Positions 1-64,000 of a stretch of DNA of 64,000 bases are shown in pieces. Position 1 is the stretch's first letter. The number at the start of each line of letters is the position of its first letter. The stretch lies in contig JAFSUB010000001.1 in assembly GCA_017445475.1 (NCBI GenBank), positions 14,834-78,833 on the forward strand, in the 5' to 3' direction. This DNA is from Alphaproteobacteria bacterium (lineage in GTDB: Bacteria > Pseudomonadota > Alphaproteobacteria > RF32 > CAG-239). The notes under the pieces are model-generated. The model saw nothing but the letters and a program-made list of their open reading frames with translations. It was not told where the DNA came from and searched no databases. Both the position numbers and the translations under genes were made by a program.

Positions 1-10261: not shown

Positions 10262-11398
10262 TTATACAATATCCTTGTCTTGGGCTGCCAAATTGCGTCT
10301 TGTTAAAGCAAGAAGCATACCCATACCGAGTGCGGAGGCAAACAGCGATGAGCCGCCGTATGAAATAAACGGCAGTGTCATACCTTTTGTCGGAATAAGG
10401 TGCAAGGTTGAGGCCATATTGATAATGCTTTGCAATCCAAACAAGGCAGCCAAACCGGAAGAAGCATAAGAAATAAACAAGTTTTTTTCACCAAGCGAAA
10501 GCCTCATTGTGCGAACAACAACCGCGGCAAACAAGACAACAATCAGCAGACACAGCCAAACGCCGAATTCTTCGCCCGCAACCGCAAAAATAAAATCGGT
10601 GTGCGCATCAGGCAAATGCAATTTAACCGTGCCTTCTCCCGGACCGCGCCCCAGCAAATTTCCGTTTTCAAAAGCTTCCAACGATTTTTTAACCTGATAG
10701 CCGAGCTCACCGCCCGAAAACAAAAATTGGTGCACACGTTCGTGAACATGCGGCAGCGTAAAATAAACACCGATGCTGCCAAGCAAACCCAAAACACCCA
10801 AAACGGAAACAATCGTCATCGGCAGACCGGCTAAAAAGAGCTGAAAACCCCAAATAACACTCACGACAATTGTCATACCGAAATCAGGCTGAGCCAAAAG
10901 CATGGCGATTGTTAAAGCATATAATCCGATTGAAAACAAACTTCCCGGAAAATCGGCCGATTTTTTGCTTCCGTCCAAAAGCCACGCCGAAACAACGGCA
11001 AAGGTGGGTTTAAGAAACTCGGACGGTTGCAGTGTAAAGCCCAAAAGCCTGATCCAGCGTGATGAACCTTTTGTGGAATAGCCGGCAAACAGCGTTATAA
11101 ATGTCAAAACAAAAAAGAGCAGATACAACACAATCGATAAGCGCCGAATATTTTTAAGCCGCAGCATAGAAACCGAAAACAAAATAACAAGCGCAATCAA
11201 AATGAAAACAACTTGTTTTTTGATGAAATGATAGTCCGAAAAATGGTTTGTTCTCGCAACGGCAGGACTTGCTGAAAAAACAAGAAAGGCGCCGATGAAA
11301 ATTGTCAGCATTAAAAGCGCAAGCGTGATTTTATCAACCGTCCACCACCAGTTTGCAATTGCGCTTTTGTTTAATCTTGAAAACGTAACCATTGTCAT
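10262..11398 (-). CDS. ftsW: peptidoglycan polymerase/flippase FtsW (SEDS family)
   Basis: 10-TM SEDS protein with conserved LQPSEF and PFISYGGSS blocks. Confidence 0.9.
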   Translation of the reverse strand: MTMVTFSRLNKSAIANWWWTVDKITLALLMLTIFIGAFLVFSASPAVARTNHFSDYHFIKKQVVFILIALVILFSVSMLRLKNIRRLSIVLYLLFFVLTFITLFAGYSTKGSSRWIRLLGFTLQPSEFLKPTFAVVSAWLLDGSKKSADFPGSLFSIGLYALTIAMLLAQPDFGMTIVVSVIWGFQLFLAGLPMTIVSVLGVLGLLGSIGVYFTLPHVHERVHQFLFSGGELGYQVKKSLEAFENGNLLGRGPGEGTVKLHLPDAHTDFIFAVAGEEFGVWLCLLIVVLFAAVVVRTMRLSLGEKNLFISYASSGLAALFGLQSIINMASTLHLIPTKGMTLPFISYGGSSLFASALGMGMLLALTRRNLAAQDKDIV

Positions 11399-11401
11399 GT
11401 C

Positions 11402-12454
11402 CTAAAACTTAATCAAAGAGAGCAGTCCGAGGAAAGCACAAAAAAAGCCGACACTCCAAAAGACAAGCACAACCTTATTTTCGCGCCACCCGCATTGTTC
11501 GAAATGATGATGAATGGGCGCCATCTTAAAAAATCTTTTGCCGGTTTTTTTATACCAAAAAACCTGAATCATCACCGACAAAGTTTCCATCACAAACACA
11601 AACCCGACAATGGCAAGCAAAATTTCCTGCTTTAAGATAACGGCGGTTGTGCCTAAAAGAGCACCTAAGGCAAGCGAGCCGGTGTCTCCCATAAAAACTT
11701 TGGCTTTCGGTGCGTTGTAATATAAAAATCCCAAGCAAGCCCCCGCAACAGAAGCGGCCACAACGCATATTTCAGCGCTTCTTGCGATAAAGGGAAAGTG
11801 AAAACCCTGCGCAATCGGCGTGCCGACAATATAAGCCATAAGAGCAAAAAATGTGAAAGCCAAAACAAGCAAACCACTTGCCAAACCGTCTAAACCGTCG
11901 CTCAAATTAACGGCATTTGACGTTCCTGAAATCACAATCACGGCAAAAGGAATGTAAAGCCACGACAAATTCAAAACAAACCTGAAATAAGGCACATACA
12001 AAATGTTGCTCGAAGCGTTCGGTGTGGCTGCGGTAATAATTGTGGCCACAACAACAGCCGTTAAAAGCTGGAAAAAAAGTTTTGCCTTTGCCGTTAAAGC
12101 ATTCGGTGTTTGTTTTTTGACTTTAATGTAATCGTCGACGAACCCTGTTAAGCCGTAAACAAAAATCACAATCAGAGACACCCAGACAAAGTGATATTTA
12201 ATGTTTGCAAACAAAACAACGGACAACACAGCAGCTGCTAAAATGAGCAAACCGCCCATGGTCGGCGTGCCTTGTTTTGTGAGCAAATGTGACTGCGGCC
12301 CGTCCGAGCGGATAGGCTGGCCGCTGTGTTGCATCTTATGAAGCAAAAAAATAACGGGTTTTCCAAACAGCAAAACAACAAAAAGTGCACACAAAAAGGC
12401 CGCTAAAGCCCTCATAAACACACATCCGTCAGCGCAAAACAGTGATAACAACAT
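11402..12454 (-). CDS. mraY: phospho-N-acetylmuramoyl-pentapeptide transferase
   Basis: MraY motifs KxxTPTMGG, NAVNLSDGLDGLA, MGDTGSLALG. Confidence 0.9.
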   Translation of the reverse strand: MLLSLFCADGCVFMRALAAFLCALFVVLLFGKPVIFLLHKMQHSGQPIRSDGPQSHLLTKQGTPTMGGLLILAAAVLSVVLFANIKYHFVWVSLIVIFVYGLTGFVDDYIKVKKQTPNALTAKAKLFFQLLTAVVVATIITAATPNASSNILYVPYFRFVLNLSWLYIPFAVIVISGTSNAVNLSDGLDGLASGLLVLAFTFFALMAYIVGTPIAQGFHFPFIARSAEICVVAASVAGACLGFLYYNAPKAKVFMGDTGSLALGALLGTTAVILKQEILLAIVGFVFVMETLSVMIQVFWYKKTGKRFFKMAPIHHHFEQCGWRENKVVLVFWSVGFFCAFLGLLSLIKF

Positions 12455-12544
12455 TACAAATCTTCCTTGAAGTTCAAACCAATAATGAAAGAAGATAAGT
12501 CAAAATATTAAAATAAGTCTTAAAATCACCGCTTTTATTTTGAT

Positions 12545-13408
12545 TTAAGAAGCTATTTTTTTATTTTTGTTTGTGAGAATATTAAGAATTTTTGCAAGCT
12601 CTTCTTTTAGGTTTTGGCGCTCAAGAACAACATCAACCATGCCATGCGTTTGCAAATATTCGGCCTGCTGAAAATTTTCGGGCAGTTTTTCTCTGATGGT
12701 TTGCTCAATCACGCGCTGTCCGGCAAACCCGATTAGGCTGTCTTTTTCGGCAATATTCACATCTCCGAGCATGGCAAACGAAGCAGAAACACCACCTGTC
12801 GTCGGGTCTGCCAAAACCGAAATAAAAGGAATACCTTTTTCTTTGAGCAAATGAATGGCAGCAACGGTTCGTGCCATCTGCATCAGTGAAAGAATACCTT
12901 CCTGCATTCTTGCGCCGCCTGAAGATGCAATTGTTACAAACGGTGCTTTGTTTTTCAAAGAAAGTTCTGCGGCCTTAACAATGCCTTCGCCGACAACGGT
13001 TCCCATTGAGCCGCCCATAAATGTAAAATCCATAATGGCACAAACAACATCAACACCGCCGATTTTTCCGGTTGCAATTTTTAAGGCATCTTTGCTTTCG
13101 GCCAATTTCCGATTGGTTTTAAGCCGCTCTGTGTATTTTTGCGAATCGCGAAATTTAAGTGGATCATCTTGCATTAAAGGCAAATCAATAAGCGTATATT
13201 TTTCATCGTCAAAAAGCATTTTGAGGCGCTTGTCGACATAAAGCCGCAGATGATAACCGCATGAAGTGCAAACGTAAAGCGACTTTTTGAGCTCTTTTGA
13301 AAACAACATCTGATTACATTTCGGGCATTTCACCCACATATTGTTTGCAATCTCTTTGGGCGTTGTTTTTTGAATTTTCGGGCGGACAATATTGATAAAC
13401 CAATTCAT
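12545..13408 (-). CDS. accD: acetyl-CoA carboxylase carboxyltransferase beta subunit
   Basis: N-terminal Cys4 zinc finger CPKC...CTSC and carboxyltransferase domain (FMGGSMG). Confidence 0.9.
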   Translation of the reverse strand: MNWFINIVRPKIQKTTPKEIANNMWVKCPKCNQMLFSKELKKSLYVCTSCGYHLRLYVDKRLKMLFDDEKYTLIDLPLMQDDPLKFRDSQKYTERLKTNRKLAESKDALKIATGKIGGVDVVCAIMDFTFMGGSMGTVVGEGIVKAAELSLKNKAPFVTIASSGGARMQEGILSLMQMARTVAAIHLLKEKGIPFISVLADPTTGGVSASFAMLGDVNIAEKDSLIGFAGQRVIEQTIREKLPENFQQAEYLQTHGMVDVVLERQNLKEELAKILNILTNKNKKIAS

Positions 13409-13428
13409 TTTTTTTATCTCGCGTGCGG

Positions 13429-13860
13429 CTATTTTTTCTTGAAAGAAAACAGACTTTTAAACCTGTCTTTCATCATTTTTTTAGCGTCTTCACGTTCTTT
13501 GATTTTGATGTTTTCGAAGTTTTCCCGAAGGTTTGAAAAGTTTGCGCTCAACTTTTCATGTTCTTTGTGCAGTTTTTCATGCTCTTTGTTTAAGAATTTG
13601 TTGTCTTTTTTGTGCTGGCGTAATTTCGAGCGCAACGGTGCGTTTGAAACATATCCGTCGAGTCTGCCGATTAAATAGCCGACAACAAACAAAACAACAA
13701 TCAGCACGCTGGTTGAAATTTTAAGATGAAGATTAAAGGGTTTCAAAACAAATTCGGCAAAATCGCTGTTGATGGCGGCCAAAACAATCACAATCAGAAA
13801 AACGGGCAGTTCAATAAGTGTGCGGATAAAGTTCATTTTTTCCTCCGTTTCAAAGCTCAA
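13429..13860 (-). CDS. LapA-like (DUF1049) inner-membrane protein
   Basis: Two N-terminal TM helices plus charged C-terminus with KEHEKL repeats; immediately downstream of ihfB as is typical for lapA. Confidence 0.55.
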   Translation of the reverse strand: MSFETEEKMNFIRTLIELPVFLIVIVLAAINSDFAEFVLKPFNLHLKISTSVLIVVLFVVGYLIGRLDGYVSNAPLRSKLRQHKKDNKFLNKEHEKLHKEHEKLSANFSNLRENFENIKIKEREDAKKMMKDRFKSLFSFKKK

Positions 13861-14141
13861 ATTTCAGGGTTGAGCATCGCGTGAAGTTCTTTTCCTGTTT
13901 TAAAATGCACGACACGGCGATAAGACAAATCAACCCGTTTGCCTGTTTTGGGGTTTTTGGCTGTTCGAGGCGCTCTTTTCCTCACACAAAAAGAACCGAA
14001 TCCTCTAAATTCGACACGATTTCCTGTGGCAAGTGCCCCCACAATCTCGCCCAAAATAACGGAAACAATTTTTTCAACATCTTTAATTGTCAGATGCGGG
14101 TTCTTTTGGGCAATTTTAACAATCAATTCCGATTTTTTCAA
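13857..14141 (-). CDS. ihfB: integration host factor beta subunit
   Basis: HU/IHF fold with RGFGSF and RAPRTAKNPKTG; matches IHF-beta more closely than HU. Confidence 0.85.
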   Translation of the reverse strand: MKKSELIVKIAQKNPHLTIKDVEKIVSVILGEIVGALATGNRVEFRGFGSFCVRKRAPRTAKNPKTGKRVDLSYRRVVHFKTGKELHAMLNPEI

Positions 14142-14218
14142 TTTTATACCTCGTTCACGAATATGTTGAATATGACTTTATAAATACAGTCTTAAATGTC
14201 AGATTTCCAGCTTTTTTT

Positions 14219-14875
14219 TTATTTTACACAGACATCTGCCGCTTTTAAATAAAGCGGGGAAAGCAAAGAGCTCAAGCCTTTTTCAAAGCGCTCGATGGCA
14301 ACAAGAGCAAGCATTTCAAGGCTTAAGTGCTCTAAATTTTGTGCCTGTCTGATGTTGTCAGACATTGCTTCATTTTCAAATCGCTTCACCGCATTTCCGA
14401 CCAAAGCGACCGTCTTGTTTGAAATATGTGCTTTAATATCTTCTGCAAAAGCCGTTTGATAGGGCAAAACGGTTTTAAGGTTTTCATCATAGTAGCCGAC
14501 ATAAAAATCATCGCGCTTGGTTTCAATGAGAACAACGTTAAGTTCTTGGTTTTTGGGGTTTTGAATTTGGCGTGCATACACATCAAAAGCGTTCACACCC
14601 AAAACCGTCAAATTGTCAAGCGCAAGGTTAAAAGATTTTGCTGCGGCAAGTCCCGAGCGCACGCCCGTAAACGAACCGGGGCCGGTGCAGACGGCCATCA
14701 AATCAAGCTGTGCGGGCTTTAAGTTGTTGCGCTTCAACATTTTTTCAATTTCCACAAGCAAAACCTCGCTTTGCCCGAAATCCATTTTTTGCGAAAACAA
14801 ATCCACCGTTTTTTTATTCTTCAGCAAAGCGATGTTGCAATAGGCTGTTGTAATGTCAAAAGCAATTGTCCACAT
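14219..14875 (-). CDS. tsaB: tRNA t6A biosynthesis protein TsaB (YeaZ)
   Basis: Inactive Kae1/YgjD-like N-terminal domain (AFDITTAYCNIALL...CTGPGSFTGVRSGLAAAK). Confidence 0.8.
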   Translation of the reverse strand: MWTIAFDITTAYCNIALLKNKKTVDLFSQKMDFGQSEVLLVEIEKMLKRNNLKPAQLDLMAVCTGPGSFTGVRSGLAAAKSFNLALDNLTVLGVNAFDVYARQIQNPKNQELNVVLIETKRDDFYVGYYDENLKTVLPYQTAFAEDIKAHISNKTVALVGNAVKRFENEAMSDNIRQAQNLEHLSLEMLALVAIERFEKGLSSLLSPLYLKAADVCVK

Positions 14876-14975
14876 TTTTTGTTCACCGATTTTAAAAATT
14901 CGTTTACGTTGAGCTGTTTATAATATAAATTTTAACAAGTAACAACGATTATTTTTTTAAAAAAGCAAAGCAAAA

Positions 14976-16616
14976 ATGGATTTTGATGTTTTAAGCACCT
15001 TACTTTATATCAGCATCGTCGTGTGTGCCGTGCTTTGCGTTGCGCTCATTGATTTTAGAATTAAATTTTTGCGCCTCAAGCAAAAAAACTATTTTCTAAA
15101 CCGCGACCGCGAACGATATGCCGAAACAATTTATGCTTCAAAAGACGGTTATTTTGCTTTTGTATATCCTGATGAACGAATCAAAGATCCGCGTCAAACG
15201 GTTCGCGAGCGTTGCTCACGAAGGCTTGCCGTTATGCTTGATTTGAAAAACGGCCGCCAGTCTGATTTTGAAGATGTTTTGGAAACCTTATATAAAGATG
15301 ATGCGCGCAAACTTAAAAAATATCTTTCTTTAATGCAGGAAGAGGGAATCGCCTTTGAAGACACGTTTTTCATCAAAAGCGTCAAAAGGCAATGCCGCGT
15401 TTTCGGCAGCCGCATTCACGGGGCAGACGGCAATTTATATTGCGATATGCTGTGGTTTCGCGATTTAAGCGCCGAACTTTTGAAACTGGAAGAACTCGGC
15501 AAAGAACTGAAGGAAAAAAATGAGCGCATTAAAACATTTGAAGATTTGTTTGATAATCTGGGATTTCCGGTTTATCTTCGAGATGAAAAACTTCAAATTG
15601 TCGCTTTCAACAAAAAATATGCCGAATTTTCAAAAAGAGGCAATCAAGAGGCGCAAAGCACGCGCGAAAAAGCAGAATGGGAAAAAGCGGCAGATGAGCT
15701 TTCAAAGGCGGCCATACAAACCAACAAAGCGCAAAAGAAAAATGTGCAAATCGTTTTCAGGGGCGATGTGCGGCGGTTTGAAATTACGGAAGCGCCTTTT
15801 CACAGTGCGGACAGGCTTGATGACATCGGCACGGTGGGCACAATGATTGATATGACGGAACTTGACACCGTGAAACGAACTTTTAAGGTTCACCAAAACG
15901 CCCATCTTGAAGTTTTGTCGTATCTCGGAACGGCATTTGCCATATTCAACCTTAAATCAGAGCTGATTTTTTATAACAAATCGTTTGCGCAGATGTGGCA
16001 TTTGAGCGCGGAAGAGCTGGATAAAAAGCTGTCTTACGCTTCGTTTTTGAACTTAATTTACAGCAAAAGGCTCATCCCTGAGGTCAGAGATTTTAAGGGC
16101 TATAAGCTTCAGGAAGAAAAACTTTTTTCAACTCTGATTGCCCCAAAAGAAAATCTTGTTCATCTGCCCGATGGGCGAACAATCAGGCGCTTTGTGGCAC
16201 AACACCCGAACGGGCTTATTTTTGCTTATGAAGACGTTTCCGACCGTTTGGAAGCTCAAAGAACAATTCACGAGCTGATGACGGTTCAGCAAAACATTTT
16301 GGACGGTCTTGACGAAGCGGTGTTAATTTTCGGTGCCGATCAAAGGCTCAAATATTATAATCCGAGTTATGTTAAGTTGTTTTCGGCAGACAGGTTGAAA
16401 TTGCAAAATTTGCCTGTTGCCGCCGAGGTTTTTGATATGCAAAAATCCCATCTGGAAAATTCGGAAAATTGGGAAGCCTTAAAAAGCCAGATGTTAAGGC
16501 ATATTTTCGAACTTTGCTCAAGCTTTAAACTTGAATACGGCAACGATTGCCTTCTTGAAGTTAAACCCTTTATTTTAGCAGACGAATCGGTTATGGTGTG
16601 CTATATTAAAAGATGA
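14976..16616 (+). CDS. membrane-anchored PAS-like domain protein (no kinase domain)
   Basis: N-terminal TM helix and repeated PAS-like segments; no H-box or HATPase motifs. Confidence 0.4.
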   Translation: MDFDVLSTLLYISIVVCAVLCVALIDFRIKFLRLKQKNYFLNRDRERYAETIYASKDGYFAFVYPDERIKDPRQTVRERCSRRLAVMLDLKNGRQSDFEDVLETLYKDDARKLKKYLSLMQEEGIAFEDTFFIKSVKRQCRVFGSRIHGADGNLYCDMLWFRDLSAELLKLEELGKELKEKNERIKTFEDLFDNLGFPVYLRDEKLQIVAFNKKYAEFSKRGNQEAQSTREKAEWEKAADELSKAAIQTNKAQKKNVQIVFRGDVRRFEITEAPFHSADRLDDIGTVGTMIDMTELDTVKRTFKVHQNAHLEVLSYLGTAFAIFNLKSELIFYNKSFAQMWHLSAEELDKKLSYASFLNLIYSKRLIPEVRDFKGYKLQEEKLFSTLIAPKENLVHLPDGRTIRRFVAQHPNGLIFAYEDVSDRLEAQRTIHELMTVQQNILDGLDEAVLIFGADQRLKYYNPSYVKLFSADRLKLQNLPVAAEVFDMQKSHLENSENWEALKSQMLRHIFELCSSFKLEYGNDCLLEVKPFILADESVMVCYIKR

Positions 16617-17500
16617 AACCGAAGGGGGCTATTTTGAAAGAAGGCGAGCAAACAGCACAAAAAAGACAAGAGGAAAGCTTGAAAAAAGCCAAAGAAAAAG
16701 GCTTTGGAACACGTGGGCGCCTAAGCCTTAAACACAATGCTTTGGAATCAGATCTTTATCGGCAGGAAAAAGAAAAGAAAAACAAAAAAAAGCTCAAGAT
16801 GAAAGAAAAGAAACTGCCGGTAGGGCTTGCAAAAATGCGTTCGAAAATTCGGGAAGTTTATGATGAGGAAGACGAAGCTGAAGACTATTTAGCACACATC
16901 AAACAGCCCAAAGATGAAGATTTAACGCTTTTTGAAGCTTTAACGGAATCCGAAAAAAAGGCCTTAAAGCAAAAAGAGGCGACAGATACGGTCAGAAAAC
17001 AGCAAGATGTCGGCAAAATGGAGGCGCTGACCGTCGCGCACAATTTTGCCAAAGAGGCGGGTGAAAAAGGATTAAACAAAAAGATGGTTGCCTCGGAAAT
17101 GCAGAATGCACTTTTTGAACCGCAAAACACGCAAGAAAGGGTTGTTGAAAAAACAGTTTCCAAAAAACTCGGAATTCGCGGCAAAATAGAGCAGGGGAAA
17201 ATTATTCAAGCGGCGCGCGGCATTAAAAAAATTGAGCAATTCGGCACCAAAAAATCAATAAAGAATCTTGATTCAAAAGACATTATCAAAGTGGGCGAAG
17301 ATAAAATCGACGAGCAAAAACTGGCCAAATTGATTCTCGAAAAATCGGGGCAGAATGTGCAAAAACGCAAGACTCATCTGAAAACAAACGACGATGTGCC
17401 GCTCAAACATCTCAAGGTGAAAACACCAAGCGACAAGCAAAAAGAAGAAAAGAAAAACGAACAACCTCTTTTCAAAGAAAGCAATAATTTCGGCAGATAA
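16613..17500 (+). CDS. hypothetical K/E-rich low-complexity protein
   Basis: 295-aa ORF, very lysine/glutamate-rich; translationally coupled to the upstream gene. Confidence 0.35.
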   Translation: MKPKGAILKEGEQTAQKRQEESLKKAKEKGFGTRGRLSLKHNALESDLYRQEKEKKNKKKLKMKEKKLPVGLAKMRSKIREVYDEEDEAEDYLAHIKQPKDEDLTLFEALTESEKKALKQKEATDTVRKQQDVGKMEALTVAHNFAKEAGEKGLNKKMVASEMQNALFEPQNTQERVVEKTVSKKLGIRGKIEQGKIIQAARGIKKIEQFGTKKSIKNLDSKDIIKVGEDKIDEQKLAKLILEKSGQNVQKRKTHLKTNDDVPLKHLKVKTPSDKQKEEKKNEQPLFKESNNFGR

Positions 17501-17582
17501 ATCATCTCAAAGATTTGACATTTGATAAAAGCTGATTTATTCTACCCTCAAAGCTAACTTTTATCAAACAGAGGAAAATTTT

Positions 17583-17999
17583 ATGGAAACGCAATATTAT
17601 ACACTTGTTGAAAAACAGGATTTTTATGAAATCATCGAAAACAAATACGGTGAGCTTGCCATTTTTATCGATTCCAGACCTGGGACACCCGTTAATCCGG
17701 TGCTCGATTTTGACGGCAAGAAGACAGCGCTTTTAAGACGTGATGACCGTTTGGCCGTCAGACTTGACAACATTGACGTTGAAACCAAAAACATTTTGGC
17801 GGAAAGAGAATTTGTGATGATTGTTGAGCTTAAAGGCGAAGAGGTTGAGCGTGTGTATGGCGTTCCGGTTGAAAATGTTGAGGAAATTGTGTTTAAGGGG
17901 CGCCAGACGAGGGCCGATGAGCTTATCAGAGCAAAAAGCAAAGAAGAAGTCATTGCCTCGTTCGGTGCTGTCAGATCATGGGTTGGCGGCCAAAAATAA
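17583..17999 (+). CDS. hypothetical protein at the position expected for hprK (no Walker A)
   Basis: 138 aa directly upstream of EIIA-Man/HPr; no P-loop, so not an HPr kinase. Confidence 0.4.
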   Translation: METQYYTLVEKQDFYEIIENKYGELAIFIDSRPGTPVNPVLDFDGKKTALLRRDDRLAVRLDNIDVETKNILAEREFVMIVELKGEEVERVYGVPVENVEEIVFKGRQTRADELIRAKSKEEVIASFGAVRSWVGGQK

Positions 18000-18398
18000 A
18001 TGATAGGTTTGGTTTTGGTAACACACGGCGCGATGGCGGCTGAGTTTTTGTCGGCGATGCAATATGTTGTGGGGCCTCAAAAGCAAATTGAGGCGGTTGG
18101 AATTTTTCCAAACGATGACATTCAAAAACGGCGCTCGGAAATACAAGAAAAAGTGCAAAAAGTCGATGCCGGCAATGGTGTGATAGTTTTAACGGATATG
18201 TTCGGCGGCACGCCGTCGAATTTGGCAATTTCGCTTATGGAAAAAGAAAACATCGAGGTTTTGGCAGGGCTTAATCTGCCGATGCTGATTAAACTTTCGA
18301 ATATGCGCCAGAATGCGTCTTTGAAAGAAGCGGCGCGTGCGGCGGAAGATGCCGGTAAGAAATACATCAATCTGGCTTCAAAACTTTTGGGAGAATAA
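18000..18398 (+). CDS. manX: PTS EIIA, mannose family (PTS-Ntr)
   Basis: MIGLVLVTHGAMAAEF with phosphorylatable His; typical alphaproteobacterial EIIA-Man preceding npr. Confidence 0.8.
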   Translation: MIGLVLVTHGAMAAEFLSAMQYVVGPQKQIEAVGIFPNDDIQKRRSEIQEKVQKVDAGNGVIVLTDMFGGTPSNLAISLMEKENIEVLAGLNLPMLIKLSNMRQNASLKEAARAAEDAGKKYINLASKLLGE

Positions 18399-18399
18399 A

Positions 18400-18681
18400 A
18401 TGCCCGCTGAAAGGTTTTGCAAAGACTTGATTATTCAAAACAAAAAAGGTTTGCATGCGCGCGCGGCGGCAGCTTTTGTGAAGTCGATTGAAGATATTGA
18501 TGCCAAAGTTTTTGTTTCAAAAGGCGGACAGACGGTTGGCGGCGATTCGATTATGGGGTTGATGATGCTTGCGGCCTCCGAAGGTTCGACGATTCACCTT
18601 CAAGCCGAAGGAAAAGAGGCGTCAAGAGCGCTTGAAAAGCTCACGCTGCTTATTGATTCAAAATTCGGAGAAGAAGAATAG
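18400..18681 (+). CDS. ptsH: phosphocarrier protein HPr/NPr
   Basis: GLHARAAA active-site His motif and Ser region GGQTVGGDSIMGLMML; ATG at 18400 with GGAGA RBS overlaps the manX stop. Confidence 0.8.
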   Translation: MPAERFCKDLIIQNKKGLHARAAAAFVKSIEDIDAKVFVSKGGQTVGGDSIMGLMMLAASEGSTIHLQAEGKEASRALEKLTLLIDSKFGEEE

Positions 18682-18758
18682 GCACCGTTTCGCTTCTTGA
18701 GTTTTTTGAAAAAAACACATATATTAAAAGAAAATGTTGCAGATAGGAAAATAAGTGT

Positions 18759-20624
18759 ATGAAAATAAATAAAAATTTTTTGATTTGGGCGTTCATATTC
18801 ATCGCATTGTCTTTTTTTGTGAGCATGAGCGGCAACGGTGCGCGCAAAAATTTGCAAGAAAAACTTGCGTTTTCTGATTTTATGAATGAGGCTGAAAACA
18901 AACGCATTGCCGAAGTTACGGTTGTCGGTAACGATGTGTCGGGAAAAAGAACAGACGGCACGGCGTTTTACACCTACACCCCCTATGATCCGACCATGGT
19001 TGAAACGTTGCGCAAGAGCGGCGTTAAGGTTAATGCAAAACCGGTTGACACAAGTTCGTCAACGTTTTGGGGTGTTTTTGTATCGTGGTTTCCGATGCTT
19101 TTGTTGGTTGGTGTGTGGATTTTCTTTATGCGGCAGGCAAATTCCGGCAACAACAAGGCGATGAGCTTTGGAAAATCACGCGCAAGGCTTGTTGAAAATA
19201 CAAAGAAGGTAACTTTTGCCGATGTCGCCGGAGCAGACGAATCAAAGCAAGAGCTTGAAGAGGTGGTTGACTTCTTAAAAGATCCCAAAAAATTTTCGCG
19301 TCTCGGCGGGCGGATTCCGAAGGGTGTTTTGCTTGTGGGACCTCCCGGAACAGGAAAAACGCTTCTTGCTAAGGCCGTTGCGGGCGAGGCGGATGTGCCG
19401 TTTTTTTCAATATCGGGCTCCGACTTTGTCGAAATGTTTGTCGGTGTCGGTGCTTCAAGGGTGCGCGATATGTTTGCCGAGGCAAAGAAAAACGCGCCGT
19501 GTTTGCTCTTTATTGATGAAATTGACGCTGTCGGTCGCCATAGAGGCGCAGGTTTGGGCGGCGGCAACGACGAGCGTGAGCAAACCTTAAACCAACTTCT
19601 TGTTGAGATGGACGGTTTTGAAGAAAACGAAAATATCATCTTAATTGCCGCAACAAACAGGCCCGATGTTTTAGATCCGGCGCTTCTTCGCCCGGGGCGT
19701 TTTGACAGGCAGGTTGTTGTGAACAATCCCGATATTAAAGGCAGAGAAGAAATTTTGAAGGTGCACGTTAAAAAAGTGCCTTTGGCAAAAGACGTTGATT
19801 TGGCTGTTGTTGCGCGCGGAACGCCCGGTTTTTCGGGCGCGGATTTGGCAAATCTTGTTAACGAGGCTGCCTTGCTTGCAGCGCGCAAAGACAAACGCAA
19901 AGTAACGGCGCAAGATTTTGATGAGGCAAAAGACAAGGTTTTGATGGGTAACGAGCGCAAGTCGATGGCAATGGATGAAAAAGAAAAAATGCTAACGGCC
20001 TATCACGAAGCCGGACATGCCATCTGTTCTTTGAATGTTAAGGAAACAGATCCCATTCACAAAGCAACCATCATTCCGCGCGGCAGAGCGCTCGGTATGG
20101 TGCAGCAACTGCCCGAAAAAGACCAATATTCATACACACGTGCAAAAATGCTTTCAAGGCTAATCATCTTAATGGGCGGGAGAGCCGCCGAAGAGCTGAA
20201 ATTCGGTTATGATGCCGTAACTTCAGGCGCATCTTCGGACATCGCCGCGGCAACAAATTTGGCGCGTTCAATGATAACCGAGTGGGGCATGAGTGATTTG
20301 CTCGGGCCGATTCAATATGCCGACAATTCAAGCGAAGTGTTTTTAGGTCGCTCGGTTACGCAAAACAAAAATATGAGCGAAGAAACAGCGAGGCTTGTCG
20401 ATTCGGAAATTAAACGTCTGGTTACCGAGGCGCATGAGGAGGCGCTGAAAATCTTGAAATCAAAGAAAAAAGATTGGGAAACGCTTGCTGAGGCCATGAT
20501 GGAATATGAAACCTTAACGGGTGATGAAATCAACGCGGTGATTAAAGGCGAAAAAATCGATAAAAGCAAAGATGCGCCGGTGAAAGCGGAAAAGCGCACA
20601 CAATCATCTCTGCCGGAAGTTTAG
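18759..20624 (+). CDS. ftsH: ATP-dependent zinc metalloprotease FtsH
   Basis: Two TM helices, AAA Walker [17 protein letters not shown] zinc-binding motif. Confidence 0.95.
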
Positions 20625-20746
20625 CCTAAAACGCAAAAAATCGTGTTACGGTTTTGTGAATATGGCGCGTTTTTAAAAAATATTACTGGACAAAAAGAAA
20701 AATTTGTGCTATCTTTGAGACAATCAAAGACACAAGGAGAACAGAT

Positions 20747-21856
20747 ATGGCATATAAAGATTATAAGGCAGATGTTGTAAACACAGATGTTTATCTGCTT
20801 GCAAAAGCGCTCGGGTTTGTTTTGTCTCGCACGCCGAAAAATGAAAACGATGTTAATCTTGTTCTTGAAGACATTACAAAATATATTCAAAATCACGAAA
20901 TAACCGAAAAAGAAGCGGCCACTTTGAGCGATGACCAAAAAACGCTTTTAGACGATATTCTAAAACCCAAAGAAGAAACACAGGAAAAATCGGTTTCAAG
21001 AAATGAAACCTTAAATGTGGGGCTCGCGCCTTCTGAAGAGCCGGCAATTGACAACACTTGGATTGAAGAAGAGCGCAAGCTTTGGGAAGAATTTGCCGCT
21101 CAAGTTAATCTGTTTTATGATGAAGAAGACAAAGACAACACCTCCAAAACATCGCTTAAATTTGCTTTAAGCCAAGACGGTGTGTCGCAAGGCGATTTAG
21201 TTTTTATAAGCCGAAATCATTGTCAGGTTGATGCAGATTCAAAATTTGTGATATATCAAGGGCTTGTTGAAACTGCCTTGAAAAAGGACTTGTCATTAAC
21301 TTTTGACCAGTCTTTAGATGAAAAACAACAGTTGATGCTCTTGGCTGCCGTTTTGAAAAATGAGAATCGTTATGAAAACGGCGATAAACTGGAAGTTATC
21401 AATGCGCCGAAAATAGATGAGAATACCTTAAAGTCGGAAGCTTTCAAGGGGCTTGATAAAGACGTGCAGGAAATTTTGAAAGAACAAATCAAACGTCAAA
21501 ATAAGGCACAAAAAGCAGAAAACAAAGAGCAAACGCAGCATGAGAAGAATTTGGAGAAAATCGAAGAGCTGAAAGAAAAAATCTTAAGGGAAAAAGATAG
21601 CGATAAACGCTATAAGCTTCGTCAAAAACAGGCGGCTCTTCAATATCAAAATCTTTCTGATGAGCGCAAAGCGCAAAGAGATAAAGAGCTTTTAGAACGC
21701 GACAGGATTGCCGCTGCGCGTGCCGGCATAACAGAGCCCTATCAAACCAAAAACAAAGGCGGTCAGGATTGGACCGTTCAAGAAGATGGAAACGCGCGCT
21801 ATTCGAAAGAATATCTTGATGTTCTGAAACGAAAATTCGCCAAAGAGAACGATTAA
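20747..21856 (+). CDS. hypothetical charged (K/E/D-rich) protein
   Basis: 369-aa ORF with coiled-coil-like charged C-terminal half; no recognisable domain. Confidence 0.4.
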   Translation: MAYKDYKADVVNTDVYLLAKALGFVLSRTPKNENDVNLVLEDITKYIQNHEITEKEAATLSDDQKTLLDDILKPKEETQEKSVSRNETLNVGLAPSEEPAIDNTWIEEERKLWEEFAAQVNLFYDEEDKDNTSKTSLKFALSQDGVSQGDLVFISRNHCQVDADSKFVIYQGLVETALKKDLSLTFDQSLDEKQQLMLLAAVLKNENRYENGDKLEVINAPKIDENTLKSEAFKGLDKDVQEILKEQIKRQNKAQKAENKEQTQHEKNLEKIEELKEKILREKDSDKRYKLRQKQAALQYQNLSDERKAQRDKELLERDRIAAARAGITEPYQTKNKGGQDWTVQEDGNARYSKEYLDVLKRKFAKEND

Positions 21857-21863
21857 GGGGTTC

Positions 21864-21906
21864 AACAAAAAAAGAATCAAAGAGCTGTCTTTGATTCTTT
21901 TTTTTA
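21864..21906. terminator. bidirectional intrinsic terminator
   Basis: Perfect 13-bp stem AAAGAATCAAAGA/TCTTTGATTCTTT with A-run 5' and T-run 3'; sits between convergent genes (hypothetical + and infA -). Confidence 0.6.
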
Positions 21907-21907
21907 G

Positions 21908-22129
21908 TTAATCTTTGTGGCGGAAAGTGATTCGCCCTTTGGTTAAATCATACGGCGTCATCTCAATATCAACCTTATCGCCCACCATCACGCGAATGCG
22001 AAACTTGCGCATTTTACCTGCCGTATGCGCCAAAATCTCAACGCCGTTTTCAAGCTTAACCCGAAACATTGCGTTCGGCAATTTTTCAACCACCTCGCCG
22101 CTTAATTCCAACAATTCTTCTTTGCTCAT
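21908..22129 (-). CDS. infA: translation initiation factor IF-1
   Basis: 73 aa S1-like protein; [25 protein letters not shown] is nearly invariant IF-1 sequence. Confidence 0.9.
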
Positions 22130-22191
22130 AAAAACCCCTGTTTTTGCATTAAATTTTTATATTCTATACCCTCATTTTTTTTCATTTGCAA

Positions 22192-23817
22192 TTATTTTTT
22201 TAAGGCCTTTGGAAACCTAATTTCAAATACGGTGCCTTTTTTAGGGGCGCTTGAAACAGATATAGATGCCCTAAATTTTTCAACAAGCGATTTCACAATG
22301 GCAAGCCCAACCCCCGTGCCCTGATGCTGATTGAGTTGTCCTTGAGAATAAAAGGGCTGGAAAATGTGCGGCAATTTTTCGGGTTCAATGCCGACACCGG
22401 TATCTTTCATCTTCAGCACAACAAAGTTTTTTTCGCCTGCGGTTGATACAACAATTTTTCCGCCGGATTTCGTTGCCTTTAAGGCATTTTGCGCCAAGTT
22501 TAACACAATCATTTTAAAATCAATGACATTGCCCGATATTTTACATTCCGTTTTTGAAAGTTTCGGCTCAATGTGCACACCGTTTCGCTTTGCTTCATAG
22601 TCTAAAAGTTGCAAAACATCAAAAATTGGGGTTTTGATATCAAAAACTTCTTCAACTTCCGTTCCTTGCCTTGCAAGGTTTAAGAGCCTTTCGGGCAATT
22701 CAATGCTTGAAACAATCTGGTCATAAATAAGCCGCAAATATTTTTTTAAGTCAGAATTTTGCTCTATCTCGGACGATTTGTTTTCAATCAAGGCCTCCGA
22801 TATCATTCTGATAGAGCCCAAATTGTTTTTCATTTCATGCGCAACGGCGGTTGCCAGAAAGCCGAGCGATGAAATTTTTTGTTCGTGTGAAAACTTAATG
22901 TCATCGCTTAAATCCTTAAAAGATTCGATAATAAAGAAATCTTGCGAATTTTTCATTTTCAGCGGTGCAGCACTGATTAAAATCGGACGGCCGTCAACTT
23001 CGCGCATTAAGGTCAGCGCCTTATCTTTCATTGTTTTAATCTCTTTTAAGGGGCAAGTGAAAATTTCTTGCGGGCAAGGATAGTCCACACCATAGGCTTC
23101 ATAACATTTTTGACTTTCCGGATTTTTCTTAAACTGTTTGTTGTAGGTTTGATTGGAAAGAATAATGTTGAAGTTTTTATCAATAACCCTAATTCCGTCC
23201 GGAATCGCGTCGATCAGCGATTGAAAGAACTGTTGAGAATTTTTAATTTCGGCAATGTTGGTTTCAATGTTTTCCATCATTGTGTTAAAAGTAAGCGCAA
23301 GCGTGTCAAGCTCATCAAAAAACACTTGTTTTTTATTAAGCTCAAGATGGGTTGAAAAATCGCCCTGCGACACTTTTTGAGCAACAGACGTCAGCCTTTT
23401 AATCGGGGTGATAATCCACCTTTGAAGCACCAAACCCAAAGAAAAAATTGAAATCAACGACAAAAGCGAGCTTATGCCGATAATTTTCATACCGTCCAAA
23501 AAGGCTTTTGCCTGCTCGTTGAAGTTTTGCTGCATTTGCTCATTCACCGTGCGCTCGCTTGACAAGGCTTGCTGCTTGTCGTCAAGCTCTGCGGTGAGCG
23601 ACGTGTGCCCCTGAATTTTGTTTAATTCACGAGAAAGCATAATGTTTTCGTGCAAAAGTCCCATCACATATTGGTTGCGTTGCGACAAAAGGTAATGCTC
23701 CTGCGAATATTTCTGCACATAAATCAGCATAAACATCGATAAAAAAAGCGTCGCCATAAAAACAAACAGCGCAAATACGGTATAAAATATTTTTTTCTTT
23801 AAGCTGAAAAACATCAA
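22192..23817 (-). CDS. sensor histidine kinase (TM-HAMP-PAS-HisKA-HATPase)
   Basis: Two TM helices, H-box AHEMKNNLGSI, N/G1/G2 boxes (LNLAQNALKAT, DTGVGIEPE, GTGVGLAIV). Confidence 0.8.
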   Translation of the reverse strand: MMFFSLKKKIFYTVFALFVFMATLFLSMFMLIYVQKYSQEHYLLSQRNQYVMGLLHENIMLSRELNKIQGHTSLTAELDDKQQALSSERTVNEQMQQNFNEQAKAFLDGMKIIGISSLLSLISIFSLGLVLQRWIITPIKRLTSVAQKVSQGDFSTHLELNKKQVFFDELDTLALTFNTMMENIETNIAEIKNSQQFFQSLIDAIPDGIRVIDKNFNIILSNQTYNKQFKKNPESQKCYEAYGVDYPCPQEIFTCPLKEIKTMKDKALTLMREVDGRPILISAAPLKMKNSQDFFIIESFKDLSDDIKFSHEQKISSLGFLATAVAHEMKNNLGSIRMISEALIENKSSEIEQNSDLKKYLRLIYDQIVSSIELPERLLNLARQGTEVEEVFDIKTPIFDVLQLLDYEAKRNGVHIEPKLSKTECKISGNVIDFKMIVLNLAQNALKATKSGGKIVVSTAGEKNFVVLKMKDTGVGIEPEKLPHIFQPFYSQGQLNQHQGTGVGLAIVKSLVEKFRASISVSSAPKKGTVFEIRFPKALKK

Positions 23818-24719
23818 TTCTCTCCCAAATCATATTCGTTTTCAAGGGTTGCTTCGTCAACGTGGTGGAGTTTGTAATATGTTAAGGTATAATCCAAAAG
23901 ACCGGCAAAGTTCGGCAAATTGCTGTCCAAAATCATCGTCCAATCAAAACGCTTTCCGTATAAGATGTCGCCCTTTTTGCGTGCTTGAGCGCGGCTTTGG
24001 CGAAATGTCTGATAGTTGATGTTGCTGTTGATTTTGAGCACATAGTCGCTGATACAATCTTCAAGCGAATCGTAAATTTTGTAGGTAAATCCTTCTTCTT
24101 TGCCGCCCGATGGTTCGAGCCCTTCGTTTGAAAACCACATTTTTGTTTGGTAAAGATTATTTGCAAGCTGGGCAACTCTTGATGTTCCCCAATCAGTGTA
24201 TATGGCCGCGGCAGCAAGCAAAATTGAGGGCGGCACAATATCCACTTTTTGCTTTAACTCTGTAAACAATTTTAAGTAGCGGCGCGTATCTTTGAACTTG
24301 GAGCTCACATCATATTTTTGCGCCAGCTCGTCAAGATAATACATATCCGCCTCGTCAAAATCTTTGTTTTGTTCAAAGTCATATTCAAGCGCTTCAATAA
24401 TTTCTCTTTCTTGCAAAACATCTTCATTGGCTTTTAAGATGAGCGGAATCAAAATTTGCATAAATAAGCGATTACGAAGCGTTTTATCTTCCATTAAGGC
24501 CAAATCGGAAGGCAAATTTTTCACAAAAAGCCGCGGATATGCGTTGGCCTGAGGCAAAATATACGTTTCATAGTCAAGCTCTTTGAAGGCTTTGCTCAAA
24601 TTATCAGATGTATAGTCCGAAAAATACGCACCCGTGTTGTTTATTCTTAAATCTTGTGCCACAACAATGAGAGGGAAGAAAAGAAAAAATAAAAACACCA
24701 ACCGTTTCATCATGAACAA
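23814..24719 (-). CDS. hypothetical secreted protein
   Basis: Signal peptide MKRLVFLFFLFFPLIVVAQ; translationally coupled to the kinase gene; possibly glucosaminidase/Bax-like but unsupported. Confidence 0.4.
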   Translation of the reverse strand: MFMMKRLVFLFFLFFPLIVVAQDLRINNTGAYFSDYTSDNLSKAFKELDYETYILPQANAYPRLFVKNLPSDLALMEDKTLRNRLFMQILIPLILKANEDVLQEREIIEALEYDFEQNKDFDEADMYYLDELAQKYDVSSKFKDTRRYLKLFTELKQKVDIVPPSILLAAAAIYTDWGTSRVAQLANNLYQTKMWFSNEGLEPSGGKEEGFTYKIYDSLEDCISDYVLKINSNINYQTFRQSRAQARKKGDILYGKRFDWTMILDSNLPNFAGLLDYTLTYYKLHHVDEATLENEYDLGEN

Positions 24720-24728
24720 ATCCCTTTT

Positions 24729-26315
24729 TTAACGTTTTTTCGCACGTCTGCTCAAAAACAACAATTCGCGCAGTTCGCTCAAGCTCAAAACCTTAAAAGC
24801 AAGAGCAAAAAAGCAAAAGCAAACAAGTCCGAAACAACTCAAGAAGCCCAAAATTCCAAGCTTAATGAAAAAAGCATATTGAAACCAGCCGCCGCTTAAG
24901 CCGTCGATTCCCTTTTGAACACAAAATACGGCAAGCGCCATTAAAATTGAGGCAAATAAAATTTTCAAAATTTTAACGAGCAGCGTTTTTGAACATTTCC
25001 AAAACCCTCTTTTTTTAAGCCCGTAAACATATTGAAAAAGCGAAACAAAAGCTGAAATCGTCGTTGCCGTGGCAATGCCGATATGCCCGAAAGGATACAT
25101 CAAAACGAGGTTAAAAACAAGGTTCACGCTAAACACAACAGCGCTGAATTTAACCGGTGTAACGGTGTCGCCGCGTGCAAAAAAATTGGGCATTAAAGCT
25201 TTCACCAAAACATAACACGGCAAACCGACGGCATAAGCAATTAAAGCATACGCGGTTTTAAGCGTATCCAAAGCGCCGAAACGCCCGTGTTCAAACAAAA
25301 CGTGAACAACGGGACAGGCCAGAACAATCATCAATGCGGCAGCCGGCATTGAAAGAAGCGCGGCATAAAAGAAGGCTTTGTCCTGCGTTTTTTTGCTTTC
25401 TGATGTTTCGGCCGCCTTAAGCTGTTTTGAGAGAATCGGCAAAAGTGCAACGCTGATGGCGGCTCCGACAACCCCGAGAGGCAGTTGTTGCAACCGATTG
25501 GCATAATAAAGCCAAGAAATTGCGCCGGTGCCGACAAGCGAAACCAAAATGGTGTCAAGCGCCATATTGATTTGATAAATTCCGGCGCCGACAACCCCTG
25601 GTGCAATGCGTTTGAAAAGCGTTTTAATCTCGGGATTTTGCAAAATTTTTTTCGGATGAATATACGGCCTTATTTTCACGTCGATTTTGCGCAAAAAGTG
25701 CCGCAGCCAAAAAATTTCCAAAATGCCGGCAAGCGTAATTGCAAAGGCAAAACCGTGTGCCGGCGTTTGGCAAAACGGCACTAAAACGAAGGCGGATAAA
25801 ATCATTGTTAAATTTAAGATAATTGGTGCCATGGCAGGCGCGGCAAATTTTTCAAACGAATTTAAAATGCCCGCTTGAAACGAAACGACAGAGATAAACA
25901 GCAAAAACGGAAATGTTATGCGGCAAAGCGATGTCGCAAGCTCTATTTTGCCGGCATCGCCCGCAAACCCCGGTGCCAAAACGGCAACGATATATGGCAT
26001 AAAAAGCTCAAAAAGCAAAACAAAACAAAGCCAAAACAGCGTTAAAATCGAAACGGATTGTGCCGCAAAGAAAACAGATTTTTTTTTGCCCTCTGAAACA
26101 AGTTTTTGCGAAAACAGGGGCACAAATGCGCTTGTGAAAGCGCCTTCGGCAAAAAGGCTTCGAAAAAGGTTCGGCAATTTAAACGACACAAAAAATGCGT
26201 CAGAAGCCAAACCTGCGCCCAAAAAATTGGCCAAAATCATATCGCGTGCAAAACCGGTTATACGGCTGATAAGTGTGAAGCCGCCGAAGGTTGCGATGGA
26301 TTTAAATAATGACAT
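24729..26315 (-). CDS. murJ: lipid II flippase MurJ (MviN)
   Basis: MSLFKSIATFGGFTLISRITGFARDMILA... is a canonical MurJ N-terminus; 14-TM MOP family; start set at the internal Met at 26315 rather than the upstream ATG at 26432. Confidence 0.85.
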   Translation of the reverse strand: MSLFKSIATFGGFTLISRITGFARDMILANFLGAGLASDAFFVSFKLPNLFRSLFAEGAFTSAFVPLFSQKLVSEGKKKSVFFAAQSVSILTLFWLCFVLLFELFMPYIVAVLAPGFAGDAGKIELATSLCRITFPFLLFISVVSFQAGILNSFEKFAAPAMAPIILNLTMILSAFVLVPFCQTPAHGFAFAITLAGILEIFWLRHFLRKIDVKIRPYIHPKKILQNPEIKTLFKRIAPGVVGAGIYQINMALDTILVSLVGTGAISWLYYANRLQQLPLGVVGAAISVALLPILSKQLKAAETSESKKTQDKAFFYAALLSMPAAALMIVLACPVVHVLFEHGRFGALDTLKTAYALIAYAVGLPCYVLVKALMPNFFARGDTVTPVKFSAVVFSVNLVFNLVLMYPFGHIGIATATTISAFVSLFQYVYGLKKRGFWKCSKTLLVKILKILFASILMALAVFCVQKGIDGLSGGWFQYAFFIKLGILGFLSCFGLVCFCFFALAFKVLSLSELRELLFLSRRAKKR

Positions 26316-26491
26316 AAACAGCCTCTTTCTTTTGAATTTTTTCGCACCCATTTTACAAGCAAAGCTTTTGATTTTCATCAGCAAAAAAAAACTTATGCAC
26401 GGATAAAAAAAATTAAAAAAACCTCTTGACAAAAGAAATCGGACGTGCTATGTTTGGACAAAATAGATGAATTTGTAAGGAATAACAAGAT

Positions 26492-26851
26492 ATGACTGTT
26501 AAAACATTAGATAGGTATAAGAAGCTTCGTGATAAAGCCGCACAAGAGGCAAAAATGTCTGTTCGCGGAGAAGTTTCTCCGGCCAGACCGTGCTTGCTTG
26601 TCGGTTTGTTGCGCGATCCGAAAGTCGGCAAAATGATTGAGCGCACAGAAAAAAGGTATAAAGGTGGTGTGTGTGGCACAAGGCGTTTTCCAAGGCTTAA
26701 TCGTTTGGTGAGCAAATTGTCAGCCTACAATTCGTTTAAGACTTTGGTTTATGGTGAGGTAAGGCAAGACATCGCATCTTCTCAAAAGCTTGAAATGCTT
26801 GCCAAGCAAAATCCGGCCATTAATCGTCTGCACAGCTCCATTGAGCGCTGA
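26492..26851 (+). CDS. conserved hypothetical protein
   Basis: 119-aa ORF with RBS, followed by an intrinsic terminator. Confidence 0.45.
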   Translation: MTVKTLDRYKKLRDKAAQEAKMSVRGEVSPARPCLLVGLLRDPKVGKMIERTEKRYKGGVCGTRRFPRLNRLVSKLSAYNSFKTLVYGEVRQDIASSQKLEMLAKQNPAINRLHSSIER

Positions 26852-26883
26852 TGTTTGAGTATTATTTTTCATTGATGTCCTTT

Positions 26884-26912
26884 GCCGCCCCTTTGTCGGG
26901 GCGGTTTTCTTT
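26884..26912 (+). terminator. intrinsic terminator
   Basis: GC-rich stem CCGCCCC/GGGGCGG followed by TTTTCTTTTG. Confidence 0.5.
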
Positions 26913-26923
26913 TGTTATATCGC

Positions 26924-26962
26924 AAAAAAAAACCGCCGGCACGACCGACGGTTGATTTTTTT
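26924..26962 (-). terminator. intrinsic terminator downstream of pnp
   Basis: Stem AACCGTCGG/CCGGCGGTT on the minus strand followed by a 9-nt U-run; immediately 3' of the pnp stop. Confidence 0.55.
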
Positions 26963-26974
26963 AAGGCAATGAGA

Positions 26975-29122
26975 TTATAAAATCTCTTCGCCCGTTTCTT
27001 GGTCAACGCGTTTGGCAGACAATTTCCACTTGCCGCGATTGTCCATACCGATGCATTTCACCCAAATCGAATCACCTTCTTTATAGAAGTCTGAAACAGA
27101 TGCGATTCTCTCGTTTTTGATTTCGGAGATATGCACCAAACCTTCCGTTGAACCGACAAAACGCACAAAAGCGCCAAAGTCCATAATTTTGGTGATGACG
27201 CCCTTGTAAATCACGCCTTCTTCGGGTTCGGCCACAATATCCATAATGATGTTAAGGGCTTTTTCGCCGTCTTGCGTGTTCACCGAGGCAATTTTAACAA
27301 TGCCGTCGTCCGAAATGTCAATTTTGGTGTTTGTCTTTTCAATAATCTCACGGATAATCTTTCCACCCGTGCCAATCACTTCGCGGATTTTATCAACCGG
27401 AATTTTGAGTGTGATAATGCGCGGTGCAAGTTCCGAAACTTTTTCACGCGGTGCGGCAATGGCCTTTGCCATTTCGCCCAAAATGTGGATTCGCCCTTCG
27501 TGTGCTTGTGCCAAAGCATTTTTCATAATCTCTTCGGTAATAGACGTAATTTTGATGTCCATCTGCAAAGCGGTTACGCCGTCTTTGGTTCCGGCCACCT
27601 TAAAGTCCATATCGCCCAAGTGGTCTTCATCACCCAAAATATCGGTTAAAATGGCCACTCTGCCGTCATCTTCCTTAATTAAGCCCATCGCAATTCCCGC
27701 AACCGGCTTTTTCATCGGAACGCCGGCCGCTTCAAGCGAAAGCGTTGTGCCGCAAACGGTTGCCATTGAGGACGAGCCGTTTGATTCCATAATGTCGGAA
27801 ACAACACGAACAGAGTAGGGGAATTTTTCCTTATCGGTGGGCATCATCGGATGAATTGCACGCCAAGCAAGCTTTCCGTGGCCGATTTCGCGACGTCCCG
27901 GCGAGCCTATTCTGCCGCACTCACCAACTGAAAACGGCGGGAAGTTGTAATAAAGCATAAAGTCTTGACGATATTCTGCCATTAAGCCGTCAATAATTTG
28001 CGCATCGTCATCGGTGCCCAGCGTGGTCACAACCAAGGCCTGTGTTTCACCACGCGTAAACAAGGCAGAACCGTGTGTTGTCGGCAAAACATCAATTTGG
28101 CATTCAATCGGGCGGACGGTTTTCGTGTCGCGTCCATCAATGCGCTTGCCGGTTGACAGCACTTTTTCGCGCATAACTTTATGCATCACGTGCTCAATGG
28201 CGTCTTGCGCATAGCGAACCTCAATTTCGTTTTCGCTGTCAATCGTTTCTTTGAACTTTTCAGCCAAATCACCGAGCATCGTGGCACGCTCTTGCTTGTT
28301 GATAATGTTGAAAGCCTCTTCATACTGCGAGCCGAATTCTTTTTCGGCGCGTTCGCACAAGGCATAATATTCTTCCGGAAACTCCGGATTTGCCCAAGCC
28401 TCTTTGCCGGCTTCTTCCTTTAAGTCGTTAATCATTTTAATAACCGGTTGAAAACTTTCAAAACCAAACATCACCGCACCGAGCATCACATCTTCGGGCA
28501 ATTCGTTTGCTTCTGATTCAACCATTAAAACACCTTCATGAGTTCCCGCAACCGTCAAATCCAGCTCCGAATTTTTGCGTTCGGCAAGCGTCGGATTTAA
28601 GAGATATTGCCCGTTTTGATAGCCAACCTTAACGGCACCGATGGGCCCCAAAAACGGAATGCCCGAAACAGCCAAGGCAGCAGATGCCGCAATCATGGCC
28701 ACAATGTCAGAGTCATTTTTCTGATCATGCGACAGTGTTGTGCATATAATTTGAACTTCATTTTTAAATGCGTCAGGAAAAAGAGGACGAATCGGTCTAT
28801 CAATCAAGCGCGACAGCAAAACTTCACGTTCCGAAGGTTTGCCTTCACGTTTCATAAAACCGCCGGGAATTTTGCCGGTTGCATAATATTTTTCCTGATA
28901 ATTAACGGTTAAAGGAAAAAAATCTTGATCCGGTTTTGCTTCTTTTGCGGCGCAAACGGTTGCCACCACAACGGTTTCTCCATAAGTTGCAACAACGGCA
29001 CCCGTTGCTTGTCTTGCAATTTTTCCTGTTTCCAAAACCAGTTTTCGACCACCCCAATCCATTTCTCGGCGGGATACTTTAAAATCAATCATATTTTTTA
29101 CCTTTCCTATTTTAAACCTCAC
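26975..29122 (-). CDS. pnp: polynucleotide phosphorylase
   Basis: 715 aa: two RNase PH domains, KH ([10 protein letters not shown]) and C-terminal S1 domain. Confidence 0.95.
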
Positions 29123-29198
29123 CCGGCCCCATGCCGGGATTTTTCATCATTAAAACTGCGGAGCCCATGCCCCGCAGTTTTTTATTTTTTTGATAAGT
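29123..29198 (-). promoter_or_regulatory. rpsO-pnp intergenic hairpins (rpsO terminator / pnp leader)
   Basis: Two GC-rich hairpins (ACTGCGGGG...CCGCAGT and CCCGGCATGGGGCCGGG) between rpsO and pnp, where an RNase III-processed pnp leader is expected. Confidence 0.4.
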
Positions 29199-29468
29199 TT
29201 ACTTACGTAAACCCAGTTTTTTAACAATGGCCTGATAACGCGCCTCATCTTTTGCCTTTAAGTGGTCTAAAAGGTGGCGGCGACGGCTGACCATTTTCAT
29301 CAAGCCCAAGCGAGAGTGCAAATCTTTTTTATGCACATTAAAATGCTCGATTAAGGCGTTGATACGATATGTCCAAATTGCGATTTGAACTTCCGGCGAA
29401 CCTGTGTCGCCCGGCTTCAAACCGTATTTTGCAACAATTTCCTGTTTTTGTTCGTTTGTAATCGACAT
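29199..29468 (-). CDS. rpsO: 30S ribosomal protein S15
   Basis: 89 aa, [11 protein letters not shown]...HLLDHLK typical S15. Confidence 0.95.
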
Positions 29469-29479
29469 CTTTTTTTCCT

Positions 29480-30430
29480 TTATTTTGATAAATTAAACAC
29501 GCGAATCGGGACAATAGCCTTCCCCTCAACGCGAACAAGCGCCGTCAAACAATCTTTTTCAAAAGCGGCCAACACCTCATCTTGGCGTTCTGAAACGCCG
29601 TAAGTTGTGGCTGATAACCTTTGTCCAAGCCTTAATTTGAAAGCATCTTCTGCCGAAACGGCCAGCGCCGCGATGTCGCGCAGCACGGTCTGAACTGGCA
29701 TCAGAAAACCTTGTTCGCTCTTTTCATACACCATATTTTTTAAATTTTCCAGCAAAATCGTATCTGAAATCGAAAAATTTGCGCAACGCGTTCTTCTTAA
29801 AGCCGTTAAATGCCCGTAGCTTTGAAGTTTTAGGGCAATATCTTTGCCCAGCGTGCGTATATATGTTCCCTTTGAGCAGCAAACCTTAAATTGAAACGAA
29901 TCGTCTGAAACCTGTTTTAAAAAATCAAGGCTGTATATTTCCACTTCGCGTTCGGCAATTTCAAAATTTTTTCCCTCTCTTGCAAGTTTGTATGCACGCA
30001 CACCCCCGATTTTGATGGCGCTGTAAGCCGGCGGTGTTTGTTTGATTTTTCCGACAAACGCGGGCAGAATGCGCAAAAGCTCATCTTTTGAGGGCACACG
30101 CCCGCCTGTGTGGACAGGCTCGCCTTGTAAATCGTCCGTTGTGGTGTCAAAGCCAAATTTTAAGACAAACTCATATTCTTTTTTGCCGTCTGTCACATAA
30201 GCAATCAACTTTGTTGCCTCGCCGAACGCAATCGGCAACACACCCGTTGCAAAAGGGTCAAGCGTTCCCGTATGGCCGTTTTTGTTGGCATCTAAAAGTC
30301 GGCGCGTGATGTTGACAACCTCGGTTGATCCCATGCCTTGGGGCTTATCAATAACAATCCAACCGTTGATGTTTTTGTGTTTTGTTCGTTTCATAAAAGC
30401 GTTTATAAGCCAAATGCCCCCTTTTTGCAA
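29480..30430 (-). CDS. truB: tRNA pseudouridine(55) synthase
   Basis: TruB catalytic motif [18 protein letters not shown] plus PUA-like C-terminus. Confidence 0.9.
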
Positions 30431-30575
30431 TAAATTATTTTTTTGATAAAAAGATTGTTTTTTTGAGTTTTGCTGACAAAAAATGCCAAAAAAAACAAAA
30501 AAGTGCTTGATTGTAGCGTTTGTTTTTGCTATAACGGAATCAGGGACAAAACTTTGATTTGGAAGGACTTAAGAT

Positions 30576-31094
30576 ATGACAATCAAATCATTTGATGAAA
30601 TGTATGCACAACAGGGCGAAAGGCTTGCTGAAGACTTTGGTAAAGACAAAACTGAAGCCATTTTACATGATGCAAGAAAAATATATGAAACGCTTAAAAC
30701 GCCGGAAGCTATTGATGAGTTTGCCAAATCTGGTTATGAAAAGAGACAAGAAATGGTTAAGGGATTATCCGGTAAACATTTCGTTGGTATGGGACTTGCT
30801 CATAAATTAGCCCGTGATTACGCAGAATATGTTCAAAAAGAGCAACCTCAACCCGTTTTACAAAAGCCTCAAGCAAGTGTTTATGCCGATAAGGTCAGAT
30901 CGAAGATAGAACGAAACGAAAAACATATGCAAAAAGCGCCGAGCTTAAAGGGGATATCAGGGGCTGTTGTTGCCGATGAAATTGCTAAAAGGCTAATTTC
31001 AGGCGAAGAAAATCGTGTTATCACGCCGGAAGTCGGCAAAGAGTTATCCGATTCCATTAAAAAGTCTTGGGCACAAAACAAGCAAAACGTTTAA
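30576..31094 (+). CDS. hypothetical protein
   Basis: 172-aa charged soluble ORF with RBS GGAAGGA; no recognisable domain. Confidence 0.4.
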   Translation: MTIKSFDEMYAQQGERLAEDFGKDKTEAILHDARKIYETLKTPEAIDEFAKSGYEKRQEMVKGLSGKHFVGMGLAHKLARDYAEYVQKEQPQPVLQKPQASVYADKVRSKIERNEKHMQKAPSLKGISGAVVADEIAKRLISGEENRVITPEVGKELSDSIKKSWAQNKQNV

Positions 31095-31278
31095 ATGATG
31101 CAAAAAACGCCTCATCTTTTAAGCTGGGGCGTTTTTTGCGTTTTTTTAATAAAAAGACTTGCAAATTTAAAAAGATGGGGGTATAAGGCATTCACGATGT
31201 TTTTTGTAAAACATCGCAAGAAAAGAAGCCGGAGACTTCTTGCACAAAAAGAAAATTATTGTAAAACATATCAAATAA

Positions 31279-31355
31279 CGGGACGTAGTTCAGCCTGGTA
31301 GAGCGCTTGCATGGGGTGCAAGAAGCCGGAGGTTCAAATCCTCTCGTCCCGACCA
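31279..31355 (+). tRNA. tRNA-Pro (anticodon GGG)
   Basis: Cloverleaf: acceptor CGGGACG/CGTCCCG, U8, D-arm GTTC..GAGC, anticodon stem CTTGC/GCAAG, loop AUGGGGU, T-arm GGAGGTTCAAATCCTCT, discriminator A plus encoded CCA; CGG..CGACCA ends typical of bacterial tRNA-Pro. Confidence 0.85.
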
Positions 31356-31363
31356 TAAAACAC

Positions 31364-31397
31364 AAAGCCTGCCCTTGGGGCGGGCTTTGTGTTTTAT
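31364..31397 (+). terminator. intrinsic terminator after tRNA-Pro
   Basis: AAAGCCTGCCC/GGGCGGGCTTT hairpin followed by TGTGTTTT. Confidence 0.5.
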
Positions 31398-31411
31398 TAT
31401 AACGAAGTGAT

Positions 31412-31427
31412 GGGATTTGAACCTCCG
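31412..31427. repeat. inverted partial copy of tRNA-Pro T-arm
   Basis: Minus strand reads CGGAGGTTCAAATCCCA, a 15/15 match to the tRNA T-arm at 31327-31341; not part of a complete tRNA. Confidence 0.4.
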
Positions 31428-31539
31428 AAAAAGGAGGTTCACAACCAGCGAAAGCGAGACTTTAAGTATCGCGGTCGTTTAAAAAAAACGATGAGCGCCT
31501 GTGCGACCGAGCTTTTTTTATAAAAAGCGAAGGCCAAAA

Positions 31540-31554
31540 CTCTCGTCCCGACCA
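31540..31554. repeat. direct repeat of tRNA-Pro 3' end (att-like scar)
   Basis: CTCTCGTCCCGACCA is identical to tRNA positions 31341-31355 and sits 185 bp downstream, again followed by a terminator hairpin. Confidence 0.55.
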
Positions 31555-31556
31555 AT

Positions 31557-31588
31557 AAAAAAGCCACCGTTTGGTGGCTTTTTTGTTG
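31557..31588 (+). terminator. intrinsic terminator
   Basis: AAGCCACC/GGTGGCTT hairpin followed by TTTTTGTTGG. Confidence 0.5.
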
Positions 31589-31632
31589 GTAAGACAGGAA
31601 TCTCCGGCTTTTTGCAAAGAGCCGAAAGAAAG

Positions 31633-33195
31633 TTATCTATGAAGTTCATGATAATAGGTCTTCATTTTGCGGCGCAAATTCACAAAATCTTGCGGCACGG
31701 AATGATAACCTATGGCATAACGATTAGCGTCTGGGTTCCAATAGCCGTAAGCATAAGAGGCATAGCAAACGCGTAGAGCAATTTCAGGTGATGCTGACTT
31801 GGCGGTAAATTTAATGTTCTTTTTGTCATTGCAATAGGGTTCTCTAAAAAACCTCACTTGCTTAATCAGCCCCATTTGCCATAAATGATAAACAGCTAAA
31901 CCTAAGTTTTTATGATCTTGATGCTGATTTTCACCATTGGCAAAATAAATGGAGGCTACCATCGCGTCAGCGCCATATTGCTTTAGATATTGCACAATTA
32001 TTTTTTCGGCAAAATCTGCCTTCAAAGTGCCGTCAACAGCGCGTTGCGGTAAAATATGTATGTTTTCCGGCGCCACACCCAATATCCGGCAGCTTTCGAT
32101 AAACTCGGCATCTCTGGCGCTTATAAACTCTTGCTCGCTTAATTGACAGTGATGGTGGCCGCTGTGCAAAGCACAATCTTGCCCGTCATTTAAGCGTGAT
32201 CTCACGCAAGATTTGGATCCGTCCGTGCACAAAACAACATGCACGTCATTACCCTTTTGGGCTTCAAAGCAAATATCAATTCCCATGCTCAAAAGTTCAT
32301 CGTCTTGGTGCGGCACAAAATATAAAATTGTGTTTGCTTGTGCGGGTTTGGGCCGAGTTGCCCCGTTTCCATCAAAGGAATCAGCAAAAATTTTTTGCCG
32401 GAAGCAGTCTTTGCCGAATTTTGAATCGAACCAATTTCTGATTTTTTCTAAATTTATATCATTGCCGCCGCGCAAGGTATTATCATAAAATAACCCAATC
32501 TGCTGTGAATTTTTGACATATCGCAAACTCTTAAAAGGGCGCGGTTGAACCACCGGCACATGTGATAAAACTTCAACGGTTTTCAGCCACAAATCGTCCG
32601 TATACAAGCTCAGGTTTTTAATCAAATTTTCATCAAAATATTGCAAATCAAGCAGTCTCGGCGGAAACAGCGAACCGGCGCCGTTTGTTGCCAGCAAACG
32701 CATTGATGGAACACCGATAATTTCATTTTGCTCGTAGGTGAAACGAGCATAAGGCGCAAATTTTTCACCTTGAGGATGCATCACATGGCTCCGCATTGCC
32801 GAAACCGCATGTGGAAATTTTTGATAAGATGCCAACAAACATTTGATCATATCACGCGGATAAATTAAATCATCATCAACCGTAATGACAATGCTGTCGC
32901 GATATTTTTGCAAAGCATAAAAGTATTTTTTATGCGGTTTTAAATCTTGACACCATTCAATGCAAATTTTGTTTTTTTTCGCAAGGTTAACCAGATAGGC
33001 AGGCAGGTCGTCTTCTCGACGAGGAAATTCCGATGTTGCAAGCCACAAAACAATCTTATCCGGTTTTTTGTTTTGCTTAAATATCGATTTTAAAACCGGT
33101 TGCAAACGGTTCATCCGCGGCGGATAAGAAGTCATGGAAACAATAATTTCCGGTGTGTGCTTTTTTTGCCGCCAAAGCTCAAAAATACCGAACAT
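31633..33195 (-). CDS. bifunctional-looking glycosyltransferase (DxD) / LmbE(PIG-L)-family deacetylase fusion
   Basis: N-terminal GT-A-like region with VITVDDDLIYP; C-terminal region with ILYFVPHQDDELLSMG and HQDH (zinc-binding HxDD / HxxH of PIG-L/LmbE deacetylases). Confidence 0.6.
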   Translation of the reverse strand: MFGIFELWRQKKHTPEIIVSMTSYPPRMNRLQPVLKSIFKQNKKPDKIVLWLATSEFPRREDDLPAYLVNLAKKNKICIEWCQDLKPHKKYFYALQKYRDSIVITVDDDLIYPRDMIKCLLASYQKFPHAVSAMRSHVMHPQGEKFAPYARFTYEQNEIIGVPSMRLLATNGAGSLFPPRLLDLQYFDENLIKNLSLYTDDLWLKTVEVLSHVPVVQPRPFKSLRYVKNSQQIGLFYDNTLRGGNDINLEKIRNWFDSKFGKDCFRQKIFADSFDGNGATRPKPAQANTILYFVPHQDDELLSMGIDICFEAQKGNDVHVVLCTDGSKSCVRSRLNDGQDCALHSGHHHCQLSEQEFISARDAEFIESCRILGVAPENIHILPQRAVDGTLKADFAEKIIVQYLKQYGADAMVASIYFANGENQHQDHKNLGLAVYHLWQMGLIKQVRFFREPYCNDKKNIKFTAKSASPEIALRVCYASYAYGYWNPDANRYAIGYHSVPQDFVNLRRKMKTYYHELHR

Positions 33196-33204
33196 AAACA
33201 GATT

Positions 33205-33741
33205 CTAAATTTCAAGCGCATATATATCTTTAACGCGCCAATCCTCACCGTTTGGCACCAAAACATAAATGATTCGTCCTTGACACAATCCAAACCAATT
33301 GCCATCACAGGTGCTGTCTGTATGAATTTCAACCAAATCTGCCGCAATCGGCTTAATTTTTGCAATTTTAAAGCTCATTTTGGTCGGGCGATTTAAGGAT
33401 TCGTCTGTCATAAAAATAAACTTCGGAAGCTTTGATTCGCGACAGCCGGCATAGTCCGGATTTAAGGTGCATTTAACGGCAAATTCAACGGCGCAAGCCA
33501 TCTGGCTGTCTAAAGAACACTTGTTTGAAAGCTTGTCTGCCTGATAATCGTATGTTTTATCACCAAAAACTTTTGCCGCAATAACAGGTGGTTCGTCTGA
33601 ATTTACAATCGGTGCTGAAACCTTTGTTTTCCATGCATATAAACCAACTAAAATAACAATCATTAACACGAACGCAACAATTTTTTTAATCATTTCGCTT
33701 TTTATCTCCTCTTGTTTTAATTGATTGATAACCTTTTTCAC
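33205..33741 (-). CDS. hypothetical Cys-rich exported/membrane-anchored protein
   Basis: Signal-anchor IVAFVLMIVILVGLYAW; seven Cys in the mature part. Confidence 0.4.
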   Translation of the reverse strand: MKKVINQLKQEEIKSEMIKKIVAFVLMIVILVGLYAWKTKVSAPIVNSDEPPVIAAKVFGDKTYDYQADKLSNKCSLDSQMACAVEFAVKCTLNPDYAGCRESKLPKFIFMTDESLNRPTKMSFKIAKIKPIAADLVEIHTDSTCDGNWFGLCQGRIIYVLVPNGEDWRVKDIYALEI

Positions 33742-33789
33742 ATCATAATCAATCGAAAATAAAAATAAAGTAAATTTTTTCGTTAATTC

Positions 33790-33818
33790 TTGCTATTTTT
33801 GCATTTTAAGCGTATGAT
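33790..33818 (+). promoter_or_regulatory. sigma70-like promoter for pilin gene
   Basis: TTGCTA -17 bp- TATGAT, 24 bp upstream of an AAGGGG RBS and the ATG at 33843. Confidence 0.35.
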
Positions 33819-33842
33819 GCAAAGAAAAAAGGGGTTTGTGAT

Positions 33843-34463
33843 ATGGGTTTTGAAAAGAAAAGCAACCAAAACGGTCGAACCATTGTCGAGCTGATTGCGT
33901 ATATCGTTGTGATGGTTGCGATAACGGCGTCGGTTGCGCAAATTGTTGCGCAAGGATTGCATAAATATGAAAGCAGTGCCGTTTTGCAACAGCTTCTTGA
34001 TTTGAAAAAGGTTATTGCGGCGCGTTATGCGGCCGACGGAAACTATCAAAATCTTTCATGGAATGATTTGTGCGCAGACAGAATCGGCCCGAAATCTTTA
34101 ATGCCCGAAACGGATGATTCAACCGGAGAATGCGCCGCCCAACATGGCCGCCACATTTTTGACGGAATCGTTCGTATCGGCTCTGCCGACGTCGGAAAAA
34201 CCTATTACATCGAATTTCAAGAATTGCCTCAAGACGTTTGCGTGCAGCTTGGAACAATTGTTTGGAGCAATATGGACGGTTCTGATTTAGACCGTATGAT
34301 TATCGGGCAAGGCGCAAGTTTGCAAAATCCGAAAACGTGGGTTTGGCAATATTCACCTGTGTCCGAAGCAGACGGCGACAAAGAGCTTCCGGCAAACATC
34401 AGAGATGTTGCTGATTCGTGCACAAGCGAAGATGACAACACCATAAGGTGGTATTTCAACTAA
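33843..34463 (+). CDS. type IV pilin-like protein (prepilin-type N-terminus)
   Basis: Short basic leader ending in G, then RTIVELIAYIVVMVAI with Glu at mature position +5 (class III signal-peptide architecture); Cys pair near C-terminus. Confidence 0.6.
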   Translation: MGFEKKSNQNGRTIVELIAYIVVMVAITASVAQIVAQGLHKYESSAVLQQLLDLKKVIAARYAADGNYQNLSWNDLCADRIGPKSLMPETDDSTGECAAQHGRHIFDGIVRIGSADVGKTYYIEFQELPQDVCVQLGTIVWSNMDGSDLDRMIIGQGASLQNPKTWVWQYSPVSEADGDKELPANIRDVADSCTSEDDNTIRWYFN

Positions 34464-34553
34464 ATTGTGATTATGTTGCAAAAGAGGTTGAAGTTTCGAA
34501 AGCAACTTGTTAAGTTCATTTCTAACAATGATTTATTTTTTTAGGAGATAACA

Positions 34554-34979
34554 ATGGTCAGTTCAATTATATTACCGCCGGATTATAAGCCTTCGAATAA
34601 AGAAGAATATATGAACGAAATGCAGCTTGAGTATTTTCGCCAAAAGCTTGAAGCTTGGAAAAAGACGCTTGTTACGCAATCTGAAGACACGCTTGAAGAT
34701 TTGCGTCAGGGCGGTTTGAACCAGCCTGATGACATTGACAGAGCGGCGCTCGAAACAGACAAGTCGCTTGATTTAAGAACAAAAGACCGCGCACGTAAGC
34801 TGATTTCTAAAATTAACGAGGCATTAGAACGCATTGCAGACGGCACATACGGCTATTGCGAAGAAACGGGCGAGCCGATTGGAATTGAGCGTTTGGAAGC
34901 AAGACCGATTGCAACGCTTTCCATTGAGGCGCAAGAACGCCATGAGCGCATGGAAAAAACCTATGATGACGAAGCATAG
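34554..34979 (+). CDS. dksA: RNA polymerase-binding transcription factor DksA
   Basis: EEYMNEMQLEYFRQKLEAWKK coiled-coil and C4 zinc finger CEETGEPIG...; aligns along the length of E. coli DksA. Confidence 0.85.
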   Translation: MVSSIILPPDYKPSNKEEYMNEMQLEYFRQKLEAWKKTLVTQSEDTLEDLRQGGLNQPDDIDRAALETDKSLDLRTKDRARKLISKINEALERIADGTYGYCEETGEPIGIERLEARPIATLSIEAQERHERMEKTYDDEA

Positions 34980-34998
34980 TTAAAAATCAACAAACAAT

Positions 34999-35571
34999 AT
35001 GACCACGAAAGACTTTATATTGGCGTCTTCTTCGCCGCAGCGCAAGCGTCTTCTCGAGCAAATCGGATTTGCTCCGAAAAGCGTTGCTTCGGCAAACATT
35101 GATGAGGCCGAGTTAAAATTTGAAAAACCATTGCCTTATGTTAAAAGAATGGCGCTTGAAAAAGCCAAAGCCGTGGCAAATCTTTATCCGAACGAAAATG
35201 TTTTGGCCTCAGATACCATCATCACGGTTGGTTTGCGGATTGTGCATAAGTCTGAAACGATTGATGCGCAGCGTCAAGTCATGAAACTTCTTTCGGGGCG
35301 CAACCACAAGGTGATCAGCGCCGTTTGTCTGATAGATAAAAAGGGAAAAATCAGCGAGCGTGTGGTTACAACGCGCATTTTTATGAAACGCTTGAGCCAA
35401 GAAGAAATTGAAACATATCTTCAAAGCAAAGAATGGGTTGGTGTTTGCGGCTACAAAATCGAGGGGATGCTTGCCGGCTTTGTTCAAAAAATGGTCGGCT
35501 CATTTTCGGGCGTGGTCGGATTGCCGCTTTATGAAACAAAAAATTTACTTGAGGGAGCAGGGATAAAATGA
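34999..35571 (+). CDS. maf: Maf-like nucleoside triphosphate pyrophosphatase
   Basis: ILASSSPQRKRLLEQIG N-terminus and Maf fold length (190 aa). Confidence 0.85.
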   Translation: MTTKDFILASSSPQRKRLLEQIGFAPKSVASANIDEAELKFEKPLPYVKRMALEKAKAVANLYPNENVLASDTIITVGLRIVHKSETIDAQRQVMKLLSGRNHKVISAVCLIDKKGKISERVVTTRIFMKRLSQEEIETYLQSKEWVGVCGYKIEGMLAGFVQKMVGSFSGVVGLPLYETKNLLEGAGIK

Positions 35572-36731
35572 AACCGGACACAATTGTTTATGAAAAAAAA
35601 GGCGGAACCGTTCGTTTGGCTGTTTTGCAAAACGGGCAGATGGTTGAGTTTGATATGTTTGACACCACTGCCGCCATTGAAGGAAATGTTTATTTGGGGC
35701 GCATCGTCCACAAGCTTGAAACGGCAGGCGGCCATACGGCTTTTAAGGTGAATATCGGCGACACGGCAGAAGCGTTTTTGAACGCGTATGAGCCCGAGCT
35801 CAAAGAGGTGAATATGTCTGAAGGGCAAAGCGTTGTGGTTCAGATTGCCCAAGAAAAGCGTGCCGAAAAAGGCGCCAAAGTTGTTCGCAACATTCAAATT
35901 GTCGGCACGACGGTTGTGTATCGTCCGTTTCGAACCGACATTGAAATTTCATCAAAAATCACAGACAAAGAGAAGGCAAAAGAATATCGCAGCGCCATCA
36001 GATGCAATGTTTTGGCTCAAGAAGGCTGGGCTTTGCGCACGGCGGCGATAGATTTTGACGTTGACACGGTTTTAGAGGAAATGGTTAAACTGCGCGCCAT
36101 TTATGAAAATATTCGCATCAAAGCGCGCACGGCTGTTGCACCCGCACTGTTATACACAAGAGAAAATCCGTTGTTTGAATATATCCGCCGCCACAAAGAA
36201 AGCTTGAAAAAGGTTGTTGTTAATGACCATAACCTTAAGTCGGAAATTGAAGATTTTATGGATTTAGACGTTGAATATCATGCTGCGCCGTTTGAAACAT
36301 ACGGTCTTGAAGATCAGCTCATTGAGGCGCTTGAAAAGACAATCAACCTTAAGTGCGGCGGCAAGGTTCAGGTTGAGCAGACGAGGGCATTTGTGGCCAT
36401 AGATGTTGACAGCGGTGCCATTAAAGAGGGCGACAAGGTTGATGCCTTAAACAGTGAGGCGGCTGTTGAAATTGCACGCCAAATCAGGCTCAAAAATCTG
36501 TCGGGCAAAATTATTGTTGATTTTGCCGGTTCAAAGGAATATCGATTTATGAAGCCTTTGATGGATTTGCTTTCATCTGAACTTGCCGATGATCCGTGCC
36601 GTGCGCGAACGGTTGGTTTGAGCAAGGCAGGAAACATTGAAATTTTGCGTCAAAGACGGCGTCCGTCGCTGATTGATTTGTTCACAACCGAGTGTCCGAC
36701 GTGTCAGGGAACGGGCAGGGTTGAAAAATAA
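35568..36731 (+). CDS. rng: RNase E/G family ribonuclease
   Basis: N-terminal S1 domain (NVYLGRIVHKLE...AFKVNIGD), DNase I-like catalytic region, C-terminal Zn-link CPTCQGTG; translationally coupled to maf and yacG. Confidence 0.8.
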   Translation: MKPDTIVYEKKGGTVRLAVLQNGQMVEFDMFDTTAAIEGNVYLGRIVHKLETAGGHTAFKVNIGDTAEAFLNAYEPELKEVNMSEGQSVVVQIAQEKRAEKGAKVVRNIQIVGTTVVYRPFRTDIEISSKITDKEKAKEYRSAIRCNVLAQEGWALRTAAIDFDVDTVLEEMVKLRAIYENIRIKARTAVAPALLYTRENPLFEYIRRHKESLKKVVVNDHNLKSEIEDFMDLDVEYHAAPFETYGLEDQLIEALEKTINLKCGGKVQVEQTRAFVAIDVDSGAIKEGDKVDALNSEAAVEIARQIRLKNLSGKIIVDFAGSKEYRFMKPLMDLLSSELADDPCRARTVGLSKAGNIEILRQRRRPSLIDLFTTECPTCQGTGRVEK

Positions 36732-36925
36732 TGGTTAAACCGCACAAATGCCCGATTTGCGGCAAAGAAACAGCAGATGAAAAATATCGTCCGTTTTGTT
36801 CAAAGCGTTGTGCCGATGTCGATTTAGGCCGTTGGTTTGACGGCGCATACGCCGTGCCGGCTGAAAACCTTGATAAAGCAGATTATGAAGAGCTTGAAAA
36901 AGCCCTTGATGATGCGAAAATTTAA
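36731..36925 (+). CDS. yacG: DNA gyrase inhibitor YacG (zinc ribbon)
   Basis: CPICGK...CSKRCADVDLGRWF Cys4 motif, 64 aa. Confidence 0.8.
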   Translation: MVKPHKCPICGKETADEKYRPFCSKRCADVDLGRWFDGAYAVPAENLDKADYEELEKALDDAKI

Positions 36926-37025
36926 GAATGTTTCACGTGAAACATCTTATATATTTATAAGAAAAATCATATACTTATACATCATCAAGGGTGATGTTTT
37001 TTTGCACGTTTTGCCTTTTGTAATG

Positions 37026-37271
37026 TCAGTTGGAACGGCAATCATTTTTTCTTTCGTCAACAAGCCTTATTTCGATGGATTTGTGGAAATATTTCAAAGC
37101 CTCTTCAAAATTTATCCAGCCGACGCGATCTAAGCCGAGCTCAAGTCTTTCATACATGGCGGGACTTGTTTTAAGCGCCCTTGAGCAGGCGGCCATGCTT
37201 GTGTTGTTTCTTCGGCGCTCTTCAAAAAGAATACGGCCGAGCATTTTTTTGATTTGTTTTTGAATTGTCAT
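37026..37271 (-). CDS. small XRE-like HTH protein (cassette copy A)
   Basis: 81 aa; shares near-identical first ~70 aa with the ORF at 54204..54437; HTH-like LGRILFEERRRNNTSMAACSRALKTSPAMYERLELG. Confidence 0.6.
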   Translation of the reverse strand: MTIQKQIKKMLGRILFEERRRNNTSMAACSRALKTSPAMYERLELGLDRVGWINFEEALKYFHKSIEIRLVDERKNDCRSN

Positions 37272-37299
37272 AAGTAACTCCTGTTTTGTTCATGTTTCT

Positions 37300-37500
37300 A
37301 AAAAAAAACCGTTTTGAAAAAATCTCAAAACGGGGAGCTAACAAACTGTTACAGCACAGATGAGCTTATTCGCGCAAAGCCTTATATCGCCCACTCCCCA
37401 ATGTGGAGTTAACTGTAAGATGTTTGTTAAACACCGCAACCAATCGGTTGCAACGCTATTATGGGAAGATTTTTCTTAAATGTAAAGCAAAAATTTGAAG
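37300..37500 (-). ncRNA. conserved structured leader/sRNA candidate ending in intrinsic terminator (copy A)
   Basis: ~200 nt conserved with 54470..54660; hairpins ACTCC-N7-GGAGT and GCAACC-AATC-GGTTGC (copy B has compensatory GCAATC-AACC-GATTGC); minus-strand terminator CCGTTTTGA...TCAAAACGG plus 9 U, 29 nt before the XRE start. Confidence 0.35.
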
Positions 37501-37547
37501 ATGCTCTGATTTTTGCTTTGCAACAAAAGCATAACGGTTGTTGTGCA
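37497..37547. repeat. dispersed ~50-bp repeat (left flank of cargo A)
   Basis: GAAGATGCTCTGATTTTTGCTTTGCAACAAAAGCATAACGGTTGTTG recurs at 39030..39080; related copies at 54674..54711 and 57462..57493. Confidence 0.5.
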
Positions 37548-37635
37548 GATGCCTATGTGTTCACTCTTGCAGATGCAAATTAAGTTTTCTTAAAAAAAAG
37601 AATCCGTATGCCTTAAAAAGTATGCGGATTCTTCT

Positions 37636-38835
37636 TTATATCAGCAGCCAATCCAAAACATTTATTTGTTTAATTCCGTTGTGCGATGTAACGGGGATCG
37701 GATCCATTGTCAGTAAATATTTCGGATTATGGTCATTAATCAGTTGCAGAGGTCTTAATTCGCGTTCCAATACATTTTGTTCAACGGCCGTCCATGCAAC
37801 CTGATAATGTTCAACATCAGTTCCTTGCAAGGCCGTAAAATCAACCTCGTATTCACCGACTTTACCCACAAACACTTTATATCCGCGGCGTATCAGTTCA
37901 AGAAACACAATATTTTCCAAAATATGGCCGTAATCTCGGCTTGTTTGTCCGACAAGCAAATTTCTTAAAGCTATGTCGGCGATATAATATTTTTCACCGG
38001 TTTTCAAATATTCTTTACCCTTAATATCATAGCGAGGGACAGAATATAGAAAATAACAATCTTTAAGCGATGAAATATAACTATCTACCGTGTGTGTGGA
38101 TATGTCCTGACCGTCAGATGACATTGTATCGGCAATTTTTTTAATGGAAACCAAATTACCGATGTTGTCGCTCATAAATTTTGCAACGCGTTTTAAGGCT
38201 GAAGTGTCCGTCAAGCCTCGTCTGTCCGCAATATCTTTAACAATAATTGTGTTGTAAAGGGCATCCAAATAACCTGAAATGTTTTTTGAATCGCCGTTGA
38301 GTAATAACGTAAAAGGAAATGAACTGTCCGTTATATATTTTTGAAACAAATCCGACTTGCTTAAATTTTCAAAAGCTTGACGATATTCTTTGAGGGAAAA
38401 AGGTTGCATTCCGATTTCTATATAACGGCCGGAAAGCAACGTTGCCAGCTCTCCCGAGAGCAAATAAGAATTAGACCCCGTTAAATATAAGTCAACATTT
38501 TTTTTAACAAACAATGCGTCCACGGTTTTTTGAAAATCCGGAACATATTGAATTTCATCTAAGAGGACATAATTCATCTTGTCTGCAATAAGGCGTTCTT
38601 TGATATGTTGATACAATTTTTTATGATTCGTTAAATCTTGATATTTTTCGTCCTCAGATTCTTCAAAATTTATGCGAATGATTTGGTTTTGCTCGACACC
38701 GCTGTTAAGCAAATATGCCTCAAACAAATCAAAAAGGGTTGATTTTCCCGAGCGGCGAATGCCGGTTATAATTTTAATAATGGGTTTGTTTTTAAGGCTT
38801 ATCAGCCTGTCAATATATTCTTGGCGCTTTATCAT
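37636..38835 (-). CDS. AAA+ ATPase of the DUF4143 (AAA_14) family
   Basis: Walker A GIRRSGKST, Walker B VLLDEIQ, C-terminal DUF4143-like region; flanked by direct repeats. Confidence 0.75.
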   Translation of the reverse strand: MIKRQEYIDRLISLKNKPIIKIITGIRRSGKSTLFDLFEAYLLNSGVEQNQIIRINFEESEDEKYQDLTNHKKLYQHIKERLIADKMNYVLLDEIQYVPDFQKTVDALFVKKNVDLYLTGSNSYLLSGELATLLSGRYIEIGMQPFSLKEYRQAFENLSKSDLFQKYITDSSFPFTLLLNGDSKNISGYLDALYNTIIVKDIADRRGLTDTSALKRVAKFMSDNIGNLVSIKKIADTMSSDGQDISTHTVDSYISSLKDCYFLYSVPRYDIKGKEYLKTGEKYYIADIALRNLLVGQTSRDYGHILENIVFLELIRRGYKVFVGKVGEYEVDFTALQGTDVEHYQVAWTAVEQNVLERELRPLQLINDHNPKYLLTMDPIPVTSHNGIKQINVLDWLLI

Positions 38836-39029
38836 GAAACCTCCTTATTTAAAGATAATAATCAAAAAATTTGAAAAGTAAAACTAAAAGTTTATAAAAA
38901 TAATAAAAATTAGAAATTATTTTCAAATTATGGTCAACTCTTCGGACGGTGCGTCAGCGCATCAAGGGAACTCACCTTTGAAGCGTCGCACCTTTGGTGC
39001 ATATACGCTTCTGCTTTGTTATATAAAAT

Positions 39030-39080
39030 AGAAGATGCTCTGATTTTTGCTTTGCAAAAAAGGCATAACGGTTGTTGCGG
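39030..39080. repeat. dispersed ~50-bp repeat (right flank of cargo A)
   Basis: Near-identical to 37497..37547. Confidence 0.5.
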
Positions 39081-39108
39081 TTGTTTTGTTATTTTGATTT
39101 TTTTTTGC

Positions 39109-39137
39109 TTGACATCGCGGCGGATATTTTTTATAAA
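39109..39137 (+). promoter_or_regulatory. sigma70-like promoter for rpmH-rnpA operon
   Basis: TTGACA -17 bp- TATAAA about 75 nt upstream of the rpmH ATG. Confidence 0.45.
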
Positions 39138-39213
39138 GGCACTCTATTAACACCGAGAACCTTTTGAAACAATGAAGGTTTTAAATAAATAACAAATAAA
39201 CCGGAGAAATGAA

Positions 39214-39348
39214 ATGAAAAGAACATATCAACCAAGTAAGCTCGTCAGAGCCCGCCGCCATGGTTTTCGTGCACGTATGGCAACCGTCGGCGGACGGAAA
39301 GTTTTGGCAGCGCGCCGTGCAAGAGGGCGCAAAAAGCTTTCTGCTTAA
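39214..39348 (+). CDS. rpmH: 50S ribosomal protein L34
   Basis: Translates to [44 protein letters not shown] (44 aa, canonical L34); missed by the >=60-aa ORF track. Confidence 0.9.
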
Positions 39349-39360
39349 CATTAAGATGAG

Positions 39361-39783
39361 ATGAAAAAAATTCTTCACTTAAAAAAAAGAAGAGATTTTT
39401 TGCGAGTCGCCGAGGGGATTCGGATGGTTGTTTCAACCGTGATTCTTCAGGCGGCTCCCAGTCTTATTAAGGAAAAAGTTCCTTTTAAGGTTGGTTTTAC
39501 AACAACCAAAAAGCTCGGCAAAGCACACGTCAGAAATCGTGCGCGTCGCAGGCTTCGTGCCGTTGTGCGTGAGGTTTTTGAACAACTTGCGCTTGACAAT
39601 GTGGAATATGTTTTAATCGGGCGCTACAACACGGCGACTTGCCCTTATAAAGACTTGAAAAGTGATGTGAAGTGGGCATTAAAAAAGGCCAATGCAATGA
39701 TTGAAAAGGGCATATATCAATCGCCGCCGCCCGAAAAAAAGGAAAGCAAGAGCAATGAAGACACTGCTGATTTTTCTTGTTAG
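39361..39783 (+). CDS. rnpA: RNase P protein component
   Basis: Basic protein with [10 protein letters not shown] and RNR motif region [12 protein letters not shown]; follows rpmH. Confidence 0.85.
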
Positions 39784-39979
39784 GGGCTATCAAAAGCTCA
39801 TATCGCCATTCATGCCTGATTGTTGCCGGTATAAGCCGAGCTGTTCGGAATATATGGTTGAGGCGCTTAAAAAACACGGTGCCCTCAAAGGCTTGTTTTT
39901 GGGGACAAAGCGCATTTTGCGCTGCCACCCTTTCGGCGGTTCGGGCTATGATCCCGTGCCTGAAAAAGAAGAAGATTGA
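39755..39979 (+). CDS. yidD: membrane protein insertion efficiency factor YidD
   Basis: [23 protein letters not shown]...[13 protein letters not shown]; start set at the internal ATG at 39755. Confidence 0.85.
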
Positions 39980-40053
39980 AGCTTGTGTTTTAAGGTCTTG
40001 TGTTTTGCAAAAAAGTAGATTAAAAAGAACGTAATTTTTTAAAAAAACGTTGC

Positions 40054-41730
40054 TTGAGGGAGTTGTTTATGAAGGAAGAAACCAAAAGTTTGTATTTGGC
40101 CGTTTTTGTTTCGATTTTGATTATTTTCGGGGTTAATCACTTTTTTGCGCCGAAAATGCCGCCAAAAGAAGCACCAAAACCGGAAAAAAAGGTTGAAATT
40201 GGGGTGGAAGCGGTGGCGATATCCGAAACGGTTCAGCCCAAAGATGTTGATGAAATTGTCTCATCTGAGGCGCGCGTTTTGCTTAAAAACAGCTCGCTTG
40301 ACGGTTCTGTTCGTTTGAAAGGCGCCCGTTTTGACTTCTTGAAACTGGTTAAATATAAACAAACACTTGAAGAAAACAGTGAAAATGTTGAGCTTTTTGC
40401 ACCTATCGGTTCGATTCATCCTTATTTTGCGGAGTTCGGATTTTTGTCGTCCGAAAACATCAATCTGCCGAATGCTGACACCCTTTGGGCGGCAAAGGGC
40501 GATTTTTTAACGCCGACAACCCCATTAACGCTTGAGTGGACGAACGGGCAGGGCTTAAAGTTTGTTCGCAAAATCAGCATAGATGAACATTATCTCATCA
40601 CAATCGACCAAACGGTTGAAAACAACACGGCGCGTGCCGTCGTTTTATATCCTTACGGCCGTATTTGGCGCGATTTCGGTGATGCGGCCTCATCGCAAAG
40701 CGTTGTTCACGAGGGCATAACGGCTGTGATCGACGGCGCCTTGAAAGAATTTAAGCTTAAAGACATTAAAGAAGGCGAGCCCAAAACCTTTGAAACCAAA
40801 GAATCATGGGCCGGTTTTTCGGACAGATATTGGTTTTCGGCCCTTATTTTGGATACGTCTGATAAAAATACGCTCAAATTTTCAAAAACCGGCGAGAAGG
40901 CCTATCAAATTGATTACATGGGTGCACCGATAAGCATTGAATCCGGCAAAGCCCACTCAAACACCGTTCGCTTGTTTGCCGGTGCAAAAGAAATTAAGCT
41001 TCTTGACCGCTATGCCAAAAAGGGCGGCATCCAAAAATTTGATTTGGCGATAGATTTCGGGTGGTATTACTTTTTAACAAAGCCGTTCTTTTATATTTTA
41101 GACTTTTTATATGCGCTTATCGGCAATATGGGGTGGGCAATTTTGGTTTTTGCGGCGCTCTTGCGGTTGCTGATGTTTCCGATTGCAAACAAATCGTATG
41201 AGAGTATGTCGAAAATGCGCAAAATTCAGCCCAAAGTTCAGGAAATTCAACAAAAATATCAGGCTGATAAGGTTTTGCTGCAACAAAAAACGATGGAGCT
41301 TTATAAAAAAGAAAAAATCAATCCGGCGTCGGGCTGTCTGCCGATGTTTATTCAAATTCCGATTTTCTTCTCGCTTTATAAGGTTTTAAATATTGCCATT
41401 GAAATTCGCCATGCGCCTTTTGTCGGCTGGATTAAAGATTTGTCAGCGCCTGATCCTTTAACAATCTCCGTTTGGTCGCACATTCCGCTTCCGGCGCTCT
41501 TGGACATCGGCGTGTGGCCGATTTTGATGGGGCTGACGATGTGGTTTCAGCAAAAGCTTAATCCTGCGCCGACAAACAAAGACCAAGCCAGAATGTTTGC
41601 TTTAATGCCCTTTATTTTCACCATTATGCTTGGGCATTTTGCATCGGGCCTTGTGATATATTGGACTTTGAGCAATATTTTATCAATTGTTCAGCAAAGG
41701 GCGATTATGTTCAAAAACGGGGTGAAGTGA
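40054..41730 (+). CDS. yidC: membrane protein insertase YidC
   Basis: N-terminal TM, large periplasmic domain, conserved 5-TM core (PIANKSYESMSKMRKIQP, CLPMFIQIPIFF). Confidence 0.9.
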   Translation: MRELFMKEETKSLYLAVFVSILIIFGVNHFFAPKMPPKEAPKPEKKVEIGVEAVAISETVQPKDVDEIVSSEARVLLKNSSLDGSVRLKGARFDFLKLVKYKQTLEENSENVELFAPIGSIHPYFAEFGFLSSENINLPNADTLWAAKGDFLTPTTPLTLEWTNGQGLKFVRKISIDEHYLITIDQTVENNTARAVVLYPYGRIWRDFGDAASSQSVVHEGITAVIDGALKEFKLKDIKEGEPKTFETKESWAGFSDRYWFSALILDTSDKNTLKFSKTGEKAYQIDYMGAPISIESGKAHSNTVRLFAGAKEIKLLDRYAKKGGIQKFDLAIDFGWYYFLTKPFFYILDFLYALIGNMGWAILVFAALLRLLMFPIANKSYESMSKMRKIQPKVQEIQQKYQADKVLLQQKTMELYKKEKINPASGCLPMFIQIPIFFSLYKVLNIAIEIRHAPFVGWIKDLSAPDPLTISVWSHIPLPALLDIGVWPILMGLTMWFQQKLNPAPTNKDQARMFALMPFIFTIMLGHFASGLVIYWTLSNILSIVQQRAIMFKNGVK

Positions 41731-42365
41731 TGGTTTTTGAAAAGGCTGAAATTTTTGAGCGCGCAAACAAGCTTTTTTCAAAACCGTGCACTTTTATGCT
41801 AGGCGTTGCAAGCTTTGAGCAACTGCCGCCTGCGGATAGGGTTGAAATTGCTTTTGCCGGGCGCTCAAATGTCGGTAAGTCAAGTTTGATTAACGCGCTT
41901 TTTAATTCAAAGAGCATCGCCAAAACTTCATCAACCCCCGGCCGCACACAACAACTTAATTATTTTGATTTTTTAGGGCAAATGTATTTGGTTGATTTGC
42001 CGGGATATGGCTTTGCCAAAGCCCCGCCGCAAGAGGTTAAGCGCTGGCAGCAAGTTTTGCTTTTTTATCTTAAGGGCAGGGCAAATTTGCGGCGCGTTTT
42101 TTTGCTTGTTGACAGCCGAATAGGGCTTAAAGAAGTTGATGAACAGGTTTTTAAAACGCTTGATGAGGCGGCTGTTTCATATCAAATTGTGCTCACAAAG
42201 ATTGATAAAATTTCAAAAGCAGAACTTGAAAAAGTGCAAGAAGATGTTGCATCAAAACTTTCAAAGCACGCTGCAGCGCACACAAAAATCTTGGCGACTT
42301 CTGCCGATAAAAAAATCGGCCTTGAGGAACTCAAAGCCGAAATTGCATCATTTATTGAAGATTAA
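41730..42365 (+). CDS. engB: ribosome biogenesis GTPase EngB (YihA/YsxC)
   Basis: G1 GRSNVGKSS, G3 DLPGYG, G4 TKIDK; ATG overlaps the yidC stop (TGATG). Confidence 0.85.
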   Translation: MVFEKAEIFERANKLFSKPCTFMLGVASFEQLPPADRVEIAFAGRSNVGKSSLINALFNSKSIAKTSSTPGRTQQLNYFDFLGQMYLVDLPGYGFAKAPPQEVKRWQQVLLFYLKGRANLRRVFLLVDSRIGLKEVDEQVFKTLDEAAVSYQIVLTKIDKISKAELEKVQEDVASKLSKHAAAHTKILATSADKKIGLEELKAEIASFIED

Positions 42366-42366
42366 A

Positions 42367-44172
42367 CTAATTGTTATCTTCCAAATCAAGCTTAATATGA
42401 AGCTCTTTTAATTGCTCATCACTGACTGTGTTCGGTGCCTGCATCAAGAGATCTTGTGCCTTTCCGTTTAAGGGGAAGATAATCACATCGCGGATAATCG
42501 GCTCGTCTAAAAGCAACATAACCGCGCGGTCAATCCCCGGAGCACAGCCTGCGTGCGGCGGTGCGCCGTAATGAAACGCGTTGATCATGCCGCCGAATTT
42601 GTTGTCAACCACATCGTGTCCGTAGCCCGCAATTTCAAAGGCTTTATACATGATTTCCGGCTTGTGGTTGCGCACCGCGCCCGAGGCGAGTTCTGCGCCG
42701 TTGCAAACCAAATCATATTGATAAGCCAAAATCTCAAGCGGATTCTTATTCAAAAGTGCATCCATACCGCCTTGCGGCATTGAAAACGGATTGTGCGAAA
42801 ATTCAACGGCGCCCGTTTCTTCATTTTGCTCATAAAACGGAAAATCAACAATCCAGCAGAACCTGAAAGCATCTTTTTCAAACAAGTCAAGTTCTCCTCC
42901 GAGTTTGTTTCTGACAACACCCGCAAATTTGCTGACGGAATCTTCTTTGCCGGCCATAAACAAAACGGCGTCTCCGTCTTTCATTTCAAAGAATTTTTTA
43001 ATTTCATCAAGCTTTTGCGCATCAAAAAAGCGCGACAAACCTTTTGCACCGCTTGCGCCAAAAGCAATATATGCCATGCCGCCCATATTTTGCTCTTTTG
43101 CGAAAGCGTCAAACTTATCAAAAAATGAGCGCGGCTTTTCGGCAGCATTCGGCGCAACAATTGCGCGCACCTTTTGGCCCTCTTGAACCATCCGGTCATA
43201 TAAGCCAAAGCCGGAATTGCCGAACAAAGGTGTTGCATCAACAATAACAAGCGGATTTCTTAAATCGGGCTTATCTGTGCCGTATTTGAGCATAGACTCC
43301 TTAAAGGGTATGCGAATAAACGGCGGCTCGGAAACTTTTCTTCCGTTTGAAAATTCCTTGAAAAGTGTGCCCATCGTGTGTTCCAAAACGGCAAACACAT
43401 CTTCTTGGGTGGCAAAGCTCATCTCCAAATCAAGCTGATAAAATTCGCCGGGGCTTCGGTCGGCACGCGGATCTTCGTCTCTGAAACAAGGCGCAATTTG
43501 AAAATAGCGGTCAAAGCCCGAAACCATCAACAGCTGCTTAAATTGTTGCGGCGCTTGAGGCAGGGCATAAAATTTTCCGGGATTAAGGCGAGAGGGAACC
43601 AAAAAGTCGCGTGCACCTTCGGGTGATGAGGCCGTTAAAATCGGCGTTTGATATTCGGTAAAACCTTGGGCGAGCATCAACTCTCTGATGCGATGTATCA
43701 CCTTTGAGCGCAAAACCATATTGGAATGAATGCGCTCTTTTCTTAAGTCCAGAAAACGATATTTAAGGCGCAGTTCTTCAGGAGAATCATCTTCAAAAGC
43801 AACCTGAAACGGCAACACATCCGCCTCGGAATGCACCACCAGTTTTTTTGCCTTAATTTCAATTTCGCCGGTGGGCATATTTTTATTGACGCTTTGGCGC
43901 ACAATGACTTCGCCTTCAACGCCGATGACGCTTTCAACACGCAAATTTTGAATTTTTTCAAACAAATCGGAAGAAGAATCGAACACGCATTGGGTTATGC
44001 CGTAATGGTCGCGCAAATCAACAAAACAAAGGTTGCCGAGGTTGCGCTTTCGATGAATCCAGCCGGCAATCAAAACCGTTTTGCCGACATCTTCGCGGCA
44101 AAGCTGGCCGCATGTGTGTGTCCGATATTCGTTCATTTTTTTCCTCATAAAAGATGGTTGTTTTTCACTCAT
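42367..44172 (-). CDS. aspS: aspartyl-tRNA synthetase
   Basis: 601 aa; N-terminal OB, class II motifs with canonical arginines (FRDE...R, GLDR), bacterial GAD insertion domain. Confidence 0.95.
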
Positions 44173-44272
44173 TATTAAAACACTCGCCTTTGAATTGCAA
44201 TAAAAAATTTATGATTTTTTTAAAAATGCCGTTTTTAAAAAGGTCTATACATTTCCTTTTTTTTGTTGTATA

Positions 44273-45754
44273 GTGCCGCTTGTTAAAGCAAAGAAACAAA
44301 AAATGATGAAATATTTGAAAAAATATCCCTTCGAGGTTTTTCTTGTTGTTCATTTTGCGCTGTGGAGCTTTGTGCCCCTTTTGCGCAAAAGTTTGCCGAT
44401 GGACAGCATTGAAGCCGTTTCTTGGGGAATGTATTGCGATTTAGGCACCAATAAACACCCGCCTTTGTCGGGTTGGCTTGCCGATTTTTTTTATAGTGTC
44501 ATAGGTTTTGAAACGCCGTTTTCTATATATGCCTTAAGCCAGTTCTGTGTTGTTTTGGGCTTTATATACGTTTTTCGCCTGTCTTGGCTTTTTGTTTCAA
44601 AAGAAAAAGCCGTTTTGGCGGCAATGCTTTTGGAAGGCGTGATATATTACGGCTTTTCGTCGCTTGAATATAACGTCAATGTGGTTTCGCTTGCTCTGTG
44701 GCCGATGTCGGCTTATTACTTTTATAAAGCCGTTAAAAGCAACAAGACGCTTGATTGGGCTTTAACGGGAGCGTTTGCCGGCTTAAATCTTCTCAACAAA
44801 TACACGAGTTTTGTTTTGCTTTTTTCTATGGCGCTTTATATGCTTTTTGATAAAAAAGCGCGTTCAAGGCTCAAAACTTTGAGGCCTTATCTAGCGGCTA
44901 TTGTTTGTGTGATGATTGTGATGCCCCATCTTTTGTGGCTTTATAAACATGACTTTTTTGTTATGAGCTATTTTATGGGACGAGGCGGTCAGGGCAGTTT
45001 TGAAAATATGCCGCTCTTAAAACACATTGTCTATCCCTTAAAATTTATCGGTGCGCAGATTTTGTTTTCAGCGGGAACGCTTTTGATATATTTTTCTGCG
45101 GTGCGCGGCGAACGCAGAACATCAACGCCGCATGAAAAGAGCGACATCAATTTTTTGATTTATATGGGTGTTTTGCCGGTTTTTTTCATGTTTTGCATCA
45201 GTTTGGTGTTTGGGCTTAAGCTTAAAAGTATGTGGGGTTTTCCGAGCCTTTACCTTTTAGGGCTGATTTTGATGGTTTTCTTTGCTTATCAAACGACAGA
45301 GCGCTTGAAAAAAAAGCTGACAGCCGGTGTATATGTGCTGATGTTTGTGTTTGCATTGGCGCAACTGCTTGTCATATCTCTCAACAAAAGCGACAAGTTT
45401 CAGCTCGAGGTCAAAAAATACGGACAAACGATTGAAGCTCTTTGGGCGCAAAACTCCGATAAACCCTTTGAATATGTGGCAGGCGATGTGTGGTGGGCAA
45501 ACAACGCGGCGCTTTTTGCGCCTTCCAAGCCCAAGCCCGTGATTTGGGGCGATGTGAGGCAAAACCCGTGGTTTGACGCAAAAGACATTGAAGATAAAGG
45601 CGCGCTTGTTTTAAGTTCTGATGAGGCGACATATTTTCAAATGCAACAAAAACTCGGGTTTGAGGGAAAACCGCAGATTTTGCGCATTAAAGTGCAAAAC
45701 AGGTTCAAAAAAACGAAAGAAAAAACGATTTATTACGGGTTTTATAACAACTAA
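44273..45754 (+). CDS. ArnT-like (GT39/GT83) polyprenyl-phosphate-sugar:lipid A glycosyltransferase
   Basis: ~12-TM protein with PMT/ArnT-type N-terminal loop (DSIEAVSWGM...HPPLSGW) and C-terminal periplasmic domain; heads an operon with a GT2 and a YdjC deacetylase. Confidence 0.75.
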   Translation: MPLVKAKKQKMMKYLKKYPFEVFLVVHFALWSFVPLLRKSLPMDSIEAVSWGMYCDLGTNKHPPLSGWLADFFYSVIGFETPFSIYALSQFCVVLGFIYVFRLSWLFVSKEKAVLAAMLLEGVIYYGFSSLEYNVNVVSLALWPMSAYYFYKAVKSNKTLDWALTGAFAGLNLLNKYTSFVLLFSMALYMLFDKKARSRLKTLRPYLAAIVCVMIVMPHLLWLYKHDFFVMSYFMGRGGQGSFENMPLLKHIVYPLKFIGAQILFSAGTLLIYFSAVRGERRTSTPHEKSDINFLIYMGVLPVFFMFCISLVFGLKLKSMWGFPSLYLLGLILMVFFAYQTTERLKKKLTAGVYVLMFVFALAQLLVISLNKSDKFQLEVKKYGQTIEALWAQNSDKPFEYVAGDVWWANNAALFAPSKPKPVIWGDVRQNPWFDAKDIEDKGALVLSSDEATYFQMQQKLGFEGKPQILRIKVQNRFKKTKEKTIYYGFYNN

Positions 45755-45766
45755 AAGGAAAAGAAA

Positions 45767-46726
45767 ATGAAAACGGTCAGCATTGTCATTTCGGCTTATA
45801 ACGAAGAAGGAAACATTGAAAAGCTTTATGAAGAACTCACCAAAGAGCTTGATAAAGCAAGCGATGTTTGTTTTGAAATTTTGTTTGTCAACGATGGCAG
45901 TCAAGACGGAACATACCAAAAAATTCAAGCCTTAATTGAAAAAGATGAGCGCGTTAAAATGGTGAACTTAAAGCGAAACTTCGGCCATGAAATTGCGATG
46001 ACGGCCGGAATGGATTATGCCAAAGGCGATGCGGTGATTTTTATGGACGCAGATTTGCAGCATCCGCCGGTTTATATCCCTGAGATGATTGACGCATGGC
46101 AAAAAGGAAGCCAAATTGTGCTTACAAAGCGTGTTGATAATGTGGCCACCTCATGGTTTTACAAACTTTGCGCCAAAACCTTTTATGTGGCGCTTAATCT
46201 GCTTTCGGAAACAAAAATTGGCGAAAGTATGCCCGATTTCAGATTAATTGACCGCCGATATGTCGATTTTTTGAAAGGCTTTAACGAGCAGGACAGGCTG
46301 TTTCGGGGGTTGCTGAGCTGGATTATGCCTCATGACAATGTGAAAGTGATTGATTTTGTTGCGCCTGAGCGTTTTTCGGGCAAAACAAAATATAATTTTA
46401 TCAAAAGCCTGCAGCTTGCCATCAGCAGCATCACGCAATTTTCGGTTCGACCATTGCGCCTTGCGACATATTTGGGCTTTGCCGGTGCGGCGTGTTCGGT
46501 TTTGTTGGGGCTGTATGTGATTTTTGAGCATTTTATTCAACATAATCCGACGCCCGGATATGCAACCATTGTGTCGGTTGTTGGGTTTGTCGGTGCATTG
46601 CAGCTTATCACGCTCGGTATTGTCGGTGAATATATCGGCAAAATCCACATGGAAGTGAAAAAGCGTCCGCTTTATTTGGCAGATCTGATTGAACAAGAAC
46701 GTAAGGACAACAATCTTGAGCGGTAA
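45767..46726 (+). CDS. GT2 polyprenyl-phosphate hexosamine/sugar synthase (ArnC/DPM1-like)
   Basis: VSIVISAYNEEGNI, DGSQDGT, DADLQHPP motifs; two C-terminal TM helices. Confidence 0.8.
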   Translation: MKTVSIVISAYNEEGNIEKLYEELTKELDKASDVCFEILFVNDGSQDGTYQKIQALIEKDERVKMVNLKRNFGHEIAMTAGMDYAKGDAVIFMDADLQHPPVYIPEMIDAWQKGSQIVLTKRVDNVATSWFYKLCAKTFYVALNLLSETKIGESMPDFRLIDRRYVDFLKGFNEQDRLFRGLLSWIMPHDNVKVIDFVAPERFSGKTKYNFIKSLQLAISSITQFSVRPLRLATYLGFAGAACSVLLGLYVIFEHFIQHNPTPGYATIVSVVGFVGALQLITLGIVGEYIGKIHMEVKKRPLYLADLIEQERKDNNLER

Positions 46727-48017
46727 AATCATTTTCAACGCCGATGATTTCGGAATGACACAAGGTGTGAATGCCGCCATTCAAAAAGCCTATAACGAAG
46801 GCATTTTAAATTCGGCAAGTTTGATGGTGGGGCAAAAATATGCCCTCAAAGCCGTTCAAATGGCAGAGAAAATGCCGCATTTAGAGCTGGGGCTTCATGT
46901 TAATTTAACGAATGAACATCCGATTCTTGATAAAAAAGAACTGCCGCTTCTTGTCGGCAAAGACGGCAAGTTCAAAAACGGTTTCTTAAAGCTGTTGCTC
47001 TTGTCTTTTTTGCGCCCGAAGGCTCTAAAAAAAGAGGTGTGTGCGGAAATTCGGGCGCAAATTGAAAAAGCCCAAAAAATGGGCGTCAAACTCCATCATA
47101 TCGACAGCCATCGTCATGTTCATATGATTCCGCTCATTTTTGAAGTGATGCTTGACTTAAAAGAAAAATACGGCATCGGGCGCATTCGTGTGATAAACGA
47201 ATCAATCGTTCAAACGCTTCGCACCAACAAAAGCAAAAGTTTTTTGTTTGACGGCGGTTTGATTAAATATTTTCTTTTAAGGTTTTTTTGTATCTTAAAC
47301 GGGTTTGAAACAAACACATATTTTTACACAATGCTTTATACGTGCAAACTTTCAAAAGATCATTTTCAAAAGGTTTTGGTGCCCAAAGGCTATGAGGCTG
47401 TGGAGATTATGATTCACCCGTCAATTACAAGCATTGACAAACAAAATATGCAAGATGTGTTTGATAAAAGCGTTCTTTTACCTTGGCGTGAAAAAGAGCT
47501 TGAAACACTTTTGGATAAAAGCATTTTAAAAAACTTTGTTTTCGGTGCTTGTTTCCCGTTTTTGTTTGAGCTTTACTTTAAGGTTGAAAAATGGTGGTTT
47601 AAACACATTTCTGAAAAAATGCGTTTTTTGCTTGTGGGCGGCTTTAATACGGTTTTTGCATATGCTGTTTACGCGCTTTTGCTTGAAATTATCGGTTTGC
47701 CTTATTTGTGGGCGCTTATTGTGCAATATTTTATTTCGGTGAATGTGTCGATTGCAACCATGCGTTATTATGTTTTTCAAAGCAAGGGCAATATGCTTGC
47801 CGAATTTTTAAAAGCGTGGAGTGTTTACATCGGTTTGTTTTTTTTAAATACTGTCGGGCTTGCGTTTTTGGTTGAAGTTTTAAAAATCGGTGCGCTTTTT
47901 GCACAAGGCATATATCTTGTTTTTTCAACAATTATCACATATTTGCTGCACAAATATTTTTCTTTTAAGAAGGCATTAAAGAAAAATAAAGACTCTGCCG
48001 TATATCATAAGAAATAA
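46689..48017 (+). CDS. YdjC-family carbohydrate deacetylase fused to GtrA-like membrane domain
   Basis: N-terminal FNADDFGMTQGVNAAI, HIDSHRHVH (YdjC/ChbG metal site); C-terminal 4-TM GtrA-like segment (RFLLVGGFNTVFAYAVYALL). Confidence 0.65.
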   Translation: MNKNVRTTILSGKIIFNADDFGMTQGVNAAIQKAYNEGILNSASLMVGQKYALKAVQMAEKMPHLELGLHVNLTNEHPILDKKELPLLVGKDGKFKNGFLKLLLLSFLRPKALKKEVCAEIRAQIEKAQKMGVKLHHIDSHRHVHMIPLIFEVMLDLKEKYGIGRIRVINESIVQTLRTNKSKSFLFDGGLIKYFLLRFFCILNGFETNTYFYTMLYTCKLSKDHFQKVLVPKGYEAVEIMIHPSITSIDKQNMQDVFDKSVLLPWREKELETLLDKSILKNFVFGACFPFLFELYFKVEKWWFKHISEKMRFLLVGGFNTVFAYAVYALLLEIIGLPYLWALIVQYFISVNVSIATMRYYVFQSKGNMLAEFLKAWSVYIGLFFLNTVGLAFLVEVLKIGALFAQGIYLVFSTIITYLLHKYFSFKKALKKNKDSAVYHKK

Positions 48018-48037
48018 GATTTTTTAGGAAAAACAAC

Positions 48038-48889
48038 ATGAAAGCAATTACGCCAATCGTCGGTATTTCGAAAATTATCAATGCTTATCAAAGCGTTGTT
48101 TGCGGTTTTGACGGCGTGTTAACAAAAGGCGAAGATTTGTTTGAAGAGGCGCTTGATGCCTTAAGCAAAACGGCAGCTCTTCACAAAGACGTGATTGTGC
48201 TTTCAAATTCTGCCATGAGAACCGAGGAAGTGGCAAAATTGTTTTTGCAGGAAAAATTTGATTTGAAAAATCTGAAAGCCATCATCACGGCCGGAGAAAT
48301 TTTGCATTATAAACTCAAAAACACGCATGCCTTCGGAAAAACATATTACAATCTCGGCGATTGTTCGGATAAAGGCGTGTTTTCAAAAACAAATTATGTG
48401 CGTGTTGATGATTTGGGTGCGGCAGATTTTGTTTTTATCGGTGCTGTTCGAGCTGATAAAAAAACGCTTGAAGACTATATTGAAGAGCTTGAAACGGCGG
48501 CGGCAAGAGGGCTGACGCTCGTTTGTGCGGGCACAGATGTTTCTTCTCATCTTAAAGGTGATGTTTGTTTGAGCGCGGGCGCCGTTGCCGAACACTATGC
48601 GGCAATGGGTGGAAAAATCATCACGGCCGGAAAGCCTGATCAGGCCGTTATATCTTATGTGAATGAAAGTTTTAATTTAAGCGGAAAAAAGGTTTTATGG
48701 ATAGGCGATTCTTTGAGCGCAGATGTCAAATCGGCTGACCTTTTGAAAACTGATTGCGTTTTTGTCTCGCAAGGTATTCATATACACGCGTTGGGTGAAG
48801 GGTTTATTCCGGATGTTCAACGCTTAAGGCTGCTTGCCATGAATTATGAGGTATATCCGAATTATGTTATCTCAAAACTTCGTTGGTAA
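48038..48889 (+). CDS. HAD-superfamily hydrolase (subfamily IIA-like)
   Basis: Motif I CGFDGVL and C-terminal GDSLSADV motif. Confidence 0.55.
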   Translation: MKAITPIVGISKIINAYQSVVCGFDGVLTKGEDLFEEALDALSKTAALHKDVIVLSNSAMRTEEVAKLFLQEKFDLKNLKAIITAGEILHYKLKNTHAFGKTYYNLGDCSDKGVFSKTNYVRVDDLGAADFVFIGAVRADKKTLEDYIEELETAAARGLTLVCAGTDVSSHLKGDVCLSAGAVAEHYAAMGGKIITAGKPDQAVISYVNESFNLSGKKVLWIGDSLSADVKSADLLKTDCVFVSQGIHIHALGEGFIPDVQRLRLLAMNYEVYPNYVISKLRW

Positions 48890-48901
48890 AGGAACAAAAA
48901 A

Positions 48902-49432
48902 ATGAAAAAGAGGATTGTGCTGTTTTTTGTGCTTATTTTGCTTTTGTGGCTTGTCAGTTGTCCCATTATTGATGTTGCACGCACAAAAAACTGTCCGCTG
49001 CCTGAAACAAAACAAACCATTTCCGAAAATGAAACGGATATGTTTTTGGAGCATTTTCGCGAATATGTTGCCCGCGGCCTTAACAAAGAAGTGCCTGAAG
49101 AATTTTATACGGACGAGCAAAAGCCGCACGAAAGATTGCCCTTTTTTGTGCGCGCATGGTTCAACAAAAAGTGTATTGCCCCCGAGCGCTTTTATTATGT
49201 GGAGCAAAGGTTGCGCGCTATTGTTAAAATTATGGATGCAAAAGAAAATTTTGAGCGGTTGCAAAACCACTTCAAAGAACAAGATGCGTTTGAAGGCAGG
49301 GAAAAAGAAGCTCATGACAGCGCGTTTGAAAATTTGCAAAAAGAGGCCCTCAACACGGAATTTATTTCAAACGAAGAATTTGAGCTTGTCAGAAAAAGAG
49401 AAGCAAAAATCAGAGCTTTGCTGGGACAATAA
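48902..49432 (+). CDS. hypothetical lipoprotein
   Basis: Signal peptide with lipobox LVSC. Confidence 0.4.
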   Translation: MKKRIVLFFVLILLLWLVSCPIIDVARTKNCPLPETKQTISENETDMFLEHFREYVARGLNKEVPEEFYTDEQKPHERLPFFVRAWFNKKCIAPERFYYVEQRLRAIVKIMDAKENFERLQNHFKEQDAFEGREKEAHDSAFENLQKEALNTEFISNEEFELVRKREAKIRALLGQ

Positions 49433-49434
49433 GA

Positions 49435-50325
49435 ATGGATATTTCAGAACACATATACACCTGCGCGGCATTTAAGGTAAATGCCGAAAAACTTACAGAA
49501 CTCAAGGCATTTTTCAGCGATTTTCCAATTAAAGATGCGCAAGATTGGCCGATGTGCGCAACAAAGAAAAACGGCGAACCGCGATATGTGCGTGTTCAGG
49601 TTCAAGGCGACCGGTTCGGTTTTGAAAAAGCGCTGTATTTGGCGTTTGAGTGTGAAGCCGGCAATGCGAAATATATGATTGCTCAAAAGCTTAAATATGA
49701 TGATGCTTTGCAAATAGAACTTGATTGTATCAGACGCGTTGATAAAAAAGAAAAAACAACCAGTCGATTTGTTTTTCACTTAATGGAACAATACAGCCGT
49801 TTTTTGAAACAATTTGCTTTAACAAGCACTGCTCAAAAAGAAGACACATACCTTAGGCTTGAAGCCCATTCCGGTGTGGCAGACGGTTTTCAAACAAACG
49901 GTGGTTATGTGTGGGCGACGCATCGGTTTGATTTTGAAAATGAAGATGAACTTCTGCGCACGCGTGAAGCTTTCAAGGAGTATGCCTTAAAAAACGGTGT
50001 TGAAATTGAGGAAAAAGACCTTCGCTTGTTTCAATATCCGTGTCATTTTGCGGCTTTTCGCACAAACAAAAAAATTGACGGGCAAAATCTCGGCAAAGCC
50101 TTTTTGCTTCAATATTCATGGCAGGGCAAAATGACGGCAGCCATGTCGGAGAAGTGTGAAATTGCGCGTTATGAACGCACGTTTTATAAACAAAACAAAT
50201 TGGAGGCGGAAAAAGAACTTTCGCCACGTTTTTTGAAAATGATGAAAAAATATAACAAATCGCAAAACCCGACAAAGAACATATTTATGCGCCTTTTTGA
50301 AAACAAAAAACTGCGTGTGCGTTAA
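49435..50325 (+). CDS. hypothetical protein
   Basis: 296-aa ORF translationally coupled to the preceding lipoprotein gene; no recognisable domain. Confidence 0.4.
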   Translation: MDISEHIYTCAAFKVNAEKLTELKAFFSDFPIKDAQDWPMCATKKNGEPRYVRVQVQGDRFGFEKALYLAFECEAGNAKYMIAQKLKYDDALQIELDCIRRVDKKEKTTSRFVFHLMEQYSRFLKQFALTSTAQKEDTYLRLEAHSGVADGFQTNGGYVWATHRFDFENEDELLRTREAFKEYALKNGVEIEEKDLRLFQYPCHFAAFRTNKKIDGQNLGKAFLLQYSWQGKMTAAMSEKCEIARYERTFYKQNKLEAEKELSPRFLKMMKKYNKSQNPTKNIFMRLFENKKLRVR

Positions 50326-50393
50326 TAAAATCATAACCATATCGGCTCTAAAATGATGCCATTGAAAAAAGACAGATTAAAAAGGTTTTTTAA

Positions 50394-51494
<1,101 letters not shown>

Positions 51495-51497
51495 TTT

Positions 51498-52583
51498 ATG
51501 TTTAAGACGCCGTTTTTTAAGAAGAAAAAACCCTTTTTAAAAAAAGATTTGAAACAAGCGCCCAATTATGCGGCGATTGATTTGGGCACAAATTCGTGCC
51601 GTTTGGTGATTGCGACGCCGACACCGACCTCGTTTCACGTTGTTGAAACGTTTTCTAAAATTACACGATTGGGCGAGGGCATCATCAAAGATAACGAACT
51701 TTCCAAAGCGGCCATGCGGCGCACAGTGAACACCTTAAAAGTTTGCAAAAGCGTGATGGACGAATATGCGCCAATTACCCGTTCAAGGTTTGTGGCAACG
51801 GCAGCCTGCCGAAGGGCAAAAAACTGTGCCGAGTTTTTGGCAATGGTTCAAAAAGAGGCGGGCATTAAGCTTGAAATTATTTCGCCGCAGGAAGAAGCAA
51901 GACTTGCCGTTGTCGGGTGTGTGCCGCTTCTAAACCGCAACATTAAGCGTGCGCTTATTTTTGACATCGGCGGCGGTTCAACGGAAATTTCACTTGCGCG
52001 TGTAACCGAAGAAGGCAAAACATTTATTGAAGGGTACGTTTCGCTTCCCTACGGCGTTGTTACAATCTCGGAAGCTTTTCCGAAGCAGGAAATGACCAAT
52101 TTGGCCTATAACACCATTATTGAACGCACACACGGCATTTTGGCGGAGTTTGATGAAAAATACGGTGTGTATGAAGGCATTAAAAATCAAGAAATACAGG
52201 TTATCGGAACATCGGGAACCGTAACGGTTTTGGGCGCGGTTCATTTGGGGCTTGTGCGCTATAACCGTTCGGCGGTTGACGGCCTTTCAATTTCGGGTGC
52301 AGATGTTGAAAACGTGATTAACAAAATTAAAAATATGGGTGATGCCGGCAGGCGTAAACATCGGTGTATCGGTCCGATGAAGGCTGATTTAACCATTTCC
52401 GGTTGTGCCATTATCGAAGCACTGTTGACAATTTTCCCCATCTCGGAAATTACAATTGCAGACCGAGGAATCCGCGAGGGAATTTTGCTTGATATGATTC
52501 ACAATGAAAAGCGTGACAGAAAACATAAAAAGAAAAATTTTAAATCACATCCGCATCACAAAAGGAGAGCAAATGAAGGATAA
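51498..52583 (+). CDS. Ppx/GppA-family phosphatase (paralog 1, actin-like domains only)
   Basis: AIDLGTNSCRLVIA, DIGGGSTE, EALL motifs; no HD domain; basic C-terminal tail. Confidence 0.75.
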   Translation: MFKTPFFKKKKPFLKKDLKQAPNYAAIDLGTNSCRLVIATPTPTSFHVVETFSKITRLGEGIIKDNELSKAAMRRTVNTLKVCKSVMDEYAPITRSRFVATAACRRAKNCAEFLAMVQKEAGIKLEIISPQEEARLAVVGCVPLLNRNIKRALIFDIGGGSTEISLARVTEEGKTFIEGYVSLPYGVVTISEAFPKQEMTNLAYNTIIERTHGILAEFDEKYGVYEGIKNQEIQVIGTSGTVTVLGAVHLGLVRYNRSAVDGLSISGADVENVINKIKNMGDAGRRKHRCIGPMKADLTISGCAIIEALLTIFPISEITIADRGIREGILLDMIHNEKRDRKHKKKNFKSHPHHKRRANEG

Positions 52584-53541
52584 AGTTCTTGCGAGCATTG
52601 ATTTGGGTTCCAATTCTTGTCGCCTCAGAATTGCAACGCTTGAGGGCAATCTCCTTTATAAAGATTCGAAGCCGACCAAATTGGGCGAGGGATTGTTTCA
52701 AACCAAAAAATTGAGTGCGGATTCTATGAACCGTGCACTTGCGGTTTTTCAAGATTTTGCGGAAAAGATGAAGGCACACCATGTTGAAGCCTATCGGGCA
52801 ATTGCAACGGCGGCCTGTCGAATGGCGCAAAACGGGAAGATGTTTGCAAACGAAGTTGAAAAGCAAACAGGTATTAAAATTGAAATTATCGACACAAAAG
52901 AGGAAGCAAGGCTCAACTTAAAAGGTGCTTTGTTCAACGCTCCGAAAGAAAGCGAATATGTTGTGGTTTATGATTTAGGCGGCGCCTCAACCGAAATAAC
53001 GCTTGCAAAAAACAACGCTTCGTGCGAAATTTTGCACACCATCTCAATTCCGCTCGGTGCGCGCAACGCTTCAGAAGGCTATGATTTGCGGGAGTTTCAG
53101 CTTAAAAAAGCTCAAAAGCTTTCAGACGATATTAAAGGTTATGTTCAAGCTTTTATTGAAGATTCACACTTAAAAGATTATCAGGATAAATGTTGCCTGA
53201 TTGCAACCTCAAGCACGCCCTTGCGCCTTTGCTCAATGGTTCATCACGACGGTTTTTATGCGCGCGAAAAAAATGATGGTAAAATCTTAAAAACAACCGA
53301 TGTAGACAAGGCCGTTCAAACCTGCTGTGAAATGAGCCTTGCCGAACGCGCAAATTCGCCGTATGTCGGAAGCGACAGAGCTTCTGTTTTTGTGGCAGCC
53401 TGTGTGATTTTTAAAAGCATTTACGACACGCTCGGTTTTAGAGAGCTGACCGTATCATTCAAGGGGGCGCAATACGCCATGTTAGAGGAGTTAAGAAATG
53501 CCGAAACTGACAAAGTCCGCAAAGCTTGTTCGCGGTCATAA
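52573..53541 (+). CDS. Ppx/GppA-family phosphatase (paralog 2)
   Basis: SIDLGSNSCRLRIA, DLGGASTE; ATG at 52573 with AAAGGAGAG RBS overlaps the end of paralog 1. Confidence 0.75.
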   Translation: MKDKVLASIDLGSNSCRLRIATLEGNLLYKDSKPTKLGEGLFQTKKLSADSMNRALAVFQDFAEKMKAHHVEAYRAIATAACRMAQNGKMFANEVEKQTGIKIEIIDTKEEARLNLKGALFNAPKESEYVVVYDLGGASTEITLAKNNASCEILHTISIPLGARNASEGYDLREFQLKKAQKLSDDIKGYVQAFIEDSHLKDYQDKCCLIATSSTPLRLCSMVHHDGFYAREKNDGKILKTTDVDKAVQTCCEMSLAERANSPYVGSDRASVFVAACVIFKSIYDTLGFRELTVSFKGAQYAMLEELRNAETDKVRKACSRS

Positions 53542-54190
53542 GAGTTTGACGGTTCGCGTTAAAACTTCAAAATATCGAAAACCGTCGTCAAACCGCTGGC
53601 TTGAGCGCCAATTAAACGACCCGTATGTTGCCGAGGCGCAAAAGCAGGGCTATCGTTCACGCGCCGCATTTAAGCTGATTCAGCTTGATGAAAAATACAA
53701 GTTTTTGCAAAAAGGAAAAATCATTGTTGATTTGGGGTGCGCCCCCGGCGGGTGGACTCAGGTTGCGGCTATCAAAAATAAGGGCTCGGGGCAGATTGTT
53801 GGTATTGACATTTTGGAGACCTCGCCAATTGAGGGAGCAACGCTTATATGTGAGGATTTCACATCAAAAGATGCGCCCGAAAAATTAAAATCGCTTTTAG
53901 AAGGTAAGGCAGACGTTGTTTTAAGCGATATGGCGGCCAACACCACCGGACACCAGCAAACCGACCATTTGCGCACGATTGCGCTTGTTGAGGCGGCGTA
54001 TGAATTTGCCAAAGAGGTTTTAAAAGAAGGCGGCATTTTTATTGCCAAAGTTTTTCAAGGCGGAACGGAGGGCGAACTTTTGGCCGATATGAAAAAGAAT
54101 TTTGCAAAAGTGTCGCATTTTAAGCCCGATGCCAGCCGTCAGAGCTCGCCGGAAACATACGTTGTTGCCGAAGGGTTTAAGGGCATATAA
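53498..54190 (+). CDS. rlmE: 23S rRNA (uridine2552-2'-O)-methyltransferase RlmE/FtsJ
   Basis: SRAAFKL, DLGCAPGGW, DMAAN motifs. Confidence 0.9.
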   Translation: MPKLTKSAKLVRGHKSLTVRVKTSKYRKPSSNRWLERQLNDPYVAEAQKQGYRSRAAFKLIQLDEKYKFLQKGKIIVDLGCAPGGWTQVAAIKNKGSGQIVGIDILETSPIEGATLICEDFTSKDAPEKLKSLLEGKADVVLSDMAANTTGHQQTDHLRTIALVEAAYEFAKEVLKEGGIFIAKVFQGGTEGELLADMKKNFAKVSHFKPDASRQSSPETYVVAEGFKGI

Positions 54191-54203
54191 AAACAACGGC
54201 CGC

Positions 54204-54437
54204 TTATTTTTGTTTTAGCTCGTCAACAAGCCTTATTTCGATGGATTTATGGAAATACTTCAAGGCCTCTTCAAACTTTTTCCAGCCGACGCGATCTAAG
54301 CCGAGCTCAATTCTTTCATAGGTGATGGGTTTTATTTTAAGCGCCTTGCAGCAGGCGGCGGTGTATGTGTTGTTTCTTTGGCGCTCTTCAAAAAGAATAC
54401 GGCCGAGCATTTTTTTAATTTGTTTTTGAATCGTCAT
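54204..54437 (-). CDS. small XRE-like HTH protein (cassette copy B)
   Basis: 77 aa, paralog of 37026..37271 (MTIQKQIKKMLGRILFEER...); C-terminus diverges at the junction with the core gene. Confidence 0.6.
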   Translation of the reverse strand: MTIQKQIKKMLGRILFEERQRNNTYTAACCKALKIKPITYERIELGLDRVGWKKFEEALKYFHKSIEIRLVDELKQK

Positions 54438-54469
54438 TGTTTTTAACTCCTGTTTTGTTCATGTTTCTC

Positions 54470-54660
54470 AAAAAAAACCGTTTTGGAAAAAAATCTCAAA
54501 ACGGGGAGCTCAAAAACTGTCCTAATACAGATTTCCTTATTCGCGCAAAGCCTTATTTCGGAAACTCCCCAATGCGGAGTTGAAATTAGGAAGATGTTTT
54601 TGAAACACCGCAATCAACCGATTGCAAGGTTATTATGGAAGATTTTGAAGAAATGTAAAG
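54470..54660 (-). ncRNA. conserved structured leader/sRNA candidate ending in intrinsic terminator (copy B)
   Basis: Same element as 37300..37500: AACTCC-N7-GGAGTT hairpin, GCAATC-AACC-GATTGC hairpin, terminator CCGTTTTGG...CAAAACGG plus U-run just upstream of the XRE start. Confidence 0.35.
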
Positions 54661-54673
54661 AAAAAAAATTGAA

Positions 54674-54711
54674 GATGCCTTGAAGTTTTTGAGCGCGCTC
54701 AAAAAATAGGC
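54674..54711. repeat. dispersed repeat (left flank of cargo B)
   Basis: GATGCCTTGAAGTTTT (16/16 with 57478..57493), palindrome GAGCGCGCTC, then GGCATGACGGGTT; second partial copy GCCATGACGGGTTGTG at 54758..54773. Confidence 0.45.
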
Positions 54712-54806
54712 ATGACGGGTTTTATAGATGTTTTGAATTTTTCGCTTAAGCGAAAAACAGCCATGACGGGTTGTGCTGTTTTTTCTCCATTCCGAACGAA
54801 AACAAA

Positions 54807-56009
54807 TTAAATATTTCTTTCTTTTTTCTGTTCGGTAATATTTATTTGTGATGATACTTGTTTTTGAGAAGTTTTATCGGGAAACGTATAGTTTATCCCA
54901 AGTGGATTGCTGGCCAACAACATACTGTCTGAATTGACGTATCTTGATATGAAAGCATCAATACCTAATCCGAAACTCATAGATTTAGGCAGTCCCCACT
55001 TCATATAAGACATTTCGTTTACATATTCCAAATTATTGTTGTTCTTCTGTTCTTGTAAAGCTTCCTTAACTTTACTATAATCTGTTTCATCACAATAACC
55101 ATGAGCCGTTAATCGACCATTTATATACCATTTAATTTCTGTTTTTAATCCGTTTTCATCAGGTGCGACAAGCGGATTTGAAACCGGCGCGTTAATCAAT
55201 ATTGTATTTTTAAACTCCGGAATTCTTCTTTGATATTGAATGCCTAATTCTGCCAAATTATTATAGTCAACTATATCAGGCGTCCCTTTCTCCGGTGTTT
55301 CAAAACCGTATTTCTTGCACAAAGTACTCATAATTCTACTTACTTTTGTCATGAATCTTAAAAGCTGAGGTTTTGTATAATCTAAAGAAACGAATTCCAA
55401 AGTGCACATTTCCGGAACATGGTTTGCGTCGGAATTTTTGTTGTAAAATACACTCCCGATTGTATAAACGGATTTTAATAAAATCGCGGCTGTTTGTTTA
55501 AGTTGATTTTCCGGAGTAATGCGCAAATAAACAGGCTCTTTATCAAACTGTCCCTTGGTTTGAAACGGAGGTATGGCAGAGCCGGTTCTTTCTCTTTCCA
55601 AGACTTTACAGGGTGTATTTTCAAATCCGTCTTTATCTAAAAGCTCGGAAATTTTCTGTATCAGTTCTTGCTTAAGCCGATAAACATCAATTTGCTTGCC
55701 TGCATTGCGGGCATTGCTTTGGGCATAGCGCTCACAGCCTTTAGAATTATTCGGTAAATTTTTAAACTCGTCCCATGTTTGACACGGACTTACCCACAAA
55801 ATTCTCTCAATTTTTAATACATTTTCTCCACTTTGGTTTTTTATGAATTTTCCGGTAGCGGCAAAACAATCTCCTTTTTTTAAAGCTTTCTTGTGATATA
55901 GATTTTTATCAAAAACAATTTGTTCCTTTTTACCATCACTTGTATATGTTTCGGCAAAAATCACGGATTTATGCTTCCTTACATTCAATATTCGAAAGAT
56001 TTTTTTCAT
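54807..56009 (-). CDS. class II (LysRS/AsnRS-subclass IIb-like) aminoacyl-tRNA synthetase paralog with N-terminal OB fold; motif 2/3 arginines apparently substituted
   Basis: Aligns to LysRS blocks: FENTPCKVLERERTGSAIPPF, VFYNKNSDANHVPEMCTLEF versus FRNEGISVRHNPEFTMMEL (R to Y, E to K), SFGLGIDAF versus GLGIGIDR (R to A); AT-rich relative to neighbours. Confidence 0.6.
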   Translation of the reverse strand: MKKIFRILNVRKHKSVIFAETYTSDGKKEQIVFDKNLYHKKALKKGDCFAATGKFIKNQSGENVLKIERILWVSPCQTWDEFKNLPNNSKGCERYAQSNARNAGKQIDVYRLKQELIQKISELLDKDGFENTPCKVLERERTGSAIPPFQTKGQFDKEPVYLRITPENQLKQTAAILLKSVYTIGSVFYNKNSDANHVPEMCTLEFVSLDYTKPQLLRFMTKVSRIMSTLCKKYGFETPEKGTPDIVDYNNLAELGIQYQRRIPEFKNTILINAPVSNPLVAPDENGLKTEIKWYINGRLTAHGYCDETDYSKVKEALQEQKNNNNLEYVNEMSYMKWGLPKSMSFGLGIDAFISRYVNSDSMLLASNPLGINYTFPDKTSQKQVSSQINITEQKKERNI

Positions 56010-56023
56010 GATTTTTTACCTTT

Positions 56024-56731
56024 TTAGGGAATTTGTTTAACCTTACGGTCATCTCTGCAAGTCATGATTTTTATCGAACCATCTTGAAAAACCAGTGCAG
56101 TGCAATCATCCATACTCCATCCTTGTATGTTTTTTTGTTTCAGTTTGTCATTTATCCTTTGTTTCTCATCTTCAGTCAGCCAGTCGTAATGTGGGACACC
56201 AAATCCTTTAATAAATCCCAAACCTCTAACCAAATCGAGTTGCTCAATATTTTCTATATCATCCATATTATCGTAATATTCAAACCAGCAAATGGCGCCT
56301 GCAGAGATACCGGCTAAAACAATTCCCTTTTGGTAGGCTTCGTATAAGATATCGCCAAGTTTATATTTTTGCCAAATGTTCAGCATGGTTGTTGTATCTC
56401 CGCCACCGACATAAATAATATCACTTGAAAATATTTTGTTTCTAATTTCTTGTATGGAAATTGATTCCTCTACCAAATTTAAAGGTTCAACGGAATGGCA
56501 CCCCAAACGTCCCTTAAAATGATTCTCTACAACTTCCAGATAACTTTTTTTATCACCTGAAGCCGTGCCGACAAAAAGCATTTTAGGATGCTTTTTTCCC
56601 GTTGCATCAACAATAAAACGATCAATCAGAGTTGTTTCCACGTCTGTTTGCACAGAAGTACCGTCCGGCAAAACCTTTATTCTTCCTATTTCCCCTCCAC
56701 CGACAGCTATAATCATTTTTTTCATTTTCAT
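56024..56731 (-). CDS. S51-family peptidase (peptidase E / cyanophycinase-like)
   Basis: IYVGGGDTTTML, nucleophile block LAGISAGAICW, His in VPHYDW; 15-bp gap to the aaRS-like gene. Confidence 0.7.
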   Translation of the reverse strand: MKMKKMIIAVGGGEIGRIKVLPDGTSVQTDVETTLIDRFIVDATGKKHPKMLFVGTASGDKKSYLEVVENHFKGRLGCHSVEPLNLVEESISIQEIRNKIFSSDIIYVGGGDTTTMLNIWQKYKLGDILYEAYQKGIVLAGISAGAICWFEYYDNMDDIENIEQLDLVRGLGFIKGFGVPHYDWLTEDEKQRINDKLKQKNIQGWSMDDCTALVFQDGSIKIMTCRDDRKVKQIP

Positions 56732-56749
56732 TGCCTTTAATTATTGTTT

Positions 56750-57343
56750 TTACCTGTTTTTTGTTTTTCGATAATTGTATAAATCTTCAAAAATTTTTGT
56801 ATTTTGTCTTTCACGCTTTTTTAAATATTCTTTCACTTGTTCAGCCCGCTCTGCAACAGAGCCTGCCACCAAATTATATTTTATTTTATGATGATTCATA
56901 AATTCTATTATTTGTTCATGTAAAATATCTTTGGTTCCCTCATCTCCACGCATCATACTGGTATCAAATGCAATATGCGGATCACACACAAAAACAACAT
57001 CTTGTGTTTTGTAAAATTCTAACGCTCTTTCTTTGAGCTCGGGAAATTCTCTGCCAAACGAATATTTATTTCCCAAATAAAAGATTAACGGTCCGCTGTC
57101 GATAAATAAATATTTTTGTGCTTTTTTTTCCAAAATTTCGATGTCATAATTTTGCAAATCGGCTGCCTCAATAAAAACATCGTTCGTAATTTGTGCAATG
57201 CCTATGCCACGTTTGGTCATAACATCACGCATACGTTCTGGAGCGTGAGGCTCACCATACATGTCGGCACAATAGCGACACAGAGTAGATTTACCCGTGC
57301 TTGACGCTCCTGAAAAATTAATTTTTAAGATTTTATTACTCAT
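56750..57343 (-). CDS. P-loop NTPase / small-molecule-kinase-like protein (NadR-kinase/AAA_28-like)
   Basis: Walker A INFSGASSTGKSTL near N-terminus, Walker-B-like LFIDSG; 197 aa; 18-bp gap to the peptidase gene. Confidence 0.55.
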   Translation of the reverse strand: MSNKILKINFSGASSTGKSTLCRYCADMYGEPHAPERMRDVMTKRGIGIAQITNDVFIEAADLQNYDIEILEKKAQKYLFIDSGPLIFYLGNKYSFGREFPELKERALEFYKTQDVVFVCDPHIAFDTSMMRGDEGTKDILHEQIIEFMNHHKIKYNLVAGSVAERAEQVKEYLKKRERQNTKIFEDLYNYRKTKNR

Positions 57344-57461
57344 TTTTTGTTTGTCCGTAACATTGCCGTAATGATATCCTAAACAAATATTTTTGTCAAC
57401 ATATATTTACAAATCGATTAAATAATTATGGAATAATTTCTTAGATTTTGGTTTGTTATAT

Positions 57462-57493
57462 TGGCATGACGAGTGGTGGATGCCTTGAAGTTT
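57462..57493. repeat. dispersed repeat (right flank of cargo B)
   Basis: GGCATGACGAGTGG followed by GATGCCTTGAAGTTTT, matching the left-flank elements in rearranged order. Confidence 0.45.
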
Positions 57494-57569
57494 TCAAATA
57501 ATGCTTGATATTTGCTTTAAAATGTATCATATTTGCTCACAAATCAGTGATGAATTGGAAAAAAGGAAA

Positions 57570-58313
57570 ATGGAAAAAAAAGAAAAGAAAAAGGAAAGTG
57601 TGTGGGATACCCTTAAAACAATTGTATACGCCATTTTAATTGCGCTTTTAATCAGAAGTTTGTTTTTTGAGCCGTTTCGCATTCCCTCGGGTTCGATGTA
57701 TCCAACATTGGAAGTCGGCGATTATCTGTTTGTTTCAAAATATACTTACGGTTATTCCAAACACTCGTTTCCGTTCAGTTTGGCGCCGATTAAGGGGCGG
57801 ATTTTTGCAAAAAAGCCTAAGCGCGGGGATATTGTCGTTTTTAAATATCCCAAAGACAACCGCACGGATTTTATCAAACGCATCATCGGACTTGAAGGCG
57901 ATACAATCCAAATGAGCCGCGGAAGGCTTTATATCAACGGCGAGCTTGTTGATCGCGAGCCGGTCGGAAAATATGTTTTAAGCGAATATGTTGTGCGTCC
58001 CGAGCAGTATGAAGAATATGTCGAAACACTGCCGGAAGGCTTGAAACACCGTATTTTGGAAATTTCAGATTATGAAAGCAAGGTTGATAATATGTCCAAA
58101 ATCGTTGTTCCGGAAGGCCATTATTTTGTGATGGGCGACAACCGCGACCGCTCGGACGACAGCCGTGTGCATGTCGGCTTTGTGCCCGAAGAAAATTTGG
58201 TGGGCAAGGCGCGGTTTTTGTTTTTTTCACACAACGACAAAGCAAAATGGTATAAACCGTGGACATGGCCGAAAGCCATACGATATTCAAAAATTTTCAG
58301 CACCCTTGAATAG
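57570..58313 (+). CDS. lepB: signal peptidase I
   Basis: Catalytic Ser block IPSGSMYPTL, GDNRDRSDDSR box E; ATG at 57570 with AAGGA RBS. Confidence 0.9.
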   Translation: MEKKEKKKESVWDTLKTIVYAILIALLIRSLFFEPFRIPSGSMYPTLEVGDYLFVSKYTYGYSKHSFPFSLAPIKGRIFAKKPKRGDIVVFKYPKDNRTDFIKRIIGLEGDTIQMSRGRLYINGELVDREPVGKYVLSEYVVRPEQYEEYVETLPEGLKHRILEISDYESKVDNMSKIVVPEGHYFVMGDNRDRSDDSRVHVGFVPEENLVGKARFLFFSHNDKAKWYKPWTWPKAIRYSKIFSTLE

Positions 58314-58321
58314 GACTTTGA

Positions 58322-58981
58322 ATGCAAGCACTTGAACAAAATTTGGGTTATTCTTTCAAAAACAAAAGTCTGTTAGAACAGGCTTTAACGCACAGAAGCA
58401 TTAGCGGACATATTCAAAAAAACTATGAACGGCTTGAGTTTTTGGGCGACAGGGTTTTAGGGGTTGCCATTGCACATTTGCTTTATTTTGCTTTCAAAAA
58501 CGAGCCTGAAGGTTCGCTTTCTCCGCGCCTTGTTGAATTGGTGCGCAAAGAAACAGTTGCGGAAGTTGCAAGAGAGCTGAAGCTTAATGAATATATCAAA
58601 GCAATGCCCAAGACGCTTTGCTTAAATGAAAATGTGCTTTGCGATGTGATGGAAGCCGTGATAGGCGCGGTTTGCATTGAAGCAGGCTTTGAAAAAGCCA
58701 TTTCGCTTGTCGACAGACACTTTAAAAAACACATTGAAAAGAGCGCAAAACCCAAACGCGACAGTAAAACGATTTTGCAGGAAGCGGCACATCGTTTGCA
58801 AGAAGTGCCTGTTTACGAGCTTGCAAAAAAAGAAGGCACAGAGCATGAACCCGTTTTTTACATCAAGGTTTCCGTTAAAAATGCGGGAACGGCTGTCGGC
58901 TCGGGCAAAAACAAAAAGCAGGCCGAGCAAGATGCGGCTATGCGGCTGATGGAAATTTTGGAGAAGAAAGATGGGAAATGA
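58322..58981 (+). CDS. rnc: ribonuclease III
   Basis: RNase III signature ERLEFLGDRVL and C-terminal dsRBD. Confidence 0.9.
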   Translation: MQALEQNLGYSFKNKSLLEQALTHRSISGHIQKNYERLEFLGDRVLGVAIAHLLYFAFKNEPEGSLSPRLVELVRKETVAEVARELKLNEYIKAMPKTLCLNENVLCDVMEAVIGAVCIEAGFEKAISLVDRHFKKHIEKSAKPKRDSKTILQEAAHRLQEVPVYELAKKEGTEHEPVFYIKVSVKNAGTAVGSGKNKKQAEQDAAMRLMEILEKKDGK

Positions 58982-59873
58982 GCCGACACGCGCCGGTTTT
59001 GTCAGCCTTATCGGTGCGCCGAATGCCGGAAAATCGACCATTGCAAACCACTTTGCAGGCTCAAAAGTTTCAATTGTTTCGCCCAAAGCTCAAACGACAC
59101 GAACGGTTGTTAAGGCCATCGGTATTTTTGAAAACACGCAAATCATTTTTTTGGATACACCCGGCATTTTCAGCCCAAAGCGCCGCTTAGACAGGGCAAT
59201 GCTTGCCGCCGCATGGGGCGGTGTGAAAGACGCAGACATTGTTGCTTTGGTGATTGATGCCAAAAAGGGCTTTAACGGCGAAACAAGAGCCATTGTTCAA
59301 AAACTTAAGGATGACAACATTAAAGCTGTTTTAATCTTAAATAAAACGGATTTAATCAAACAAGAAAAACTGCTGGCTTTAAGCAGGGAAATAAACGAGA
59401 TGTATGCGTTTGAGCAAACATTTATGGTTTCGGCCTTAAAGGGTGAACATCTTGAAGATTTTTATCACTATTTGGCCTCAAATTTGCCGATAAGCCCGTT
59501 TTTATATCCCGAGGATCAGATGTCGGATATGCCGCTAAAGCTTTTGGCCTCTGAAGTGGTGCGCGAAAAAATGTTTTTGTATCTGCGCGATGAGCTGCCC
59601 TACAGCTCAACGGTTGAGCCCGAGCTTTGGCAACGCCGCGATGACGGAACAATCAGAGCAGAGATAACGATTTTTGTTGCGCGTGATAACCAAAAAATCA
59701 TCGTGCTCGGCAAAGGAGGGCAGATGATTAAAAAAATCGGCACGGCGGCGCGAAAAGAGCTTGAAGAAATGCTTGATGAGCGCATACACCTTTTCTTGTT
59801 TGTGAAGGTGCGCGAAAATTGGGAAAATGACCCAGCAAGATATGGGCTTTGGGGTTTGACTTTCAATGCCTGA
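58971..59873 (+). CDS. era: GTPase Era
   Basis: G1 GAPNAGKST, G3 DTPG, G4 NKTD, C-terminal KH domain; canonical lepB-rnc-era order. Confidence 0.9.
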   Translation: MGNEPTRAGFVSLIGAPNAGKSTIANHFAGSKVSIVSPKAQTTRTVVKAIGIFENTQIIFLDTPGIFSPKRRLDRAMLAAAWGGVKDADIVALVIDAKKGFNGETRAIVQKLKDDNIKAVLILNKTDLIKQEKLLALSREINEMYAFEQTFMVSALKGEHLEDFYHYLASNLPISPFLYPEDQMSDMPLKLLASEVVREKMFLYLRDELPYSSTVEPELWQRRDDGTIRAEITIFVARDNQKIIVLGKGGQMIKKIGTAARKELEEMLDERIHLFLFVKVRENWENDPARYGLWGLTFNA

Positions 59874-59898
59874 TTGAAAAATCAAAAAAAGTGCATAT

Positions 59899-60234
59899 AT
59901 GCTTTGTCATAAAAAAAGACAAGGGAGTGCTTTGATGGAAGTTTTTTTATTTGTTGCGCTGGTTTTTATATACATTTTAATGGCTTTTTCGGTTCCGGAT
60001 CTTATTCAAAAAAGGGTTTGGTTTATGGCTTTTTCGGTTTCTTTTGTATTAACGGCTGTTTCGATTTTATTTATTTCAACGAGCAAGCAAACAGTTTTGA
60101 TGCAAGAAAGCGAAATTAACTGGTATTATATTTTGTATTTGTTCGGTTCGATGTCGGTTATTTTGGGGCTGATTAACATGTGGATATATCGAAAAGGTGT
60201 TATCCGCCTTTTTAAAAACGAGGAAGAGGAATAG
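59899..60234 (+). CDS. hypothetical small membrane protein
   Basis: 111 aa with three predicted TM helices. Confidence 0.35.
   Translation: MLCHKKRQGSALMEVFLFVALVFIYILMAFSVPDLIQKRVWFMAFSVSFVLTAVSILFISTSKQTVLMQESEINWYYILYLFGSMSVILGLINMWIYRKGVIRLFKNEEEE

Positions 60235-64000: not shown

Follow-up and report, generated by a model that had tools for sequence, protein, structure and literature searches.

Organization of the repeated module

The window analysed here is a 64,000-nt stretch of contig JAFSUB010000001.1 from an Alphaproteobacteria bacterium. A small gene abutting the rlmE stop at 54190 is preceded by a non-coding leader, a promoter, hairpin units and a three-gene operon (cargo B) that extends towards lepB; a related arrangement (copy A, with cargo A) lies elsewhere in the window. 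The elements of the two modules are:

54204–54437, minus strand: copy B gene for a small predicted XRE/Cro-fold HTH protein, 77 aa (ORF, family alignment and fold)
54447–54453, minus: ribosome-binding site of this gene, ACAGGAG
54470–54504, minus: copy B leader intrinsic terminator, CCGUUUUG...CAAAACGG plus U8
54470–54631, minus: copy B leader RNA, from its predicted start (about 54625–54631) to the end of the terminator U-run; covariance-model score 228.6 bits
54632–54659, minus: copy B leader promoter, sigma-70-type, TTTACA, 16-nt spacer, CATAAT (promoter scan)
37026–37545, minus: module copy A (ORF, leader, terminator, promoter and near-side hairpin unit)
37026–37271, minus: copy A small ORF, 81 aa
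37300–37333, minus: copy A terminator, called by a terminator scan
37300–37457, minus: copy A leader, covariance-model score 212.6 bits
37458–37486, minus: copy A promoter
37491–37543: copy A near-side hairpin unit

Self-BLAST of the window returned only two repeat pairs. One, 37054–37515 against 54220–54691 (85.0% identity over 473 bp), spans the small ORF and about 250 bp of non-coding DNA; the other, 37491–37543 against 39025–39077 (92.5% over 53 bp), lies on either side of cargo A. The initial annotation had described the regulator gene and its leader as a unit shared by 37.0–39.2 kb and 54.2–57.5 kb, and the first pair bears this out. At least five copies occur in the sister MAG GCA_017613075.1, the encoded proteins fall into eight clusters in total, and module loci number about nine in all; these copies, together with the loss of synteny after rlmE in relatives, agree with a repeated, inserted unit. 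We consider 54204–54659 to be probably one copy of a regulatory module of ~0.45 kb, composed of a promoter, a structured leader RNA and a small regulator gene. The module is multicopy and lineage-restricted, and was seen here in a gut/rumen alphaproteobacterium.

The small regulator protein

The copy A and B proteins are 81% identical, and an alignment of all ten family members needs no gaps up to and including residue 73 (...EIRLVDE), beyond which the tails diverge; in copy B, residues 1–73 form the conserved core and the tail LKQK is locus-specific. The proteins are thus paralogs with differing C-termini, as had been proposed, although the break is not entirely clean: several paralogs have kept an A-rich tail (EEKSNKNA / PRNNKNSG) in common, and copy A and its ortholog L010 are offset by a 1-nt slip within an A-run. 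A median dN/dS of 0.28 among the paralogs indicates that the protein is under purifying selection.

No Pfam model, HTH models included, was reached at threshold, and remote homologs gave sub-threshold HTH_31 and HTH_19 matches. The XRE label of the initial annotation, which Pfam at threshold does not sustain, is instead upheld by the predicted fold: the AlphaFold2 model of the copy B protein (pLDDT 79.5) has four helices, and its top Foldseek matches are all XRE-type HTH proteins (HipB, C.BclI and ClgR; TM about 0.66). In length (~75–80 aa) and fold the protein resembles HipB antitoxins, restriction-modification C proteins and ClgR, and we take it to be a predicted XRE/Cro-fold DNA-binding regulator. 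It differs from these in its own C-terminal signature, ELG..W..LL.YY.K.IEI.LVD, in matching no Pfam HTH model at threshold, and in having no toxin or restriction gene adjacent to it.

A structured leader RNA precedes the small gene

The initial annotation spoke of a conserved leader; the main feature it missed is that this leader appears to be a structured, attenuator-type RNA. It is ~160 nt long, its promoter is conserved in position in all paralogs, and its terminator ends ~20 nt upstream of the ribosome-binding site (about 16 nt in copy B). In copy B, all on the minus strand, its elements are:

54620–54625 / 54610–54615: P1
54604–54609 / 54593–54598: P2
54596–54604 / 54509–54517: long-range helix PL
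54585–54591 / 54520–54526: P3
54576–54580, ACUCC, with GGAGU inside 54564–54570: P4
54560–54564 / 54530–54536: P5
54551–54559 and 54537–54543: conserved loops, GAAAUAAGG and CGAAUAA
54503–54508: CUCCCC

The single-sequence minimum-energy fold reproduces P1, PL, P3, P4, P5 and the terminator. In a 12-sequence alignment, 94.3% of cells are paired and 24 of the 36 pairs have changed on both sides, against 39–50% and 3–10 pairs when partners are slid by 1–3 columns, and none of 500 shuffles reached the observed values; the alignment is model-based, a procedure that favours the modelled structure. PL, which was not part of that model, measures 7–10 bp in 17 of 19 sequences; the mosaic leaders L010 and L005 are the two in which it is disrupted. 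P3 (7–8 bp) differs in sequence in nearly every paralog and is always complementary, and the terminator helix (helix 6 of the alignment) is 96.9% paired, with six of its eight pairs changed on both sides. Covariation within the alignment thus supports the leader helices, whereas P4 and GGGGAG:CUCCCC, being almost invariant, are supported by conservation rather than covariation; the latter pairing was also picked independently by RNAalifold.

The leader matches no curated riboswitch or leader family and is not yet in Rfam. In both copies the best Rfam match, over the full model length, is sRNA-Xcc1 (RF02221), with 20.0 bits for copy B (54492–54573, E 0.16) and 16.8 bits for copy A against a gathering threshold of 53, and we regard the leader core as a putative, sub-threshold and distant relative of that RNA. 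High-GC soil sequences bearing the GGGGAGU..GAnAUAAGG..CGAAUAA signature score 24–33 bits against the same model. Both RNAs share an outer helix, GGGGAG:CUCCCC, around a hairpin with A-rich internal loops (..AUA.. / GAAUAA), followed by a second small hairpin and a UUUUGAG linker. Both are multicopy in some genomes and lie just upstream of small genes in mobile contexts, which for sRNA-Xcc1 include symE in integron cassettes, an ORF6N gene in the APSE phage and, in a Xylella island, a series of five copies spaced about 385 bp from one another (bioRxiv 10.1101/2025.06.18.660453; 10.1101/2020.03.17.996009; PMC12189769). The RNA in the window, however, is roughly double the length, has an additional 5′ domain (P1, P2/PL, the P3 5′ strand and ACUCC) in competition with the Xcc1-like fold, carries an explicit intrinsic terminator, and precedes an XRE-fold gene rather than SymE. 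The literature presents sRNA-Xcc1 as a trans-acting sRNA.

Other gut/rumen Alphaproteobacteria have the RNA too, and there it precedes XRE-type regulators, BspA-LRR surface proteins and an OMP-like gene; on metagenome contigs, the genes that follow it comprise one for a classical HTH_3 protein, two for LRR_5 secreted proteins and the OMP-like one. In another MAG, L022, a 30%-identical homolog follows a tandem pair of leaders, both equipped with a terminator of their own. Throughout, the RNA lies immediately 5′ of a gene on the same strand, unrelated genes included. These downstream genes, regulators and surface proteins, offer no metabolic clue.

A candidate attenuation mechanism

We think it fairly likely that the leader is a transcription attenuator, able to take either of two folds that exclude each other: a closed three-way junction with the terminator, or P2 with GGGGAG:CUCCCC. 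Transcription start, termination and read-through are all predicted. The sigma-70-type promoter would drive the leader up to the intrinsic terminator in front of the regulator gene. In the closed form, a rod (PL plus P3) would close a three-way junction carrying P4 (ACUCC:GGAGU) and P5 with the invariant loops GAnAUAAGG and CGAAUAA; CUCCCC-GUUUUG would then be left free, the terminator would form, and transcription would stop before any regulator is made. In the open form, the local hairpin P2 would form and GGGGAG would pair with CUCCCC in an sRNA-Xcc1-like fold, removing the G-C base of the terminator and letting transcription read into the gene. Which of the two prevails would depend on a signal (a small molecule, a protein or possibly the regulator itself); we infer both the direction of switching and the nature of this signal.

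The closed form with the terminator is the full-length minimum-energy fold in all seven non-mosaic leaders, and the antiterminator-constrained fold lies 0.5–10 kcal/mol above it. The antiterminator becomes the minimum-energy fold in several nascent transcripts that do not yet include the 3′ terminator strand; that it shares only two C residues with the terminator stem speaks against the model. The leader has in common with known attenuators and riboswitch expression platforms that a structured domain near the promoter, its loops invariant and its stems covarying, is combined with the mutually exclusive 1:2 plus 3:4 versus 2:3 pairings of four-segment leaders around a U-tailed hairpin, and the RNA occurs in tandem in one relative and before several gene classes. 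It departs from them in matching no curated family, in preceding regulators and surface proteins rather than metabolic genes, and in closing helices that are unusually divergent between recent paralogs, far beyond what an overall identity of ~85% would lead one to expect, a divergence for which a simple riboswitch model has no explanation.

The cargo operons and their flanking repeats

The cargo genes and repeat elements are:

54674–54769, plus: two tandem near-side hairpin units of cargo B
54674–54718, plus: near-side unit 1, GATGCC..hairpin..GGCATGACGG
54727–54769, plus: near-side unit 2, GATGTT..hairpin..GCCATGACGG
54807–56009, minus: cargo B gene 3, class II aminoacyl-tRNA-synthetase-like (LysRS/EpmA-like), 400 aa
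56024–56731, minus: cargo B gene 2, Peptidase_S51 (cyanophycinase/PepE-like), Pfam 9.7e-39
56750–57343, minus: cargo B gene 1, AAA_28/NadR-kinase-like P-loop protein, Pfam 6.6e-17
57399–57371, minus: own promoter of cargo B gene 1, TTGACA, 17-nt spacer, TATCAT (promoter scan, 11/12 matches)
57419–57494, plus: far-side boundary of cargo B, 10 bp upstream of the predicted lepB promoter
57419–57433, minus: remnant of a module-type −10 box, TTCCATAATTATTTA
57463–57472, plus: far-side motif of cargo B, GGCATGACGA
57479–57494, plus: far-side 16-mer of cargo B, GATGCCTTGAAGTTTT
37636–38835, minus: cargo A, AAA_14/DUF4143 ATPase (Pfam)
39025–39077, plus: far-side hairpin unit of cargo A, a direct repeat of 37491–37543 upstream of the rpmH promoter

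The Pfam families tRNA-synt_2, Peptidase_S51 and AAA_28 confirm the earlier reading of cargo B as a synthetase-like/peptidase/kinase operon. Gene 3 matches tRNA-synt_2 at 2.2e-11, with a weak OB match and a partial NCBIfam lysS match (82 bits against a cutoff of 428), and has a local GC of 33–36%. Genes 3 and 2 are 99.8% and 99.7% identical to those of the sister strain L001, in which the 5′ two-thirds of gene 1 and its promoter are missing. Cargo A (GC 33–38%; 99.3% identical to L010) matches the PADLOC candidate defence family PDC-S01 (E 2.8e-148); PADLOC matched neither the small protein nor cargo B.

Cargo and module form a low-GC segment (33–39% against 43–47% in the flanks), and both cargos are 99.3–99.8% identical between strains against 94–99% for the core (for cargo B, 99.7–99.8% against 94.5–97.4%). 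Homology to L059, a ~91%-identical relative, ends at 54183 next to the rlmE stop, and other relatives, which have no module block there, have rsmB or tuf after rlmE, in support of this junction as one boundary. The operon is supported as a compositionally foreign accessory segment at a synteny breakpoint. This much of the cassette architecture put forward initially stands; a cassette system is not shown by the data, which yielded neither a recombinase gene among the 36 window ORFs scanned nor an attC consensus, terminal inverted repeats, an empty site or an exchange of cargo.

GATGCCTTGAAGTTTT occurs exactly only at 54674 and 57479, on the same strand, and with up to three mismatches gives nine matches against 1.9 expected (0 of 100 shuffles reach nine), in line with the proposed 16-bp repeat. 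GGCATGACGG is found unchanged at 54709 and with a single mismatch at both 54760 and 57463, so that GATGCCTTGAAGTTTT and GGCATGACGG-like motifs lie on both sides of the operon. Both near-side units fold as hairpins (z = −2.5); the second (51 bp) is missing in L001. The far side of copy B (57463–57494) consists of one unit's 3′ end and the next unit's 5′ end with the hairpin core missing, whereas copy A is flanked by one contiguous 53-bp direct repeat; both cargos are bracketed by repeats, and the flanks mirror each other to that extent only. In L001 the far side holds a complete hairpin unit and a copy of the module promoter (L001 5488–5574), 96% identical to its near-side copy.

Only about 10 units were counted in 356 kb, and almost all of them adjoin modules. 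In being 38–45-nt intergenic hairpins with a conserved flanking motif, sometimes paired inverted (L059), they resemble REP/BIME-type repeats, from which they differ in their rarity, their near confinement to module surroundings and the lack of any RAYT-type transposase seen. One might speculate that the regulator acts on the palindromic units next to both promoters; 4 of the 9 paralogous modules lack the units, however, which weighs against their being essential operators. Direct repeats flank neighbouring genes only at the two window loci and their orthologs, not at the other ~7 module loci, and any general link between module and cargo is therefore weak.

Alternative readings

The leader could be an independent trans-acting small RNA like sRNA-Xcc1, the terminator being its 3′ end and the downstream gene being expressed separately or by incidental read-through. 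We find this unlikely: although the leader has its own promoter and a strong terminator, its best Rfam match is known as an RNA of ~88–100 nt in Xanthomonas (PMC2996969), and the variable helices could serve as target-pairing regions, those variable segments are complementary within the same molecule. Moreover, a separate promoter is not evident in the ~30-nt gap between terminator and ribosome-binding site, the RNA keeps its position directly 5′ of same-strand genes, even in tandem before one gene, and attenuators typically show such a pair of conserved, alternative pairings around a terminator. Complementarity in cis also speaks against an addiction- or immunity-type module, by analogy with phage c4 and P4 CI immunity RNAs, in which the RNA would tightly control a harmful or repressor protein, paralog-specific helices would confer per-copy specificity, and modules would stabilise or silence adjacent accessory genes. 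Such a reading has been proposed for sRNA-Xcc1-symE, where the RNA lies upstream of the toxin gene symE (bioRxiv 10.1101/2025.06.18.660453). It would suit a multicopy, lineage-restricted module with fast-evolving pairing helices (the orthologous leaders of the window and L001 are only 80% identical against 94–97% for core DNA), the resemblance to HipB and restriction-modification controllers, and the candidate defence gene in cargo A. We nevertheless hold it to be quite improbable here, given that the module has no conserved toxin partner beside it, that every locus has a different, unrelated set of neighbours, that the small protein and cargo B have no PADLOC match, and that surface-protein genes follow the same RNA.

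For the cargos, there is a small chance of a site-specific, integron-like system with hairpin units as recombination sites, cargos as cassettes and the module as a fixed platform, on whose (A)ACC-CGTCATG core a recombinase encoded elsewhere would act. Accessory genes between imperfect-palindrome repeats beside a fixed platform, with repeat number varying between strains, do recall integron gene cassettes (attC/attI/IntI), in which sRNA-Xcc1 itself is typically carried (bioRxiv 10.1101/2025.06.18.660453). The strain difference in unit number falls precisely between two AACCCGTCATG repeats, the far-side unit is where rearrangements concentrate, several assemblies have contig ends at the repeats, and the scarcity of the hairpins and the low GC and between-strain identity of the cargo would also fit. 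However, the Pfam scan of 36 window ORFs (30 predicted plus six module/cargo proteins; about 26 of the 62 ORFs of at least 90 aa lay outside it) found no integrase or transposase, nor was an IntI gene found nearby. On inspection the units have no attC R′′/R′ consensus (RYYYAAC / GTTRRRY), and neither terminal inverted repeats nor a duplicated target were seen. The platform promoter is directed away from the cargo, only single "cassettes" occur, at 2 of ~9 module loci, and no empty site, alternative cargo or second location of the same cargo was seen. The duplicated segment in L001 (82–110 bp, including the whole promoter) fits homologous recombination better than a short core site.

The hairpin unit is ordinarily found in front of the module promoter, and direct copies of it (joined by the promoter in the sister strain) bracket the cargo; recombination through this repeated upstream sequence would be the simplest origin of the cargo. 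A circle with one copy may have integrated by a single crossover, or a local duplication may have taken place, and a dedicated cassette recombinase would not be needed. Ongoing gene conversion among paralogous modules fits the same picture: leaders are mosaic, protein sequences carry patches, and unit copy number differs between strains.

Duplicated module

Of the results at these loci, the more interesting one is the module itself: a promoter, a structured, attenuator-type RNA whose helices covary strongly and for which two folds compete, and the gene for a small regulator of XRE-type fold. The module occurs in several copies, changes fast in its helices and is distantly related to sRNA-Xcc1. 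Self-comparison of the window (whole-window GC 42%) yielded two repeat pairs only, namely 37054-37515 against 54220-54691 (85.0% identity over 473 bp) and 37491-37543 against 39025-39077 (92.5% over 53 bp). The long repeat spans a small minus-strand ORF together with about 250 bp of non-coding DNA 5' of that ORF.

Small ORFs of the two module copies
37026-37271, minus strand: small ORF of copy A, 81 aa
54204-54437, minus strand: small ORF of copy B, 77 aa

Two exact copies of the 16-mer GATGCCTTGAAGTTTT occur in the window, at 54674 and 57479, together with GGCATGACGG-like strings at 54709, 54760 and 57463. These repeats enclose three minus-strand genes (cargo B), which encode an AAA_28 / NadR-kinase-like protein, a Peptidase_S51 protein and a class II aminoacyl-tRNA-synthetase-like (aaRS-like) protein. 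Given the 473-bp duplicate, the two 16-mer copies and the three enclosed genes, the initial annotation correctly saw in copy B a repeated module and repeats bracketing a three-gene cargo. One detail needs amending: at the far side of the cargo, away from the module, a repeat is indeed present, but instead of a complete unit it is the end of one hairpin unit (a short palindromic repeat beside a module) fused to the start of the next. Chance recurrence of the repeats was ruled out by the self-comparison and the repeat search. No tRNA or tmRNA was found in the region.

Leader RNA

Nine distinct leader copies, aligned in gene orientation, share the 5' to 3' order of a promoter, ~160 nt of conserved sequence and a terminator hairpin. 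The predicted promoter (TTTACA, 16-17 nt, CATAAT) is conserved across all nine, and the terminator, CCGUUUUG...CAAAACGG followed by a U-run, precedes the ribosome-binding site ACAGGAG by ~16-20 nt. Two of the helices, P1 and P2, form local hairpins. P3 has 7-8 bp whose sequence differs in nearly every paralog and is complementary every time, and pairing one paralog's strand with another's fails; P5 has 5-6 bp (e.g. UUUCC/GGAAA, UGGGC/GCUCA, UUCUU/GAGAA). P4 (ACUCC/GGAGU) is invariant, as are the loops GAnAUAAGG and CGAAUAA. In a model-based alignment of 12 leader sequences, 94.3% of the cells are paired and 24 of the 36 pairs have changed on both sides, compared with 39-50% of cells and 3-10 pairs in a control in which the partners were slid by 1-3 columns; the observed pairing and covariation values were matched in 0 of 500 shuffles. 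The leader is shown to have a conserved, covariation-supported structured domain of the kind that characterises riboswitches and attenuators.

A long-range helix, PL, joins the P2 loop and 3' strand to the linker just 5' of CUCCCC and is mutually exclusive with the P2 hairpin; it comprises 7-10 bp in 17 of 19 sequences and was no part of the alignment model. Two partners are available to GGGGAG, namely ACUCC of P4 and CUCCCC, the last two C residues of which open the terminator stem, and the RNAalifold consensus of the nine leaders picks GGGGAG:CUCCCC, enclosing P5 and a CUGU/ACAG hairpin. In all non-mosaic leaders the minimum-energy full-length fold is the closed form (PL, P3, P4 and P5 with the terminator), and the antiterminator form (P2 with GGGGAG:CUCCCC) is calculated to lie 0.5-10 kcal/mol above it; in several nascent transcripts that lack the 3' terminator strand, the antiterminator form is itself the minimum-energy fold. 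With an intrinsic terminator and a competing pairing predicted between promoter and start codon, the leader has the anatomy of a transcription attenuator, for which we infer both the direction of switching and the existence of an effector. Guide-RNA-like pairing of the variable helices with the flanking units was considered and dropped, as the two showed no complementarity.

Distribution and relatives of the leader

The leader RNA makes up its own family. Within the window, a covariance model of the leader finds the two copies only. In another MAG it finds two tandem leaders, each with its own terminator, before a small-protein homolog of 30% identity (locus L022), and weaker copies precede still more remote homologs at loci L025 and L029. 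A signature scan of metagenome contigs gave 26 loci, 14 of them matching the covariance model. The gene behind the leader mostly encodes a small XRE-like protein, and otherwise a classical HTH_3 protein (160 aa), in two cases a secreted BspA-type LRR_5 protein, or an OMP-like protein; this occurrence before several unrelated gene types speaks for a regulatory element acting in cis and against a component of a single gene family. Neither the RNA signature nor module DNA was matched in viral contigs or in phage and plasmid records.

At 4617-5027 of L022 (GCA_017475525.1), the tandem leaders precede a 78-aa homolog, with a HipA/HTH pair 2 kb upstream. An IS1-like transposase comes next in this assembly, which is not the case in another (L023).

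No Rfam family matched the window or either module at threshold. For the leader core alone, the best match was sRNA-Xcc1 (RF02221), with a cmscan alignment over model positions 1-87, the full length: 54492-54573 in copy B scored 20.0 bits (E 0.16) and 37321-37402 in copy A 16.8 bits (E 0.89), both below the family's gathering score of 53 bits. The leader nonetheless shows the sRNA-Xcc1 fold, a long outer helix around two hairpins with a pyrimidine/U-rich tail, and the outer helix with its two hairpins equals the antiterminator conformer. On the combination of sub-threshold scores and Xcc1-like fold, the leader is best filed as a distant, extended relative of sRNA-Xcc1 that falls outside the family as Rfam delimits it.

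First detected as an RNA of ~88-100 nt (PMC2996969), sRNA-Xcc1 has long been regarded as an sRNA of mobile elements that acts in trans. Among Xanthomonas integron cassettes, the most widespread one has it 5' of symE; in APSE phage it lies 5' of an ORF6N gene, and Xylella carries seven copies, five of them ~385 bp apart in a genomic island (bioRxiv 10.1101/2025.06.18.660453; bioRxiv 10.1101/2020.03.17.996009; PMC12189769, cited jointly).

Several soil and other metagenome contigs (L036, L050-L053, L056, L058) carry high-GC sequences with GGGGAGU..GAnAUAAGG..CGAAUAA and CUCCCC downstream. These score 24-33 bits to sRNA-Xcc1 and precede genes whose products are uncharacterised and in some cases begin with Tat-like signal peptides; they suggest a far broader cis-leader superfamily.

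Small regulator protein

Neither of the two small proteins has an HTH match in Pfam at E up to 0.1 or in NCBIfam, and both lack the significant HTH_3-like profile match (HTH_3 / HTH_31) by which XRE-family HTH proteins are recognised. An AlphaFold2 model with ten family members as input has four helices (pLDDT 79.5), and in a Foldseek-type comparison with the PDB all top 50 matches were XRE-type HTH proteins or designed DNA binders (probability 1.0, TM 0.55-0.73, E 6e-3 or weaker), the best being HipB, restriction-modification controller proteins and ClgR (TM ~0.66). The modelled fold is of the Cro/C1 helical type, and the protein may have a DNA target. Matches to TPR profiles are due to the ALKYFHKSIEI segment, and the HTH fold was preferred.

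Close homologs are few: eight clusters only among 5.8 billion proteins, from one alphaproteobacterial MAG (GCA_017613075.1, five paralogs) and ruminant-gut metagenomes. A profile search of 1.8 billion cluster representatives added ~20 further proteins (73-102 aa, ~30% identity) with the common signature ELG..W..LL.YY.K.IEI.LVD; some of these give sub-threshold matches to HTH_31, HTH_19 or HTH_25 (E 8e-4 to 8e-3), and two carry a precomputed PF13560 assignment. GTDB species genomes scanned with the small-protein alignment returned two Bacteroidota stretches only, at 36-38% identity and without the leader, which we judged unrelated. The median dN/dS among the paralogs is 0.28, and the small ORF is therefore a real gene. 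All family members can be aligned to residue 73, beyond which the tails diverge, an A-rich tail still being common to some paralogs; one tail difference is a 1-nt slip within an A-run.

The copy-A tail at 37026-37060 reads RKNDCRSN, compared with RKK at 2044-2075 of its sister-strain ortholog L010, through a 1-nt length change in the A-run.

Cargo, flanking repeats and possible routes of insertion

GC content is 33-38% in both cargo gene sets and 43-47% in the flanking DNA. Between the window and the sister strain, identity is 99.7-99.8% for cargo B and 94.5-97.4% for the flanking core; the orthologous leader reaches only 80% because its helices have been replaced. Homology to the relative L059 (~91% DNA identity) stops at 54183, beside the rlmE stop codon. 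At 8700-8815 of L059, immediately 3' of rlmE, two hairpin units face each other in inverted orientation, and a promoter and an ankyrin-repeat gene come next; the module and the aaRS-like operon are missing there. In two other relatives rlmE is followed by rsmB or tuf. Low GC, strain identity and lost synteny together make the cargo segment accessory, located at a synteny breakpoint. The initial proposal of an inserted segment with a boundary by rlmE is borne out by these data; its interpretation is supported in part, for an accessory, repeat-bracketed insert beside a repeated module, the case for a cassette system being weak.

Cargo A is an AAA_14 / DUF4143 ATPase gene (37636-38835, minus strand) that matches PADLOC PDC-S01 over its full length (E 2.8e-148), a candidate phage-defence family; this match, too, favours acquisition of the segment. 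Defence-system profiles gave no match for the small protein or for cargo B. In viral, phage and plasmid records, the aaRS-like protein of cargo B matched ordinary lysS-like genes only.

Strains differ in their hairpin units. On the near side of cargo B the window has two hairpin units and L001, the sister-strain ortholog, has one, and the 51 bp by which they differ are enclosed by two AACCCGTCATG repeats. The far side of L001 holds a complete unit together with a duplicate of the module promoter that extends as far as the -10 box, and the kinase gene of L001 has lost its 5' two-thirds; the window has unit ends and a -10 remnant only, and its kinase gene is retained with its own promoter. The leaders of L010 and of the paralogous module L005 are mosaics with a junction at the P2/P3 boundary, and are exactly the two in which PL is broken. 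The copy-B protein of the window carries an A-type LDRV patch, and the paralogous modules L003 and L005 have gene and downstream flank in common and differ in their upstream genes. In these ways, paralogous modules exchange sequence.

How the cargo was placed can be weighed against the known types of mobile element. For an integron, one would look to an adjacent IntI-type tyrosine recombinase gene, and the neighbours of both modules are rlmE, lepB, yacG and rpmH; the units inspected at the cargo boundaries lack the attC consensus (inverse core RYYYAAC, core GTTRRRY), the nearest similar strings, GCACAAC / GTTGTGC, being on one side only and off consensus. No site without cargo, or with alternative cargo, was seen among the loci compared. 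The finding is weak evidence for a new integron-like cassette system. A transposable element or MITE would be marked by terminal inverted repeats, target-site duplication or a transposase; self-comparisons of 19 loci found neither terminal inverted repeats nor target duplications at module ends, and the 5' and 3' homology limits between paralogous modules are ragged. The ORF 3' end CAACAAGCCTTAT does resemble the inverted start of the copy-A unit, CAACAACCGTTAT, at 11 of 13 positions, a likeness treated as chance because the segment encodes the conserved IRLVDE and the likeness is weaker in copy B. Pfam found no integrase or transposase among 36 window ORFs (30 predicted plus 6 module and cargo proteins), a scan that left out ~26 of the 62 predicted ORFs of at least 90 aa, several short unknown ones among them; those scanned belong to the usual chromosomal complement (dcw cluster, ftsH, pnp, aspS). 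It is possible that a recombinase acting in trans placed the cargo.

The simplest reading would be recombination through the repeated sequence upstream of the module, with single-crossover integration or local duplication as possible routes. The duplicated segment reaches up to 110 bp, promoter included. Hairpin units are rare (~10 in 356 kb) and nearly all adjoin modules, and in the self-comparison of 19 loci the bracketing repeats are confined to the window's two loci and their orthologs; both findings speak against a dedicated cassette system. The units were also considered as ordinary terminators and rejected: they went uncalled in a terminator scan, and those of copy A fold weakly as RNA.

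Implications

The leader is a well-supported structured RNA, absent from Rfam at threshold, with a clear predicted on/off mechanism. The analysis directly shows the RNA structure, its terminator, the constraint on the coding sequence, the fold class of the small protein, the differences in composition and between strains, and the mosaicism. In gut and rumen Alphaproteobacteria that have not been cultured, the leader precedes genes for regulators and for surface proteins that face the host, and it is tied to sRNA-Xcc1, which travels on integron cassettes, phages and genomic islands. Because the modules swap sequence and are located at synteny breakpoints, they may influence how these genomes rearrange and where accessory and defence genes come to lie. 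A far-reaching joint reading, which we regard as improbable, would make the leader a new class of cis-acting RNA switch with an sRNA-Xcc1-fold core, and sRNA-Xcc1 itself the 5' regulatory domain of the gene that follows it. The multiplied paralogs, with mutually different PL, P3 and P5, would be orthogonal switches, each for a small XRE-type regulator; the promoter and hairpin repeats would be homology-driven landing pads that capture and exchange foreign operons, candidate defence genes included, without a dedicated recombinase.

Other features near the loci

A GC-rich self-complementary stretch, GGUGCGUCAGCGCAUC...GCGUCGCACC (38935-39015), separates the start of the ATPase gene from the far-side unit of cargo A and has no match in Rfam. 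Two adjacent, slightly overlapping Ppx/GppA-family genes (51498-53541, plus strand) stand 5' of rlmE, and the pair is kept in all relatives examined. At L003, a 39-bp inverted repeat (1969-2007 and 8345-8383, 92%) connects the 3' ends of two genes 6 kb apart, a 319-aa gene 5' of the module and a zeta-toxin gene. Within 57501-57575, the listed lepB ORF starts at 57501, and the conserved protein, with a better ribosome-binding site, starts from ~57571 (MEKKEKKK...); the first ~23 codons of the listed ORF are probably untranslated, and they overlap the predicted lepB promoter.

Follow-up and report, generated by a model that had tools for sequence, protein, structure and literature searches.

A rare operon of a LysRS-like paralog, an S51-family hydrolase and a NadR-type kinase that may act on a lysine-nucleotide compound

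What does a paralog of lysyl-tRNA synthetase (LysRS) do in one operon with a hydrolase and a kinase? In the window (the whole 64-kb stretch of DNA analysed, which comes from an alphaproteobacterium of the gut), three co-directional ORFs lie on the minus strand at 57343-54807 and are transcribed in the order kinase, S51, LysRS-like. Gene 1 (56750..57343, minus strand, 197 aa) encodes a NadR-type (AAA_28) P-loop kinase, gene 2 (56024..56731, minus strand, 235 aa) an S51-family serine hydrolase, and gene 3 (54807..56009, minus strand, 400 aa) a truncated class IIb LysRS paralog with an OB fold and a shortened catalytic core. An earlier note had described a tightly packed, co-directional operon at these coordinates, which stands, but the gaps are 18 nt (kinase/S51) and 14 nt (S51/LysRS-like) instead of 18 and 15, and the LysRS-like gene that it numbered first is actually the last, the operon being on the minus strand. 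Upstream of the kinase gene there is a sigma-70-type promoter, TTGACA-17-TATCAT (57371..57399, minus strand), which is a consensus match only, at 11 of 12 positions, and judging from the sequence the three genes form one operon with its own predicted promoter. A TTGACA element also lies at most 120 nt upstream of the kinase gene in four of the six other alphaproteobacterial loci compared (L001, L002, L005 and L010), whose flanks are otherwise unrelated. The operon is surrounded by housekeeping genes in the window, and the canonical aspS, said to be about 11 kb away, is found at 42367-44172, 10.6 kb from the operon.

The operon is AT-rich, as had been noticed: its GC content is 0.351, against 0.422 ± 0.019 in all other 2.5-kb windows of the 64-kb stretch, none of which reaches so low a value, and GC3 is 0.28-0.32 in the trio genes versus 0.43-0.49 in the neighbouring genes. 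Because of this foreign base composition, the operon looks horizontally acquired. The repeats reported on both sides are real but short. The exact 16-mer GATGCCTTGAAGTTTT (repeat A) occurs at 54674 and 57479, and the 12-mer GGCATGACGGGT (repeat B, at most one mismatch) at 54709, 54760 and 57463, with no further copy in 64 kb (0.11 expected). The left cluster (54674..54771, plus strand; 16-mer A, 12-mer B, A', B') overlaps a hairpin/terminator-like sequence just 3' of the LysRS-like stop codon, and together with the right repeat (57460..57494, plus strand; B then A) it brackets exactly the three genes and the promoter. The right repeat lies between lepB and the operon promoter.

The kinase matches Pfam AAA_28 (E 7e-17), which agrees with its earlier description as a NadR-kinase-like P-loop protein. 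The residues of its Walker A/P-loop GASSTGKST (57284..57310), Walker B LFIDSG (57092-57109) and lid RGDEGTKD (56927-56950), all on the minus strand and confirmed by translation, are invariant across the trio kinases and NadR-type relatives. It aligns end to end with the RNK domain of NadR, sharing P-loop, Walker B and lid (31-37% identity), and its nearest relatives outside the trio are a NadR-like NMNAT+RNK protein (37%) and a protein named “nicotinamide riboside kinase” in its source (31%). However, it has neither the NMN adenylyltransferase nor the HTH domain of NadR, scores 36.7 against a TIGR01526 cutoff of 341, and belongs to a subfamily of its own (11 clusters at 54% identity or more), whose members with examined contexts all sit in trio operons. 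In four lineages, the trio kinase is extended at its C-terminus by about 110 aa. In distant Firmicute clades, AAA_28 is replaced by an APH kinase. The partner kinase of other clades scores E 1e-14 with the APH(3') family model, which falls short of the cutoff, and one APH partner weakly matches a fructosamine-kinase model (E 0.037).

The second protein matches Pfam Peptidase_S51 (E 1e-38), and thus the S51 part of its earlier assignment holds, but it is neither a cyanophycinase (48 vs 127 bits) nor PepE by the curated equivalog cutoffs. Its nucleophile elbow GISAGA with Ser143 (56294..56311, minus strand) aligns with GTSAGA of cyanophycinase 7UQV, and the catalytic His181 lies in VPHYD (56183-56197, minus strand); both translations were confirmed. 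When S51 partners from five clades are aligned, Ser143 and His181 never vary, although the partners are only about 20% identical between clades, and among the alphaproteobacterial loci S51 is the best-conserved trio gene (63-75% identity). To our knowledge, all characterised S51 substrates have aspartate at P1. The DQH/Arg-rich pocket, which we take to be that of CphB, is not seen in the trio S51. In processed McC, the aminoacyl-nucleotide bond is hydrolysed by the S51 enzyme MccG, whose standalone homologs are also protective (PMC9239234); this supports the earlier idea of a role involving aminoacyl-adenylate-mimic compounds. In both systems, a Ser-His hydrolase of this family is genetically tied to class IIb aaRS chemistry. 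The substrate of MccG, however, is an aspartamidyl-nucleotide (an AspRS inhibitor) made by ThiF-like MccB from a ribosomal peptide, there is no mccA, mccB or mccC at the trio locus, and the S51 proteins of the window and of the alphaproteobacterial clade are nearer in sequence to cyanophycinases and Lmo0363 than to PepE/MccG-type enzymes.

For gene 3, the proposed kinship with class IIb synthetases was recovered by Pfam (tRNA-synt_2, E 2e-11) and by Foldseek with the AF2 model (pLDDT 74, below 50 in the motif-2 loop), whose best PDB matches are full-length class II LysRS (E 1e-19, 17-19% identity). The best NCBIfam matches are also LysRS models (82 vs a cutoff of 427 bits), EpmA-type matches are weak (E 3e-11 and 1e-9), and all equivalog scores are 5-20 times below the cutoff. 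Because all these scores fall so far short and the OB fold is present, profile evidence makes gene 3 a non-canonical class IIb LysRS-like paralog, which is neither EpmA, AsnA, AsnRS nor LysRS, and the earlier view of a non-housekeeping synthetase is upheld. The insertion of true LysRS is missing. The family is very rare: there are 22 homolog clusters among 5.8 billion proteins and about 31 clusters (E<=1e-30) among 1.8 billion representatives. A divergent but ordinary LysRS, EpmA/PoxA, AsnA or AsnRS beside unrelated genes would account for the best matches being LysRS/EpmA models and LysRS structures, but it is contradicted by the membership tests and is hardly credible, considering the absent motif-2/3 arginines, the OB fold (unlike EpmA and AsnA), the extreme rarity, the foreign composition, the class I LysRS carried by related alphaproteobacterial MAGs, and the co-occurrence of the trio in every examined locus of the clades lacking these arginines (Arg-less clades).

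The residues of this paralog point to an altered enzyme. Class II chemistry is considered to depend on the motif-2 Arg, and its loss weighs against reading the protein as active. In motif 2, VFYNK (55437..55451, minus strand), Tyr189 takes the place of this invariant Arg and Lys191 that of the Glu in FRNE; in motif 3, GLGIDAFISR (54942..54971, minus strand), the invariant position has Ala352 instead of Arg, and Arg356 has newly appeared one helical turn on. The phmmer alignment to PDB LysRS, in which FRNE falls on FYNK and GLGIDR on GLGIDA, confirms the FRNE-to-FYNK and GIDR-to-GIDA replacements of the earlier note. Its term “pseudo-enzyme” is nevertheless too strong, as the Arg loss is coupled to Lys191 (i+2) and Arg356 (i+4), with the anticodon triad and the lysine pocket intact. 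Tyr/Phe189 is paired with Lys191 throughout the Arg-less clade, with the exception of P0023 (Val), and Arg356 is present in 22 of 22 alphaproteobacterial, Bacilli and P0023 sequences without Arg352. Arg-retaining paralogs and true LysRS keep Arg189 and never have Arg at position 356. Since K191 and R356 appear solely in proteins that have lost the canonical arginines, the nucleotide site looks remodelled rather than dead, and from this covariation we infer that the two residues compensate for the lost arginines. The pocket is of the lysine-type acidic kind, with the family signature HGYCDE (H303, Y305, D307, E308; 55086..55103, minus strand), Glu167 in ITPENQLKQ (55494-55520, minus strand) and Glu205. 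These residues, E167/E205/D307 among them, are invariant in the window's clade A3 and nearly so across the wider family, and they align with the LysRS positions of the alpha-amino Glu and epsilon-amino Glu residues. The OB-fold anticodon-binding domain (residues 1-75; 55785..56009, minus strand) has R11, F18 and Q30 (plus R6 and K14), which are kept in most of about 45 full-length paralogs and in true LysRS. R11, F18 and Q30 correspond to R136, F144 and Q155 of human LysRS, which bind U35/U36, and by the same mapping three ATP contacts are lost: R323->Y189, F335->M201 (the adenine-stacking Phe) and R553->A352 (PMC11643047).

Among known paralogs, EpmA (PoxA/GenX), which beta-lysylates EF-P, is likewise a shortened class II LysRS paralog that has a function other than tRNA charging. 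However, EpmA has no OB anticodon domain; it keeps the motif-2/3 arginines, replaced here, and adenylates beta-lysine, and no KamA-type EpmB or efp is linked to the trio. HisZ, a HisRS paralog, is the regulatory subunit of ATP-phosphoribosyltransferase, works with other enzymes and has no aminoacylation activity. HisZ comes from another aaRS subclass and does not serve to bind tRNA, whereas the covarying basic residues in the LysRS-like protein suggest a remodelled but functional nucleotide site. By analogy with HisZ, the LysRS-like protein could be a lysine- or Lys/Arg-peptide-sensing regulatory or substrate-binding subunit in nutrient salvage or regulation, with the peptidase and the kinase processing a lysine-containing nutrient, e.g. 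cyanophycin-derived beta-Asp-Lys/Arg dipeptides or glycated lysine. A lysine pocket kept without a canonical ATP site, as in ligand-sensing pseudo-aaRS, the nearness of S51 to cyanophycinases, the fructosamine-kinase match and the hosts (low-GC, host-associated gut, rumen and oral bacteria known from metagenomes only) would fit such a role. We find it very doubtful, for S51 falls under the cyanophycinase cutoff, the trio has no linked transporter, isoaspartyl dipeptidase or deglycase, and the tRNA-anticodon residues, the class I LysRS linkage and the radical-SAM, NUDIX, HAD and Tmk associations of the relatives (see below) are left unexplained.

It turned out that the trio co-occurs in other genomes, as the earlier note had proposed to check. 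All of the alphaproteobacterial loci examined (8 of 8, including 7 MAG species from a genome scan) have it in the same order and in non-syntenic contexts, and the LysRS-like gene, S51 and an orthologous APH stand together in Bacilli (L003/L004/L012) and in L022, L023 and L017-19. S51 accompanies the LysRS-like family in six clades, five of which also have a kinase (AAA_28 or APH). The frequent gene overlaps suggest translational coupling. Because the swap of AAA_28 and APH is non-orthologous and the divergent S51 partners keep Ser and His, selection appears to act on the combination of activities. The trio is a rare, so far undescribed set of genes that recurs in unrelated gut bacteria.

The Arg-retaining relatives, which like the class I LysRS links were beyond the reach of a single sequence, sit with radical-SAM enzymes, HAD, NUDIX and GNAT. 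For example, a B12-radical-SAM enzyme and a second radical SAM occur in L013, L021, L024, L026 and L028 (the linked enzymes are of the B12-binding type, not aminomutases), and HAD, NUDIX and methyltransferase genes are also found around the LysRS-like core. There is also one of three candidate immunity genes: S51 (L013/14), an AAC(6')/RimI-like GNAT (L021) or a class I LysRS-tRNA_bind fusion (L021, L028-30). The two fusions are 49% identical in hosts 27 GC points apart, and there is a relaxase in the L028-30 locus. The accessory genes vary around a constant core like the tailoring and immunity genes of antibiotic clusters. Besides, a bona fide Tmk is fused C-terminally in four loci, DHFR-ThyA lies immediately upstream in L002, and DNMK/NT5C/NrdD occur in L015, although the link to dNTP-metabolism genes, seen in 3 of about 17 contexts, is of marginal statistical significance.

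A close analogy is offered by albomycin biosynthesis. There AbmF, an aminoacyl-tRNA synthetase according to one review, joins an amino-nucleoside and the seryl-adenylate from the insensitive SerRS AbmK; AbmF homologs adjoin SerRS genes, and the cluster contains the dCK-like nucleoside kinase AbmG and two radical-SAM enzymes (PMC9032320, PMC8323819, PMC12691670). Compared by description, the LysRS-like protein may similarly use an aminoacyl donor activated by another synthetase, class I LysRS adjoins it in three clades, and both systems have a P-loop nucleoside kinase and radical-SAM partners. They differ in that albomycin involves serine and SerRS instead of a LysRS-like protein, radical-SAM, PLP and siderophore genes are missing from the window trio, and the OB anticodon domain is retained here.

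The earlier note had also suggested defence or abortive infection, which did not find support: PADLOC and PHROG give no match to any of the three proteins, and the neighbourhoods are mixed rather than defence islands. In a tRNA(Lys)-directed toxin module, the LysRS-like protein would capture (Lys-)tRNA(Lys), S51 would strip the lysyl ester, and the kinase would phosphorylate the exposed 3' end, halting translation; RelA/SpoT-homolog toxins that pyrophosphorylate the tRNA CCA end offer an analogy. Anticodon-binding residues and a lysine pocket conserved without the ATP site would suit this, as would the truncated RelA/SpoT homologs, TGS domain included, that two clades (L013/14, L017/18) encode directly upstream, the extra class I LysRS and two tRNA(Lys) genes beside the cluster in L021, and some defence or mobile neighbours (AbiEii and ParD in L021, PemK and a recombinase in L003, HsdM in L001, a resolvase in L010). 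However, the kinases are of small-molecule type (nicotinamide-riboside-kinase-like or APH(3')-like), the compared alphaproteobacterial loci share no candidate antitoxin or sensor, a near-consensus promoter appears to drive the operon amid housekeeping genes, and the trio is absent from the viral, phage and plasmid collections searched. We regard this module as improbable.

Our tentative preference, at clearly less than even confidence, is a lysyl-nucleos(t)ide pathway in which S51 would act as a safety hydrolase. The operon would be a self-contained mobile module working on lysine joined to a nucleoside or nucleotide; such a conjugate would resemble lysyl-adenylate and belong with the compounds that inhibit aminoacyl-tRNA synthetases. 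Given its identity to nicotinamide-riboside kinases, the NadR-type kinase would convert a nucleoside into its monophosphate, a role that the APH(3')-like small-molecule kinase would take in other clades. The LysRS paralog would bind tRNA(Lys) by its OB fold and lysine in its acidic pocket, without canonical ATP binding, and, on the model of AbmF with the adenylate from AbmK, couple an activated lysyl group (Lys-tRNA(Lys) or Lys-AMP from the host LysRS) to the nucleos(t)ide. S51 would cut the aminoacyl-nucleotide bond like MccG and restrain the toxic product (self-immunity or turnover). All of these chemical steps, the nucleoside and the biological purpose, which may be antibiotic, addiction or antimetabolite, we infer from the genes. 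The kept anticodon triad and lysine pocket, the lost ATP contacts and the gained K191/R356 are more readily explained by an active enzyme whose nucleotide site has changed than by a dead protein; the triad, strictly conserved across deep divergence, and the nucleotide-metabolism links (Tmk fusion, DHFR-ThyA, DNMK/NT5C/NrdD) would also count for the pathway. Against it count the Asp-P1 substrates of S51 enzymes beside a lysine-like pocket, the nearness of S51 to cyanophycinases, and a window trio without the radical-SAM tailoring genes of the most biosynthetic-looking clusters. In the examined loci, the trio is not consistently accompanied by an exporter, a precursor peptide or an uptake vehicle, which leaves an antibiotic role without a delivery route.

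The main rival, unlikely but ahead of the others, is that the operon gives immunity only (“orphan immunity”) against an exogenous aminoacyl-nucleoside or -nucleotide antibiotic from gut neighbours. S51 would hydrolyse the warhead like MccG, the kinase would inactivate it by phosphorylation like APH, and the LysRS-like protein would serve either as a drug-insensitive back-up enzyme that charges tRNA(Lys) or as a binder or decoy, like AbmK or AgnB2. Resistance precedents exist for all three gene types: standalone MccG homologs protect (PMC9239234), the partner kinase elsewhere scores against the APH(3') model, and the insensitive aaRS copies AbmK and AgnB2 confer immunity (PMC8323819). Insensitivity to an adenylate mimic would select for a remodelled adenylate pocket, the OB-fold anticodon residues suit a back-up enzyme, and a mobile, AT-rich, autonomous trio without exporter or tailoring genes is what such a cassette might look like. 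However, resistance genes that act independently have no need to remain strictly linked or translationally coupled across so much divergence, and a competent LysRS is unlikely at 17-19% identity without the motif-2/3 arginines and the LysRS insertion. Moreover, the Arg-retaining clades keep the paralog constant while S51, GNAT and class I LysRS vary, which suggests that the paralog is biosynthetic rather than protective.

In conclusion, the observation made by the earlier note is confirmed and its interpretation is partly supported, and by analogy with the albomycin and MccG systems the trio most likely makes or disarms a lysine-nucleotide compound.

The region 54807-57343 contains three tightly packed ORFs, as the earlier note had described, and all three lie on the minus strand. 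They encode a kinase (57343..56750, 197 aa; AAA_28 of the NadR ribosylnicotinamide-kinase type), a hydrolase (56731..56024, 235 aa; Peptidase_S51) and a LysRS-like protein (56009..54807, 400 aa; tRNA-synt_2 with a weak OB fold), all assigned with Pfam and NCBIfam, with 18 and 14 nt between consecutive genes. Ahead of the kinase gene, at 57399..57371, lies a near-consensus promoter with the sequence TTGACA-17-TATCAT. Given this promoter and the minus strand, the order of transcription is kinase, S51 and LysRS-like; thus the three-gene operon of the earlier note holds, while its “gene 1” is in fact the last gene transcribed. The trio is carried on an alphaproteobacterial chromosome and has housekeeping genes on both flanks. 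The lower-coordinate side holds ccrM, two tandem ppx/gppA paralogs, rlmE and the genuine aspS (42367-44172, minus strand) that the earlier note had also placed nearby, and the opposite flank holds lepB, rnc and era. Neither a tmk gene in the 64-kb window nor any mcc gene near the trio was found. The tandem Ppx/GppA-family (exopolyphosphatase) paralogs (51498-52583 and 52504-53541, plus strand; 361 and 345 aa) share about 80 nt of overlap as listed, and both are directly upstream of rlmE.

The base composition of the operon differs from that of its surroundings, in agreement with the AT-richness reported from the sequence. Its GC content is 0.351, against 0.422 ± 0.019 in all other 2.5-kb windows, none of which is as low, and GC3 is 0.28-0.32 in the trio versus 0.43-0.49 in neighbouring genes. 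The bounding repeats were recovered on both sides as short ones: within the window, an exact 16-mer and a 12-mer motif are confined to 54674-54771 and 57460-57494, bracketing precisely the trio and its promoter. The left repeat cluster falls in the region upstream of a 77-aa ORF (54204-54437, minus strand), which sits between rlmE and the operon and was not seen beside the trio in any other locus. This ORF has a host-like composition (GC 0.40, GC3 0.49) and resembles a small HTH protein by eye; Pfam gave only sub-threshold TPR matches. A 29-nt inverted repeat (54253-54281 / 54662-54690) has one of its arms inside this ORF.

The related alphaproteobacterial MAGs with the trio have 32-37% GC, and their trio neighbourhoods are unrelated to each other (Fe-ADH and cupin; rubrerythrin; ankyrin and resolvase; DHFR-ThyA; class I LysRS). 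As to synteny of the insertion site, no other gene of the window recurs in the related loci, and blastn and tblastx revealed no leader peptide, no small ORF and no stretch of flanking DNA that the alphaproteobacterial loci have in common. A TTGACA element lies at most 120 nt upstream of the kinase gene in 4 of the 6 other alphaproteobacterial loci printed. The mobile unit is the three genes. In locus L010 a resolvase gene directly follows the trio, and YpsA/SLOG-family genes are found a few genes downstream of it in two separate lineages, L002 (10576-11112, minus strand) and L010 (7674-8198, plus strand). The S51 gene of L009, a locus from a sheep-colon MAG, is spread over two reading frames (5270-5470 and 5397-5981), either through a frameshift or pseudogene formation or through faulty assembly.

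For the LysRS-like protein, the best family models are those of LysRS, with scores 5-20 times below the curated NCBIfam cutoffs (TIGR00499, 82.4 bits vs 427.6; NF001756, 78 vs 468). Both phmmer against PDB sequences and Foldseek with the AF2 model (pLDDT 74) returned class II LysRS only, the latter over the full length at 17-19% identity. The protein has 400 aa, compared with about 500 in canonical LysS/LysU, and lacks the insertion between motif 2 and motif 3 of true LysRS. A canonical class II LysRS (LysS/LysU) is ruled out by the equivalog scores, the length and the loss of the motif-2/3 arginines and the stacking Phe. EpmA/PoxA/GenX was also rejected (NF006828, 43.1 vs 264; TIGR00462, 38.3 vs 286.9; OB fold present), as were AsnA, AsnRS and AspRS (asnS, 25.8 vs 342.6; aspS models, about 17 vs about 360). 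Among the family loci with gene or ORF annotation, none showed an aminomutase or efp gene.

About 50 family members were aligned with true LysRS and the columns were mapped onto the human LysRS-tRNA structure (PMC11643047). In human LysRS, R136, F144 and Q155 stack on or bind U35/U36 of the anticodon (PMC11643047). Their counterparts R11, F18 and Q30 are kept in most full-length paralogs, a basic RKHK patch is likewise conserved in the family, and the OB strands of the AF2 model have pLDDT of 81-89. The anticodon-reading residues are kept, and tRNA binding is predicted. The lysine pocket is also kept as judged from the alignment, with the acidic residues E167, E205 and D307 retained within the family signature HGYxDE. 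The ATP site is different. Motif-2 R323, F335 and motif-3 R553 are the ATP contacts of human LysRS (mapping from PMC11643047), and these are Y189, M201 and A352 in the window protein. Across its clade, the first is Tyr or Phe, the second, which corresponds to the adenine-stacking Phe, is Met, Val, Thr or Ile, and the third is Ala, Thr, Gln or Leu, while the Glu of FRNE becomes Lys (K191). The replacements of FRNE by FYNK and of GIDR by GIDA read by the earlier note are thus both correct on alignment with true LysRS. Around the Glu residues that bind Mg2+ in LysU, the strand register of the MAFFT alignment is ambiguous (E291 vs E293).

The arginines are not simply lost. Loss of the motif-2 Arg is accompanied by Lys191, at i+2 on the same strand face, and Arg356, at i+4 and one helical turn on from motif-3 position 352, is present in all 22 sequences without the motif-3 Arg (alphaproteobacterial, Bacilli and P0023 clades, the last named after one paralog). 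Neither the Arg-retaining paralogs nor LysRS ever have Arg at position 356. Because these basic residues covary with the arginine loss, they argue for a nucleotide or phosphate site that is remodelled and probably functional rather than that of a dead pseudo-enzyme; the “pseudo-enzyme” suggested previously was right about the missing ATP contacts and too strong as a description of the protein. We infer the compensation from covariation, the motif-2 loop being poorly modelled in the AF2 structure.

The trio kinase belongs to a subfamily that was found as 11 clusters only, at least 54% identical, and all contexts examined are trios. Its next relatives are a NadR-like NMNAT+RNK protein (37%) and a protein named nicotinamide riboside kinase in its source (31%), and the P-loop, Walker B and lid are common to the trio kinase and these NadR-type relatives. 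It passes PF13521 (62.7 vs 27). It is not NadR, since its TIGR01526 score (36.7 vs 341) is below the cutoff and the NMNAT and HTH domains are absent. It is probably a kinase of the small-molecule nucleoside type. In four alphaproteobacterial lineages (L001 3378-4349, L002 6355-7272, L008 and L010), the kinase is longer by a conserved C-terminal stretch of about 110 aa, which matches nothing in Pfam and is absent from the 197-aa kinase of the window.

The hydrolase is assigned to peptidase family S51 (PF03575, 133.6 against a gathering score of 23.9). Ser143, the GxSAG nucleophile, and His181 are invariant among the S51 partners, which are only about 20% identical between clades and yet keep these residues; Asp208 and Asp209 are candidates for the third member of the triad. 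The pocket of cyanophycinases around the catalytic His is DQH...RxRxxR-like. Cyanophycinase (CphB/CphE) was rejected, with TIGR02069 at 48.1 vs 126.6 and the catalytic His in the context VPHYD, without such an arginine-rich pocket, and so was the dipeptidase PepE (NF003642, 22.9 vs 156). A profile of the partner S51 proteins best matches Listeria Lmo0363 and PepE-type structures (3L4E, 1e-20; 6A4T, 1e-11), so that it resembles PepE at fold and family level only. The key published precedent is MccG, the S51 (clade V) self-immunity peptidase of microcin-C-like clusters, which cleaves the aminoacyl-nucleotide bond in processed McC; homologs that stand alone are protective as well (PMC9239234).

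The LysRS-like family is rare. It forms 22 clusters among 5.8 billion proteins, and a profile search of 1.8 billion representatives gave 31 clusters at E<=1e-30 before true LysRS begins. Of the distant members (364-406 aa), most retain the two arginines together with the aromatic stacker; therefore, the Arg-less state is derived. In the searchable literature, we found no paper on LysRS-like paralogs with S51 or kinase partners, in line with the earlier remark that the combination was not known from any described system.

The trio does recur elsewhere, a check which the earlier note had called for. In the alphaproteobacterial triad clade, AAA_28-S51-LysRS-like is found in 8 of 8 loci. In Bacilli, the LysRS-like gene is accompanied by a convergent S51-APH pair. 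The order is LysRS-like-APH-S51 in L023 and APH-LysRS-like-S51 in L022, and the Arg-retaining loci L017-19 show a truncated RelA/SpoT homolog followed by LysRS-like-S51-APH and a RIO/Bud32-like kinase. Between the triad clades, the APH kinases are orthologs of each other, and triad genes often overlap. An ordinary housekeeping enzyme, which would explain little of these comparative data, is hardly credible, and nutrient salvage or a HisZ-like regulatory role, which leaves them just as little explained, is very improbable. Throughout the Bacilli clade, a divergent gene upstream of the LysRS-like one (L003 7281-7865, minus strand; L004; L012 2589-3137, minus strand; L016) encodes a conserved protein of about 190 aa that matches no family and may be a fourth component there.

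In a second, Arg-retaining pattern, the LysRS-like gene is found with a B12-radical-SAM gene and a second radical SAM gene, and some of these loci add HAD, NUDIX, methyltransferase, Ser/Thr-type kinase or NIF3 genes. Lysine 2,3-aminomutase (EpmB-like) was rejected for the linked radical-SAM enzymes, which are of the B12-binding methyltransferase or AprD4 type instead. Each radical-SAM clade carries one of S51 (L013/14), an AAC(6')/RimI-like GNAT (L021) or a class I LysRS-tRNA_bind fusion (L021, L028-30). The fused class I LysRS proteins of L021 and L028-30 are 49% identical, with host GC differing by 27 points, and a class I LysRS also adjoins the trio in the alphaproteobacterial loci L001/6/7. 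In L021, genes for tRNA-Lys(UUU) and tRNA-Lys(CUU) precede the fused LysRS; they are the only tRNA(Lys) genes among the 21 loci scanned with ARAGORN. These two tRNA genes (TTT and CTT anticodons in the gene) and the 679-aa class I LysRS-tRNA_bind make up a compact lysine-decoding set (7811-10033, minus strand), which adjoins the GNAT / LysRS-like / radical-SAM cluster, with AbiEii and ParD nearby. In L028-L030 (human oral metagenomes, GC 0.60), the class I LysRS-tRNA_bind gene is divergent from a fused 800-aa double radical-SAM gene and the LysRS-like paralog, and a relaxase and an IstB-like gene are in the locus; 31 index blocks list the L028-L030 protein, and 24 of their contigs were read.

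Several loci are linked with nucleotide metabolism. In four loci the paralog continues into a C-terminal thymidylate kinase, DHFR-ThyA is immediately upstream of the trio in L002, DNMK, NT5C and NrdD occur in L015, and NUDIX genes are close by in several loci. The fusion (L001 5067-6911, L006, L007 and L008) is a 614-aa protein with an apparently genuine thymidylate kinase (FITFEGIDGAGKT...). The block of L015 (322-5833, GC 0.44) is phage-like and comprises DNMK, NT5C, glutaredoxin and NrdD; the Arg-retaining paralog P0024 ends it, and the contig stops right after this gene.

A toxin or defence module directed at tRNA(Lys) is improbable in our view. What speaks for it is that the anticodon triad is conserved, that truncated RelA/SpoT-TGS proteins adjoin the paralog and that an additional tRNA(Lys)/LysRS set occurs. 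Against it, the kinases are of small-molecule type, no conserved antitoxin accompanies the genes, and the defence idea of the earlier note gained nothing from the databases: PADLOC-DB v2 (E<=0.01) has no component match for any trio protein, and PHROGs has none for the S51 and LysRS-like proteins and only a NadR-type NMN adenylyltransferase family and a weak thymidylate-kinase family for the kinase. The family is also missing from viral and plasmid collections. IMG/VR pattern scans with the close family, P0024 and a distant sub-alignment gave no LysRS-like family match, the plasmid collection gave true lysS-like matches only, and tblastn of the family against GenBank phages gave a single weak match, LR756504.1, so that a viral origin of the paralogs was rejected. 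This match (398763-399467; 26% identity over 62% of P0024) lies in an unannotated, jumbo-phage-sized “uncultured phage” record of 636 kb. The literature searched yielded no paper on aaRS-like defence systems. Rfam detected no riboswitch or T-box on the operon region and 16 loci, and ARAGORN found ordinary tRNAs only in its 21 loci, with no dedicated or suppressor (pyrrolysine-like) tRNA. The truncated RelA/SpoT homologs (L013 6567-7991, L014 6561-7985, L018 3193-4626 and L017 1-1011) directly precede the LysRS-like gene in two distant clades; they have about 475 aa with HD and TGS, and in some the synthetase domain, and lack the C-terminal regulatory half.

Across all clades, the constant element is the LysRS-like protein. 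The variable genes (radical SAM, methyltransferase, kinases, HAD, NUDIX) look like tailoring enzymes, and S51, GNAT and the second, unrelated LysRS look like interchangeable immunity genes. Producers of aaRS-targeting “Trojan-horse” compounds have such a constant core with variable tailoring and immunity genes (PMC8323819). The closest worked example is albomycin. There, AbmF, which is termed an aminoacyl-tRNA synthetase in one review and has no serine activation of its own, joins an amino-thionucleoside to seryl-adenylate from the insensitive SerRS AbmK. The nucleoside kinase of the albomycin cluster, AbmG, is dCK-like, the sugar is the target of two radical-SAM enzymes, and AbmF homologs adjoin SerRS genes (PMC9032320, PMC8323819, PMC12691670). 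Of the parts of an albomycin-like cluster, the window has an aaRS paralog and a kinase; cognate class I LysRS and radical-SAM tailoring genes occur in relatives only, not with the window trio, and no exporter or uptake vehicle was found with the trio.

Because of the analogy with albomycin, we tentatively propose a pathway of three steps to a lysyl-nucleos(t)ide, a possibility in which we infer every chemical step. The kinase would make a nucleoside monophosphate. The LysRS paralog would bind tRNA(Lys) and lysine, not ATP, and would move an activated lysyl group, from Lys-tRNA(Lys) or from Lys-AMP of the host LysRS, onto the nucleos(t)ide. The S51 protein would then hydrolyse the lysyl-nucleos(t)ide product, for self-immunity or turnover. 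The main rival, which we consider unlikely, is a cassette for immunity only, in which the S51 protein would be the hydrolase, the kinase would act on an antibiotic, and the remodelled, drug-insensitive LysRS-like protein would serve as a back-up or decoy. The absence of exporter and tailoring genes fits such a cassette, whereas the strict, translationally coupled linkage and the extreme divergence of the paralog from functional LysRS fit it less well.

A more specific form of the lysyl-nucleotide proposal, to which we give little credence, takes the Arg-relocated paralog as an ATP-independent lysyl transferase making a lysyl-nucleotide antimetabolite, with S51 as the obligatory safety valve. 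The paralog would dock Lys-tRNA(Lys) charged by the unrelated class I LysRS of the host and run the transfer step of a synthetase backwards onto a non-adenine NMP made by the kinase; the Tmk fusion and the ThyA/DHFR linkage hint at a thymidine-type nucleotide as the acceptor. In that case, the trio would be the minimal form of unrecognised mobile LysRS-centred clusters in gut and oral bacteria, and the larger ones would carry radical-SAM tailoring genes and their own class I LysRS/tRNA(Lys) as immunity.

In conclusion, the parts of the trio are known families, and the proposed logic has precedents in AbmF/AbmK/AbmG, MccG, EpmA and HisZ. Paralogs of aaRS have repeatedly turned out to have unexpected chemistry, such as EpmA, AsnA, HisZ, AbmF and the Atl ligases. 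What is unusual in this family is that the tRNA-reading and lysine-binding parts are kept while the nucleotide site is rebuilt, with two “invariant” class II arginines moved and not merely lost, and that in different phyla the protein comes tightly tied to an S51 hydrolase and a small-molecule kinase. The relocated arginines, the retained tRNA-reading domain, the cross-phylum triad and the mobile class I LysRS and tRNA(Lys) companions are of interest for both aaRS and natural-product research. If only immunity is encoded, this would suggest that an undiscovered LysRS-targeting antibiotic circulates in these communities. If the ATP-independent transfer is true, there would be a new tRNA-dependent route to aminoacyl-nucleotide toxins. 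If the three-step pathway is true, it would establish lysyl-nucleotide natural products or antimetabolites of the gut, rumen and oral microbiomes, along with the genes for immunity to them, as a new class. It would also give mobile class I LysRS genes a plausible role as resistance determinants, and would offer enzymology a natural case in which a class II aaRS works although its canonical arginines of motifs 2 and 3 are missing.
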